Origin: Octopus vulgaris
Taxonomy: Eukaryota
Direction: 5' to 3'
Assembly: GCA_951406725.2 (NCBI GenBank)
Contig: OX597831.1
Coordinates: 67,084,001 to 67,148,000 of the forward strand
Length of the DNA: 64,000 bases
The position numbers and the translations under genes were made by a program. Shown in pieces: positions 1-64,000 of the stretch. The notes beneath the pieces were generated by a model. It did no database searches and was not told where the DNA came from. It saw only the letters and a list, made by a program, of their open reading frames with translations. The number at the start of each line of letters is the position of its first letter. Position 1 is the stretch's first letter.

Positions 1-2
1 AA

Positions 3-1136
3 CAGCAGTCTGAACTGTGGCACTGTTCTTACTGCGCTGAAAGCTTTCCTGATGAACTGACACTTCAGCAGCACATGCATAGTGCGCATAATGCTACAAC
101 CTTGCAACCTCCTGCTGATGAGACCTCTGTGCAACGAAGTTCAACACCATTGAGGTGCAGTGAGTGCGGTAAAGATTTTTCGCAGAGTTCTCAATTAGAA
201 GAACATTTCTCTGCATGTCATCAGCCTGCCAGCAAAAAGATTACTTCATCTCCCAGTAATCCTGTTAACACATTGACCCAAAAGTCACCTTTCACGTGTG
301 TCTATTGCGGGAAGGCGTTCAGTCATCGCACTTCTCTCCAGCGCCACATTCGCATCCACACGGGTGACAACCTGTACAAATGCACTCAGTGCAGCAAATC
401 GTTCTGTCAGAAGTCCTCCTACGAGTATCACATTACCATTCACTCGGGAATCAAACCTTATGTGTGTGTCACGTGTGGTAAAGGATTTGCACATCAGTAC
501 GGGTTGCATCGTCATGTACGTACACATGCTGCAGAGGTCGCGGCTGAGGATGCCTCTAACAACTTGAACGTTTTAGTTAAAAAAGAAGACGAGGATGAGG
601 AGGATGACGACGATGACGACGATGATGATGACGACGATGATGATGACAATGATGATGATGACGATGATGAGGACGATGACGATGATAATGATGATGATGA
701 CGACAAAAATAATGGCAATAATAATGATAGCAATAAAAATAACAATATCCAGATGGATACGTTGCAAATGTCAAAATCTGCTTTAATTTCAAATCCTTCC
801 CAAACTGTGTCTAATGGGTCAAAGATAGGTCCTTTGGCGCATCCACCTCACCCATCACACTCCTCACACAGGCATTTACCTATTCATCTTAATCAGTCAC
901 AACAGCAACAACATTCTCAACAAAAACAGCCCTGTTTAAACTCACAGCAAGCACTCCATCATCAGCAGCAGCATCATCACCATCATCAACAACAATCACA
1001 AATTCAGCATCAACATCAACAACAACAACAACAGCAGCAGCAGCAAGTAACTGGACAACAACAGAATTATGACAATGTTGATTTTAACCTTTGTTTGGCT
1101 ACAAATATTTCTATCAACTCCACTTCTACAAGCTGA
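3..1136 (+). CDS. C2H2 zinc-finger protein, 3' part (frame open from the window edge). Five fingers followed by poly-D, N-rich and Q/H-rich low-complexity regions.
   Basis: The frame upstream of the ATG at 75 reads QQSELWHCSYCAESFPDELTLQQHMHSAH (finger 1). Then CSECGKDF..L..H...H and three tandem fingers with HTGDNLY/HSGIKPY linkers. Stop TGA at 1134-1136. Confidence 0.93.
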   Translation, partial: QQSELWHCSYCAESFPDELTLQQHMHSAHNATTLQPPADETSVQRSSTPLRCSECGKDFSQSSQLEEHFSACHQPASKKITSSPSNPVNTLTQKSPFTCVYCGKAFSHRTSLQRHIRIHTGDNLYKCTQCSKSFCQKSSYEYHITIHSGIKPYVCVTCGKGFAHQYGLHRHVRTHAAEVAAEDASNNLNVLVKKEDEDEEDDDDDDDDDDDDDDDNDDDDDDEDDDDDNDDDDDKNNGNNNDSNKNNNIQMDTLQMSKSALISNPSQTVSNGSKIGPLAHPPHPSHSSHRHLPIHLNQSQQQQHSQQKQPCLNSQQALHHQQQHHHHHQQQSQIQHQHQQQQQQQQQQVTGQQQNYDNVDFNLCLATNISINSTSTS

Positions 1137-3194
1137 CTGGGTGCTGACACGGTGGGCTAGGGAACTGAACTTCTGAGCATAAGCTATTCACCATCCTCAC
1201 CCGGAAGAGAGAGAGGTGTAGATATATATCTGCTTATCTATCAATTCATTATTTCTTAAACCATCTAACTCTATGTCTAAACCACATTTAACTGTTTTAT
1301 CCTGTCTACCTGTCCGTCTATTTTTTAATGTCTATTTATTTGCCTATTTCTGGCTATTACCTATCAACCTATCTAGCTATTTATGTGTATGTATGCCTAA
1401 ACATTAGTGCGGTTCTATCTCCAACTATATTTCCTCTCACCTATTACTATTATCAGATTTTAAACCAAGGTTTTCATTACATTTTCTTGGTTAAATATAC
1501 CAAATTAGAATTGGTTTTTTTTTTCCTTGTTTTGATTTTTTTTCTCTACTCTTAGTTTATTCCCCACCATCTTTTTTTTTCCTATGGGTCGTTTGGTTCT
1601 GCGAAGTCAGACCTTTTCAATTACTACACATGACATGTATAGTTGGGTGCTAATATTTGTTTGACACTTTACTTTGAAGTAGAAACCGAATGAATAAAGC
1701 AAGCAACCAGGGCGAGAAGAATGTGTTACTTGAGATTGAACTTGTGATTATGATCATCATACAATCATTAGGCCAGTTTATCATGTATGTGGGCATCTAA
1801 AAGCTCATTTAAGATTAAAAAAAGTAAAGTGGAGTAAGATAAGATAATAACCTTGTCTTCACTCCTCATGTTTTAAGGAGAGCTGTTGGGTCAAGAGTGA
1901 GCTGGAAAATTGTCCAGTTGAGTTGAGTTTTCGTTGCCACTACCACACTACTTTCAACTGCTTTTGCCTTTTTCTGTTGCATCCAAAGATCATCACCATG
2001 CATCTAAATAGAATAGCTATGCGTGTCTTTATTGTACTAAGTAAAATGATTAAAACCTTGTGTCATATTTTGCAGTGAAATACTACCATGGAAAACTGGG
2101 ATAGTTTGACCTTATGACCTTTTAGGTTAGTGATAGTAATCCATCTTTCTCCCAAGCAAAACCTAATCTATTGATGTAAATGACTTTTCCCTAAGGACAC
2201 AATGAAATGCCAGCAGCTGAAATCGAACCTATTATATTTAGATTAGTATACCAGCAAGCTTAAATTCCCTCAGACAAAATGTTCTTGGTGTTGTTGATTG
2301 GTAGAGATTGGTAGAGATAGCCTGAGTAGTTAGCCAATCACATCTTATCCTAGGTTCTATACACTCCACTTTTATGTTGTTCCACCTTTTACTTTTGACC
2401 AGTTTGTGAATTTTAGAATGAAGAATGCTTAGGATGTTCTGTCAACAGTTGCTAATCATAAATGTGAGACTAGGAAACGAGTAATTCTTTTTTAGACTTT
2501 CCATTATTTCATTTCTAAAGAATCTTTGTGTAGATAGTTGCTTACATGTTGAAGAGTGCCACAGTCATTTGTCACTTCCCGTTCATATGGATCTCTATAG
2601 GATGTGCTATGCTAAGTCTGTTGAGCATTTATATGTCAAGCAGCTACCACTGTTTACAATATCTAAAGCCATTTGTGTCAATTTTAGAATACTGCAATGA
2701 CCACTGGGCAGGACTTATCCATCTGATGCAACTTTAAACTAATTCTTTCTCTCTGTTTCTGACCAGTTGCTTTTTGTTTTGATCTCTAACTAATGATCTT
2801 TTCTCCAGAATTATCATCCTGAAGGGACCACACTGCTAGACTGTCCCTTTTATTTGTTCAAAATTGCATCAGTGTCATTTTTTGAGTCATTCCTCCCCCT
2901 TTCCTTTTGCTCCCTATGCACACAAAATATCCCACTGCATGGCTGTGGATCTTTCGTTGGTCTAATGATAAAAACGAGCTGGAAATAAAAGATCCATAAT
3001 GAACGACGTAGTGGATGAGATCTAGCAATTTGAGTGACACAGTATTTAATGTCACGTAACCTAATTTCACACACACATCCATCAGTGCATGAGGATCATC
3101 AGAACAGAGCTTAAGACAGAAACTCGATGGAATTAAAACCATACTATTTTAGAAATTGTATTGTCTAAATAAGGAAATGCTCCTTCAGTTACTA

Positions 3195-3437
3195 TATGTG
3201 GTGGATGCAGATGTCTTTAAAATAAAACTGGATCTCTTCCTGTCAGGTGTCCCAGATGAACCAACTTCATGGCAGGAGGTGCAGATGAGGGCAGCTGCAT
3301 CGAACTCTCTTATGCACCAAATGGCAATTGCTAAAAAGCATTCGTGAAGTAAAATCATGTAGCAACACCAAATGGCGGTGCCCCAGCATGGCCACAGCTC
3401 GTGAGCTAAAACTAGATAACATAAAATAAAATAAAAT
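3195..3437 (+). mobile_element. 3' end of a CR1/L2-group LINE (ORF2 C-terminus, 3' UTR and (taaaa)n tail)
   Basis: Translation VDADVFKIKLDLFLSGVPDEPT..RAAASNSLMHQ. The UTR ggcggtgccccagcatggccacagctcgtgagctaaaac is followed by ataaaataaaataaaat. Confidence 0.7.
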
Positions 3438-4485
3438 GAATTTCACATTGTTTATCACAAATAGTTGTGCAACAGTGTCACACCAGCAGGGTTTTTGATT
3501 GGCTTATATTAAGCGTTTGGTTGTGTTAATAATATGGAACAAGTATAGTGAGTTACCGATAAACGTTTGATTGCTGGATAGAGTGAATGGTTTTATTTCT
3601 ATGTTCTAATGCAGTTGCTGAAATTACGTGAACCACTTTTTAAATTTCTTTTTTGCCTTAAAGCTAGCTTTAAGTTTTTATGTTTAAATAACAAACACTA
3701 ATAATTATTATGATTATGATAGTATATATGTGAAAATATATCTGTGTGTGTGTGTGTGTGTGTATATAAAAGTATTTATGCATGTGTATATATTTATATA
3801 TGTGTGTGTGTGTTGTACATGTTTATGTGTATACATATATGTTTCATTGTATTTGCAATAATTGAAGTAGAGATTGGTTTGCGTATATGAAATGCATTCT
3901 TTTAAGCTGAGGTTGAATTACCTCGGCTCCACATGTTGTACTGCTTGTGATAATGACAGTTTAAGAGAGGACAAGATATCCTCTCTTAGATTGTTTTCCA
4001 ACCAAGTCAACTCTTCTCATCTGACAGTAAATGAGCTGCTCTGTTTAAGATCATTGCACTTTTTGCTAAGATTTTCTCTTAAATACACTTAAAAACTTGG
4101 AGGGAAAAAAAAAAATTTAAGAATGGTGCATTTAGTCTCAAGAAACTGTATAAGGTATGTCACTTTCTGCAAACAGGACATTTGCCTTTTGTCTGTCTGT
4201 CTCTCAAATACCTGGCATCAGTGTATCATATCCAAGTCTACGACATTGTTGTGCACCTCAATATGCTTAAATCCTTAAAAATGTTTCAGCCCGAAGGCTG
4301 CGGCCATGCTGGGGCTTCTTGAATAGTTTTTAGTTAAGTGGTATTTATAAACTACTTGTGATTTTCTTGAACATTCATTGATAAGTCCTTTAATAATCTA
4401 AGTTATACTATGCATAAAACTGATGATAAATAACTTACAATATCTATTATATGTTATTCTGTTGGAAAGAGGCTAAATATTTGCT

Positions 4486-4695
4486 TTAACCCTTTAGTGT
4501 TCAGATTATTCTGTCAAATGTGATGTTTGTTTATTTAAAATGGTTTGAATTAATCATGCATTATCTTGTAGTTTAGATATTTCAGTGATGTGATTTTTTA
4601 GTTTTAGAATGACATGGTAGGGCTGAGGTTAGAGGCCAGATCTGGTCAGTTTCAATATAAAACAGGTTAAAATATTTTGGCCAGATATATGGTTC
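4486..4695. mobile_element. Partial piggyBac-like MITE
   Basis: Starts TTAA-CCCTTT, like the complete element at 38620-38848. The other end is not recognisable. Confidence 0.35.
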
Positions 4696-5197
4696 CAAAA
4701 TTGTGACATGGCGACTCTCGATAGCTTTATATGCATTTCATAAATCCAACATTTAGTTTTTATTAATTGCTCCCTCTTAATATACTAAATGTATTCCCTA
4801 TTAGACATTTTTTAGAAGACTTTTTTATATTTTGCTTCAGTAGTTCACTAATACATATGAATGATATACAGCATTATCAGATTGTCATTTCAATGACAAA
4901 CATTAAATTTCTTTTGTATTTGTTATTTATTGATTTCCTAGTCTCACATGTGACTATGAAGTCAACAAATAGTCTGTGTTTAATTAACGACTTTGTTTCT
5001 CAAAGTTTTCTCATAATGTATTTGATTAATTAATTAAGAGCTATTATAATCATGTGGAAGAAAAATAATCGTTAGCATACCTGCTGTATTCATATATCAC
5101 ATCTATCCAGGCTGACATACCTGCTGTTTCTTTAATTTGTTTTACTAATTAGTGTATCTAATTAGTGTTACTAATTAGTGTATCTCTGGTTACTTCT

Positions 5198-5508
5198 TGG
5201 TTTGTTGTTCGTTCCTTCTCGAGCCATGCCTGGCTCATAAGGGCCGGTTTCTCGGTTTCTTGGCACATATGTTCCCCACCTGGACGGAACGCCGGTCCGT
5301 CGCAGGTGAGCTGCAAGATGCAGGAGGAAAGAGTGAGAGAAAGTTGTGGCAAAAGAGTCAGCAGAAGTTTCACCGTTACCTTCTGCCGGAGCCGCGTGGA
5401 GCTTAGGTGTTTCGCTCATAAACACACACATCGCCTGGTCTGAGATTCGAACCTGCAATCCCTCGACTACGAGTCCGCTGCTCTAACCACTAGGCCATGG
5501 GCCTCCAC
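5198..5508 (-). mobile_element. tRNA-derived SINE family 3, full length with 12-bp TSD
   Basis: Head gtggaggcccatggcctagtggttagagc...ggttcgaatctc (A/B boxes). TSD ctggttacttct at 5186-5197 and 5509-5520. Homologous to 40927-41234. Confidence 0.9.
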
Positions 5509-5791
5509 CTGGTTACTTCTAACCTCATATATTTCTTCACACGATAACTCAATAGAACATCTCATTCTATATCAAGCTATTTCACATGTATAGCACCAGT
5601 GCAACCAGCTTTTATGATATAGTACCACATTGAGTTGCAGTATTTGACTTTCAGATATTGTTACATGGTCATTCAGCTGTGTGTGTTCTTGTCATCAAAT
5701 GAAAGCTTTCTGATTCTTGGTTTATACTGTTGTACTTACATCAGCCTTTTTCATTAACATCATCATTGTTTTATGTCTATTCTGGCATAGT

Positions 5792-6011
5792 TTACTCTCT
5801 TTTACTCTTTTACTTGTTTCAGTCATTTGACTGCGGCCATGCTGGAGCACCGCCTTTAGTCGAGCAAATCGACCCCGGGACTTATTCTTTGTAAGCCCAG
5901 TACTTATTCTATCGGTCTCTTTTGCCGAACCGCTAAGTGACAGGGATGTAAACACACCAGCATCGGTTGTCAAGCAATGCTAGGGGGACAAACACAGACA
6001 CACAAACATAT

Positions 6012-6061
<50 letters not shown>

Positions 6062-6157
6062 CAGAAGACACTTACCCAAGATGCCCCGCAGTGGGACTGA
6101 ACCCGGAACCATGTGGTTGGTAAGCAAGCTACTTACCACACAGCCACTCCTGTGCCT
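5792..6157 (-). mobile_element. tRNA-derived SINE family 1 (CORE-like domain, internal microsatellite, CR1/L2-type tail), internally deleted
   Basis: Head ggagtggctgtgtggtaag...ggttcagtccc and tail ggcggtgctccagcatggccgcagtcaaatgactgaaacaagtaaaagag. More than 15 copies or fragments in the window. Confidence 0.88.
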
Positions 6158-6706
6158 AGTTTGCATAGGTTTTTTGTTTTTTTTGAGACAGTGTTTTACA
6201 GCTGGATGCCCTTTTTTGTTACCAACCCTTTTGGTTACTTCTTACATCATGATGCTGTACACCTTTTCCTAAAACTGGTGTATTCATGGTAATTCATTAT
6301 TAGTTCCTTTGTAAAAGCTAAACTGTTGGTGTCTTACTCATTTGAACTATGAGATAAGATGAGCCATTTAATTCCTCGGTGGTTCCAGTACCTACGGAAT
6401 TTACTTATAATCTAGATTTAATCAATATTATGACTGCTGAAAATTGTAGAGGTAAGTTACTCGTAAACCATGTCTACAACTTGGTTTTGATCTCTTGTTG
6501 GGAGTGTTTTTTCACTTTATATCACTATTAACAATTCGACCATCAGTGACCGTTTCATATTTATTTACAATATTTATATGATCAAAGGATGCAAGGAATT
6601 GCACCTTGATATAGAGCACTTTTTGCCTTTTGTAGTCGAAGCATGTTGTACATAGATATCCTGCACATTTTGTAAAGTGTCTTATGATTTTTCTACTCTA
6701 GGAAGT

Positions 6707-7118
6707 TTACTCTTTTACTTGTTTCAGTCATTTGACTGCAGCCATGCTGGAGCACCACCTTTAGTCGAGCAAATCGACCTCAGGACTTATTCTTTGTAAG
6801 CCTAGTACTTATTCTATTGGCCTCTTTTTCTGAACCGCTAAGTTACGGGGACATAAACACACCACCATCGGTTGTCAAGCGATGTTGGGCGGGGAACAAA
6901 CACAGACACACAAACATATACACACATATATATATATATATATATACATATATACGACGGGCTTCTTTCAGTTTCCGTCTACCAAATCCACTCACGAGGC
7001 TTTGGTCGGCCCGAGGGTATAGTAGAAGACACTTGCCCAAAGTGCTACGCAGTGGGACTGAACCTGAACCATGTGGTTGAAAAGTAAGCTACTTAACATA
7101 CAGCCACTCCTGCGCCTA
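6707..7118 (-). mobile_element. SINE family 1, full length
   Basis: Same head, internal (TA)n/(CA)n and tail as the other copies. Confidence 0.9.
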
Positions 7119-7791
7119 TGTTCTGTATTATTTTCTGATTATGTTCTAATCTTAGAATTTCTTTATTCTATCCCTGGATGCTCACATACAAAATTTCAAG
7201 TAATAATACTTAAGTCATTCTAGGTGTACCATTCTTTCAATTTTTTTTTTTTTTAATATTTTCTCTAAGTTGTTTAATTGATTTATGTGACAACATTGAT
7301 AATTGTGATGGCAATATTTGGCTGCCTACCCAACTCTATGAGTCCTGATGTCTTAATAATCCTCTTTGGGGAGTTGCTTAAAAAGATGATGTCAGATACA
7401 AATGCCTGTAGCTATATTGTGCTTTCAAAGTTTATTTTTGATCTTGATTCTCAAGAAGTTAAGTCTATCTACAATCAGAAGAATTCAGTTTCTCCATTTC
7501 TCTCCTTACTGTGTTCCACAATTCTGCAACATAGATCGTTTTAGAGTCAAAGAAAAAGAATTTACTTTTGACATCTTTGATGTCAGAACTTTAAAGTCTA
7601 GATCAGTTTCATTGTGCTGTTACTGCTGAGAAGAAATCCAAAGTGTTGGGAATGTTTCTTTTATTCACTGATATTCATGTATGGTAGACTAAGTCAATTA
7701 CTGCAAAATTTGTGTGTGGTAAATTTTGATGCAAAGCTCAGACACCCTTATTTATATATATATATATAAATATAATTATTTAATAACAAAT

Positions 7792-7823
<32 letters not shown>

Positions 7824-7949
7824 TATAAATATAATTATTTAATAACAAATTAGAAATCTCCAAATGCTCAGGGCTGACTGAAACTGTTATTAAATAACAT
7901 ATCTAACTCCTGCCAGATGTGTTGAGTGCCACTTTCTTCCATTTGTCCA

Positions 7950-8180
7950 TTCACTTGTATATGTGTGTGTGTCTTTATGTTTGTCTCCCACCATTGTTTG
8001 ACAATCGGTGTTGGAGTTTTTATGTTCCCATAACTTGGTTCATTGGCAAAAGACCAATATCTGAAATACCAAGCTTAAAAAAAAAAGTCCTGGGGTTGAT
8101 TCATTTGACTCAAAATTCTTCAGGGTAGTTCCCCAGTATGGTCACAGTCTAATGACTGAAACAAGTAAAAGATAAAAGAT
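7950..8180 (+). mobile_element. SINE family 1, diverged 3' half
   Basis: ttgacaatcggtg...cagtctaatgactgaaacaagtaaaaga. Confidence 0.7.
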
Positions 8181-8453
8181 ATATGGATGGATAGATATGT
8201 ATATCAAGCTTTGTAGGGGGGATTTGGCTGACAAAATATGACTGTGCATGTGTGTTTGAACTTTAACATCCCAAAATAGCTGTAAATGAGTGTCACCGTA
8301 ATACAAGTAACATGTATCGCCAATCCTGTGGTCAAACATGTTTTTCAGAAAACTGGAGATCAATGATACTACTTGTATGACTGATACTCCTTTGCAACTA
8401 TCATGAGATGTCAAGACAAGGAGACACAAGCAGACACACTCTAGTCACTTGTA

Positions 8454-8483
<30 letters not shown>

Positions 8484-8484
<1 letters not shown>

Positions 8485-8690
8485 GTCCGAAGTCAGGACG
8501 CCATGATAGATCGTTAGCTCCTACATGCATTTTTTTCTCTCCTTGTTTTTTTCTGTGTATCTTTCTGTCGAAGAGCGTAGGCTCGAAACGTAAAAGACTT
8601 TTTCTATTCCTGAGCGCTATACTAATACATTTGTTTGTTTGTACTCCACCTGCCTTCGTCTTTTGTTTATTTTTGTAAACTTTCCCTACA
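8484..8690 (+). mobile_element. Short PLE pseudo-LTR (pLTR)-type element inserted in (TA)n
   Basis: Homologous to 30804-31130 (-) and 45404-45590 (+). Contains an HHR-like motif and is flanked by TA repeats. Confidence 0.7.
8560..8597 (+). ncRNA. Minimal type I hammerhead-like motif, A6U core variant
   Basis: tcttt CTGTCGA a gagc gtag gctc GAAA cg TA aaaga: stem I tcttt/aaaga, stem II gagc/gctc, palindromic mini-stem III. Confidence 0.65.
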
Positions 8691-10810
8691 TATATATATA
8701 CATATAAATAACTTAAATTCTTGTAATACTTTCTCTGTATAAATCTTTCATCTCTGTTAGATACATGAGGTTTTGATGAAATCCAATTAGTATAAAAATC
8801 AGAAAACTATGTATTAATTTCATGGGTAATAGTTTACATAAGTAAATTTCTTATACAATAGACATTGGTTTTGTTGAGAGTTTTCTGCAGCTCCATCAGA
8901 GCATGCAAAAGTATTAAATGAAATCTGGGATTGTGACCCTCGTATTCTGTACACCCACTATCACATGCTTCGATCTGAGCCACAACCATGTTCGATGTTT
9001 GATCATGCAATCTTTTTTCAGGAATATACATGCAGTATTATAGCAGTGTTATGTTATGGTAGTTTAAATATTTTCCTATCTGGATAGCTTTTGTATGTTT
9101 GGGTAGTGATAGCAGCGAAATCAGGAAAGATGCACTAAATTTGTGTGTGGTAAATTTTGATGCAAAGCTCATCCACATTCAACGTTTATGTGGTTTATAT
9201 GGAAGCTTTTCATCTTTTTTTCTTTTTTCCATAGACTTTTTTTTTCATTTTGTGTTTAAATTTCAGTAATATTTGGTTTTTATATCTACTTTGTAATGCA
9301 TTAAAGCCACAAATATATATGTGATAGATTTAGCTGAGTTAGAACTAGATTTCTGTACTCACATTCATGACCCCTTTGTAAGATCCTTGTATTAGACAAT
9401 AGTATGCCTTCACTCAGTGAAATTTCTACCTTAACAATAACCTTTAAGTGTTTATGCTTGTTTAATTTTTATGGTTAAAGCAATGTTGTTAATCTGGAAT
9501 GAAAATTCTTAGTGCATGTGTGTATGTGTGTGTTGAGGAATGTTTCTAAAACTTGCAACTTACTTTACCAGTACCATAATTTCGTATTTCTTCTAAACGA
9601 TTGAGGTTTGCTAATGAAATGTTATTTTATAAAATCACAGCCCATAGCTGCTGGCAGCACAGTGTAATGGCTACTACATTGAACTTCTAAATATAAATCT
9701 TGCTCATACCGATTTAACCCTTTCTCTGACTATTACACAGTTAACCCCTTCGAAGTCCACAACTGCTGGCAGCGTACTCATTGAACAGATATATATTATT
9801 TCAATGTGTCATCACCCTTATTCATTTTATCATGGCTTTCTTTTCATAAAATTTCTCAGTCTTTTTCTCTACTAAGCAGATGAGGAAGGTCACTGGTCTG
9901 ATTTTTAATTCAAACAAACTGTTTTAATGGAGGGGGAAGGGTGTTTATAAAACAATTTAGCCATGTGGATTTGTGTTAATGTACATGTTTTCACATTATA
10001 ACTAATAAATAATAAAAAAAAAAGAAAAATATCTTGTGTACCTAGAACTAGAAGTTTATTCTTTCATTTACTTTTTGTATTTTCTTTTCCATATTACATT
10101 AATTGTAACTTTAGTTGATATACCTGGAAGTGTGTGTATTTGTGTATCAGTTTCTTTTAACTAAACTGAAAGGTATGTTTTGTGTCGGTTGAATCTGCTG
10201 ATATATTACTACTACTGTATCAGCTCTGAAAAAATGAAAGACAAAATTGCCTAAGTGTTCACTGTGTTGCTGTGTGTGTGTGCATGTATGGTCTTTGCAC
10301 ACAGTAATCCAGAAACAAAATGTTCAAATGCTACCTGTGTCCTTTATGCTCACATTTTCCATCAAAATATAGAAACCTCTCTCTCTTTCGGAGAGGCACA
10401 AGCACCTACACGCACATATACATACACGGCAGTAACTTCCTCCTACTGAATTCAATCACAAAGCTTCGGTCGGCTCGGGGCTATAGTAGAAGACACCTGT
10501 CCACGTGTATACAAACAGGACAGCAAGGTCCTTATAGATAGCAATGTCAGTGGTTGTGTTTTGTAAAGTGAGAATGCCGTATGCATGGAAGCTATGGATA
10601 TATATATATATATATAAGCAGAGAAGAGGGATCAAGCTTTCTTGGATTTGTACCACTTGCAAGATGCTTCAGAAAGCCAGTCAACCACCTGACCATCTTC
10701 CACTCAGGTACAAGATGATTTTGTAAAGAGACCAGAAATCAAGACATGCACAGTTATTGAGATCAGCTTAGATGAATAGTTCTCAACTTTAGACGGAAGA
10801 TGAGAAAGAC

Positions 10811-11220
10811 GGATCTTTTCGGTTTGAACGGCAGTTTTTAACATAATTTCTAGCTAACTAAAAAAATTTTAAACTTCGTATACTAGTAGAATGTGTTTAT
10901 AAAAACATCTTTTTCTCTTGGCTTTATTGAGAAAATTCTATAGTTTGTAAGATATTTGTTGTTTTTTTTCTTCAATTTCTGCAATTTCAACCAATCAACA
11001 AATTGAGGTAAAAAACATTCTGTGCCGTATGAATATGTCCCTTGTTTAAGAAACAGATTGGGTTTATTTACATTTGTGAAGAAAAAAAAGATACCCTTCC
11101 CCCCACCCCTAACCCTAAAACAGATTGAAATGCAATAGATCGATACTAGGGTCATAATTATGGGTGACAATTTCATATGACACCACTAGAAAAAAACTAC
11201 CGTTCAAACCGAAAAGATCC
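10811..11220 (-). mobile_element. ~410-bp MITE (Merlin-like) with internal TTAGGG repeats
   Basis: TIR ggatcttttcggtttgaacggcagttttt / aaaaactaccgttcaaaccgaaaagatcc. Contains ccctaaccctaa. Confidence 0.88.
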
Positions 11221-11599
11221 CAGATACTTATATGAATACACCACAAAAATATGTAATTGTGGAGGAAATAATCATATTACAACATAAAGTTAAAATTAAT
11301 GCACAAAACATACTCGCGTCACAAACAGGATAGGCATTCTGCTGAGGACTTGTAACTCTACCAGCCAAAATATGTGCCTTACATAGAAGAGTCATGATCA
11401 AATTTTGGTTATAATGTTTGCATAGACAAAAGTCTCTCTCACAATGAAAGAAGTAATACAGAAATCAGTATCCTTCCATGTCCCAAAGTTGGACACTCGG
11501 CTGGAATTGCTGATAAAAATGAATTTGTGAATTTTATTGTTTTGGATATAACAAAGATTTAAACATAATAGGAGTGAGGTGTAAGTACATTTTCTTTTT

Positions 11600-11972
11600 T
11601 TTTCTCTTTTACTTGTTTCAGTCATTTTGACTGCGGCCATGCTGGAGCACTGCCTTTAGTCGAGCAAATTGACCCCGGGACTTATTCTTTGTAAGCCCAG
11701 TACTTATTCTATCGGTCTCTTTTGCCGAACCGCTAAGTGACGGGGACGTAAATACACCAGCATCGGTTGTCAGGCAATGCTAGGGGGACAAACACAGACA
11801 CACAAACACACACACGCATACATACATATATATATCTACATTTATACGACGGGCTTCTTTCAGTTTCCGTCTACCAAATCCACTCACTCGCCCAAGATGT
11901 CACGCAGTGGAACTAAACCCGGAACCATGTGGTTGGTTAGCAAGCTACTTACCACACAGCCACTCCTGTGCC
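11600..11972 (-). mobile_element. SINE family 1
   Basis: Same head and tail motifs as the other copies. Confidence 0.88.
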
Positions 11973-12069
11973 ATGAGAATTAAAGCTAGGAAAGAAAACA
12001 AAATTGCTTATCGGAACATTTCTTTGTTCACATCTGATTGGTATGGCTAGAAGCATTACGTTAAGTAAT

Positions 12070-12332
12070 CGCCGTTGGCGTGTGGAAAAAAATTTGAGCG
12101 AGGTCGTTGCCAGTACCGCCTGACTGCCCCCCCCCCCTCCACGTGCCGGTGGCACATAAAAGCACCCACTACACTCTGTGGTTGGCGTTAGGAAGGGCAT
12201 CCAGCTGTAGACACTCTGCCAGATCAAGACTGGAGCCTGGTGCAGCCATCTGGTTCGCCAGCCCACAGTCGAACCGTCCAACCCAAGCTAGCATGGAAAG
12301 TGGACGTTAAACGACAAAGTTGATGATGATGA
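12070..12332 (+). mobile_element. RTE-tailed SINE-like repeat
   Basis: gtggttggcgttaggaagggcatccagctgtag ... agcatggaaagtggacgttaaac (gat)n. Related copies at 13756-14025 and 14130-14312. Confidence 0.75.
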
Positions 12333-12859
12333 ATCCTAGTGAAACTGTGCTGTTTTTTTGCCTTTAATTCTCACACCATTTCATCTCACCCTATTAGGTC
12401 TAAAGCCTTGTTTTTTTCCATGCTATGTGTTAAACAGCTAAGTTTAGCAATCCTAATGATCAACTAAGTAATTTCATTTTTCTTTTCTTGCTTTAATTCT
12501 CATGTCATTTCATCTTGCTCCTATTGTGTCAAAAGCCTTGTTATTTCTTTGCTGTGTTAAATAACAGTTAAGCAATCCTAGTGAAAATCTGCTGTCTTTT
12601 TCACCTTTTCATTTTATTTGAATATTTTCTAGAACCTCTGTACTGGAAACCTGTTCGGAATACTCTCTTTTACCCCCTACTTCTATTCAGTGGTCAATAC
12701 CACTGCCTTGTCTCCTAGTAAATGTAGCAAATGTGAAACGAATAAATGATGATGAATTAAATGCAGGTTGAGACCTATTCGAACTTTTATATGTTTGGGA
12801 AACTTCCTTTTCAGATGCAGAATGCTGTCCCCCATTACTGTATTCCCTCTAGCCACTCC

Positions 12860-13755
12860 TTCCTCACCCTTAGGGTTGGCACACTCAATGTGGGCACATT
12901 AAAAGGTAGGTCTGGTGAGATTGTTGAGATGTTTAGAAAGAGAGCCCGGATAAGATGCAGTTTGGTTTTGTGCCTGGGAGAAGCATGACTAATGCTATAT
13001 TCCTGGTAAGGCAACATCAAGAGGAGTATTGAGCCAAAAATAAACCTTTGTACTTTGCTTTTGTAGGCCTGGAGAAAGTCTTTGACAGGATTCCCTGCTC
13101 CCTTTTCTGGTGGTCAATGTGGAAGCTATGGATAAATGAGTGGTTGGTGAGAGCTGTACAAGCCATAAACAGGGATGCTGCCGTTAAGGTGAAGGTTGGC
13201 AATGAGTACAGCAATGAATTTAGTGTACAAGTAGTTCGCCAAGGATCATTTCTCGACCCCCTCTTGTTTATCATAGTTCCTCCAGGCATAACAAGGAATT
13301 CAAGACTTGCTGCCCTTAGGAGCTCCTCTACACTGATGACCTTGTTCTTATAGCTGAATCACTATCTACCTAGAGAAGAAATTTCAGATGTGGAAGCAAA
13401 GTCTGGAATCTAAGGGCCTTTAGCAAAGGCCAACGTTCCAGTAAGTAAGACAATAAACAAATCACAGATCCCTTCAGGGAGATGACCCTGCTCAATTTGT
13501 AAGAAGAGTGTTGGTAGAAACAGGAAAGTTAACAGAGAAAATAGTCTTTGTGTGTGGCATATGTGCTGGTATGATAAGCTAGTATGGTCATGTGATGCAC
13601 ATGCATAAGGATTGCTGTGTAAAGAAGTGCTGATCCTTAATTGTGGAGGGAACTTCTGGAAGATGTGGAACAAAGTAGTGAGAAAGGATCATCAGACACT
13701 AGGCCTCCCTGAGAAGATGACAAAGCACCGGGACTTGTGGTGATTTGCTCATCTG
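12860..13755 (+). pseudogene. Heavily deleted RTE-clade LINE (APE endonuclease start, RT fragments)
   Basis: LRVGTLNVGTLKGRSGEIVE (APE N-terminus) and YFAFVGLEKVFDRIP...VRQGSFLDPLLFIIV (RT motifs), with frameshifts and stops. Confidence 0.82.
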
Positions 13756-14312
13756 AACATGGCCGTTGCCAGCGCCGCCCTGACTGGCCTCCATGCCGGT
13801 GGCACGTAAAAAGCACCATCCGATCGTGGCCGTTGCCAGCCTCGTCTGGCACGTAAAAAGCACCCACTACACTCACGGAGTGGTTGGCGTTAGGAAGGAC
13901 ATCCAGCCGTAGAAACACTGCCAAATCAGACTGGAGCCTGGGGCAGCCTTCTGGCTTCCCAGACCCCAGTTGAACCGTCCAACCCATGCCTGCATGGAAA
14001 GCGGATGTTAAATGATGATGATGATAAGACATGTCAAGCTAAGCAAAATCACAGCCACCATACCTACAGGCCTGTTCTTTATGGCCTCCCAGCTGAGAGG
14101 TCTTTGTCTTGCAGGAGCCACTGCCACGTAAGATGCACTTGTGCCAGTGCTATGGCACGTAAAAAGCACCCAGCACACTGTAAAGTGGTTGGTATTAGGA
14201 AGGACATCCAGCCATAGAAACCATGCCGAAACAGACAGATGGAGTCTGGACAGTTCTCCAGTTCGCTAGCCCCTGTCAAACTGTCTAAACCATGCCAGCA
14301 ATGATGATGATG
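13756..14312 (+). mobile_element. Two tandem RTE-tailed SINE-like copies
   Basis: Repeated ggcacgtaaaaagcacc, aggaaggacatccagcc and (gat)n tails. Confidence 0.72.
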
Positions 14313-14544
14313 AAACTGCAGGATCTTATACAAAGATACGGATGAACCTAAAAATGATTAATTTGGAACATAGCTGTGTTTTCGATATATTTCTAAAATA
14401 AAAGCTGTTTGCTATATGTAAAGAAACATATACGAGTGTATGCACTATATACACACATTATATATAAACATACTCTTATATACAGCTCCAGATCAAACAA
14501 AGCCTTGTAAGTAGAATGGAAACTGTGTGAAAGCCTATTGTATA

Positions 14545-14892
14545 CTCTTATTCTCTTTTATTTGTTTCAGTCATTTGACTGCGGCCATGCTGGAGCACCG
14601 CCTTTGATACTTATTCTATCGGTCTCTTTTAGCCGAACTGCTAAGTGACGGGGACATAAACACACCAGCATCGGTTGTCAAACAATGCTAGGGGGACAAA
14701 CACACATATATAGATATACATATATATGACAGGCTTCTTTCAGTTTCTGTCTACCAAATCCACTCACAAGGCATTGGTCGGCCCGGGGCTATAGCAGAAG
14801 ACACTTGCCCAAGATGCCACGCAGTGGGACTGAACCCGGAACCATGTGGTTGGTAGGCAGAGCTACTTACCACACAGCCACTCCTGCGCCTA
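14545..14892 (-). mobile_element. SINE family 1
   Basis: Same head and tail motifs as the other copies. Confidence 0.88.
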
Positions 14893-15180
14893 TATATGTA
14901 TTCTTATTAATATTTAGCAGAAGCAACAAAGTGATTCAAGGGCCAAGAGTTTTGCATGTCAGCATTTTTCAATCTGCTAAAACACACACACAAGTTCCTG
15001 TAAAAGACAGTTCAGTATTTTCTGTAAATGCACAAAAACCATATTAAGGGCTGCATACTTGGTATTGTTGTTATTGAATTAGCGAAACAATTATGAGGAC
15101 GGAACCAAGGGATGAGACCCCTTTCCTGGGAATTACTGGGTACATCAACTAGTAGATATATATATATATGTATATATATA

Positions 15181-16441
15181 TCAGGTCATCTCACAAGTTC
15201 TGTCAGAATTTTGAATAAAGAAAACAAGTGATCAAATGTTATATTTAACTGAAATTTAATCATCAATGTACTTTCCCTAATTATCTATGACTTCCTTCCA
15301 TCTATTTACAAGTTTTTTAATCCCATCAATGTAAAACTCTTTTGATTTCAAACCAAAGAACTCTGAAATGTCAGTTTTGACCTCCTCCTGGCTTGCGAAA
15401 GTTATGTCCCCCAAATGATTCTGTAAACTACAAAACAAATGGTAGTCTGAAGGAGCAAGGTCAGGAAAATAAGGTGGATGAGGAATTTTTTTCCCAACCA
15501 AGCTCTTTGATCTTCTGTGATGTGATCTTTGCAGTGTGGGGTCATACATTGTCCTGATGAAATATCACTCCTTTTCGATTCACTAAAGCAGGTCTTTTTT
15601 TTCTTCAAAGCTTGGTTCAAATGCTCTAATTGCTGACAGTAGACTTGAGCATTGATTGTTGCATTAGGTGGTAACAATTCAAAGTGAATTACTCCTTTGC
15701 AATCCCACCAGATAGAGAGAAGAACCTTTTTTCCATGAAGTTCCCTTCTCGGTTGTGGTTGAGCTTTTTCCTTTTTACCAAGACACTGTTTATGACTGTT
15801 TTTCATCACCAGTCACAAGTCTATCCAAAAAGGGTGAAATGAGTTCATGAGAATGGAGAGAAGAGCAGATGTCAACTTGGGATTTGCAGTTGCTTTCGGA
15901 CAATTTCTGAGGCACCAATTTTCCAAGTTTAGGACCCTTTCCAACTTGTTGAAGATGACGAAGAGTTGTATGGTTTGAACTAAGCTTTGTCACCAATTCT
16001 TCAACTGATAATGCAGGATTTTCTTCAAGTAATGCCTCAAGGAGCTTATCATCAAGCTCAAATGGACGTCCTTTTTGATTTTCATCTTTTAGGCTGAAAT
16101 CTCCACTTCTGAATTTTGCAAACCATCTGCAAGTTCTTTCATTCAAGCATAAACTGAGTGTATGTTTCGAGTCGCTTCGGCTGCAGAGTTTCCTTTTTGT
16201 ACTCAAAGCATTGTGTGCCCTAAATGCTCTTTGGATACTTCCATATTTTAATCAGGGTTTTAATCAAAGAAAGCGTTTTAATCAAAGAATTCAATTATTC
16301 TGTAAAATAATATTTAATTAGTTTAAATGTACACAAATGAATAAAAATAATTTTTAATTCCATTAGACATTTTAAAATACTATTAAATTTCATTCAATTT
16401 TAAAAAAGGTAAAATCGGACAGAACTTATGGGATGACCTGA
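15181..16441 (-). mobile_element. Mariner (DD34D) DNA transposon, full length, transposase frameshifted
   Basis: TIRs tcaggtcatctcacaagttctgtc / gacagaacttatgggatgacctga with TA flanks. Motifs VTGDE, SIWWD and HPPYFPDLAPSDY. Confidence 0.95.
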
Positions 16442-16606
16442 TATATATATATATTAAACATTATCTGAGAGAAATTTTCTTTAAGTAGTGGAAATGGCTA
16501 AAAAACTTTTTGGGCTGCTATTTCTAGAAAGTTCAGTATTGTGGCAAAGTAATTTATTTTACTAAGCCCTAATTATATAATAATATATATATATATATAT
16601 ATATAC

Positions 16607-17189
16607 AAATTGATGGGATAACATATATCCAAAATACTGCTAGTGAAGTACCCAACAAAGTTAATACATAAATGTTAATGATTGCGATGCAACCAATTCA
16701 TTTACTGTATTATATGGGCAAAGGTAAAATGATTTACCACAAATTACTAATACAAGATAAGAAAATGGAGAAATACATCTAAATCAAATATCAATTACCA
16801 GATAATACTCAATCACATACTTTATTAAACCACCACATAAGTGACTGTAGGGTTAAATATAAAAAGCAGAACAAATCAGTGTAACCATAAAGGGCTAATA
16901 TTGGTAAAATGAGACATACTTATCTACATGGCCGAAACAGCTGTAAGATGTAACCTATACTTATATTTATATTCTCTTTTATATATATTCTACTTATTAT
17001 ACAACATTACTCTTTTATGTTTTTATGTACACTGTTTTATGTACATTCCTTTATGTACACTGATTTGTTCTGCTTTTTATATTTAACCCTACAGTCTCTT
17101 ATGTGGTGGTTTAATAAAGTATGTGATTGAGTATTATCTGGTAATTGATATTTGATTTAGATGTATTTCTCCATTTTCTTATCTTGTAT
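16607..17189. mobile_element. PLE pLTR-type inverted insertion in (TA)n with a half hammerhead
   Basis: 134-bp inverted arms at 16750-16883 and 17056-17189. ggccGAAAcagctgTAagatg at 16930-16950. Confidence 0.65.
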
Positions 17190-17225
17190 ATATATATATA
17201 TAGATATATATATACACATATATAT

Positions 17226-17254
<29 letters not shown>

Positions 17255-17256
<2 letters not shown>

Positions 17257-17322
17257 AGAATAGCCTGGGCAAAGTTCAGAGAGCTCTTATCTCTGCTGGT
17301 GACAAAGGGCCTCTTGCTCAGA
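17255..17322 (+). pseudogene. Tiny RTE RT fragment
   Basis: Translates as RIAWAKFRELLSLLVTKGLLLRV. Confidence 0.55.
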
Positions 17323-18212
17323 GTTAAAAAGAAATGTATTTCTTCTGAAAAACCATAAAAATAAAAGTTTAATAACGACCCAAATAAAACAGTCTTAGAC
17401 AAGACACGATAAGCTTGCATCCCAGACCATGTTTTTGGTTTTGACTTTAGCAATTGTTACTACTGTTTGAGACTGAACAACATCTAGATTAGCTATAATT
17501 TTTTTTTTTTGTAATTAGTACTATTACTTATCATTACCTAATTGTTGCAGAAATAATGTCAAATATCGACGGTTTCTAACCTCACAAGATAACGATAATT
17601 GTTGAAGTTATGATCAAGATTCCACACACATGGTTTCGGACGCTGATTGACCGTGTCTTGTCTCAGACCGTTTTGTCTGCAGCAGTGTGCAGCCGGCGGC
17701 TTAACAGAACAGCAATGAACACGATCACTGTGTCACTTACCAAGTCACAATGATAAAAAAGCAAGTCTGTAGAATTAACGCACGCACTGATGGATTTACG
17801 GTTTCAAATAAGGCTATAACTAACTCAATCTCACAAAATAAGTCAGTATCAAGTTGGCCTAAGTAAATAAAATCCATAGCACAGATCACAATGGAAATGT
17901 GGACGAGACAGGAACACTTCGTGTATCATACGTGAAGTCACTTACTCCCACTTGGCTGCTGTAGCTGCCAAGGAAATTATTACTTTATATACTTGTTGCT
18001 TTTTTCATTGGGTTCAAAGAAAAATGCTTCCAATCTCTGGGAGCGACGCCAATAAACACAGTCAACTTTCCTTTCGTCTAAGTGTGTATTGTAAGTTTAG
18101 GACGTATAATGAGTTTTGACAAAATAATATTCAATCTCAGAAAAGAAAGAAAATATACCAATGGCCGCAGACGGCTGCACTTGATGGCCCGGAAGGCCGT
18201 AGCTTCCCCCTG
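17323..18212 (+). mobile_element. 3' portion of a hAT (Charlie/SPIN-like) element
   Basis: Near-identical to 47376-48268, which follows a hAT transposase relic. ggccgc-rich subterminal end. Confidence 0.7.
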
Positions 18213-18299
18213 CTAGAGCATGAGGTCTGTTTTAGTGGTTTTCTAGAACATGTGATATGTGTAGGCTTGTTTAAATGCGAAATATTTATATATTATCTT

Positions 18300-18700
18300 T
18301 CTATCTTTATCTTTTACTTGTTTCAGTCATTTGACTGCGCCCATGCTGGAGCATCGACTTTAATCGAACAACTCAACCCCGGGACTTATTCTTTTTGTAA
18401 GCCCAGTACTTATTCTATTGGTCTCTTTTGCTGAACCGCTAAGTAACGGGGACATAAACACACCAGCATCGGTTGTCAAGCAATGCTAGGGGGACAAACA
18501 CAGACACACAAACACACAAACACACACACGCATATATATATATACACATACACGACAGGCTTCTTTCAGTTTCCGTCTACCAAATCCACTCACAAGGCTT
18601 TGGTCGGCCCGAGGCTATAGTAGAAGACACTTGCCTAAGGTGCCACGCAGTGGGACTGAACTCGGAACCATGTGGTTGGTAAACAAGCTACTTACCACAC
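18300..18700 (-). mobile_element. SINE family 1
   Basis: Same head and tail motifs as the other copies. Confidence 0.88.
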
Positions 18701-19084
18701 AACACCACATTCTTTTTTATTTTTGTTTATATCCTATCCATTTAATGCATTTAGAGGATATAAGTTTGTATTTAATAATCAAGCTTCCTTTAATTAAATG
18801 AAACACAATGTTTTTGGTGGAAGAATATACTAAGCAAATTATTTTAGTGATCTGAGGACCAAATGCAATGTTACCATTTTGGGGTTCACGACTTAGTTTG
18901 CCAAGACGACTTGTTGTTGTGAAGGAGCTTGTACAGTGTTTCTCGATCTTCTGGGAAAAACGGACAATTGAAGATGGTATTTACTATTTCAAATTAATAT
19001 TACTGTTTTTTTTTTCTTTCTCATGAATAAATTCTCTCTCTAAAATGAAGAATATATTGGGTAATGTAATGCTAGACAAACTTT

Positions 19085-19501
19085 GGATCTTTTCGGTTTG
19101 AACGGCAGTTTTTTCTAGCGGTGTCATATGAAATTGTCACTCATAATTATGACCCTAGTATCGATCTATTGTATTTCAATCTGTTTTAGGGTTAGGGTTA
19201 GGGGTGGGGTGGGGGAGGGTATTTTTTTTCTTCACAAATGTAAATAAACCCAATCTATTTCTTAAACGAGGGACATATTCATACGGCACAGAATGTTTTT
19301 TTTTAACCTCAATAGACGTGGTTGAAATTGCAGAAATTGAAGAAAAAAACAACAACAAATATCTTACAAACTATAGAATTTTCTCAATAAAGCCAAGAGA
19401 AAAAGATGTTTTATAAACATATTCTACCAGTATACGAAGTTTAAAATTTTTTAGTTACCTAGAAATTATGTTAAAAACTGCCGTTCAAACCGAAAAAATC
19501 C
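19085..19501 (+). mobile_element. TTAGGG-bearing MITE
   Basis: Same TIRs. Flanks caaacttt/taaacttt (7/8 TSD match). Confidence 0.9.
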
Positions 19502-19902
19502 TAAACTTTTCCTTTAAAAATAAGCATGGGATGATTAATGCTAAAATATCTTTGATCCTAGGTCTGCTGTATCGGCCTAAAGAACAACAACTAATTTGTT
19601 TTGACAGCCAATAGTTTTATTAAAGGGTTATAATCAAAATCATTATGATGGTGGTTATTTCCCTTGAATTGAATTTCTTTACATATCTCTGCAAAATAGG
19701 AAAGTTCGCCGAAGTAGAATAAATTATTTTGCCGTGAAGAGTAGGTTCATTTATCGGAGAGAAACGAAATGTTTATTAGATGTGGAAATTATATTGGAAA
19801 ACAAATTATTATCAAAGAATAATAGGGCAGGATAAAAACTGCCGAAACAACGAAATAATCAGGAATTGCGGTAAGGAAACACACACACGCGTGCGCGCAT
19901 GG

Positions 19903-19959
<57 letters not shown>

Positions 19960-19964
<5 letters not shown>

Positions 19965-20425
19965 TTAGTGAAGGGAAGAAATGGAGCCGAACGAAGATTC
20001 TACAAAATTCCTTTTTATTATTTTCTACACATGTTTCAAAGGCTGCAAATTCCCAAATTCGGATTGAATAAGGAGACCATTCTGCAGCTTTCTCTTCAGG
20101 AAAATCCAGGAATTTAAAATTTCCAAACAAATGCGCAGCAAGCTTTTCGAACAAACTCCTTATTCAATCCGAATTTGGGAATTTGCAGCCTTTGAAACAT
20201 GTGTAGAAAATAATAAAAAGGAATTTTGTAGAATCTTCGTTCGGCTCCATTTCTTCCCTTCACTAAATATATAAAACTTCAATTATCCGCGCTAAAGCAC
20301 GGGGGCGAAACCCCATGGTCGTAACCTCAACCGTGTCTTTTCTGTTGTGATTTTTGCTACACAGGTATCGGTTAAATTTTGAATAATCCGTAACAAGATA
20401 ATTCATTTATCCATTTCATTAAATA
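19960..20425. mobile_element. PLE pLTR-type inverted insertion in (TA)n
   Basis: Apparently identical ~115-bp inverted arms at 19960-20075 and 20156-20272. Contains an HHR. Confidence 0.75.
20020..20105 (-). ncRNA. Type I hammerhead ribozyme with a canonical core and long stem II
   Basis: Minus strand: attttc CTGAAGA gaaagctgcaga...tttgcagccttt GAAA catgtg TA gaaaat. Confidence 0.82.
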
Positions 20426-20458
20426 TATATATATATATATAATTTATTATATAGAAGG

Positions 20459-20509
20459 AGCTTCTACAGGACTAGTACTGTTTCATTCAAGAGAAATCTT
20501 CAGGAAGCT
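20459..20509 (-). ncRNA. Minimal type I hammerhead ribozyme (inverted copy)
   Basis: Reverse complement of 25354-25404. Confidence 0.82.
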
Positions 20510-20871
20510 ATTTAACAAGAATTGTATTAGCATTTATACATTTAGGCAGGTTTAAAGGAGTGGTGGTGGGGGACTTTTTTGGGGGTAGGCATAGCGCAAA
20601 ATATCATACTTGGGGGAGTGGTCAAGGAGTCAGTGGTAAGTTAGATGAAAGAATAGATAAATAAAAAAATAAAAAAATAAAATAAAAAAGTAAAAAAATA
20701 AAATAAAAAAATAAAAAAATAAAAAAATAAAAAATATATATAAAAAATATATATATAAAAAATATATATATATAAAAAAAGGGGGATAGAGTTATAGGTA
20801 AATAAGGAGATTCTCACTTATACCTATACACATATGTATACGTATCTACACACACATATATATACACACAC

Positions 20872-20928
<57 letters not shown>

Positions 20929-21227
20929 TACACACACATATACATACATACATATCTACATACACACATACATACACCCGCCCACATATACAAATTTATA
21001 CACATGCACATGCATATACCTGTCTACACATACACACACGTATATATGCATACACTCACTCCCATGCGTGCACGCATACACACATGTATATATACACACG
21101 ACCACACTTACATATATACACAGAAAAATATATATTCATACGCACATACACTCATGCACACACAACACACCTGGTTCCCTATATACACATATTTACACCT
21201 ATATATACATACACCCACATACACATA

Positions 21228-21276
<49 letters not shown>

Positions 21277-21372
21277 GCATACATATATATACATGTGTGC
21301 ACATACATACATATACACACATACATACACATACACATACACATGTGTACCTATACATACCTACACATACAC

Positions 21373-21427
<55 letters not shown>

Positions 21428-21827
21428 CCAATACAGGCCCATTCCCTAATTTTAATTTTATTATCTTCATTTATTACTTTTGTTATCTTTGATCGCTAGA
21501 GCTAAGGGTCCTGGCTATGGCAGCATGTCCATTTGTCTGTCTACTAGAAGGCAAGTACTCATTCCCGCACGCACACTCATTAGCACGTACATTCACCCAT
21601 TCGTACACTCATACACATACACGTACGCACGCGTTATATTCATACATACAAACATCTACATACGTTCACGTATATACACATACGTACTCGTACCTACAGA
21701 TTCGTGTCTACACTTTAGGAGGCTAGTCTATACAAATACACCAATAAATATACATATATATATATATATACATATACACATATACATACACACACACACA
21801 TATATACTCCTACATACAGATACATAC

Positions 21828-21862
<35 letters not shown>

Positions 21863-21931
21863 GCGATCAAAGATAACAAAAGTAATAAATGAAGATAATA
21901 AAATTAAAATTAGGGAATGGGCCTGTATTGG

Positions 21932-21980
<49 letters not shown>

Positions 21981-22076
21981 GTGTATGTGTAGGTATGTAT
22001 AGGTACACATGTGTATGTGTATGTGTATGTATGTGTGTATATGTATGTATGTGCACACATGTATATATATGTATGC

Positions 22077-22123
<47 letters not shown>

Positions 22124-22422
22124 TATGTGTATGTGGGTGTATGTATATATAGGTGTAAATATGTGTATATAGGGAACCAGGTGTGTTGTGTGTGCATGAG
22201 TGTATGTGCGTATGAATATATATTTTTCTGTGTATATATGTAAGTGTGGTCGTGTGTATATATACATGTGTGTATGCGTGCACGCATGGGAGTGAGTGTA
22301 TGCATATATACGTGTGTGTATGTGTAGACAGGTATATGCATGTGCATGTGTATAAATTTGTATATGTGGGCGGGTATATGTATGTGTGTATGTAGATATG
22401 TATGTATGTATATGTGTGTGTA

Positions 22423-22461
<39 letters not shown>

Positions 22462-22464
<3 letters not shown>

Positions 22465-24940
22465 AGATGTACTCGCATAGCAAGTAATTTGATCTGAGAT
22501 CGTGTGCTGAAACGAAAACAATTGCAGCGTGGGAGGTGTTTATAAGCCATTTAAGAAACACACAAAAGCCGTTCGATTCACTCCAACATTTAAGTTTAAT
22601 TTGTCAAAATATTTTCGTCGCTAAAATCCGCGACCTGTTCACTGACAAAGTCCGTGCTGCATCTAAGAAAGTAACAGTTAGTTCGTCATATATATGTATG
22701 TACGTATGTATGTGTGTATGTATGCATACATGTGTGTATGTATGTACGTATTCATGTCCGCACATACGCCTGTGTATGCATGTATGTATGTATGTATGTA
22801 TGTATATATATGTATGTGTGTGTATAAGCACGCACATACACTCTATAAAACATAAAGTTATAAACCTGTAGCGATGGATGGATGTAGAGTGACCACTCAT
22901 CACAACGCTATCAAATTTCAACTCCCTACGGCCGAGGCTAGAAAGTGAATTTATGACGCTTGCTCACAAGAACTATACCCTAAAATCTATTATCAGATTT
23001 TTATCTCTATATCACAGAACTAATGTTTTACTATTGTTCGTATGTATGTATGTATGTGCGTATGTATGTATGTATGTATGTATGTATGTATGTATGTATG
23101 TATGTATGTATGTATGTATGTATGTATGTATGTATGTATGTACATACGTACGCATGTGTGTATGTATGTATACGCGCCCGTATGCATGTGCCCATGTATG
23201 TGTGTGTGTACATGTACGTGCGTATGTACGTGTGTATGCCCATACGTAGGTATGTATGTATGTTTGTATTCATGTGCTACGTATGTATGTGAGTGTCTAG
23301 GAGAATGGGCAGATGTGTCCGTGAGAGTGTGTACATGTGTATGTGTATGTGAACGTATGTCCGTGTACTGGCATGTGTCCGTCCAAGTTGTGTACATGAC
23401 TGTTACTTAGCTGAAGGTTGTATACATATTTACATATATGTTTGTATAGACGCACACACATATATATATATGTGTGTGGGTGTGTGTTTGTTCCTCTCAT
23501 CGTCGTCTAACCGTGAATGGGTACAACGCCTAGGTGCGACTGTTCGTATCAAACAACGTCTGCTCATACCGTTGTATATAACTGCACATACGCATTGCAA
23601 CCTGTATGTAAGGACTACAGGTGAAAGGGAGAGAGAGAGAGGGGTGGTTATAGAATAGTCCTTCTGAATGGGATCTGGATGTTATTCCATTCGGACTTTC
23701 GGTTGAGAGTAGGTTTGTATTCTTGTATACAAACAGCTTCTGTGACCTGTCTCAACATTGCATCGGTGGGATGTGTAGATAGGATGTTCAACTTAAGCTC
23801 CCCTAAGGATCCCTTGTGGCAGTCTACAGCATGTTGGTAGAAGATGGAGTTTGGCTTCCTTTCAATGTAGTTGTCCAGGTGTTCTTTGAACCTATCATTG
23901 ATGCTTCTAGAGGTCTCACCTATGTATGACTCCGGGTTAGCCGCGCAAGCTCCCTCCTGGCACTTAATCTGGTATACAGTGCCCTTGGTTTTACAATTTA
24001 CGTGTGGATTTGTCGAACACACTGCACAATTACTCTGACAGGTGATTCTATCAAATGGATATGATCTGCATAATGCCGATTTGATAGTCCTACCTGTCTT
24101 TTCTACAACTTTAACTTTTAGGCCCGTAGTGCGCAGGACTTTCTTGAATGCCTTACTTAGCTCGTTCATAGGTGTGGCGTCAACGAACATCACTCCGTGA
24201 AATCTCCTGTTATCGTACCAAGTAACGTTTCTCATCTTTTTGTTGGTGTCCCTCTCTAACCTATTCCAGAACTTGTTGCGGTACAGGGGGCATATACCGT
24301 TTTCGTCGTTCCCTAGAATGCGTTCGAATCTAGCTTTCGCTCCTTTGTACACCCTGACTCTATCGTCTTGTGTGTATCCGGAACGTTGCATTCGGAATAT
24401 GTAGTGCTGGATGTGTTGTTGTCGTTCTTGTGGTTGGCATAGTGGTGATACATTCCTCATTACTCTAACTAAGTCTGCCACTAGGATGTTGAGTTTGGCA
24501 GTATCCGACACAGCTGAGTCACTACGGATTACTAGTGGATTAGCCATCGGTTTCTGATAGTGTGAGTGGAGTATACATGGTTTAATGGTACCATTAACTA
24601 TAGCGTCTTCCATCCATAGCTCAGTATCTAGGACGGGTAATCGTTTACTGGGGTGTCTAGAGGGGTAGTCTATGGTAAGTTTTATACTGCTGTGGATAGA
24701 GTCAGCTATGTGTTGTATAGATGTCATCACCTGTTCTTCACTTGGTAGAGGGCCCATAACTGTGTCTGTATTACATTTCACAACAAGGTTAATGTCGTCG
24801 ACGTAACGAGAGTACATAGCCAAGTGGATGTTACGGTTTGCTAGGCACTGTTTAAAACGCTTGTCCCACCATACCATGAAGAGGTTAGCAACGTCACCGG
24901 CGATCCCCACTCCAATAGCACCGCCTTTCGTTTGCTTATA
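22462..24940 (-). mobile_element. 5'-truncated Penelope-like retroelement Y (RT C-half, GIY-YIG, microsatellite-rich 3' UTR, HHR) inserted in (TA)n
   Basis: ORF 23648-24943 and HHR 22600-22649 lie on the same strand. Both boundaries fall in the TA tract of element X. Confidence 0.9.
22600..22649 (-). ncRNA. Minimal hammerhead ribozyme with G3-C8 covariant core
   Basis: Minus strand: tttgtca GTGAACA g gtcgc ggatttta gcgac GAAA atat TT tgacaaa. Confidence 0.75.
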
Positions 24941-24943
24941 CAT
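23648..24943 (-). CDS. PLE reverse transcriptase (5'-truncated) + Cys-rich linker + GIY-YIG endonuclease
   Basis: YKQTKGGAIG (RT motif B'), YSRYVDD, LPVLD, HYQKP. Linker CQSNCAVC..C. GTVYQIKC..C..YIGETSRSINDRFKEH...EAVCIQEYKPTLN. Uninterrupted 431 aa; the ATG is supplied by the junction. Confidence 0.95.
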   Translation of the reverse strand: MYKQTKGGAIGVGIAGDVANLFMVWWDKRFKQCLANRNIHLAMYSRYVDDINLVVKCNTDTVMGPLPSEEQVMTSIQHIADSIHSSIKLTIDYPSRHPSKRLPVLDTELWMEDAIVNGTIKPCILHSHYQKPMANPLVIRSDSAVSDTAKLNILVADLVRVMRNVSPLCQPQERQQHIQHYIFRMQRSGYTQDDRVRVYKGAKARFERILGNDENGICPLYRNKFWNRLERDTNKKMRNVTWYDNRRFHGVMFVDATPMNELSKAFKKVLRTTGLKVKVVEKTGRTIKSALCRSYPFDRITCQSNCAVCSTNPHVNCKTKGTVYQIKCQEGACAANPESYIGETSRSINDRFKEHLDNYIERKPNSIFYQHAVDCHKGSLGELKLNILSTHPTDAMLRQVTEAVCIQEYKPTLNRKSEWNNIQIPFRRTIL

Positions 24944-25353
24944 ATATATTTGCTTATATATATATATGTATATATATATGTGTGTGTATATATATGTGTG
25001 TGTAGATACGTATACATATGTGTATAGGTATAAGTGAGAATCTCCTTATTTACCTATAACTCTATCCCCCCTTTTTTATATATATATTTTTTATATATAT
25101 ATTTTTTATATATATTTTTTATTTTTTTATTTTTTTATTTTTTTATTTTTTTATTTTATTTTTATTTTTTTACTTTTTTATTTTATTTTTTTATTTTTTT
25201 ATTTATCTATTCTTTCATCTAACTTACCACTGACTCCTTGACCACTCCCCCAAGTATGATATTTTGCGCTATGCCTACCCCCAAAAAAGTCCCCCACCAC
25301 CACTCCTTTAAACCTGCCTAAATGTATAAATGCTAATACAATTCTTGTTAAAT

Positions 25354-25404
25354 AGCTTCCTGAAGATTTCTCTTGAATGAAACAGTACTAGTCCTGTAGA
25401 AGCT
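25354..25404 (+). ncRNA. Minimal type I hammerhead ribozyme, canonical core
   Basis: agcttc CTGAAGA t ttc tctt gaa t GAAA cag tactagtc ctg TA gaagct, with palindromic loop III (actagt). Confidence 0.85.
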
Positions 25405-25487
25405 CCTTCTATATAATAAATTAATTTTACTCTGCTATGTATTGAGTACCTTACTTACTGTGGTTAACCCCGAATCAACCCGGGACC

Positions 25488-25544
<57 letters not shown>

Positions 25545-25580
25545 GTGTATATATATATGTGTATATGTATATATATACAC

Positions 25581-25611
<31 letters not shown>

Positions 25612-25674
25612 AACATATATATATATATGTATATATATGTATATATATGTATATATATATACACATATATACAT

Positions 25675-25713
<39 letters not shown>

Positions 25714-25719
25714 TATATA

Positions 25720-26357
25720 TATTTGTACACACACGCACACACATACATACACCCACTCCCACGCACACATTTGCATATATATATACATTACACTTACACA
25801 CACTTCAAATTTACTTGCCATACATACAACTACGCACACTGGACACACACACACTACAACTCAACACACACACGGCACGTACATACGCCCCCACCCATTC
25901 CCTCCTTCCTCCTTTTACCACTGACCACTGACTTGCGACTGCTATGTCAACTACTTTCGCCCTACGTACACACACTTACATACAGACGCACGCACTAACA
26001 TATACATATTTTTTTATCTCGCCTTACACACACGCACACGTACACACTCACACATACATACACATTATTCTTCCCATTCTTCGAGTTGTTACCAACCTTC
26101 CTTTTTCCGCTCTTTTGTCTTTAAAAACCAGCCCCTGTTATCCAAAACCTCCGGCCTTTCAGCATGTTTACTTCGTAAAAACCAGTCGCGTTTTTTTTCC
26201 CTCCGTTCGCCCACTTCGGGATCCTTCTTTCTTCCTTCTCTTATGTTTCCGACGAAGAGCTCCGCTCGAAACGTCATACCTTTTTCCTGAGCGTCTAATA
26301 ATAATACTTTAATTGTTCCACGTGTTGTTTTTTCTGTTTTCCCGTTTGGATTAACCT

Positions 26358-26358
<1 letters not shown>
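25720..26358 (+). mobile_element. PLE 3' UTR/pLTR fragment (CA-rich run then HHR-like motif)
   Basis: HHR-like gttt CCGACGA a gagc tcc gctc GAAA cg TC atac at 26245-26279, followed by the ctgagcgtc..taatac end motif shared with 8610, 44860 and 45510. Confidence 0.6.
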
Positions 26359-26388
<30 letters not shown>

Positions 26389-26774
26389 AAAGAGAGAGAG
26401 AGAGCCATGGGCGAGGGGATGAGAAAGAACTTTAGATGCTGTTTCTGCCCGACTGAGAATGAGAGAACGGCTTGAGGTTTTTTTATGCTGCATTTGCGGT
26501 CGAGAGTCGAGAAATGGCCACCACAAAAAGAGAGGTTGCTTGACAAGTTGGAATGGTATAACTCTGCAAGTGTGTCCTCCATTCCAATGTTGTTTTCTCA
26601 TAACTATGAAAAATGGATATTTTTAAATGAAATTTTCTACGAAACACGTTTCAGATGGTGTCATTTCGGATTATATCGTAATTTACTGTGGAAATTATTT
26701 TCGGATGTGGACGAGAAGAGTTTGGGATAATTCACATGCCTGAATTTTGTTTCGCCATAACTTTCACAAAGACG

Positions 26775-27195
26775 GGATCTTTTCGGTTTGAACGGCAGTT
26801 TTTTCTAGCGGTGTCATATGAAATTGTCACCCATAATTATGACCCTAGTATCGATCTATTGCATTTCAATCTGTTTTAGGGTTAGGGTTAGGGCTAGGGG
26901 TGGGGGAAGGATATCTTTTTTTCTTCCGAAATGTAAATGAACCCAATCTGTTTCTTAAACGAGGGACATATTTCATACGGCACAGAATGTTTTCACCTCA
27001 ATAGACATCACTGATTGGTTGAAATTGCAGAAATTGAAGAAAAAAACAACAAATATCTTACAAACTATAGAATTTTCTCAATAAAGCCAAGAGAAAAAGA
27101 TGTTTTATAAACACATTCTACCAGTATACGAAGTCTAAAATTTTTTAGTTACCTAGAAATTATGTTAAAAACTGCCATTCAAACTGAAAAGATCC
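26775..27195 (+). mobile_element. TTAGGG-bearing MITE with 8-bp TSD
   Basis: TSD caaagacg at 26767-26774 and 27196-27203. Confidence 0.92.
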
Positions 27196-27537
27196 CAAAG
27201 ACGAATATTTTCAATGAAAATTTTTGTAAATACCTTTCAGCCGGTGTATTCTGTAAATACTGTAACGACTGTGCGATGCAGGGTAACGAGAATGAGTCTT
27301 TAGTACATCACACGGTCGATACAATAAATATAAAAAGAATAATACATATAATGTGCTAGTGGGAAAAAGGGAGACACAACCGAGAAGAATGTTTAAGAGA
27401 AGATTTATTGATAGGTTAACATGTGTGGCTGTGTGTGCGTCATGTATACAGAATAATAGACAGGCCATCATGAGAACAAAGTTTATATGTAAAGGTATGG
27501 ATGTATGCGTGTGTGTTAAGTACATATAAGAACATAT

Positions 27538-27766
27538 TTCTTTATTACCCACAAGGGGCTAAACACAGAGGGGACAAGCAAGGACAGATAAACGGATTAA
27601 GTCGATTACATCGACCCCAGTGCATAACTGGTACTTATTTAATCGACCCCGAAAGGATGAAAAGCAAAGTCGACCTCGACGGAATTTGAACCCAGAACGT
27701 AACGGCAGACGAAATACGGCTACGCATCTCGTCCGGCGTGCTAACGTTTCTGCCAGCTCGCCGCCT
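27538..27766 (-). mobile_element. tRNA-derived SINE family 2 (Meta-like central domain)
   Basis: Head ggcggcgagctggcagaaacgttagc..gttcaaattcc, domain gtcgactttgcttttcatcctttcggggtcga, tail agccccttgtgggtaataaagaaat. Confidence 0.85.
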
Positions 27767-28347
27767 AAGTACATAAAAGAATAGCAATGAAGACGGAAAC
27801 AGTGAAAGAATCTATAATGAGAAGTTAGATGAACGTTCATAGACACAAGAATGACAAATACCAGTTTCTAGTCAATTGTACATGGTAATTGAAATACTGT
27901 ATCAAGAAGTTGTGGCCATGATGCTGAGCCAGTTGCGGTACATGTCATACGTGAAGTTGTGGCTGTAATGTTACTGCTTGGGTCACTTGGTACAGGAGTT
28001 TTTGCAGGTTGTGTATTCGCTGTTGATCCATAGTGAAGTAATTCACGAACAATGCTTTGTGGATTACTGGGTGGATTACTTGTTGAGCTGTGTACCTAGA
28101 GATGATGCTGATGACGTTAAGAAGATGATGGTAGTGACGAAGACGGAGGTTGCCGTAATGCTGTTGGACGGGTATTGTCGTCTGGCGTTGTCGCTAGAAC
28201 TGGCTGTGTTTTGTGTGGTCAGTGGCTAGACCTTAAAAGGTCTGAGACCAAAGTTATTCTTTTTTTCCCCCAAGGGGTAATCATAAAGGGGACAACACAA
28301 AGCATGTGGTGACAAAAAAACCCCAAAACAAATGAAAGAAAACATAT

Positions 28348-28760
28348 CTATGTTTAGCCCCTTGTGGGTAGTAAAGAAATAGGTATTTCGTTTGCCGCTT
28401 ACGTTCTGAATTCAAATTCCGCCGAGGTCGACTTTGCCTTTCATCCTTTCGGGGTCGATTAAATAAGTACCTGCTATGCACTGGGGTCGATATAATCGAC
28501 TTAATCTGTTTGTCTGTCCTTGTTTGATCTCTCTGTGTTTAGCCCCTTGTGGGTAGTAAAGAAATAGGTATATCGTCTGCCGTTACGATCTGAGTTCAAA
28601 TTCCGCAGAGGTCGACTTTGCTTTTCATCCTTTTGGGGTCGATTAAATAAGTACCATTTACGCACTGGAGTCGATGTAAGCGACTTAATATCTTTGTCCT
28701 TGTTTGTCCCTTCTATTTTCTTTATTTCTTTATTACCCTTGAGGGAAATAAAGAAATAAA
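28348..28760 (+). mobile_element. SINE family 2, tandem partial copies
   Basis: Repeated central domain and tail joined by gaaataggtatttcg. Confidence 0.85.
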
Positions 28761-29129
28761 TACGTCCACCCACTGCAAATCTTCACTAAACACATACACA
28801 GGTTGAAAGCGGGAAAGCGGACTTTGTATATATATTTAGCTATGTACCTTTCGTTAGTTAAGTACAGGATACGGTAGTAGTTTTAGTTACTTTTAGTTTT
28901 ATTGGATTAAATCCTCTGCTTTGGCAAAGTAAATGTCATGGGTACAATGTATGTATGTATGTATGTATGTATGTATGTATGTATGTATGTATGTATGTAT
29001 GTATGTATGTATGTATGTATGTGTGTGTGTGTGTATGTATGTAAGTATGTATGTATGTATGTATGCATTCATGCATGAATGTACGCATGCATCATTGCAT
29101 GCATGTATGTATGTATGTATATATGTATG

Positions 29130-30165
29130 TCATTTTCCAGTTTCATTTTAAAATTTCTTGCCATTAGAGAAAGAACTGGTTTCTAACCTAAATCCAAGGC
29201 TCTGTCATTGAAATTTCAACAACATCAACAGAGTATTTTTGTATGTATGAATTTATATGTGCAGATTTGTATGTTTTGTTTTATATACTTGCATGTCTAG
29301 ACATGCTCATATGTACTTAAAAGATAAGTGTTTGGAAAGTTTTACAAATTTTTACAGTTCCAATGATGGCTTGGATCTGTAGTCTTTGAATCAACTTTCT
29401 CCTTCCTGGTTTTGAAAAGCCTAATTTCTCAAGATTGGTACTTAGGCAGTGTGTTACATATTCCAGTGCCCCAATAATCACAGTTATAAACCTGAACTTG
29501 TAATCTGGATAGATTAACTGCAGATTTCTCAATAGTTCAGTGTAGGTATTCTCTTTTTCCCTGATCGAAGGCTTTATGTTAGCATCTACTGGGCAGCTAA
29601 TTTCCACAACTGTACACAGTTTCTCTTCTCTATCCCAAATCATTATATCAGGTCGGTTGTGCTTAAGCTTAATTGAGGTCTTCACTAGGACATTCCACCA
29701 GTATTCCTTTTTATTATGAGTGGCTACGGCCTCTACCATACTGTGGGTTCTTATTTCTTTGTCCTCAGGGTTATCCTTCCGACGGATCTCATTATACAGT
29801 GTTCTAGCTACAATATCATGTCTCATTGGCAGATAATACCATGATGACATTTTCGGGCGAGTGCTTATGATGCGGGTGATATCTTCGGCGTTAACTCCCC
29901 AAAGACTACATCGGTTATCGTATATTGCTGCTTTCCTGCGTGGCTGTCCCTTTTGTGCATCAGGTATTTGGTTGATATTTCCTGTTCGTAGATGGCAAAT
30001 GTATACCCTTCAAAGTAGAAATTAGTAATCTAGTTGTTGGTGCATAATAGACTGCTTTGATGATCCGTGTTGCTCTCATCCCAGATGGTCTTCTGCTGAT
30101 ATACGCTCATTTTTTCATCTGACGATACATTGCAGTAAAGTCATGTGACTTCTTTGGGCATGTAT
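29130..30165 (-). pseudogene. 3' fragment of an RLE-type (R4/Dong-like) non-LTR retrotransposon ending in (CATA)n
   Basis: RHDIVAR, RPDIMIWDREEKLCTVVEISCP (PD-(D/E)xK endonuclease), IIGALE and IQAIIGTVKI. The 3' UTR abuts the TATG microsatellite. Confidence 0.88.
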
Positions 30166-30169
30166 TTAT

Positions 30170-30480
30170 GGTTACTTTGCCTTTCATCCTTTCAGGGTCG
30201 ATTAAATAAGTACCAGTTATAATCGACTTAATCTGTTTGTCTGTCCTTGTTTGTCCTCTCTGTGTTTAGCCCCTTGTGAGTAGTAAAGAAATAGGTGTTT
30301 CGTCTGCCGTTATGGTCTGAGTTCAAATTCCGCAGGGGCCGACTTTGCCTTTCATCCTTTTGGGGTCGATTAAATAAGTACCAGTTACGCACTGGGGTCG
30401 ATGTAATCGACTTAATATATTTGTCTGTCCTTGTTGTCCCTTCTATTTTCTTTATTACCCTTGAGGGAAATAAAGAAATA
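30170..30480 (+). mobile_element. SINE family 2 tandem copies (duplicate of 28436-28760)
   Basis: Shares diagnostic variants and unique 3' flank with the 28.4-28.8 kb copy. Confidence 0.8.
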
Positions 30481-30652
30481 AATACGTCCACCCACTGCAA
30501 ATCTTCACTTAACACATACACAGGTTGAAAGTGGGAAAGCGGACTGATTAAAATTCAAAAATTATTCAGATGGTTTTGGATTGATCAATTTCCGGATTAG
30601 TTTAATCACTTTTCCTTCGTCAGCAAAACATAGTGTATTTGTATCCTACACG

Positions 30653-30696
<44 letters not shown>

Positions 30697-30771
30697 ACCT
30701 AGACGTTTATTATTTATACGCTGGCCACTGAAAAAATTCATTAATTTTAATGATTTATCCTTTAATTATAT

Positions 30772-30803
<32 letters not shown>

Positions 30804-30807
<4 letters not shown>

Positions 30808-31130
30808 AGAATTCACGAAAAAAACAAAACACGAAGACAGGTGGTGTAGAAAACAAACAGATGTATTAGCATAACGTTCAGGAATAGAAAAAGTCTTTTA
30901 CGTTTCGAGCCTACGCTCTTCTACAGAAAGAGACACAGAAAGAAACAAGGAGAGAAAAAAATGTGTGTAGTGGCTACCGATCTATCATGGCGACTGCCGG
31001 ACAGAAGGGTCACACAGGAGAGCGAAGAAGTAGGGGAGATAACAAAGTAAAGATGATCCACAAAACGAAGGTGCGTGTGTGTGTAAGAGAGTACGTATGT
31101 GCGTGTGAAAGAGGGCTGGTGGTCTTGACG
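30804..31130 (-). mobile_element. Short PLE pLTR-type element with A6U HHR-like motif (30894-30931)
   Basis: Minus strand: tcttt CTGTAGA a gagc gtag gctc GAAA cg TA aaaga. Ends in (TA)n. Confidence 0.7.
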
Positions 31131-31272
31131 GAAAGCATGAGGCGAGAGTTGAGTTTGTCCGTTTTAGATGACAGGGCAAACGTAAGAGGCTTGTGATCAG
31201 TATAGACCACAAAATCTCGACCTTCGAGTTGATGCTGAAAATGACGAACCGATAGATAGACCGCTAGGAGCT
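31130..31272 (-). pseudogene. Ty3/gypsy RNase H fragment
   Basis: ELLAVYLSVRHFQHQLEGRDFVVYTDHKPLTFAL. Confidence 0.85.
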
Positions 31273-31274
31273 CA

Positions 31275-31338
31275 CGATCACGTGAACACACCAGCATCGA
31301 TTGTCAAGTGATATTGAGGGGACAAACACATATACATA

Positions 31339-31391
<53 letters not shown>

Positions 31392-31403
31392 TAATACATC
31401 GTT

Positions 31404-31436
<33 letters not shown>

Positions 31437-31488
31437 TAATACATGTTTGTTTTGTACACCACGTCTTCATCTTTTGTTTTTTCGTAAA

Positions 31489-31549
<61 letters not shown>

Positions 31550-31682
31550 CGATGAGCTTCTTTCAGTTTCCGTCTACCAAATCTACTCACAAGGCTTTGG
31601 TCAGCTTGAGGCTATAGTAGAAGACACTTGCCCAAGATGCCACACAGTGGGACTGAACGTGGAACCATGTGGTTGGTAAGCA
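31275..31682 (-). mobile_element. SINE family 1, partial, with nested pLTR 3'-end fragments in its TA tract
   Basis: Family 1 motifs. ctaatacat.gtttg..ttcgtaaact at 31390-31490 resembles the end of the 8484-8690 family. Confidence 0.7.
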
Positions 31683-32143
31683 TGCTATTTCCTACACACC
31701 CACTTGGACATTAAAAAAATGTATTGTAAATAGACAAAGGACAGGTAAAAAATGTTACTCGGTGTACAACAAGACGGGGAACAGACACAAAAAGTCCCTA
31801 ATTCTTCGTCAGTTATCAACCAGATGTTATTATTCAGATTCAGTTTCACGTTGATATCTGATGAAGAATTAGTAACGCAGCCCGGCTTTTATTAACAGTA
31901 GATTATTTACATATATATATATATAATAAATTAATAAATAAAACATATGCATATATACATACATATATGTACGTACCTACCTCTACATGTATATATACAT
32001 GCATTTATGAGTACAGGACACCAAAAAAAAAAAAAACGTCGAACACAATGAGAAACGAAAACATAAACACAAAACCAAGGAACTAGACATTTTTCATAAA
32101 CAACGAAAAAATAGAGTACAGGACAAATAACATAAAGAAAATT

Positions 32144-32204
32144 CCCCTTCTTCAGTCGCCATGGTTTCATCTACTCTGCGTTTCGAAGGTGAAGGCGATA
32201 CGCA
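32144..32204 (-). ncRNA. Candidate non-circularly permuted hammerhead ribozyme
   Basis: Minus strand: tgcg TA tcgcc ttca ccttc GAAA cgca gagtagatgaaaccat ggcga CTGAAGA a gggg. Confidence 0.65.
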
Positions 32205-32311
32205 TCTTCAATTGAAACTTTCCTTCCCGCGAAAAGCAAATTAAATAAAATTTGAGATCTTTTTGCGGAGGGGTAAAAACAGGACAGTGACGACGGTATA
32301 TATATATTATC

Positions 32312-32972
32312 AATACACAACTATGAAAGAGAATCCACTATGTGGACACTCTTACGCTAGATATAGATCCGCAAAGGGACTCAACCACTAAGAATTGTTC
32401 TCAAGAAATAATTTGGCACACCAAGAACGTAAGCGAGCAGGACAAATGAAAAATAACGAAAATATAGATTAACCCCATACAATTGTTTCACCGTTAATAA
32501 CTTATGTAATTTTACTTACATAAATATCCTTGGATTGAATGTAACTGTGAATATAATCGGCCGAATTGCTCGGGTCTCTGACCTCGTGTTAATATACAGC
32601 GTGCAGTTCGACAAATTATATTTTATGACGTACTCCACCGATGATCCGATGATATTTATGTAAGTAAAATTACATAATTTATTAACGGTGAAACAATTGT
32701 ATGGGGTTAATCTATATTTTCGTTATTTTTCATTTGTCCTGCTCGATTACGTTCTTAGTATACTAAAATTTTTTCTTGAGAACAATTCTTAGTGGTTGAG
32801 TCCCTTTGCGGATCTATATCTAGCACAAGAGCGTCCACATAGTGGATTCTCTCTCATATTTGTGTATTAATATTTACTGAATCTCAGTCTTTTATGCGCT
32901 AAGCCACTGGTGTTTAAATTGATGTTATTAAATTAATATCCAACTTTTTCACCCTCTTTTTGACTTTAATTT

Positions 32973-32975
<3 letters not shown>
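32312..32975 (+). mobile_element. PLE pLTR-type inverted insertion in (TA)n
   Basis: ~215-bp diverged inverted arms at 32312-32528 and 32651-32868. The sense arm has an extra tail. Confidence 0.75.
32633..32706 (+). ncRNA. Type I hammerhead, U4C core, long AU-rich stem II
   Basis: ctcca CCGATGA tccg...tatgtaa gtaaaa ttacata...cggt GAAA caattg TA tgggg. Confidence 0.68.
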
Positions 32976-33053
<78 letters not shown>

Positions 33054-33309
33054 ATATATAGATATATATATATATACATATACATACATACACACACATG
33101 TATATATATTATATTATGTAGTAATAATTATATATATATATATTATGTATATATGTGTATATTTAGGGCTAAAACCACACATGTATTGAAATTTTTTCTG
33201 ATTTTTCAGATTTTTTATATGCTGGGCTACTGGTTTTAAATTGATATTAATTAAATCAATATTCAATTTATCTCCCTCATTATTTATATATTATATATAT
33301 ATATATATA

Positions 33310-33485
33310 ATGATGCTGGTGTGTTTACGTCCCCGTCACTTACCGGTTCGACAAAAGAGACAGATAGAATAAGTACTGGGCTTACAAAGAATAAGTCCCG
33401 GGGTCGATTTGCTCGACTAAAGGCGGTGCTCTAGCATGGCCGCAGTCAAATGACTGAAACAAGTAAAAGAGTAAAGAGTAAGAGT
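33310..33485 (+). mobile_element. SINE family 1, 3' half
   Basis: Tail motif present. Confidence 0.8.
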
Positions 33486-33552
33486 ATATATATGGGACAA
33501 GAACGCAAAACATCCAGATAGACGATACAAAAAACACGGACGGGTCATTCGA

Positions 33553-33618
33553 AGCCTTTAATCTTCAGTCAAGAACCGGATCATCCTCGCAATTTCGGCT
33601 GATTAATCTTGAGCTTGC
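33553..33618 (-). ncRNA. Candidate non-circularly permuted hammerhead (cleavage-site U replaced by G in this copy)
   Basis: Minus strand: gcaa GC tcaaga ttaatc agcc GAAA ttgc gaggatgatccggt tcttga CTGAAGA ttaaa ggct. Confidence 0.55.
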
Positions 33619-33637
33619 TCCAATCTGGCCAGCCCCA

Positions 33638-33795
33638 GCTTCTTTCAGTTTCCGTCTACCAAGTCCACTCACAAGGCTTTGGTTTGCTGTGGCTATAGCA
33701 GAAGACACTTGCCCTAGGTTCCACGCGGTGGGACGGAACCCAGAACCTTGTGGTTGGAAAGCAAACTTCTTACCACACAGCCACGCCTGTGCCTA
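33638..33795 (-). mobile_element. SINE family 1, 5' half
   Basis: tRNA-like head and CORE-like accttgggcaagtgtctt motif. Confidence 0.8.
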
Positions 33796-34399
33796 ATCTA
33801 ATTTTCTGTGTCATTAGCACATAATTATTTTGTGTCTCGACGTCCAGGTTTATAAACCTTATTTCATTCATTCCTGGGCCTCTACTTGATCGAACTGACA
33901 AGCAGGACCAAATAACCACGTCAAGAGACTATGGTTGACTCATACCAACATTAATTTCTTTTTAAGCTGCAAGTTAATCAATTTTGACTGACGCATGTAA
34001 CGGGAAAAATTCTAGGAATAGTTCTGAAATCGCTTATTCCAATTCTTATTATAGGGAAATTATTATTATTAGTGTTGTTTTTGATCGTTCAGTTTATATA
34101 TGCGTGCGTGTATGTGTGTGTGTGTGTGAATAGCCTTAAATCACCAAAAGGCAACAAAGAAACAAAAACAAACCAACTAACAACGAGCTGAACCTGATGG
34201 TTGGGACATTCTATAGAAATGAAACATACTTTCACAGGCTTAACGCCGTAACTGACGTGTGACTCTATCTACCGTGTTGAAAGGCCGACCTCAAGACTGA
34301 TCGTCATGTTTTGACCCGGCGTCAATTGGTTTAGGTGCCATATTTAATTAGACGAAAGTCTTAGTGTCTTTCTGCAATGGTTCAGGGGACGGAGCCAAG

Positions 34400-34414
34400 G
34401 CAACAACAACAACA

Positions 34415-34504
<90 letters not shown>

Positions 34505-34508
34505 ACTA

Positions 34509-34540
<32 letters not shown>

Positions 34541-34566
34541 ACTACTACTACTACTACTACTACTAT

Positions 34567-34604
<38 letters not shown>

Positions 34605-34618
34605 TTACTACCACCACC

Positions 34619-34652
<34 letters not shown>

Positions 34653-34653
34653 T

Positions 34654-34685
<32 letters not shown>

Positions 34686-34711
34686 TTACTACCACCACCA
34701 CCACCACCACC

Positions 34712-34745
<34 letters not shown>

Positions 34746-34825
34746 ACACCACCACCACCACCACCACCACTACTACTACTACTACCACCACCACCACCAC
34801 CACCACCACCACCACCACCACCACC

Positions 34826-34884
<59 letters not shown>

Positions 34885-34900
34885 CACCACCACCACCACC

Positions 34901-34941
<41 letters not shown>

Positions 34942-35010
34942 CACCACCACCACCACCACTACTACTACTACTACAACTACTACTACTACAACAACTACTA
35001 CTACTACTAG
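34400..35010. repeat. Compound trinucleotide array (CTA/CCA/CTG/CAA)n
   Basis: About 610 bp of in-phase trinucleotides. Confidence 0.95.
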
Positions 35011-35062
35011 TGGTTGTGGCGGTGGCACTTTGTAAGCGATTACTATTGCTGCTTTGTCTAAG

Positions 35063-35707
35063 GGCGGCGAGCTGGCAGAATCGTTTGTTTGCACACCGAC
35101 AAAAACCTTGGCGGTATTTCGTCCATCTTTACGTTTCGAGTTCGAATTCCGCCGACGTTGACTTTGCCTTTCATCCTTTCGGGGTCGATAAATTAAGTAC
35201 CAGTGAAAGACTGGGGTCGATGTAATCGACTATACTCCTCGACCAAATTTCAGGCTTTGTGCCTATACGTTAGCACGCTGGGCGAAATGCGTAGCCGTAA
35301 TTCGTCTGCCGTTGTCACCCATAATTATGACCCTAGTATCGATCTATTGCATTTCAATCTGTTTTAGGGTTAGGGTTAGAGTTAGGGTTAGTTAGGGTTA
35401 GGGTTAGGGTTAGGGTTAAGGGTGGGGGAAGGGTATCTTTTTTTTCTTCACAAATATAAATAAACCCAATCTGTTTCTTAAACGAGGGACATATTCATAC
35501 GGCACAGAATGTTTTCACCTCAATAGACGGTCATTGATTGGTTGAAATTGCAGAAATTGAAGGAAAAAAATAACAAATATCTTACAAATATAGAATTTTC
35601 TCAATAAAGCCAAGAGAAAAAGATGTTTTATAAACACATTCTACCAGTATACGAAGTTTAACATTTTTTAGTTACCTAGAAATTATGTTAAAAACTGCCG
35701 TTCAAAC
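35063..35707 (+). mobile_element. SINE family 2 fused to a left-truncated TTAGGG MITE
   Basis: SINE head ...cgtctgccgt joined directly to MITE tgtcacccataatt. About 9 TTAGGG-like units. Confidence 0.8.
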
Positions 35708-36562
35708 GTTCAAAAGATTATAATTATTAGTAGTAATTGTAGTAGAAATTGTGGTAGGATTAGTGATGGTAGTGGTTGTTGTGGTGATGGTTGTTGTGGT
35801 GATGGTTGTTATGATGATGGTTGTGCTGATAGTAGTAGCAGTAGTAGAAGAAGAAGAATTTGCTGACATTTTGGTTGTTGATGTGTTTTGGTAACAAAGA
35901 CGGAGTAGGGGAGGAGCCGAGTGTGCTGTTGTGGTGGTAGTGGTGGTAGTGGTGGAACAGTGAAATGTTGCTGCCAATCCATCTAAATAAACAACGTGTG
36001 AATCAAGTTGTTTTTGTTGAAGCTGGGAAATGACTGACCGTTAGATTTTGCTTCTACAATCACTATTTCACTTAATCTCCACCGCCGCTGCGGCCATCAC
36101 CATCGGCACCACCACCGCCACCACCACCGCCACTACCAACAACACTAATGGAAAAAACGATCTCAAATAAATTTCTGACGGCTGTGGTCAAAAAGCCAAT
36201 CTAAAACGAGCAGTGGTGGTGGTGGTGGGAATGCTCAGGAGAAAGTGCTGTTAGTTAAGAAGAACCTTAATAATTCTCAGAGTTTCGAAAAATGTCATTA
36301 GTAAAATAATCTATGATAAAAATCTTTAAAACTAAACTCGGAACCAATCGCAATCCTTTGTATTTTAGATAAATATTTATGAATTTATTTGCCAGACCGC
36401 CATTCGCCGCTTTGGCTTTTCAAATTCTTCCCATGGAGATCGTTCTTCAATTCTAATTATTTAATATAGGTAATTAAATTCAAATTAAAACATGAACTAG
36501 AGTAAGCGATTATATATATTTTTTCAAATACAAGAAAGGAGTAAAAAAGATTTTGCAATTAA

Positions 36563-37847
36563 TCAGGTCATCCCATAAGTTCTGTTCAAATTTTGAATAA
36601 AGAAAACAAATGATCAATTGTTATATTTAATTGAAATTTAATCATCAATGTACTTTCCCTGATTATCTATGACTTCCTTTCATCTATTTACAAGGTTTTT
36701 AACTCCATCAATGTAAACCACTTTTGGTTTCAAAACGAAGAACTCTGAAATGTCAGTTTCGACCTCCTCCTGGCTTGCGAAAGTTATGTTCCCCAAATGA
36801 TTCTGTAAACTACAAAACAAATTGTAGTCTAAAGGAGCAAGGTCAAGAGAATAAGGTGGATGAGGAATTTTTTCCCAACCAAGCTCTTCGATCTTCTGTG
36901 ATATGATCTTTGCAGTTTGGGGTTGCGCATTGTCCTGATGAAACATCACTCCTTTTCGATTCACTAAAGCGGGTCTTTTTTTTCTTCAAAGCTTGGGTCA
37001 AACGCTCTAATCGCCGTCAAAAGACTTCAACATTGATTGTTGCATTAGGTGGTAACAATTCAAAGTGAATTACTCCTTTGCAATCCCACAAGACAGAGAG
37101 AAGAACCTTTTTTCCATGAAGTTCCCTTCTCGATTGTGGTTGAGCTTTTTCCCTTTTACTAAGCCACTGTTTACGACATTTAACATTTCGATAGAAGATC
37201 CATTTTCGTCACCAGTCACAAGTCTATCCAAAAAGGGTGAAATGAGTTCGTGAGAATGGAGAGAAGAGCAGATGTCAACTCGGGATTTGCGGTTGCTTTC
37301 GGATAATTCATGAGGCACCCATTTTCCAAGTTTAGGAACCTTTCCAACTTATTGAAGATGACGATGAACAGTTGTATGGTTTGAACTAAGCTTTATCGCC
37401 AATTCTTCAACTGATAATGCAGGATTTCCTTCAAGTAATGCCTCAAGGAGTTTATCATCAAACTCAACTGGACGTCCTGTTCGATCTTCATCTTCAAGGC
37501 TGAAATCTCCACTTTTGAATTTTGCAAACCATCTTCTGCACGTTCTTTCATTCAAGCATTCTTTCTCATAAACTGAGTGTATGTTTCGAGTCGCTTCGGC
37601 TGAAGAGTTTCCTTTTTTGTACTCATAAAGCATTAAGTGCCTTGAATGCTCTTTGGGTACTTCCATATTTTAATCAGGGTTTTAATCAATAATAGAATTA
37701 TTATTCTGTAAAATAATATTTAATTAGTTTAAATGTACACAAATACATAAAAAGAATTTTTAATTCCATTAGACATTCTAAAATACTATTAAATTTCATT
37801 CAATTTTAAAAAAGGTAAAATCGGACAGAACTTAAGGGATTATCTGA
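36563..37847 (-). mobile_element. Mariner (DD34D), second copy of the 15181-16441 family
   Basis: Same TIRs. MEVPKEHSRHLMLYEYKKG, VTGDE, FHQDNA and HPPYSLDLAPLDY, with frameshifts and stops. Confidence 0.95.
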
Positions 37848-38454
37848 TACACTCAATATTGGATGGCATGGCGTCTCCTGAGTTCATCATCCCTTTGACG
37901 GATTTTGTTACTTCATCTCACAAGTTCTTCAAAATATAACTCTTTTCACCAACTAAGTTTGGTATAGTCACCAGTTAAGATGTAAAGTTTTGATCATTCA
38001 TAAGGGTAGTTGTTACACTAAAACATAACAACCTGTATAAGAGATATATTGAAATACGATATAAAACGGAATAATTTTATTAACTTTATACGGTAGTTTA
38101 TAAATAATATTTGGTAGGAAAACATTTGCTTTTATTACCGCAGCGATTCTTGGCATGAAAACGGTAAGTCCCTCTAGTTTATCGAGATTTATGATTCTTA
38201 ACCAGACCTTGATCCTAGCTTCAATAAATTGAGTTCGGTTGGTTTGGAGACCAGAACCAGTCTCTTGGGAGTTGATCACAAAATTTCCTATTTAGTAAAT
38301 CTCGGTGCTGTTTCCTGGCTAGTGTAAAACCTACATTTATTTTTATAGGTTCAACCGTTTCATACTGGATTTTCCTGTATGACATAAGGCACCAAAGAGC
38401 TTCATTTGAATCATATGGCAACATATTACTGATCGAAGGAGTAGCCTAGTTTCC

Positions 38455-38540
38455 AAATAGTTTGTTAGTATTTAAAAGTTTGTCCAGTATTGCAACATAT
38501 TGCAATACTGGACAAACTTTTAAATACTAACAAACTATTT
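38455..38540. repeat. Perfect 41-bp palindrome with 4-nt loop
   Basis: aaatagtttg...attgcaa cata ttgcaat...caaactattt. Confidence 0.95.
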
Positions 38541-38619
38541 ACCAAACGGTACACAGACATGATGTCTTTCTGTAAAACATTCAAATAAAAACTCTTTATT
38601 TGCACTCTGTCTCACATAT

Positions 38620-38848
38620 TTAACCCTTTCGTTACTGTATTTATTTTGAGATGCTCTGTGTTTCTTTCAATTAATTTTAAATATAACAAAGAATTTAGTT
38701 AAATAACTTAGTTATCATTAATCTGGTGATAGGAACGTAAATTGTGACTAAGGCTTGGTGGAATATTTTAATTCAAAACTTATGAAAACAAGACATTTTA
38801 CCACAGAGCCAGAGCCGGTTTTGGCCAGGTTAGTAACAAAAGGGTTAA
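38620..38848. mobile_element. piggyBac-like MITE
   Basis: TTAA-ccctttcgttact ... agtaacaaaaggg-TTAA. Splits the Tc1 reading frame. Confidence 0.8.
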
Positions 38849-39577
38849 AGCCATTGTTCCACCAAGTTGAAATTTTCGTGTCATCATCCCATATAACTTT
38901 GTACCAATCTGTCTCCTATATTCTCTTGCTTAAAAAAGACATTTGCGTTGGACAACATTCAGCTATGATTTTTTTCCTCTTGGTATTATTGTCTAAAGTC
39001 ATCTGACAAAATGTTTGCATCTTACAACTCTGTCCCTTAAAGTATTCCTGTTTAAAAATTTGCTGTATTTCCTTTTATGTCGTCCGACGACGAATTCCTC
39101 GTGTTTCTGGGATGTTTTTGTTTTTGTTCTTGCTTTTTCTTTTTGCAGTCTTCCATCTTTCTTTCCTTTCTTCTTCGCGACACAAGCGCATGTTCTGGCA
39201 CTGCTTTTCTATAAATCGCTGGCGGAGAAATAAATGAGTCGCTGCTGTCTCTAGTAGTCGAGCGCCCATCATTTACGAGACCAAGGAAGGTCGAAATCAC
39301 GTGATCTGGTGCTCTCGGCGATGGAGGTGGTGGAGGATTTGTCTTCTCGCTAGTGGTATAAGCAAGTATGTATTTTGCACCAAAAGTCAGTATGAGAGTG
39401 TCTCTTGTGGTATCTACCACAGTATAGTTTGTTCTAACAGAACATCCACGTTATGGTACCTTAGGTAGTCTTTCACTCCTACTTTTTCCTATCTTATTCA
39501 TCTTATAAACGATTTATTTTCATTTTATTTTCATTTCTATTCCTTTTTTCCTTCAATATATTTTAAAGACAACACGT

Positions 39578-39779
39578 AGGTGCAGGAGTGGCTGTGTGGT
39601 AAGTAACTTGCTTACCAACCACATGGTTCCGGGTTCACTCCCACTGCGTGGCACCCTGGACAAGTGTCTTCTACTATAGCCTCGGGCCGGCCAAAGCCTT
39701 GTGAGTGGATTTAGTAGACGGAAACTGAAAGAAGCCCGTCGTATATATGAATATATATATATATATATGTGTGTGTGTA

Positions 39780-39834
<55 letters not shown>

Positions 39835-40037
39835 TTCTGTGTCTGTGTTTGTCCTCCTAGCATTGCTTGACAACCGATGCTGGTGTGTTTACGTCCCCGT
39901 CACTTAGCGGTTCGGCAAAAGACACAGATAGAATAAGTACTGGGCTTACAAAGAATAAGTCCCGGGGTCGAGTTGCTCGACTAAAGGCGGTGCTCCAGCA
40001 TGGCCGCAGTCAAATGACTGAAACAAGTGAAAGAGAG
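39578..40037 (+). mobile_element. SINE family 1, full length
   Basis: Head, (TG)n core and tail all present. Confidence 0.9.
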
Positions 40038-40456
40038 CTCGTTTCTTTTTTCTTACATTCTTCTTTTCTTGTAACTCATATCTTAAGGAAAAACAATGAA
40101 GTCACAACTGGCAAAATTTCAAAATAAAGGCATTTAGTGAATCTCTGAAACATCTGTGAGGATATATTTTTCTGTTAGTTTTACATTCATTCTCGACACC
40201 ATTAACGACCATTATATGAAAGCTCGTTGACTGGAAATTGACAAACTTATCTTTCAACGAATGAGTAAAAGAGCGCCTCTCAAAGCCTTCTTTTTTCTGC
40301 TCTAAACCTTAGATTTTTCGCAAAATATGGTTTCCCTCACTTCGCGTACATTCTTTACACGTTAAAAATTCCTGTTCTTGTTTCTTGTGTTTGTAATTTC
40401 TCTGTGGTTCCTATTTAAAACGACATATATTCGGATATTTAATACATCTGATGATG

Positions 40457-40521
<65 letters not shown>

Positions 40522-40926
40522 GTATGTATGCACGTGTTTTTACTGCTAACGTGTTTTCATATTTTTTGTAAAATTTATTTTTCAAAGACATTGAAATGAA
40601 AAATTTCAGCAGAACGCTGACCTAAATGCAATATAGATATTTCCGAGTTTAAATTTCGCAGTAATGTTTCTTAACCCATGCAATATAGTATACTATAGTT
40701 AAATAAAGGCAAATAATAGATAGTCAAACGAAGTCCCCGTTTGTAGTTGGTCCCGGAAGTTTCAGATTTCCCAGCTGAAATGTTCAATCACGTATAGACT
40801 TATAAACTACCTGCATTTAGTCGACTGTATCAATAATTCTGTTGTTTTAAAAAAAAGTCGTAAACCGAATCTGTTGCATTATTTCGATTCCAGTATGCAA
40901 TCACTTCACCCAAGTATTGGTGGAGT

Positions 40927-41234
40927 GTGTTTTGTTTGCTCCCTCTCGAGCCATGCCTGGTTCATAAGGGCCGGTCTCCCGGTTTCTTTGGCGTGTAGGT
41001 TTCCCACCTGGACGGGACGCCGGTCCGTCGCAGGTGAGCTGCAAGATACAGGAGGAAAGAGTGAGATAGTTGTGGCGAAAGAGTCAGCAGAAGTTCGCCA
41101 TTACCTTCTGCCGAAGCCGCGTGGAGCTTAGGTGTTTTCGCTCATAAACACACACATCGCCCGGTCTGAGATTCGAAACCGCGATCCCTCGACCGCGAGT
41201 CCGCTGCTCTAACCACTAGGCCATATGCCTCCAC
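40927..41234 (-). mobile_element. SINE family 3 with 11-bp TSD
   Basis: TSD attggtggagt at 40916-40926 and 41235-41245. Confidence 0.9.
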
Positions 41235-41354
41235 ATTGGTGGAGTAGTGGAGTGGGGATTAAAAATTTTTATATACGTATGTATGTATGTATGTATGTAT
41301 GTATGTATGTATGTATGTATGTATGTATGTATGTATGTATGTATGTATGTATGT

Positions 41355-41906
41355 CAGGTCACTTTCGAGTGCTACTGGTAACATGTAACCCAGTACAACC
41401 TGTTGCATCGTCGGGTCGTCGGCGACTAAACCGGCAACCCCACCAAGCTTGCTTCGTGAGGAGGGTGTTTATTGGACAACCTGCGGGATGAAAAACAAAA
41501 CCCGTCAAAGGGCGGAGGAACTCTTGAGAGTCAATGGCCATCCAATAAATGTCTTAAGGCTGTATCATGTGCGGGGACACAGAAATAATCGGACTGAATA
41601 CCCGATCGCGTGGTTAAACCATTGGGAGTGAAGGACTCCTAGCCTTTGTTAGGGCATCCTTCTAGGAGAAGGTAACTCAGGTAACTCGGATAACTCCGAC
41701 ATAAAACCTGCGGCTCAGTGGTTACCGATGATGTTGACTTGTTCTTCTTTTCGGATTATGGCTGCTGTTGCTTAGTGAGTGGGATTGACTCAGTGCACAG
41801 CCTTTCCTCACTTTAAAAAAATATCTTCTTGCACAGGCATTGCACGATAACAACATTGATTAAGCTTCGTGCAATGGCCATACTCGATAACGAGGGGGCA
41901 GCCACC
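41355..41906 (+). mobile_element. Non-coding structured retroelement (possibly a non-autonomous RTE derivative) inserted in (ATGT)n
   Basis: Flanked by ATGT repeats on both sides. Multiple hairpins. agggcatccttctaggagaaggtaactc resembles RTE 5' UTR sequence. Confidence 0.55.
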
Positions 41907-41991
41907 ATGTATGTATGTATGTATGTATGTATGTATGTATGTATGTATGTATGTATGTATGTATGTATGTATGTATGTATGTATGTGTGTA

Positions 41992-42045
<54 letters not shown>

Positions 42046-42275
42046 CGTACAATGGGCTTCTGCAAACTATAGTTGAAGATACTTATCTAAGGTTTCAGGC
42101 ACTGAGATCGAACCCCAAACTATATGCCTGTGAAGCGAACTTCGAAACCACACAGCCATGTTCACGCAGACACGCGCGCTCGCATTGTTTACCAAAACTT
42201 GTGAGGTAAAAACGATCATGCGGTTGGAAAACATTTAACAAGATCGGCGATCATTATGAAACGTCATAAATTTTA

Positions 42276-42361
<86 letters not shown>

Positions 42362-42362
<1 letters not shown>

Positions 42363-42512
42363 ATTGTTTTTTCTTTTGTTTCTTTTCCTTTTTTTCTTTT
42401 TCTTCTTCTTCCCTTTTACGATCCCTTTTGATCGACCCCCCCCCCCAAGAAAAGCTCTACTTTGTAATCTGTCCCGTCTGTGTGCAGCCCTGTGTGGCTA
42501 TTAAAGAAACAT
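42362..42512 (+). mobile_element. 3' tail of a retroelement inserted in (ATCT)n
   Basis: Pyrimidine-rich UTR ending cagccctgtgtggctattaaagaaac, with ATCT repeats on both sides. Confidence 0.45.
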
Positions 42513-42576
42513 ATCTATCTGTATGAATATATATATCTGTATTAAATGAAGAAGTGATGACGAGTGGCAACTAATA

Positions 42577-43476
42577 ACTAGCGGGACCCGTGAATATCTC
42601 ACGGAATCAACGACAAACTGATTGGGTTATTTCCGAAAACTTTAACCAAAAAACCTGAAAGCGAAGCCTGTGTTGTGTCTGTATAGAAAGGTAGTCGTTC
42701 ATCTGCAACTCATTGAAGAGTGAAAGTGACTGGACCACGATAATTAATGCACTTTATAGATATACTTTATATATTCACAATTTTATAGACTTAATACACA
42801 GCACCCATAAAATAAATATTTACTCTTATTTTTCCATTTCCCCCATAAACAAAAGAAAAAAAATCCCGTACATATGATACAACCTTTAGTTAAATTGCAT
42901 ATATCTGCCACGTAAATAAGCGTGAATATTTCACGGAATTGCGCTTATGCGCGTGCGTAAAGTGATAAGTGATATAAAAACAGCTCAATTTTTAAAAAAT
43001 ACATTTTTCACTATCCAATCACCACCACCACCACCACCCTCTCTCCCTTCTCTCCCTTCTCTCTCCCTTTCTTCCCCTCTCTCTGTGCCTTTATTTAAGC
43101 TCACCATCAGAACATCACCCCTCTGCTAAAATTATATTTTTAACTCTCCTGTATCTTTAACTAACTTTTTAAACCACGTAATAGATATTAGTTCTCCTTA
43201 CCTTACGTCATGGAACCTTCTCTCTCCCTATTTTTTTCTCTTCTCTGTCTCATTCTTCGCCTTATCCTCTTTTCTCTCTCTTTTTTCTTTCTCCTCTCTT
43301 TCACTTCAACTGAACGTGAAAGCGTTACAATTACATTCCCTCTACCTCACGTCATGGACGCTTCTTTCTCCCTCTTTTTCTCCCTTCCTCTTTTCTTTAT
43401 CCCTTTTTTCTCTAATCACGTGGAGGCATTACCGACGGACTAAGTAACGCAAGGACAAGTAGAATTATTATAAGAT
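42577..43476 (+). mobile_element. Possible non-autonomous Helitron/Helentron-like element
   Basis: 5' actagc..acccg start, hairpin ccgtgaatatctcacgg repeated at ~42921, internal duplicated cctcacgtcatgga motif, and 3' ttattataagat end. Confidence 0.4.
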
Positions 43477-43489
43477 AATTGTATACCAC

Positions 43490-44018
43490 ACACCACACAT
43501 CATTTACTACCCTTTTTCCCTCTCACGCACGCACACACACACACACACATGCACACACACACACACGCGCACATGCACTCAAACGCACACAACCCTCCAC
43601 ATACACTCACACAACATAGGCACACACATACACACATATACACGTACGTACATACACTTCCACACACCCGCAGTGTGAGAGAGAGAGACAGAGTGTGATA
43701 CACACACACGCACACACACACGCACACCCTTCAGACAACACATCCACACCCCACCTCATTCTTCCCACGTACGTGCACACACACACGCACGCAGGCACAC
43801 ACACACGCACGCACATATACATGAACGCACATATACCTGCACACACACACAACGCACATACATGCATATACATACGTACACACACGTACATAATTTCCAC
43901 ACTTACTCACACGCACATGCACACACACATCCCCATACGCACACATGAACACACATACATATACAGAGAGAGAGAGATGGAGAGAGAGAAAGAGAGAGAG
44001 AGAAAGAGAGAGAGAGAA

Positions 44019-44093
<75 letters not shown>

Positions 44094-44940
44094 CACAGAG
44101 AGTGACACACACACACACATATACAAGTTCCCCACTCCGTCTACATACACATGCTAAGAAACACACACGCACACACCCATACCCACCCATTCACACACCC
44201 TTCAAACTGCCCCTCGACTCACTACTGACCATCCCATCTACGCACACGTGCAAAACCCTCATACACACACACACACACACACACTGCCACAACCACCCAT
44301 AGCTGCTGATCTCTCACTACGACAAGAACACGCACACACAGACCATTCATACAACACAAACACATGGAAACAGTTTACTACACAGATACACAGTTAATAC
44401 CACGCACACAGTTACCACCACACACATACATACGCTACCATGCACAAGCACACACACACTCAGTTACTGCAACACACACGCTACCATACACATACACATA
44501 CACTCTATCACACACACATACCACCACCACATGCACACATACATACACACTCAGTTACTGTCACACACACATACGCTACCATACATACACGCTATTACAC
44601 ACACACATGTCACCACACATACACGCATGCACTCACATTACACACATACATACACAAAGATACCGACCGTTTTTCACACTCATGTCCCAGAAAGCACTTT
44701 CCTTTTGTCCATCTACTTCCGGTCATTTCAAAAATGTAACTACACGTGGACTGTTGGCAAGTTTTCTCCTCCTTCTCCCTTTTCTTTTGGACTTTCTTAT
44801 GTCTCCTGTTTCCGAAAAAGATCTATGCTCGAAACGCAAAACAACCACTGTTCCCTTCTCTGAGCGTCTTTTTAATACTTTGTATGCGTTACGTCCTCAA
44901 GTTGTTGTTTTTTCTTGTCTTTTTTCTTCGTTGTTTTAAT
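43490..44940 (+). mobile_element. PLE-type CA-rich 3' UTR ending in a degenerate HHR (44807-44843)
   Basis: tgttt CCGAAAAA gatc tat gctc GAAA cg CA aaaca, then the ctgagcgtc..taatac end motif. The 5' boundary is uncertain. Confidence 0.5.
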
Positions 44941-45019
44941 TATACATACATGCATACATACATACATAAATACATACATATATATATACTCACGTATATA
45001 CATACCTACACACATATGT

Positions 45020-45312
45020 ATGTCACCGTGACCGACCAGGCTATCAGATGTTGCTACACATCGCTGGTCACAATGCGTTTCGCATCGTTTTAGCCTTCAA
45101 ATGACGCCACCCCGCTGGCTAAGCGAACAGGCCAACAGAAGAAAGAGTGAGAGAAAGTTGCGGCGAAAGAGTACAGCAGGGATCGCCACCACCCCCTGCC
45201 GGAGCCTCGTGGAGCTTTAGGTGTTTTCGCTCAATAAACACTCACAACGCCCGGTCTGGGAATCGAAACCGCGATCCTACAACCGTTAGTCTACTGGGCC
45301 ATTGCACCTCCA
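45020..45312 (-). mobile_element. tRNA-derived SINE related to family 3
   Basis: gtggaggtgcaatggcccagt head, ggtttcgattccc B box and gagcgaaaacacctaaagctccacg. Confidence 0.8.
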
Positions 45313-45341
45313 CACACACACACACACACACACACAAATGC

Positions 45342-45372
<31 letters not shown>

Positions 45373-45403
45373 TGTATGTATGTATGTATGTATGTATGTA
45401 TGT

Positions 45404-45590
45404 ATAGATCGCTAGCCACTACACATTCTTTATTTTCTCTCCTTGTTTCTTTCTGTGTTCCTTTCTGTGGAAGAGCGTAGGCTCGAAACGTTAAAGACTT
45501 TTTCCACTTCCTGAGCGTTATAGTAATACATCTGTTTGTTGTCTACACCATCTGTCTTCGTCTTTTGTTTTTTTTTTGTGAATTCTCACT
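45404..45590 (+). mobile_element. Short PLE pLTR-type element with A6U HHR-like motif (45461-45496)
   Basis: cttt CTGTGGA a gagc gtag gctc GAAA cg TT aaag. Flanked by (TATG)n. Confidence 0.7.
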
Positions 45591-45599
45591 ATATGTATG

Positions 45600-45633
<34 letters not shown>

Positions 45634-45643
45634 TGTATGTATG

Positions 45644-45743
<100 letters not shown>

Positions 45744-45939
45744 GTACATATATGTATGTATACATATATTTTATTTATTACATTATTGTATGACTGAGCG
45801 CCATCGCGTCGTTTCGTTTCTTTTCTTTTCTCCAAGTAAGTTTTTATATATAATTAAGACGCGAACTCTATAATCCTTTGCTTGACCTTTCCTTCCTTCC
45901 TGTCTGTCTTCCTCTTTGCCTGTCTCTCTCCCTCTTATC

Positions 45940-46205
45940 TCCTCGACCAAATTTCAGGCTTTGTGCCTATACGTTAGCACGCCGGGCGAAATGCGTAGCC
46001 GTAATTCGTCTGCCGTTGTCACCCATAATTATGACCCTAGTATCGATCTATTGCATTTCAATCTGTTTTAGGGTTAGGGTTAGAGTTAGGGTTAGTTAGG
46101 GTTATGGTTAGGGTTAGGGTTAAGGGTGGGGGAAGGGTATCTTTTTTTTCTTCACAAATGTAAATAAACCCAATCTGTTTCTTAAACGAGGGACATATTC
46201 ATACG
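45940..46205 (+). repeat. Duplicate of the SINE/MITE chimera at 35236-35501
   Basis: Identical junction and TTAGGG array pattern. Confidence 0.85.
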
Positions 46206-46403
46206 GGTAATGGCGAAACTTCTGCTGACTCTTTCGCCACATACTTTATGACGTTACTCTTTGAAGTTGTTAAAAATATCTCCCGTGTCCTTCCCTTAAG
46301 GGTGCCTAAAGCAAATAATTCTTCATATAATTGAAAATCATCAGTTATAGTACAAATAAAATACAATACTTGTGCTGAATCTGTGGAATCCAAAGCTACT
46401 GAG

Positions 46404-46751
46404 ATGTCTTGCGAACAACTTGCACCTACAAGTTCTACCAATCAAAAACTCCGCATACCGGAAGCCAGCAAGTGTATGGGGTCATCAGGAGAGAATGCGC
46501 GCCGTTTCGGGGCCTACCTCTCGACGGCATCAATGCGCACTGATATGAGGCCCTGCTTGCTAGATCAGCTTGTTATCAAATAAAGTTCAATATCCTTCTA
46601 GCCATCGCTCATCGTCTCTTTTTAACCAAATCCAGTGGCTAGCCTTCTCCACTGCAGATTGGATATCGGTCATGGTGGTATTGACTTTACGATGAGTTAG
46701 GCCTAGCGATAACAACGGTCGTCTCACACTGTGTCCAACGAATCCTCTGAG
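46404..46751 (-). mobile_element. 5'-truncated Hero-like RLE LINE with 24-bp TSD
   Basis: RGFVGHSVRRPLLSLGL...AVEKASHWIWLKR. TSD tctgtggaatccaaagctactgag at 46380-46403 and 46752-46775. Confidence 0.82.
46474..46528 (-). ncRNA. Candidate non-circularly permuted hammerhead ribozyme with intact core, in the LINE 3' UTR
   Basis: Minus strand: gccg TC gagag gtaggcccc GAAA cggc gcgcatt ctctc CTGATGA ccccatac. Confidence 0.75.
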
Positions 46752-46815
46752 TCTGTGGAATCCAAAGCTACTGAGCAATATACATTTTCTTTTTGGATTA
46801 CATTTTTCAATTGCT

Positions 46816-46948
46816 CCGTTAAGATTACAGGGCAATTCATGCTGTTGATCTTGAAAGAGGCATCGCTTTATATTTGTTAACTTTATATAAATATAAAGCG
46901 ATGCCTCTTTCAAGATCAACAGCATGAATTGCCCTGTAATCTTAACGG
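46816..46948. repeat. Perfect 60-bp inverted repeat with 13-nt spacer
   Basis: Arms at 46816-46875 and 46889-46948. Confidence 0.95.
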
Positions 46949-48268
46949 TTACGAAATTCAATGCACAGCAACATTATTCTTTTCATAAAGACAATGAATA
47001 TGCCAAATTAGAGGGTGAGTCTCGAAAGATAGCATTGCAGAAATTGAAAGATGGAAAACAAAAGCAAAGACAATTTTTTCCAATCTGTGTTGAATCAAGG
47101 GAATGCTATGACAGAAGCCAGCTATAAGGTCGCATATTTACTTGGAAAAAATGGTAAGCCATTCAGCGATGTAGAACTCATAAAGGAATGTGTTTTAGAA
47201 GTGGTAGGATGTATAGATATTGAATTTCGTAACCGTTACAACTTAACCGTATCACAAAACAAGCAAGACATTTTGCCTCCACTATTTACTAAAAAATTTT
47301 GCAATTCCCATGCTTCATTGAAGATCCTGTTTTCTTCTTTCAAAGTTCGTTTTAATTTTTTTGATAAAATTATCGGTTAAAAAGAAATGTATTTCTTCTG
47401 AAAAGCCATAAAAATAAAAGTTTAATAACGACCCAAATAAAACAGTCTTAGACAAGACACGATAAACTTGCATCCCAGACCATGTTTTTGGTTTTGACTT
47501 TAGCAATTGTTACTACTGTTTGAGACTGAACAACATCTAGATTAGCTATAATTTTTTTTTTTTGTAATTAGTACTATTAATTATCATTACCTAATTGTTG
47601 CAGAAATAATGTCAAATATCGACGGTTTCTAACCTCACAAGATAACGATAATTGTTGAAGTTATGATCAAGATTCCACACACATGGTTTCGGACGCTGAT
47701 TGACCGTGTCTTGTCTCAGACCGTTTTGTCTGCAGCAGTTTGCAGCCGGCGGCTTAACAGAACAGCAATGAATACGATCACTGTGTCACTTACCAAGTCA
47801 CAATGATAAAAAAGCAAGTCTGTAGAATTAACGCACGCACTGATGGATTTACGGTTTCAAATAAGGCTATAACTAACTCAATCTCACAAAATAAGTCAGT
47901 ATCAAGTTGGCCTAAGTAAATAAAGTCCATAGCACAGATCACAATGGAAATGTGGACGAGACAGGAACACTTCGTGTATCATACGTGAAGTCACTTACTC
48001 CCACTTGGCTGCTGTAGCTGCCAAGGAAATTATTACTTTATATACTTGTTGCTTTTTTCATTGGGTTCAAAGAAAAATGCTTCCAATCTTTGGGAGTGAC
48101 ACCAATAAACACAGTTAACTTTCCTTTCGTCTAAGTGTGTATTGTAAGTTTAGGACGTATAATGATTTTAGACAAAAATTATTCAATCTCAAAAAAGAAA
48201 GAAAATGTACTAATGGCCGCAGACGGCCGCACTTAATGGCCCAGAAAGCCACAGGTTCTCCATCTCTG
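46889..48268 (+). mobile_element. Internally deleted hAT element (GTF2IRD2/SPIN-like transposase N-terminal relic + 3' end)
   Basis: KFNAQQHYSFH..YAKLEGESRKIALQKLK and TEASYKVAYLLGKNGKPFSDVELIKEC. Terminus gttctccatctctg. Confidence 0.8.
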
Positions 48269-48333
48269 GTTTAGAATCTTACTTCAAGCATACACATATA
48301 CTATTGCAGCGATGAATAAACAAATAGATATTA

Positions 48334-48720
48334 GTGGTAAGTAGCTTGTTTACCAACCACATGGTTCCGGGTTCAGTCCCACTGCGTGGCACCTTGGGCA
48401 TGTGTCTTCTACTATAGCCTCGGGCCGACCAAAGCCTTGTGAGTGGATTTGGTAGACGGAAACTGAAAGAAGCCCTTCGTATATATGTATATATATGCGT
48501 GTGTGTGTTTGTGTGTCTGTGTTTGTCCCCCCAACATCGCTTGACAACCGATGCTGGTGTGTTTACGTCCCCGTTACTTAGCGGTTCGGTAAAAGAGACC
48601 GATAGAATAAGTACTGGGCTTACAAAAGAATAAGTCCCGGGGTTGAGTTGCTCGATTAAAGGCGGTGCTCCAGCATGGCCGCAGTCAAATGACTGAAACC
48701 AATAAAAGAGTAAAAGAGTA
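48334..48720 (+). mobile_element. SINE family 1
   Basis: Same motifs as the other copies. Confidence 0.88.
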
Positions 48721-49156
48721 TATACTAAGGCGGAGTTCTGCTTTACGCACGGCATATAATACCTCATAACTTTTTTTATTCTTAAATTTTTTCTGAAATT
48801 TTTTTTTTCGAATTTGTATTCTACACACGTGAATTCTGAAGGCCATGAAGAAAAAAGGTTTCTAACTTCTTGAAATTTAAAAAAAAAAATTGTCTTAATT
48901 TTTCGAAATTTTTTTAACTCGCAGTTTAAAATACTGCCATCCAAAACTTTTTTTTTTTGCAAAGATAAGAAACAAACAAAAATAAATAAGATTTCTACTA
49001 CAAAGGACATAAAAACAGCTTTGACTATTAGTGTATTATTTACTGTTTGTTGTAGTTGTCTTGCCAGTCATTATCACATAATGAATAATACGGAAATAAT
49101 GAATAATATGTAAATAAAAGAAAATATGAACATTTTACTTAAATATTGGAATTCAT

Positions 49157-49569
49157 GGATCTTTTCGGTTTGAACGGCAGTTTTTTCTAACGGTGTCATA
49201 TGAAATTGTCACCCATAATTATGACCCTTGTATCGATCTATTGCAATTGAATCTGTTTTAGAGTTAGGGGTGGGGGGAAGGGTATTTTATTTTCTTCACA
49301 AATGTAAATAAACCCAATCTGTTTCTTAAACGAGGGACATATTCATACGGCACAGAATGTTTTTTTTTTATCTCAATAGAGATCATTGATTGGTTGAAAT
49401 TGCAGAAATTGAAGAAAAAACAACAAATATCTTACAAACTATAGAATTTTCTCAATAAAGCCAAGAGAAAAAGATGTTTTATAAACACATTCTACCAGTA
49501 TACGAAGTTTAAAATTTTTTAGTTACCTAGAAATTATGTTAAAAACTGCCGTTCAAACCGTAAAGATAC
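49157..49569 (+). mobile_element. MITE family copy flanked by a 29-bp direct repeat
   Basis: gaacattttacttaaatattggaattcat at 49128-49156 and 49570-49598. Confidence 0.92.
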
Positions 49570-50052
49570 GAACATTTTACTTAAATATTGGAATTCATTT
49601 TTTTAAGACAGCAAAGCATGATTTGAAGATGGTTTTACTGTTATTTCTAGTAGCCCGAGCGACAACGTAAGAGCCTCCCTAATTGACTCAGTTCTTGTTG
49701 ATGTGGTAGTGGTGGCGTGTTGAGGGTGGTGACCATAGCAGTTTCTTTAATCTGAACACTCAAAAATAAGAAAGAATGAATTTATTGAGGCGTGAAAAGA
49801 AGGTGTGGCGTGTACGCGTCGGAGTGGGAGGAGTTTGTTTAGGAATATACAATATGCAGCAGGGAAGGCGAAAGAGGAAGGAGCCAAACGAATGTCAGCT
49901 TTTGTAACTCGGCTGATGGAGCCAATCAGGCAGCCTATACACGATCGCTAGGTAGGCTAGAAATAACAGTCAAATCTTCTTCAAATCACAACCCTATTGT
50001 CTATGGAAGGACACGTTGGATATATTTATGGTACATAATAATATTGTACATA

Positions 50053-50220
50053 ATAGGCGTAGGAGCGGCTGTGTGGTAAGTAGCTTGCTTACCAACCACA
50101 TGGTTCCGGGTTCAGTCCCACTGCGTGGCACCTTGGGCAAGTGTCTTCTACTATAGTCTCGGGCCAACCAAAACCTTGTGAGTTGATTTGGTAGACGGAA
50201 ACTGAAAGAAGCCCGTCGTA

Positions 50221-50309
<89 letters not shown>

Positions 50310-50545
50310 CTGTTTGTTTGTGTGTCTGTATGTTTGTGTATCTGTGTTTCTCCCCCCAACATCGCTTGACAACCGATGCTGGTGTGTTTACATCCCTGTA
50401 ACTTAGCGGTTCGGCAAAACAGTCCGATAGAATAAGTACTGGGTTTACAAAGAATAAGTCCTGGGTGTCGATTTGCTCGACTAAAGGCGGTGCTCCAGCA
50501 TGGCCACAGTCAAAATGACTGAAACAAGTAAAGGAGTAAAAGAGT
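50053..50545 (+). mobile_element. SINE family 1, full length
   Basis: Same motifs as the other copies. Confidence 0.9.
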
Positions 50546-50965
50546 ATATAATAAAATAAGGAATGTTGGTGGCTGGACTGACGTTTAATCATAGGTCGGT
50601 TGGATCGGTGCTTAGGGTTAAACAACAACACGGCTGATGAAAAGAGAGAAGGGAGAAAGTGAAAGAAAGTGTTGGTAATAATTGATCAATTAAGGAGAGA
50701 GGTGAAAGTATGAAAAGGAGGAGGAGGAGGAGGAGGAGGAGGAGTGGTCTCAACAGAAACAAAAGGGGGTTGTTGCGCTTTTGTCTATTCGATTGAGTTG
50801 TGGGGAGAGTGGAAAGGAGAGCGGATTATGTTGGACTATGAGAGTGTGAGTGTATGATGGAAAGGAGGCGAGAAAAGGAGGTGGGCCTCGGTGCATCGCA
50901 TCTAGGAAAAAAGGGTGGGATATCAGAGGGTCATGATGGAGGAGAACGAATAGAAAACACTGAAG

Positions 50966-51358
<393 letters not shown>

Positions 51359-51684
51359 AGAGGAAGATGGGACTGGTTTAACGAGAGGGAGTGAGTGTGT
51401 GTATGTGTGAGTGTGAGTGTGTGGGTGGGGATGGGAGGTGTTAGCATTGGTGGTAATGAGCTGAGATGCCAGTTATGACAAAAAGAAAAAAAAACACTAG
51501 TGATGATAAACTGGTACAACTTTAACGTTACCATGACAGCCAGCATCTTCATCATTATCCTCGTTGTTGTCACTGCCCTAACTGTCATCCCAATCATTAT
51601 CATTGGATCAATCACCATCGTCGTCGTCGCCGTCGTCGTCGTTGTCGTCATCACCGTCATCATCTTCACTGCAGCACTAATACC

Positions 51685-52092
51685 TATTTCTTTACTACCC
51701 ACAAGGGGCTAAACGTAGAGGGGGACAAACAAGGACAGACAGACGGATTAAGTCGATTATATCCACCCCAGTGCGTAACTGGTACTTAATTTATCGACCC
51801 CGAAAGGATGAAAGGCAAAGTCGACCTCGGCGGAATTTGAACTCAGAACGTAACGGCAGACGAAATACCTGTTTCTTTACTACCCACAAGGGGCTAAACA
51901 CAGAGGGGACAAAAAAGGACAGACGAACGGATTAAGTCGATTATATCGATCCCAGTGCGTAACTGGTACTTAATTTATCGATCCCGAAAGGATGAAAGGC
52001 AAAGTCGAAATTTGAACTCAGAACGTAGCAGCAGACGAAATACCGCTAAGCATTTCGCCCGGCGTGCTAACGTTTCTGCCAGCTCGCCGCCT
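51685..52092 (-). mobile_element. SINE family 2, tandem dimer
   Basis: One head with two central domains and tails. Confidence 0.88.
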
Positions 52093-52458
52093 TACTAATA
52101 CCACCGCTGCAACACCACTACACTCAAGGAGGCAGTCTCTATGTTAGCTACTGGATATGCTAGAAATAACAAATGAATCTCCCTCAAACGCACGGACGCG
52201 TTTAAATAACGTAGTCCTAGAATTTCCCTAAAACGACGAATGGATAAGACGAGAAAATCCTTTATCGTACACTTTATTGGATCGTTTAGAACTGAAAACC
52301 TCAACAACGACGGTAACAACAACAACAACATCAAAGACAACAACGGAATTAACAACAATAACAAAAATAAATTCAATAGCGCCGACAGTAACAACTACAA
52401 GAAGAAACTTAACTGATGTCGTTTCATTAGTGGAGAGACATATTCAAGTCTCAACACC

Positions 52459-53136
52459 AGGCAATTAGGATTTCATCACTTCAGCTCAATAAGCAATTTC
52501 GTAAAGCATGCAGTATGTATGTATGTATGTATGCATGTATGTATGTATGTATGTATGTATGTATGTATGTATGTATGTATGTATGTATGTATGTATGTAT
52601 GTATGTATGTATGTATGTGTGTATGGATATATGTATGTATGTGTGTGTGTATGTATGTGTGTGTGTATGTATGTATGTATGTATGTTTGTATGTATGTAT
52701 GTATGTGTGTATGGATATATGTATGTATGTGTGTGTGTATGTATGTGTGTGTGTATGTATGTATGTATGTTGTGTGTATTTATGTGTATGTGTATGTATG
52801 TATGTATGCATATGTATATGTATATACATATATATGTATGTATACATATATACATACATACATACATACATCCATCCATCCATACATCCATCCATCCATA
52901 CATACATACAAACATACATACATACAAACATACATACATACAAACATACATACATACATACAAACATACATACATACAAACATACATACATACATACAAA
53001 CATACATACATACATACATACATACATACATACATACATACATACATACATACATACATACATACATACATACAATACATACTGCATGCTTTACAAAATT
53101 GCTTATCGAGCTGAAGTGATGAAATCCTAATTGCCT
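52459..53136. repeat. Foldback: ~60-bp unique inverted arms extended inward by (TATG)n / (CATA)n
   Basis: aggcaattaggatttcatcacttcagctc...gagctgaagtgatgaaatcctaattgcct. Confidence 0.85.
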
Positions 53137-53457
53137 AGTGTGTATATATATATACATGCGTATATATATGCACAAATTTATGTATAGATATATACATACA
53201 TACGTATATATGTGTGTGTGTGTGTTTGTATGTGTGATATCTATTTCTTGAATTTAATTTAGTTTAACTTAATTTATTTACCTATTCATATAACACCGAT
53301 GGTAGTAGCAGACCGCAAGGGATACTAGGTTTAAGAATAAACATCATATAGTCACATTCCTTGAGAGTGACTTGGTCAGCCTTTGAACTTCTCAGCCGGT
53401 TTTCTTACATACTGCATTATATTCAATGGTGATTTCATTTATGTGTACGTAAGTATG

Positions 53458-53874
53458 GGATCTTTTCGGTTTGAACGGCAGCTTTTAACATAATTTCTAG
53501 GTAACTAAAAAATTTTAAACTTCGTATACTGGTAGAATGTGTTTATAAAAACATCTTTTTCTCTTGGCTTTATTGAGAAAATTCTATGGTTTGTAAGATA
53601 TTTGTTGTTTTTTTTCTTCAATTTCTGAAATTTCAACCAATCAATGACGTCTATTGAGTTAAAAAGCATTCTCTGCCGTATGAATATGTCCCTCGATTAA
53701 GAAACAGATTGGGTTTATTTACATTTGTGAAGAAAAAAAGATATCCTTCCCTAACCCTAACCCTAACCCTAAAACAGATTGAAATGCAATAGATCGATAC
53801 TAGGGTCATAATTATGGGTGACAATTTCATATGACACCGCTAGAAAAAAACTGCCGTTCAAACTGAAAAGATCC
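53458..53874 (-). mobile_element. TTAGGG-bearing MITE
   Basis: TIRs present. Flanks taagtatg/caagtatg. Confidence 0.9.
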
Positions 53875-54527
53875 CAAGTATGTTTAGCGAGGTGGTAAAA
53901 GGTGCATGTGGCTAAGGCCCTGGTAATATTATAATCTTCTGATAAAGAACTTCAAGAGATACGAAGACAAAAACTGCTACATTTATTTCGCCGCTAATAG
54001 AAGATACAGCAAATTGCTATAACGTGAATAATGCTGTTATTTAAAATACATTGATCCTTCGTGCTTCTCGGAGATAAAGAAGTACGCAGGAAAAACACGA
54101 AACATGGTGACAGGAATGTCTGCTGACAATTCTCTCCTTACTGGTAATGCATAGCGGAATAAAACTGCTCTCATGCCGATGATCCGAACTCTACCGTGAA
54201 GACTCACCTCACTGAGGAAACAGGGGGAAAGGCTTCCCCTAGTTAGCTGATGGTGACGCGCCTGGCTAGTGTGTCACGTGATGAAAGTGGACAGCCCGCG
54301 TAAAGCTAGGACTAGACCATCACGTAAAGCGATCCAAAATGTGGGGGTACCTAAAGGTAAAAGCCGAAATGTGGGTGCCAAAAGGCAAAGAGCCAAACTA
54401 TGAATGTGCTTCTGCTACATATGCATGAATTTTCCTAATTTGTTTATTTATGTATTTATTTAATGAACGGCATAACGGGCAAACTATTTGGAAAATTGAT
54501 TTATCGACGTGATATTGTAATCACCAG

Positions 54528-54530
<3 letters not shown>

Positions 54531-54618
<88 letters not shown>

Positions 54619-54978
54619 AATTATTGTATACAGTGCTCAGGTGCACCACAACTTGTCAAAAAGTGCGCATAAAGTATATGCAGTAATGTACAAATGTCTG
54701 GAAAGCGAACAGTGTATGAGTCAGATACATGCTTGAGTGTGTATGGAGGGGAGAAAATCAGGTGTAGTGTTGGCGAATCTCAGGAAGCATGGAAGTTTTG
54801 AAGGATGCAGTGCTCCGACAACTAACAACTGATGCCGGCAGTTTGTTCCATGCTTCAGCAACTCTTAGCGTGAAAAAATGTTTCCGGAAGTCATGGGAGC
54901 TGTGCTGTTTTCTGACTTTGTAAACATGTCCATGGGTGTTAGACAGGTGGAGTTTGAAAACGTGCTCAGAGTTATTGT
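54531..54978 (-). mobile_element. CR1-type LINE 3' end with (ATT)n tail
   Basis: Minus-strand translation SNTHGHVYKVRKQHSSHDFRKHFFTLRVAEAWNKLPASVVSCRSTASFK. (TAA)n at 54531-54615. Confidence 0.85.
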
Positions 54979-55159
54979 TATATAAATTTATACCACCACG
55001 ATTTATAACTAGTTTGGTAAGTTCTAATGCACAAAACTCTCGGACCTTTAGTCTCCTTGTTGCTTCAGCTAAATATTAATAAGAATATACGTATACTCTC
55101 ATGCATTGAGTTGTATTTTCCTGTTTTCCGTCGAGGTCGACTTTGCTTTTCATCCTTAC

Positions 55160-55485
55160 GATGGGCAAGTGTCTTCGACTATAGCCTCAGGCCGACCAAA
55201 GCCTTGTGAGTAGACGGAAACAGAAAGAAGCTCGTCGAATATATATATGCATATATATTCATGTGTGTGTGTATATTTGTGTCTGTGTTTGTCCCCCATC
55301 ACCGCTTGACAACCAATGTTGATGTGTTTGTGTCCCCGTAATATAGCGGTTCGGTAAAAGAGACCGATAGAATAAGCACCAGTTAAAAAAACAAAGTAGT
55401 GGGGTCGATTCATTCGACTAAAAATTCAAGGTTGTACCCCAGCATGGCCGCAGTTTAGTAACTGAAAGAAGTCAAAGAATAAAAG
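55160..55485 (+). mobile_element. SINE family 1, diverged
   Basis: Same motifs. Tail hairpin cagtt-tagt-aactg. Confidence 0.75.
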
Positions 55486-55486
55486 T

Positions 55487-55518
<32 letters not shown>

Positions 55519-55522
55519 CATA

Positions 55523-56790
55523 TCAGGTTGAGTAAAAAGTAAGCAGCGTTTTGAACCATGACCCATGAACAATGCAGTATTAAGCATTTTTTAAAAATAT
55601 TTTTTGCAATTGTCTGATAATACAGACATAGATTTGCCAAAACGCATCAATAAATTAACATTGATATTTTTTTCGCTGTTGTTACAATCATCTGAAATTG
55701 AACTTTCAAGGCGCAATATTCGAGCAATTTTGTCATTCAACTTAAAAAAAAGGACGTAAAGCTGATGAAACTGCTCGCGATATCAACGAAACGTTTGGTG
55801 AGGAAATGACCAGTGAGTGGTCAGCTTGAAAATGCTTTAAACGATTTTGCAGTGGAGACCTGAACCTTGAAGATCGTGGGCGTAGTGGACACCCGGCTGT
55901 CATCGATGACGGTCAATTAAAGACCATCATTGAGAAAGATGCACGTAAAACCACTCAAGAACTGGCAAACGAACTTCAAGTGATCCAGAAAACTGCTTGC
56001 AACTTTTTGCATGCAATCAGAAAATCAAAAAAGCTCGACAAATGGGTACCACCTGATTTGAATGAAAATCAGAAAATGCGCAGATATGAAATTTGTTCGT
56101 CGCTTCTTCTCCATAACCAGACCGGTCCATTTTTCGCCCGTATTGTAACTTGCGAGGTAAAATGGATTCTGTATAATAATAAAAAAAACAAACATTCTTC
56201 ACAGCGGTTGGATCGAAATGAAGCACCAAAAACATTTCTTAAGCCCGAGCTATTCAAAAAGGTTATAGTGACTGTTTGGTGGTGTACTGCTGGACTTCTT
56301 TAGAACCCGGAAAAACCATTACTGCAGAAACATATTGCCATGAAATTGCCAAAATATATGAAAAACTGTTACTCCTCTATCCCAGACTCGTCAACAGAAG
56401 AGGGCCAATCGTTCTTCATGACAATGCTCAACCACACGTTTCACCAATTATGCTCCAGAAGTTGAAGGAACTTGGCTACGAGGTTCTTCCCCACCCAGCT
56501 TCTTCCCCAGACCTTTCTCCTATCGATTACCACTTCTTCAAGTACCGTGATGGTTTCCTGCGAGAGAAGGAGCTAAAAAATCAAACCGATGTTGAAAGGG
56601 CGTTCAAAGAGTTCATCAGCTTCAGAACTCCATATTTGTATGTAACCGGAATAAACAAACTTGCAACTCGTTAACAAAAATGTGTTGATTGTAATGGTAC
56701 TTACTTTGATGAATAAAATTTCCACATTGTTGAAATATATTGTGATGAATTTCATGTTTCAAAACGTTGCTTACTTTTTACTCAGCCTGA
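55523..56790 (+). mobile_element. Mariner (second family), full length, transposase disrupted
   Basis: TIRs tcaggttgagtaaaaagtaagcagcgttttgaa / ttcaaaacgttgcttactttttactcagcctga with TA TSD. Motifs WVPPDL, VTCE, LHDNAQPH and SSPDLSPIDY. Confidence 0.95.
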
Positions 56791-57004
56791 TATATCTTTT
56801 AGGCGTAGTTATGTGGTAAAAAGTTTGCTTCCCAACTACATAGTTCTGGGTTCAATTTCCCTGCGTGGTACCTTCGAGAAGTCTATTAGGCGTGGCCATG
56901 TGGTAAGTAGTTTGCTTTCCAACTACATAGTTCTGGGTTCAGTTTCACTGCGTGGCACCTTGGGGAAGTCTCTTCTTTTAAAACCCCGGGTCACACACAC
57001 TCAC

Positions 57005-57083
<79 letters not shown>

Positions 57084-57142
57084 GACACACACACACACAT
57101 ATATATATATATATGCATATATACATACTTGCATATATATAT

Positions 57143-57193
57143 TTTGTCAGTGAACAGGACGCGGTCTCAAAGCGACGAAAATATTTTGGCAAA
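57143..57193 (+). ncRNA. G3-C8 hammerhead in a solo pLTR fragment (57142-57270) related to PLE Y
   Basis: tttgtca GTGAACA g gacgc ggtctcaaa gcgac GAAA atat TT tggcaaa. The downstream aatggcttataaacacc..cacgctgcaattgtt matches 22517-22552 reversed. Confidence 0.72.
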
Positions 57194-57284
57194 TTAAATT
57201 TAAATGTTGAATCTAACTGTATTTGTGTGTTTTTGAATGGCTTATAAACACCTTCCACGCTGCAATTGTTTATATATATAAATT

Positions 57285-57555
57285 CATTTATTCTTTTACT
57301 TATTTCAGTCATGTGACTGCGGCCATGCTGGAGCACCGCCTTGAAGGGTTTTAGTCGAACAAATCAATCCCAGGACTTTTTCTTAAACCTAGTACATATC
57401 TTAAACCTAGTACACTAAGTTACGGGGACGTAAACATACTAACGCCGGTTGTCAAGCAGCTGTGGGTGGACAAACACAGAAACAAAGACACACACACACG
57501 CACAAACACGCAAGCATACATACATACATACATACATACATACATACATACATAC

Positions 57556-57603
<48 letters not shown>

Positions 57604-57770
57604 CACGACGGGCTTCTTTCACTTTCTGTCTGCCAAATCTACTCACAAGGCTTTGGTTGTCCCTAGGTTATAGTAGAAGACACTTTCTCAAGGTTCTACG
57701 CAGTGGGACTGAACCTGGAACCACGTGGTTAGGAAAGAAGCTTCTTTCCTCACAGTCACGCCTGCGCCTA
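57285..57770 (-). mobile_element. SINE family 1
   Basis: Same motifs as the other copies. Confidence 0.85.
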
Positions 57771-57872
57771 TATATAGTTATATTTGGGGATAATCCTTAT
57801 TTGCCAAGTATAACAATATCTGTTTCATCACATCTTCACGTCAAGAATCTTGCAAAATAAATACATAAACGT

Positions 57873-57929
<57 letters not shown>

Positions 57930-58152
57930 ATGTTGACGTGAAGAATCTCTTGTTTTGTTGTTGTTATTATCAAGCAGACCTATGACCAAAACATACCAGT
58001 CATGACCATCTCATCTGAATTTCAGATAACTTCTAGGTCTACATTATCAGCTGTGTCTGTTCTTTTTAAAATGATAAAGAGAACTTCGGCTGCTGTAAGC
58101 TAAGTGACCGCCTAAAGGCTCTCTTGTTGCTTCATATAGAGTCTCAGGGTTT

Positions 58153-58569
58153 GGATCTTTTCGGTTTGAACGGCAGTTTTTAACATAATTTCTAGGTAAC
58201 TAAACACTTTTAAACTTCGTATACTGGTAGAATGTGTTTATAAAACATCTTTTTCTCTTGGCCTTATTGAGAAAATTCTATAGTTTGTAAGATATTTGTT
58301 GTTTTTTTCCTTAAATTTCTGCAATTTCAACCAATCACTGACGTCCATTGAGGTAAACAACATTCTGTGCCGTATGAATATGTCCCTCGTTTAAGAAACA
58401 GATTGGGTTTATTTACATTTGTGAAGAAAAAAAGATACCCTTACCCCCACCCCTAACCCTAACCCTAAAACAGATTGAAATGCAATAGATCGATACTAGG
58501 GTCATAATTATGGGTGACAATTTCATATGACACCTCTAGAAAAAACTGCCGTTCAAACCGAAAAGATCC
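58153..58569 (-). mobile_element. TTAGGG-bearing MITE with 8-bp TSD
   Basis: TSD cagggttt. Confidence 0.92.
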
Positions 58570-58929
58570 CAGGGTTTTATATGAAACGAATTAATTCTAT
58601 TCAATCTGACATTAGCTATTGTGAAATTGTAAAAATACTAATATAACTATAAGAATCGGCAGGTGGCTATGTTCCACCCCTGTCTGCTTCTGCCAGCTAC
58701 ACAGAAAACAAATTAGTAAAAGAAAAAGATGAAAAAACTGAAAATTCTTGTTCTTTCAATTGTAATGAAAGTGTTTAATGGCGATATGTTAAAGCTGGGG
58801 CACCAAAATAGCACTGTAGTCTGAAGGTTTTGTACAGTCTGAAAATTTTCTTATAGCCGTAAGTTTTAATGCCGTCATTTTGTAAAAATGTTCGACTCTG
58901 CCGAGATTTTTAAAGCGATTTTAAATATA

Positions 58930-59404
58930 TTTACTCTTTTACTCGTTTACTCTTTTACTTGTTTCAGTCATTTGACTGCGGCCATGCTGGAGCACCACCT
59001 TTAGTCGAGCAAATCGACCCCAGGTCTTATTCTTTGTAAGCCTAGTACTTATTCTATCGGTCTCTTTTGCCGAACTGCTAAGTTACGGGGACGCAACCAG
59101 CATCGGTTGTCAAGCGATGTTGGGGGGGACAAACACGGACATACAAACACACACACGCATATATATATACACATACATATATAACACACACGCATATATA
59201 TACACAAATATATAACACACACACGCATATATATACACATACATATATACGACAGGCTTCTTTCAGTTTCCGTCTACCAAATCCACTCACAAGGTTTTGT
59301 TCGGCCCGAGGCTACACTTGCCCAAGGTGCCACGCAGTGGAACTGAAACCGGAACCATGTGGTTGGTAAGCAAGCTACTTACCACACAGCCACTCCTGCG
59401 CCTA
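58930..59404 (-). mobile_element. SINE family 1
   Basis: Same motifs as the other copies. Confidence 0.88.
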
Positions 59405-59916
59405 TTTGGATGGATTCTATTGCAAAAGTTACCAAAATTACGATCAAGACCAGTCTGACTGTGAAATATTTTAGTCTGGTTCCGTTTCAGATTAACTTAT
59501 TTCCCCAGTGACCTAGTGATCGGCATTTAATCTTTGATGCTTTTGCTTCTCAGTGTCATTTTACTAGGCTTGTTAGGTGGTCTCGACAGCTGCATCGAAC
59601 TGCTAAGGACTTTGTTGTCTCAGAATTTATAAAGAAAATAAAAAAAAAAAAAAAAGAAAATTGGCATCGGTTTTGGGGTCAAAGGTTTATTTTCGTGGTC
59701 ACGTTCAAAATCATTCTGATTACTTTTTCGTTTTGGTTATGGTGGTGATGGAGCAGCTTTCCGATCTTCATAGTTACTTGAGTGTTTTACTGATATGGAA
59801 GGATAAACGGGGTTATTTTTTGAGGATTTGAAATTATATTTCTACCCGAATAGAGAAAAGACTGTACCAATGGTAAAGTAAGAAATTAAATTTATTGATC
59901 TATAAATATGAATACT

Positions 59917-60047
59917 ATGGTTCCGGGTTCAGTCCCACTGCGTGGAACCTAGGGAAAGTGTCTTCTACTATAGCCTCGGGCCGACCAAAGCCTTGTGAGT
60001 GGATTTGGCAGACGGAAACTGAAAGAAGCCCATCGTATATATGTATA

Positions 60048-60105
<58 letters not shown>

Positions 60106-60297
60106 CGTGCGTGTGTGTGTTTGTATGTCTGACAACCGATGCTGGTGTGTTTACGTCCCCGTAACTTAGCGGTTCGGCAAAAGAGACCGATAGAATAAGT
60201 ACTAGGCTTACAAAGAATAAGTCCTGGGGTCGATTTGCTCGACTAAAGGCGGTGCTCCAGCATGGTCGCAGTCAAATGACTGAAACAAGTAAAAGAG
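59917..60297 (+). mobile_element. SINE family 1, 5'-truncated
   Basis: Same motifs as the other copies. Confidence 0.88.
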
Positions 60298-60598
60298 TTT
60301 AATTAAAGTGATAAAGTGGAATATAGCTGTGCGGAGATTTTTGGTTCTGCTTGGAGTACGTTCTTGGACATACTTTGGCAGGTTGTTAATCTGTAAGGGA
60401 TGAAGCAAGTATGTTTATCAGGCTATAAAAGGAAAATATGAGAGGACAATGCTTATATACAGAAATTTAGGAGAAGAGGAGCAGCTGTCATTTAGTTTAC
60501 TCTGGAGAGTCGATGGATTTGTAATTTTAAAATGATCAGCTGGGAAGCTTAGTTATTCAAGCAAAGTTTTTAGATATATTTAAAAAAATAGATGAAAG

Positions 60599-61017
60599 GG
60601 ATCTTTTCGGTTTGAACCGCAGTTTTTTCTAGCGGTGTCATATGAAATTGTCACCCGTAATTATGACCCTAGTATCGATCTATTGCATTTCTATCTGTTT
60701 TAGGGTTAGGGTTAGGGGTGGGGGTAAGGGTATCTTTTTTTCTTCACAAATGTAAATAAACCCAATCTGTTTCTTAAACGAGGGACATATTCATACGGCA
60801 CAGAATGCTTTTTAACTCAATAGACGTCAGCGACTGGTTGAAATTGCAGAAATTGAAGAAAAAAACAACAACAAATATCTTACAAACTATAGAATTTTCT
60901 CAATAAAGCCAAGAGAAAAAGATGTTTTATAAACACATTCTACCAGTATACGAAGTTTAAAAGTGTTTAGTTATTTAGAAATTACGTTAAAAACTGCCGT
61001 TCAAACCGAAAAGATCC
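60599..61017 (+). mobile_element. TTAGGG-bearing MITE with 8-bp TSD
   Basis: TSD gatgaaag. Confidence 0.92.
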
Positions 61018-61234
61018 GATGAAAGGCGAATGCTGGTAGGTTTCTTACGTTACAGTAAACAACAGCAAAGCAAGCGTCCATTGTTGCCTTCGTTTCGGCC
61101 ATGAATACTCTTGAACGCTTAAAACTTCTCACGTTTCATATATGCCACGAGCTGTTAAAACGAATATCCTTTATCGGACTATTAACCTCATCTTTTGCAA
61201 ATGAAACATTCTTTAATATTTACATTTACATAAA

Positions 61235-61420
61235 GCAGCTGGCAGAATCGTTAGCGGCATTTCATTGGTCTTCATGTTCTGAGTTCAAATTCTGCAGAGG
61301 TCGACTTTGCTTTTCATCCTTTCGGGGTCGATAAGATAACTATCAATTTTGCACTGAGGTCGATATAATCGACTTACTCACTCATCCGAATTTGCTGGCC
61401 TTGTGCCAAAAATTGAAACC
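61235..61420 (+). mobile_element. SINE family 2, diverged
   Basis: Head and central domain present. Confidence 0.7.
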
Positions 61421-61989
61421 AATATTTACATCTACAGATCAGTCTGATCTTTGATCATCATCTGGTGTCTTATTCTTGGACATGTACTTGGTACTGGATT
61501 GGATTCGAAATGGGAACCCTTATTTCTAAACATATCTTATGCACAAGGTTTCTGTAATTTAAATTGATCACTAGAGAAGCTCGATCATTCAAGATATTAA
61601 TACTGATATTTTTTTTCATACAGAGGCGCAAGATTTCAAATATAGGGATTTTATCAAATGGTCGATTGTACCGATTCTGTATACTGTTATGATATTTTCT
61701 TTTAGCGACTCAGAAAGATGAAATGTTAAGTCGATATCGGTAGGAATTGAACTCAGAACCAAATACCGGAAGGCATTTTGTCCGACTCTCTACCGATCCT
61801 GTCGTAAATACTGAAACATTTTAAAGCTCATTACTATCTTTAGTTAAGAAATATAGGTCTGATACTAAGTACACACGCCTAGGAATAAAACATCTGATGA
61901 TGATAGGAATAATTAATAGGAGTATTACACAACATTAGGATAATTAGAAATATAAGTCAAATTTTTGGTGTGTGGAAAGAATTTAATAT

Positions 61990-62142
61990 CTGTTTCTTTA
62001 TTGCCCACAAGGGGCTAAACATAGAGGGGACAAACAAGGACAAACAAACGGATTAAGTCGATTACATCGACCCCAGTGCGTAACTGGTACTTAATTTATC
62101 GACCCCGAAAGGATGAAAGGCAAAGTCGACCTCGACGGAATT
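61990..62142 (-). mobile_element. SINE family 2, 5'-truncated
   Basis: Central domain and tail, flanked by a gaatttaatatctg duplication. Confidence 0.82.
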
Positions 62143-62602
62143 TAATATCTGAAATGCTGAAGGTTGGCTGAGCATAACTTAATAAGAAAAACAAAAAAGG
62201 TCTAGGGAGAATAAGATCCGAAGGAAGAAATGCAGCCCAAATATATGTATAAAGACTATAGCTGAGACAATCGGAATGACTGAAGGAGAAAGGGTAGATG
62301 CATCAAGCTGGTTTAGATGGACGTTGCATATATTCAGCATGTTCGGGGTAGTGAGCTGTTGCTTAATCAAAAGTAAACCCGAATAGAATAGTGGGATCTA
62401 TGATCAATGGATATTTCAGCCATGGTTATACCGTCTTTTCTTTTCGAACTGTTTAGTCTAGATAACCTTATCCGATGTACCTTTCTATAAGACAATAAGA
62501 GTATAGTTTTGAGAGAAGTTATATTGCTATTTTAGCAGTTAAGAAATAGTTTCCCTGATTGGCTCGTAACGATGTGAAGAGTCAAGTGTAGTAAATTGTT
62601 TG

Positions 62603-62997
62603 GGATCTTTTCGGTTTGAACGGCAGTTTTTTCTAGCGGTGTCATATGAAATTGTCACCCATAATTATGACCCTAGTATCGATCTATTGCATTTCAGTGT
62701 TTTAGGGATAGGGTTAGGGTTAGGGAAGGGTATCTTTTTTTCTTCACAAATGTAAATAAACCCAATCTGTTTCTTAAACGAGGGACATATTCATCAATGG
62801 ACGGCAGTGATTGGTTGAAATTGCTGAAATTGAAGAAAAAAAACAAAACAACAAATATCTTACAAACTATAGAATTTTCTCAATAAAGCCAAGAGAAAAA
62901 GATGTTTTATAAACACATTCTATTAGTATACGAAGTTTAAAAGTGTTTAGTTACGTGGAAATTATTTTAAAAACTGCCGTTCAAACCGAAAAGATCC
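62603..62997 (+). mobile_element. TTAGGG-bearing MITE with 9-bp TSD
   Basis: TSD aattgtttg at 62594-62602 and 62998-63006. Confidence 0.9.
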
Positions 62998-64000
62998 AAT
63001 TGTTTGCTAGTGTAAAATATTGTTTGGGGCCTGTCAGTCAAGTACCGGCAAGTTTGGCATGTGGTCTGCAATGTACCTGTGCAGGTGGAATGCATCATCT
63101 CAAGTGTGTGAACATTATAGGACGAACTTTTGCTTTGTGTTTTGCTTTGTGTAGCAAATCCTCGGTGGTGAGATATTTTTGCTTACTCTGAAAAAACAGA
63201 ATCCAACTTGATTAGAGGATGTTTGCGCGATATGCATAAAAAGTTAAGAAAGATAGAAAGTCGAACACACATTTACTGTGTCTAATGCATTTTAACTCTC
63301 TGTTGTACATAGAGAAACTGAAAGGGTGTTACATAGATACGCGCGCGCGCACACACACACTCGCCCCCCACACACACAAATACGACTAAACGCACCACAC
63401 AATAGCCTCGCTCACTCACAGCACTTGCAACACACATAAAACACACACAGAATATACATACACGCATCGAACACGCGTGCACACTCATATATATACTCAC
63501 ATGTATACATTCACTCAAACAGTAGATAAAACTAGTTTCTCCAATAGGCTCTACCTTATTGTCTGCGTTATGTTACTTCATATCTCACCAGATGGCGCCT
63601 TCTATCTGCTACTGATACTTAAAAAGACACGTGGCTTTGCACCTACTTGAATTGTACCAACCCACCACCCATTCTCAAATGTAGGAGCGTAGTGACCTTC
63701 CTGACATCTGTCCCGAACCCTTATCGTCAGCACAAGGCCAAGTTTTCTTTCTACAAGGTTTCAATCAGTTTTGCGGATGCCCTCTCTTCTTCCACAACCC
63801 TCCTTCACATCTTAAATCACAATATAGACACACTCACATACACATACATACATTTATAAAAGTACGTACATCGTCTATTTGTTATTCATTGATATATCTG
63901 TGTAACAGTGTGTGTGTGTGGATGTGCATATGTGTATGCTTGTGTATGAATGTGTGTGTATGTATGTATGTGTGTATATATCTTTTATCTTTCACTTGTT

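Follow-up and report, generated by a model that had tools for sequence, protein, structure and literature searches.

A putative core-opened hammerhead ribozyme in a non-autonomous Penelope-type repeat of Octopus vulgaris

The 64-kb stretch of Octopus vulgaris DNA analysed here (the window) contains, on its minus strand at 31926-32298, the 3' end of a non-autonomous Penelope-type retroelement with thousands of related copies. This repeat probably carries a six-helix hammerhead, a permutant of type SGC opened between A9 and G10.1, which is predicted to cut after GUA. The original prediction had proposed a 61-nt hammerhead with its blocks in C-B-A order at 32144-32204. That order was indeed present, although it had already been published as type SGC (accessible text of PMC10085705), and the ribozyme unit is likely to be not the 61-nt motif but a fold of ~130 nt (32144-32273) whose backbone is opened between A9 and G10.1.

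The window copy belongs to a repeat that we call family A. It is 5'-truncated and comprises the 3' ~370 bp of an ORF-less unit of ~860 bp, for which the natural copy L025:990-1849 was taken as the reference. The stretch 32279-31926 was 94.6% identical to unit positions 512-858, and the whole copy spans unit ~490-858 (32298-31926), its 5' edge having been placed by eye against other copies. It is flanked by a short TA run at the 5' junction (32299-32307) and by a (TA)n run at the fixed 3' end of the element (31911-31925), the likely insertion target. A MITE-like palindrome of nested inverted repeats (130 nt at 92% and 107 nt at 93%) lies beside it at 32308-32872. A 301-base family A query gave 3736 first-look candidates in the 2.8-Gb genome, and a 34-mer of the family had 376 exact matches. 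Ninety distinct copies were obtained from the first 100 of these 376 places (93 at first, three being merged by a shorter duplicate key; one palindromic locus was possibly counted twice).

In family A the 3' end was fixed and the 5' end variable. The 3' end was followed by a TA run in 61 of the 90 copies, ran on into the start of the unit in 21 and ended otherwise in 8; the run-on tails were only 40-47 nt long in 18 copies, and exactly 47 nt in 12. An inverted piece abutted a 5' end in 16 of the 90. According to the accessible text of Craig et al. (2021, PMC8557442), Penelope-like elements (PLEs) form partial tandems and 5' inversions, carry a short tail and insert in (TA)n; these hallmarks, the microsatellite target included, were all found in family A. 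The repeat anatomy thus supports the proposal that the rearranged hammerhead resides in a Penelope-like, non-Hero element within (TA)n. The parent ORF expected on 5' extension was not there: the ORF-less unit runs into another copy of itself, its 5' end abutting the 3' end of a truncated one. No coding capacity was found in the unit, the longest internal ORF being 93 aa of low complexity, nor did it contain a Naiad-clade ORF (N-terminal GIY-YIG, CxC linker, RT).

Related subfamilies D, E and F, which came up by chance and by pattern search, were 63-86% alike across the ribozyme domain; matches numbered 983 for D, 750 for E and 3105 for F, whose reversed control gave 20. With 0.94-0.97 pairwise identity, families A and D are younger than the Naiad copies found. 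Head-to-tail family A units with two or more complete ribozyme motifs were found in two loci (L040 and L044), and L316:2080-4900 holds four head-to-tail subfamily D units of 838-844 bp that are 99.8% alike.

On the minus strand, from 32204 to 32144, the segments read exactly as the original prediction had laid them out, and both the U-rich 3' region and the flanking TA repeats that it described were present. The GUA site, the GAAA core and the CUGANGA core follow one another in S-G-C order, cleavage block first, and the hammerhead core positions C3-A9, G12-A15.1 and U16.1-H17 are all there. When a descriptor was run in all six block orders across the 64-kb window, 32144-32204 was the sole C-B-A match with 5-bp stems I and III; the three other matches were in A-B-C or B-C-A order with a weakest stem of 3-4 bp, and 150 windows simulated with the same local dinucleotide composition gave no match to this descriptor. 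The proposed 5-bp helices of stems I and III were also upheld by standard pairs kept, with changing letters, across four related subfamilies. Among 119 full-length copies, evaluated with offsets fixed per subfamily, stems I (32194-32198 with the strand preceding the CUGAAGA core, 32149-32160) and III (32200-32204, with U16.1, and the strand following GAAA, 32177-32184) covaried among the subfamilies: the letters changed and the standard pairs stayed. Position 17 was A, C or U and position 7 was variable, which is the variation that hammerheads allow. Since these copies had been chosen on two core motifs, the invariance of the core is partly by construction; GAAA was likewise invariant in 40 of 40 aligned copies, all of them selected on it. 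No Rfam family reached its gathering score over the whole window, and a search of 31900-32330 at E<=10 gave no hammerhead model, only microsatellite-driven matches to miRNA models.

Stem II is where our reading departs from the original prediction, which paired GGGG with CUUC after an inserted A. This pairing is most likely wrong, and an upstream GAAGG strand (32222-32226), pairing with CCUUC (32185-32189), is preferred. The GGGG/CUUC register has two adjacent G-U pairs and a duplex energy of 0.0 kcal/mol, against -4.6 kcal/mol for GAAGG/CCUUC. A plain type SGC hammerhead with GGGG as its stem II strand, in which the upstream strand and the helix P6 described below would be alternative or inhibitory, can nevertheless point to a register that is formally pairable in 95% of cells among 40 copies of subfamilies A-F, and to the extra nucleotide between 9 and 10.1, which is usual in PLE hammerheads (PMC4209133). 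However, P6 accounts for the sole double change in that register, whose outcome is a G-U pair. The register also fails in two other families, in which the upstream strand pairs: in the Naiad-UTR family its third pair is A-G in 20 of 25 copies, and the upstream stem II forms Watson-Crick pairs in 21-24 of 25 per position; in the REL-element family CCCC follows the core, so a GGGG-type stem II cannot form, and the upstream strand pairs fully. We consider the plain type SGC reading improbable. Because the GGGG register stays pairable to that extent within family A, two folds may coexist there.

In the preferred upstream-strand model, the 5' strand of stem II lies ~25 nt upstream of the predicted cut and changes, with its partner, from GAAGG/CCUUC to GAGCA/UGCUC across subfamilies; A9 and G10.1 are on strands ~75 nt apart. 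An opening at this point is favoured by natural hammerheads in which one more nucleotide is accommodated between A9 and G10.1 (PMC3705267, PMC4209133). Read 5' to 3' on the minus strand, the domain begins with the 5' strand of P6 (CCCCU, 32269-32273), which closes the whole domain, and continues with the P5 hairpin directly 5' of G10.1 (32227-32268), the displaced 5' strand of stem II, the 5' strand of P4 (32213-32218), the 3' strand of stem III, the predicted cleavage site (32199/32198, A17 being 32199) and the 3' strand of stem I. After a 4-nt linker come the 3' strand of stem II, GAAA (G12-A15.1), the 5' strand of stem III, the 3' strand of P4 (32164-32169), the 5' strand of stem I, the CUGAAGA core (C3-A9) and finally the 3' strand of P6 (AGGGG, 32144-32148), which is the strand that had been assigned to stem II.

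In a MAFFT alignment of 40 copies, the upstream stem II was 97% paired, with compensatory changes in three of its five pairs. Taken together, stem II, P5 and P6 had 91.7% of cells paired, compared with 42-54% when the strands were slid, and both partners had changed in 79 cells, where shuffles gave 24.6; for this comparison the covariation tool cautions that sequences related to one another exceed the shuffles it makes. Within the A-F group the covariation of stem II amounts to one split between two clades (A/D/E versus F). In P6 the sequence before P5 pairs with AGGGG after CUGANGA; its inner five pairs were 90-98% paired, with one compensatory change from C-G to A-U in 12 of 40 copies, and a sixth pair failed in 26 of 40. 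The outer four pairs of P5 (-10.5 kcal/mol) were 96% paired, and in three of them both partners had changed. P4 joins the segment that follows the 5' strand of stem II to the one that precedes the 5' strand of stem I; subfamilies E and F have different letters at these places, which by eye also pair. Aligned genomic copies thus showed covariation in support of the pairings of the predicted core-opened fold. The nested minimum-energy fold of 140 nt, from a program that does not model pseudoknots, kept P6 and did not contain the core (z -1.47).

Two further pairings were tried and rejected. A stem II beginning from G8/A9, with a GAAGG overlapping the core, was 86.5% paired and broke in subfamily F, and a long closing helix of 32229-32218 with 32146-32135 was not kept in subfamilies D-F. 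A possible kink-turn between stem III and P4 has a GA-rich loop, but no one consensus register fitted all subfamilies.

The predicted cut lies after unit position 592. Of the 90 family A 5' ends, 21 fell at unit 591-615, where 4.9 were expected from the rate elsewhere (Poisson p 5e-8); in 5000 simulations a 25-nt window with as many as 21 ends arose once. The density of ends was 0.26 per 25 nt immediately past the cut, compared with 0.075-0.09 in the flanking stretches, and the excess occupied the 25 nt that follow the predicted cut, with the cut as its boundary. Upstream partial copies of family A started 3' of the cut in 20 of 22 cases, and the four-unit subfamily D array began within 3-6 nt of it. 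The pattern recurred in subfamily E, which had 5 of 30 ends in 12 nt and 1 in the next 42 nt. The pile-up was weak in subfamily F (2 of 28, with two more ends 4-5 nt upstream, after two chance matches had been dropped from 30), and was not seen in the Naiad-UTR set, where a cruder script that over-extends into microsatellites placed 1 of 20 ends at the site. We take the pile-up as indirect evidence, drawn from genomic copies, for the predicted self-cleavage.

The same ends could arise if the fold were real but not, or only weakly, catalytic. In that case the structure would recruit the reverse transcriptase (RT) as a 3' signal, and copies would end where the pseudoknot made the enzyme stall. 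Reverse transcription can be halted by strong structure, and of the 74 family A copies extending as far as the ribozyme, 55 continued through it. PLE hammerheads, moreover, cut poorly in vitro according to the accessible text of PMC4209133. A stalling enzyme, however, would be expected to stop first at the 3' strands (unit 623-647), where the rate of 5' ends was ordinary (0.075-0.08 per 25 nt), and a merely structural role sits badly with core letters and a non-G at position 17 that were kept across families while the stems turned over. Stalling is therefore in our judgement unlikely, and we infer that run-off from cleaved RNA fits the 5' ends better. The prevalence of read-through implies that most templates would be uncut, re-ligated or circular.

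The six-helix fold was found, with other letters, in 25 Naiad-UTR copies. In 6 of 30 loci, same-strand remnants of a Naiad RT (RVT_1 at E 1e-4, short of the cut-off) preceded it by 1.0-1.5 kb. The local Naiad 3' UTR was near-identical to the published excerpt of the Naiad_Ovul 3' UTR, and by eye the same fold could be recognised in Naiad_Ovul, Naiad_Esco and two further Naiad consensus excerpts. A blastn comparison of family A with the local Naiad UTRs gave no match; the architecture is common to both. Another hammerhead of the reversed topology, unrelated in sequence as the original prediction held, lies at ~46475-46555 (-), after the end of an ORF. This ORF end (46592-46750; no Pfam match) we take, from its motifs, to be REL-type, the element earlier called 'Hero'. 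The motif lies in the 3' UTR of the element, draws stem II from an upstream strand and has P6 and no P5. The sharing of so rare a wiring would favour a common origin and exchange of the motif, but family A and the Naiad UTRs showed no sequence similarity from which a tree could be built.

Mobilisation of family A by this REL-type (Hero-like) non-LTR element, instead of a Penelope-like one, would be in keeping with the same reversed, core-opened design after its ORF end and with its 2406 first-look candidates in the genome. We regard it as very improbable: the REL-type element has its own fixed 3' end, mostly without (TA)n after it, and lacks P5, whereas the tails, partial tandems and 5' inversions of family A are those of a typical PLE. 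As a separate observation, a third core-opened hammerhead occurs at ~33560-33635 (-) in an unrelated repeat family; this copy is 5'-truncated with U16.1 mutated, and a relative with other stem letters was seen in another locus (L330).

A Penelope-like mobiliser is what we propose, and the presence of the same six-helix design in Naiad 3' UTRs makes Naiad descent of the family A ribozyme likely. The Naiad copies found in the genome were decayed. No autonomous element with the ribozyme of family A was found, and none of 20 distant Naiad-like RT loci, from the 150 of 1113 RT candidates that were scored, had a core-opened ribozyme downstream; given that scope, a young Naiad lineage may be the carrier. 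In a GIY-YIG search the 30 loci examined, from 150 of 6136 candidates scored, were PLEs with a C-terminal endonuclease or a host gene. A young intact PLE does occur in the genome: a 781-aa family with C-terminal GIY-YIG (L152 and relatives, at G000:C16:20837296-20840559), which has 0.98 pairwise identity, ends at (TA)n and includes many intact frames. It has no similarity to family A beyond chance; its 3' UTR carries instead a minimal type I-like hammerhead in which U3/A8 replace C3/G8.

Other features were noted in the window. A 435-residue frame at 23651-24955 (-) resembles by eye the C-terminus of a PLE RT with a C-terminal GIY-YIG (nothing significant in Pfam), and a short hammerhead-like motif follows it near 23500. 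A 230-residue frame at 29320-30009 (-) resembles the C-terminal part of a non-LTR retrotransposon protein, and an open frame at 3-1133 (+) has C2H2 zinc-finger repeats and looks by eye like a host gene exon.

For the core-opened fold in family A we propose the following course of events. P5 would stack on stem II and P6 would hold A9 near G12, giving the usual active site, and read-through transcripts would be cut after GUA. On a nicked (TA)n target, the RT/GIY-YIG protein of an autonomous Penelope-like element would prime at the 3' end, which is TA-rich. Running off at the cut, the RT would leave truncated copies; reading through an uncut, re-ligated or circular template, it would produce partial tandems and arrays. 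With ~20 bp bridging the cut, a doubly cut monomer would tend to be re-ligated as a circle.

More tentatively, and with slightly more doubt than confidence, we suggest that a widespread, overlooked and active core-opened SGC permutant exists in animal genomes, which would be the missing ribozyme of Naiads, would have been swapped between Penelope-like and REL-type elements and would drive self-ligating circular retrozymes in thousands of copies. The fold is missed by all standard descriptors and Rfam models. If borne out, the fold would overturn the assumption, explicit in the accessible text of PMC10085705, that CUGANGA and its stem II strand are inseparable; it would extend the range of non-circularly permuted hammerheads from metatranscriptomes to animal genomes, where they would be present in high copy number; and it would explain the half cores noted in Naiad elements. 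It would also provide a test case for the role of PLE ribozymes, because the 5' ends of the copies record the cut.

In the literature covered, we found no whole domain inserted at A9/G10.1 and no such wiring; the supplements of PMC10085705 and reference 13 of PMC13725137 (hammerheads with additional helices) lie outside that scope. The accessible parts of PMC13725137, PMC10162972 and 10.64898/2026.09.16.752053 likewise contain no such wiring. The comparisons below rest on the accessible parts of the papers cited.

The C-B-A order corresponds to type SGC of Eckert et al. (2023, PMC10085705; HRIMA-1 and variants), which was validated in vitro and was reported there from metatranscriptomes only. 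As in type SGC, the cleavage block of family A comes first, followed by the GAAA block and then CUGANGA, and three stems cross one another. The linker between stems I and II is 3-5 nt in the family A group and typically 3 in type SGC, and P4 takes the place of the extra helix that joins the far ends of stems I and II in that type (the I-II interaction helix). Unlike in type SGC, the preferred 5' strand of stem II is upstream and not within 1-2 nt after CUGANGA, so that the family A fold can be described as an SGC hammerhead with its ends joined, re-opened at A9/G10.1 and supplied with P5 and P6. Cleavage has been demonstrated for type SGC and is predicted for family A.

Family A resembles the Naiad PLEs of Craig et al. 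(2021, PMC8557442) in its (TA)n targets, partial tandems, 5' inversions and short tail; Naiads, however, encode EN-RT and measure 3.4-4.4 kb, whereas family A has no ORF. Naiads lack canonical hammerheads according to that paper, and their 3' UTRs, Ovul and Esco among those listed, were flagged only as HHR_core or HHR_half_core. With the animal non-LTR retrozymes (Cervera and de la Pena 2020, PMC7229834; Li et al. 2026, 10.64898/2026.07.22.740005) family A shares a non-coding, hammerhead-bearing unit and head-to-tail repeats. Those retrozymes, with unit sizes of up to 972 bp, have been proposed to be non-autonomous PLE derivatives that move via circular RNA. They carry type I hammerheads, whereas family A has the reversed core-opened fold, occurs mostly as truncated single copies and is known from DNA. 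Finally, an upstream strand also helps to build the helix at the stem II position in the pseudoknot (pistol-like) hammerhead (Zhan et al. 2024, PMC11300833); there, however, A9, G10.1-C11.1 and G12 form a continuous stem-loop in the classical block order, whereas in family A A9 and G10.1 are separated.

What the first reader, a model, noticed from the sequence alone, without database searches (positions are those of the whole stretch)
33553..33618. Third C-B-A permuted hammerhead family (this copy probably inactivated)
Seen: minus strand [GCAA-GC-UCAAGA] uuaauc [AGCC-GAAA-UUGC] 14 nt [UCUUGA-CUGAAGA] uuaaa [GGCU]. Stem I is 6 bp, stem III 4 bp, and stem II 4 bp after a 5-nt insertion. The required U16.1 is G here. 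Three motifs with different stems but the same unusual strand order within 15 kb are unlikely to be chance. Inference: they point to a common, unannotated class of rearranged ribozymes in this genome.
Basis: partly seen in the sequence, partly recalled or inferred. Interest (0 to 1): 0.75.

Follow-up and report, generated by a model that had tools for sequence, protein, structure and literature searches.

The report
Rearranged hammerhead ribozyme in retrotransposon tails
This is a truncated copy of a very abundant animal repeat whose tail carries the hammerhead ribozyme core in a scrambled order; the same layout, with matched base-pair changes, recurs in the tails of two unrelated kinds of retrotransposon and likely marks an undescribed form of self-cutting RNA, although this copy's own subfamily likely no longer cuts.

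Summary
The motif is real: the minus strand 33618-33553 has hammerhead blocks in the order site-GAAA-CUGAnGA (type SGC of Eckert 2023), with G at 16.1. (1) Stem II likely pairs with an upstream strand (33634-33629), not with the GGCU after a '5-nt insertion', and a second helix joins stems I and II; the chain is opened between A9 and G10.1. (2) G16.1 is not private damage: no other letter reaches 6% there in four runs, so the subfamily carries it; one sister contig has U16.1 with a compensated stem III. The opened layout recurs in two other window repeats, in 3' UTRs of RT-encoding non-LTR retrotransposons (23 of 80 loci have the SGC core, 1 antisense hit; upstream stem II covaries, 0 of 20000 permutations) and, read by eye, in 10 published Naiad consensus sequences whose 'half cores' were unexplained; 7 nematode Naiads carry type CSG. 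No paper found reports this. Cleavage is untested. Verdict: likely a new hammerhead topology widespread in retrotransposon tails; this copy likely inactive.

The parts
33494..33637 (-). Element A: 5'-truncated 3' end (144 nt) of a high-copy repeat, ending in (TA)n
   Evidence: Single copy in window; 5568/3438/2034/976 contigs laid in four runs, family continues upstream of 33637 in 73/39/47/18 contigs
33629..33634 (-). Stem II 5' strand (G10.1 = 33634), lying upstream of the cleavage block
   Evidence: 5 WC + 1 GU with 33602-33597; duplex -8.3 vs -5.0 kcal/mol for the downstream alternative; 20 nt from 16.1, inside the 19-21 nt seen in 15 of 23 motifs
33622..33628 (-). 5' strand of helix Px (stem I-II interaction)
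   Evidence: 6 of 7 pairs with 33582-33576; a variant at 33578 (7-14% in four runs) restores the seventh
33615..33618 (-). Stem III 3' strand GCAA
   Evidence: Pairs with UUGC 33592-33589; one sister contig reads GUAA and a co-frequent variant reads UUAC
33613..33614 (-). G16.1 and C17; predicted cut would lie between 33613 and 33612
   Evidence: Sequence; no variant row at 33614
33607..33612 (-). Stem I 5' strand UCAAGA
   Evidence: 6 WC pairs with 33574-33569
33597..33602 (-). Stem II 3' strand (C11.1 = 33597)
33589..33596 (-). GAAA core and stem III 5' strand UUGC
   Evidence: GAAA without variant rows
33576..33582 (-). 3' strand of helix Px
33562..33574 (-). Stem I 3' strand UCUUGA and CUGAAGA core
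   Evidence: loose-end consensus lines show N7 = G (39 contigs) and N7 = U (9 contigs) with the rest of CUGAnGA kept
33553..33561 (-).
   Evidence: Most variable stretch of the motif; P0 shown by covariation in related motifs; partner for A read by eye from a loose-end consensus only (weak)
33638..33795 (-). 5' part of a SINE-like repeat fused to the truncated end of element A
   Evidence: 80-89% identity to several window copies; junction absent or at depth about 2 in the four runs, so a one-off chimera
33312..33493 (+). 3' part of the same SINE-like family in opposite orientation, whose (TA)n end holds element A
32149..32226 (-). Motif B: same opened layout with U16.1, behind a 565-bp inverted repeat (32308-32872)
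46482..46554 (-). Motif C: same opened layout with U16.1, in the 3' UTR of a truncated non-LTR retrotransposon (about 46404-46746) flanked by a 29-nt direct repeat

Best explanation
The stretch is the truncated 3' end of a high-copy repeat, likely a retrotransposon, that carries a hammerhead core in the order site-GAAA-CUGAnGA and is predicted to fold with its chain opened between A9 and G10.1; relatives with U16.1 likely cut their own RNA, while this subfamily, which has G16.1, likely does not. Predicted fold, 5' to 3': [P0 5'] [stem II 5'] [Px 5'] [stem III 3'] N16.1 H17 [stem I 5'] short link [stem II 3'] GAAA [stem III 5'] [Px 3'] [stem I 3'] CUGAnGA [P0 3']. It is a circular permutation of type CSG/SGC, opened at a link that Eckert 2023 assumed could not be broken. 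Shown: the layout and its covariation in related elements, and G16.1 as the subfamily letter. Inferred: catalysis; the role. Most likely role (inferred): the cut trims read-through or tandem transcripts near the element's 3' end; because P0, II, Px and III all join the two products, the halves would stay paired, so reverse transcription could still copy the whole tail, and the fold probably also serves as the 3' end signal. A non-cutting G16.1 lineage could then still be copied, as this one was.
For:: 23 of 80 loci with related ORF ends have a strict core (U16.1, stems I and III) 95-602 nt past the protein match on the sense strand, all 23 in SGC order; 1 antisense hit. 7 of 8 ORFs tested have Pfam RVT_1. 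(23 distinct motifs = 20 loci + 3 window): upstream stem II self-score 4.70 vs 2.76 when partners are swapped (0 of 20000 permutations), downstream 2.96 vs 2.80 (P 0.22); upstream partner of 4 or more pairs in 19 of 23, 17 different stem II sequences; G at 10.1 in 19 of 20; Px 6.07 vs 4.26 (0 of 20000). P0 9.2 vs 6.0 (n 18, 0 of 20000); full motif in 14 loci sense, 0 antisense, 0 in 30 shuffles. For A itself: variants hit 2 of 59 structured vs 7 of 23 linker positions (Fisher p 0.0015; the model was drawn after seeing the table); N7 varies A/G/U; a variant loses the downstream GGCU; one contig has U16.1 with A-U for G-C in stem III. 55-78% of plateau depth runs through 16.1 with G. G at the first H of the NHH triplet blocks cleavage in minimal hammerheads (PMC3923133, passages). 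By eye, the opened form is in 10 and type CSG in 7 Naiad consensus sequences of Craig 2021.
Against: No cleavage data for any opened motif. A break between A9 and G10.1 is outside every tested natural hammerhead I read about. Stems I and III in the loci pair by construction of my scan; the permutation tests do not correct for kinship. 57 of 80 loci had no strict core (6 lacked 100 nt downstream; many are distant or decayed); 3 of the 23 distinct motifs (L037, L039, L041) have no upstream partner and only a 2-bp stem II after CUGAnGA. In A the downstream GGCU can also pair (4 bp) and shows no variant row at 6%. U16.1 in family A rests on one contig; 22-45% of the family's depth cannot be read at 16.1. 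No ORF links element A to a named retrotransposon family. The minimum-energy fold of A is no better than shuffles (z +0.86; pseudoknots are not modelled).
Confidence: 0.7

Rival explanations
1. One reading: an ordinary type-SGC hammerhead with stem II formed by the downstream GGCU after a 5-nt insertion, and this single copy inactivated by a private U-to-G change.
For: The 4-bp downstream stem exists and has no variant row; one loose-end line reads CUGAUGA followed by AAG, which could bring GGCU to 2 nt from A9 in that subfamily; L037, L039, L041 look like plain SGC with a 2-bp stem II.
Against: No other letter at 33614 in four runs; a 39-contig loose-end line replaces GGCU by AACU; downstream pairing does not covary across related motifs (P 0.22); Eckert 2023 saw no insertions over 1-2 nt there.
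Confidence: 0.07
2. G16.1 is tolerated: the extra helices hold the core so well that the A15.1-G16.1 form still cuts, and the whole family is active.
For: The G16.1 subfamily is the most abundant and keeps core and stems almost free of variants; tertiary-stabilised hammerheads tolerate G17 (PMC3884650, passages and abstract start); natural U15.1-A16.1 variants cut.
Against: 0 of 23 strict and 0 of the 3 relaxed SGC-order locus hits have G16.1 (the strict scan demands U); NHH rule; variants cannot be phased to the G16.1 lineage.
Confidence: 0.1
3. The fold is a hammerhead-derived but non-catalytic 3' end signal (reverse-transcriptase binding or end protection) in all these elements.
For: New copies keep the whole motif although a cut would separate it from the ORF; a G16.1 lineage amplified strongly; many Naiads lack it (bivalve and hemichordate tails).
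Against: Every catalytic base (CUGAnGA, GAAA, UH, G10.1-C11.1) is kept while all stems vary, which a binding role alone would not need.
Confidence: 0.1
4. Chance arrangement of short motifs in repeat-rich DNA.
For: Short stems; my scan also returns 9 other core-like hits of other orders in the window.
Against: Shuffle and strand controls and partner-swap tests.
Confidence: 0.03

Closest known systems
Type-SGC and type-CSG hammerhead ribozymes (Eckert et al. 2023, PMC10085705)
   Same: Block order site-GAAA-CUGAnGA; short link from stem I 5' strand to stem II 3' strand; an extra helix joining stems I and II; all core bases.
   Different: Stem II 5' strand and the I-II helix strand come from upstream of the site instead of following CUGAnGA; a further helix P0 starts after A9; found in retrotransposon tails, whereas the paper's examples come from a screen near metatranscriptomic hairpin ribozymes and its supplement has no hit for Octopus or Metazoa. 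Its SGC descriptors require CUGAUGAG or CUGAUGAUG directly followed by stem II and would miss this form. This copy has G16.1.
'HHR_core' and 'HHR_half_core' of Naiad Penelope-like elements (Craig et al. 2021, PMC8557442)
   Same: CUGAnGA in the 3' UTR with GAAA 35-50 nt away on either side; (TA)n targets; by eye the published consensus tails contain this opened layout (10 records) or type CSG (7 records).
   Different: The paper concluded that Naiads lack canonical hammerheads and proposed no structure. Element A is not among its consensus sequences (0 hits for three short motifs) and has no ORF here.
Type I hammerheads of canonical Penelope-like elements and animal retrozymes (as described)
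   Same: Hammerhead core near the 3' end of a retroelement; proposed job of cutting long precursor RNAs.
   Different: Those are circular permutation type I (CGS) without core pseudoknots; one such motif lies at 30623 in this window.

Membership tests
Hammerhead ribozyme | CUGAnGA and GAAA core | tested here: met
   33568-33562 and 33596-33593; no variant rows; N7 varies in loose ends
Hammerhead ribozyme | Stems I, II, III flanking the core, G10.1-C11.1 | tested here: met
   6, 6 and 4 pairs; covariation in related motifs
Hammerhead ribozyme | A15.1-U16.1 and H17 (NUH/NHH site) | tested here: not met
   G16.1 in this copy and its subfamily; met in motifs B, C and 23 loci (U demanded by the scan)
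Hammerhead ribozyme | Self-cleavage 3' of H17 | not testable with these tools
   Only contigs were available
Type-SGC hammerhead (Eckert 2023) | Block order S, G, C | tested here: met
Type-SGC hammerhead (Eckert 2023) | Block C uninterrupted: stem II strand within 1-2 nt after CUGAnGA | tested here: not met
   No pair at 0-2 nt in A; class-wide the partner is upstream
Type-SGC hammerhead (Eckert 2023) | Helix joining the far sides of stems I and II | tested here: met
   Px, 6 of 7 pairs in A; 6.07 vs 4.26 across 23 motifs
Rfam hammerhead families (types I, II, III) | Match at gathering score | tested here: not met
   0 in window, 0 in 10 of the 23 loci tested
Penelope-like element (host of motif A) | RT and GIY-YIG ORF | tested here: inconclusive
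   No ORF in this copy; no genome held; no locus found for the motif pattern
Penelope-like element (host of motif A) | (TA)n target and 30-40 bp repeated tail | tested here: met
   (TA)n at 33493 and in loose ends before 33492-33493; 23-37 extra tail letters in many contigs (tables 5c, 7); features as described. Suggestive, not diagnostic
Non-LTR retrotransposon with C-terminal endonuclease (host of motif C; clade name HERO is recalled, from no call) | RT ORF ending just upstream, target-site duplication | tested here: met
   C-terminal peptide has relatives whose loci encode RVT_1; 29-nt direct repeat around the insertion

The most novel reading that the evidence does not exclude
A seventh hammerhead topology, opened between A9 and G10.1 and closed by an extra helix, is a common self-cleaving element of retrotransposon 3' ends across Naiad Penelope-like elements and RT-endonuclease LINEs; together with type CSG in nematode Naiads it makes non-circularly permuted hammerheads abundant in animal genomes and explains the 'missing' ribozymes of Naiads.
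Probability: 0.65. Interest if true: 0.88.

Novelty: new variant of a known kind. Interest (0 to 1): 0.78.

Why it matters
Non-circularly permuted hammerheads were known from one paper, with only two CSG sequences, under the stated assumption that the CUGAnGA block cannot be split. If these motifs cut, that assumption falls, the number of such ribozymes rises by thousands of genomic copies, current descriptors and Rfam models are shown to miss a whole class, and the open remark that Naiads 'lack canonical HHR' gets a testable answer. A topology in which four helices hold the two products together also bears on why a retrotransposon can carry a cutter in the tail it must copy. The flagged copy itself is probably a dead member, but it points to a natural contrast (G16.1 versus U16.1 subfamilies) for testing whether cutting matters for mobility.

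Tried and rejected
No whole genome was held. No second copy of element A in the window. A pattern for family A found 0 loci in metagenome, viral and prokaryote collections. The ORF-end alignment gave 0 loci in viral contigs. No RNA holder was listed on record; X7 is only guessed to be RNA, so neither expression nor the lower share of the stem III variant there (3% vs 12-18%) is used as evidence. Peptides upstream of motif B found no informative relatives, so B's family is unnamed. A shifted register for A (C16.1, U17) was rejected: it breaks stem III and conflicts with the compensated sister contig. The inverted repeat at 31798-31872 with CUGAnGA on both strands did not pass the core scan. MFE folding of A is uninformative. 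A protein tree of 18 ORF ends was poorly resolved and the MAFFT alignment of 13 motifs was too loose for pair counts; neither is used. Earlier-findings look-ups by place, sequence and full word set returned nothing. Kore 1998 was not held; the NHH rule is cited from PMC3923133.

Full report
Observation. In the nomenclature of Eckert et al. 2023 (PMC10085705; I read the introduction, sections 7, 13-16, most of 18 and supplement passages) this order is type SGC. A scan for core plus stems I and III gave 12 hits in the window, three in SGC order, at 46488, 33568 and 32155; 60 shuffles gave 0.28 SGC cores on average and never three. Rfam finds nothing.

Setting. The DNA is AT-rich, full of TA/TG microsatellites, SINE-like repeats and mariner fragments: an animal genome; that the SINEs look like those of octopus is recalled and comes from no call. 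The motif lies in a 144-nt piece (33637-33494) with no other copy in the window, between the 5' part of a SINE-like repeat on the same strand and the (TA)n end of another on the opposite strand. In four public runs of four coded organisms 5568, 3438, 2034 and 976 contigs lay on it; the family continues upstream of 33637 (73, 39, 47, 18 contigs), and the SINE junction is absent or at depth about 2. So this is a 5'-truncated copy of a very abundant repeat, fused once to a SINE head. Its (TA)n target and repeated tail resemble Penelope-like elements, but no ORF names the parent.

G16.1 is the subfamily letter. One search lists 16 variant rows at 6% or more; none is at 33614. Rows with a distance of 24 letters from the aligned end were counted elsewhere, so the position was readable. 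After correcting for the edge ramp, 55-78% of plateau depth runs through this region; the rest diverges there and cannot be read. One contig of that rest reads GUAA-U-C-UCAAGA on the minus strand, and a variant at 33590 (12-18% in the three larger runs) turns UUGC into UUAC: a sister form with U16.1 and a compensated pair, resting on one contig. G at the first H of the NHH triplet blocks minimal hammerheads (PMC3923133, passages).

Stem II comes from upstream. GGCUGG at 33634-33629 pairs with the strand before GAAA better than the downstream GGCU (-8.3 vs -5.0 kcal/mol) and is followed at once by a strand that pairs with 33582-33576, next to stem I (Px; a 7-14% variant mends its one mismatch). 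A 39-contig loose-end line keeps CUGAGGA but replaces the downstream GGCU by AACU. Against this: the downstream GGCU has no variant row, and one loose-end line might place it 2 nt from A9. Variants fall on 2 of 59 structured and 7 of 23 linker positions (p 0.0015; post hoc).

Independent elements. Motif C follows an ORF end with relatives in databases. An alignment of 46 of those 75 relatives fetched 80 loci; 7 of 8 ORFs tested carry Pfam RVT_1. 23 of 80 loci hold a strict core on the sense strand past the ORF, all in SGC order, against 1 antisense hit. After removing 3 duplicates and adding the 3 window motifs (n 23), swapping partners among motifs shows the upstream strand is specific to its own stem II (4.70 vs 2.76, 0 of 20000) and the downstream stretch is not (2.96 vs 2.80, P 0.22); Px is specific too (6.07 vs 4.26). 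With L037, L039, L041 left out (no upstream partner, 2-bp downstream stem) and motif C's register set by hand, 10.1 is G in 19 of 20. A further helix P0 joins the bases after A9 to a strand upstream of 10.1 (9.2 vs 6.0, n 18 after also dropping L019, whose contig ends, and A, which is truncated; it starts directly after A9 in 10 of 18). The full motif scored in 14 loci, 0 antisense, 0 in 30 shuffles; in the window 2 (C misses by an A-C at 10.1) against 0.03. These tests do not correct for kinship, and stems I and III pair by construction. Ten motif-bearing loci gave no Rfam match.

Published consensus sequences. Craig et al. 2021 (PMC8557442; passages and supplement passages) reported that Naiads lack canonical hammerheads but that some have a core, or a 'half core' with the second half 35-50 nt away on either side. 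I saw the last 250-400 nt of 53 of 54 Naiad records plus some motif-centred passages and paired them by eye only. The opened layout is present in 10 (Bfor with a 2-bp stem I, 3_Chem, 2_Movir, Amil, Aacu, Anas, EuTe, Obim, Ovul, Esco, the last weaker), and clean type CSG with different stems in 7 nematode records (Nbra-1, -2, -3, Hcon, Hpol, Asuum, one Pristionchus). The opened form is type CSG circularly permuted at the A9-G10.1 link. The other records showed no such motif in the part seen; bivalve and hemichordate tails share a different motif.

Mechanism. Shown: layout, covariation, conserved catalytic bases, position near the 3' end, G16.1 in this subfamily. From established hammerhead chemistry (recalled): G12 and G8 act as base and acid, and the A9-G10.1 step is where natural one-base insertions occur. 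Inferred: U16.1 members cut 3' of H17; P0, II, Px and III all span the cut, so the products would stay paired and the tail could still be copied; the cut likely trims read-through or tandem transcripts, the role proposed for Penelope hammerheads. This copy lacks both U16.1 and the upstream P0 strand and is likely inactive.

Novelty. Searches found no report of SGC, CSG or an opened form in retrotransposons; 'type-SGC' occurs only in Eckert 2023, whose descriptors need stem II directly after CUGAUGA(U)G. Passages of PMC13725137, PMC10162972 and two 2026 preprints describe types I-III or cite Eckert. Not seen: subscription papers, Weinberg 2015, Cervera 2014, Luense 2017, Repbase or Dfam notes, and the preprints' supplements; any of these may bear on the claim. 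Verdict: new variant of a known kind, interest 0.78.

Noticed in passing
window 30640-30570 (minus; CUGACGA at 30623): Canonical type I (CGS) hammerhead-like motif with 6-bp stem I and palindromic stem III, next to a TG/TA microsatellite, like the minimal motifs of Penelope-like elements.
   Followed up: no
window 25360 (+) and 20503 (-): Two identical copies of a weak CGS-order core in an inverted duplication between about 20.5 and 25.4 kb.
   Followed up: no
window 31798-31872: 23-nt inverted repeat carrying CUGAnGA on both strands with a GAAA between; did not pass the core scan.
   Followed up: partly
window 32308-32872: 565-bp inverted repeat (85% identity) directly upstream of motif B, like the inverted 5' copies of Penelope-like insertions; peptides gave no informative relatives.
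   Followed up: partly
L037, L039, L040, L041 (3' UTRs, 370-602 nt past the protein match): A separate clade (100/100 support) with SGC core, long stem III and only a 2-bp stem II after CUGAnGA; possibly plain type SGC and a link between the two forms.
   Followed up: partly
Craig 2021 File S5, nematode Naiads: Seven clean type-CSG hammerheads with different stems; Eckert 2023 knew two CSG sequences.
   Followed up: partly
   Followed up: no
window 3-1133 (+): ORF with C2H2 zinc fingers and a glutamine-rich stretch.
   Followed up: no
window 15405-16251, 37352-37669, 55830-56671; 31013-31303; 13033-13350: Mariner-type transposase fragments, an RT-RNase H fragment and a weak RT fragment.
   Followed up: no
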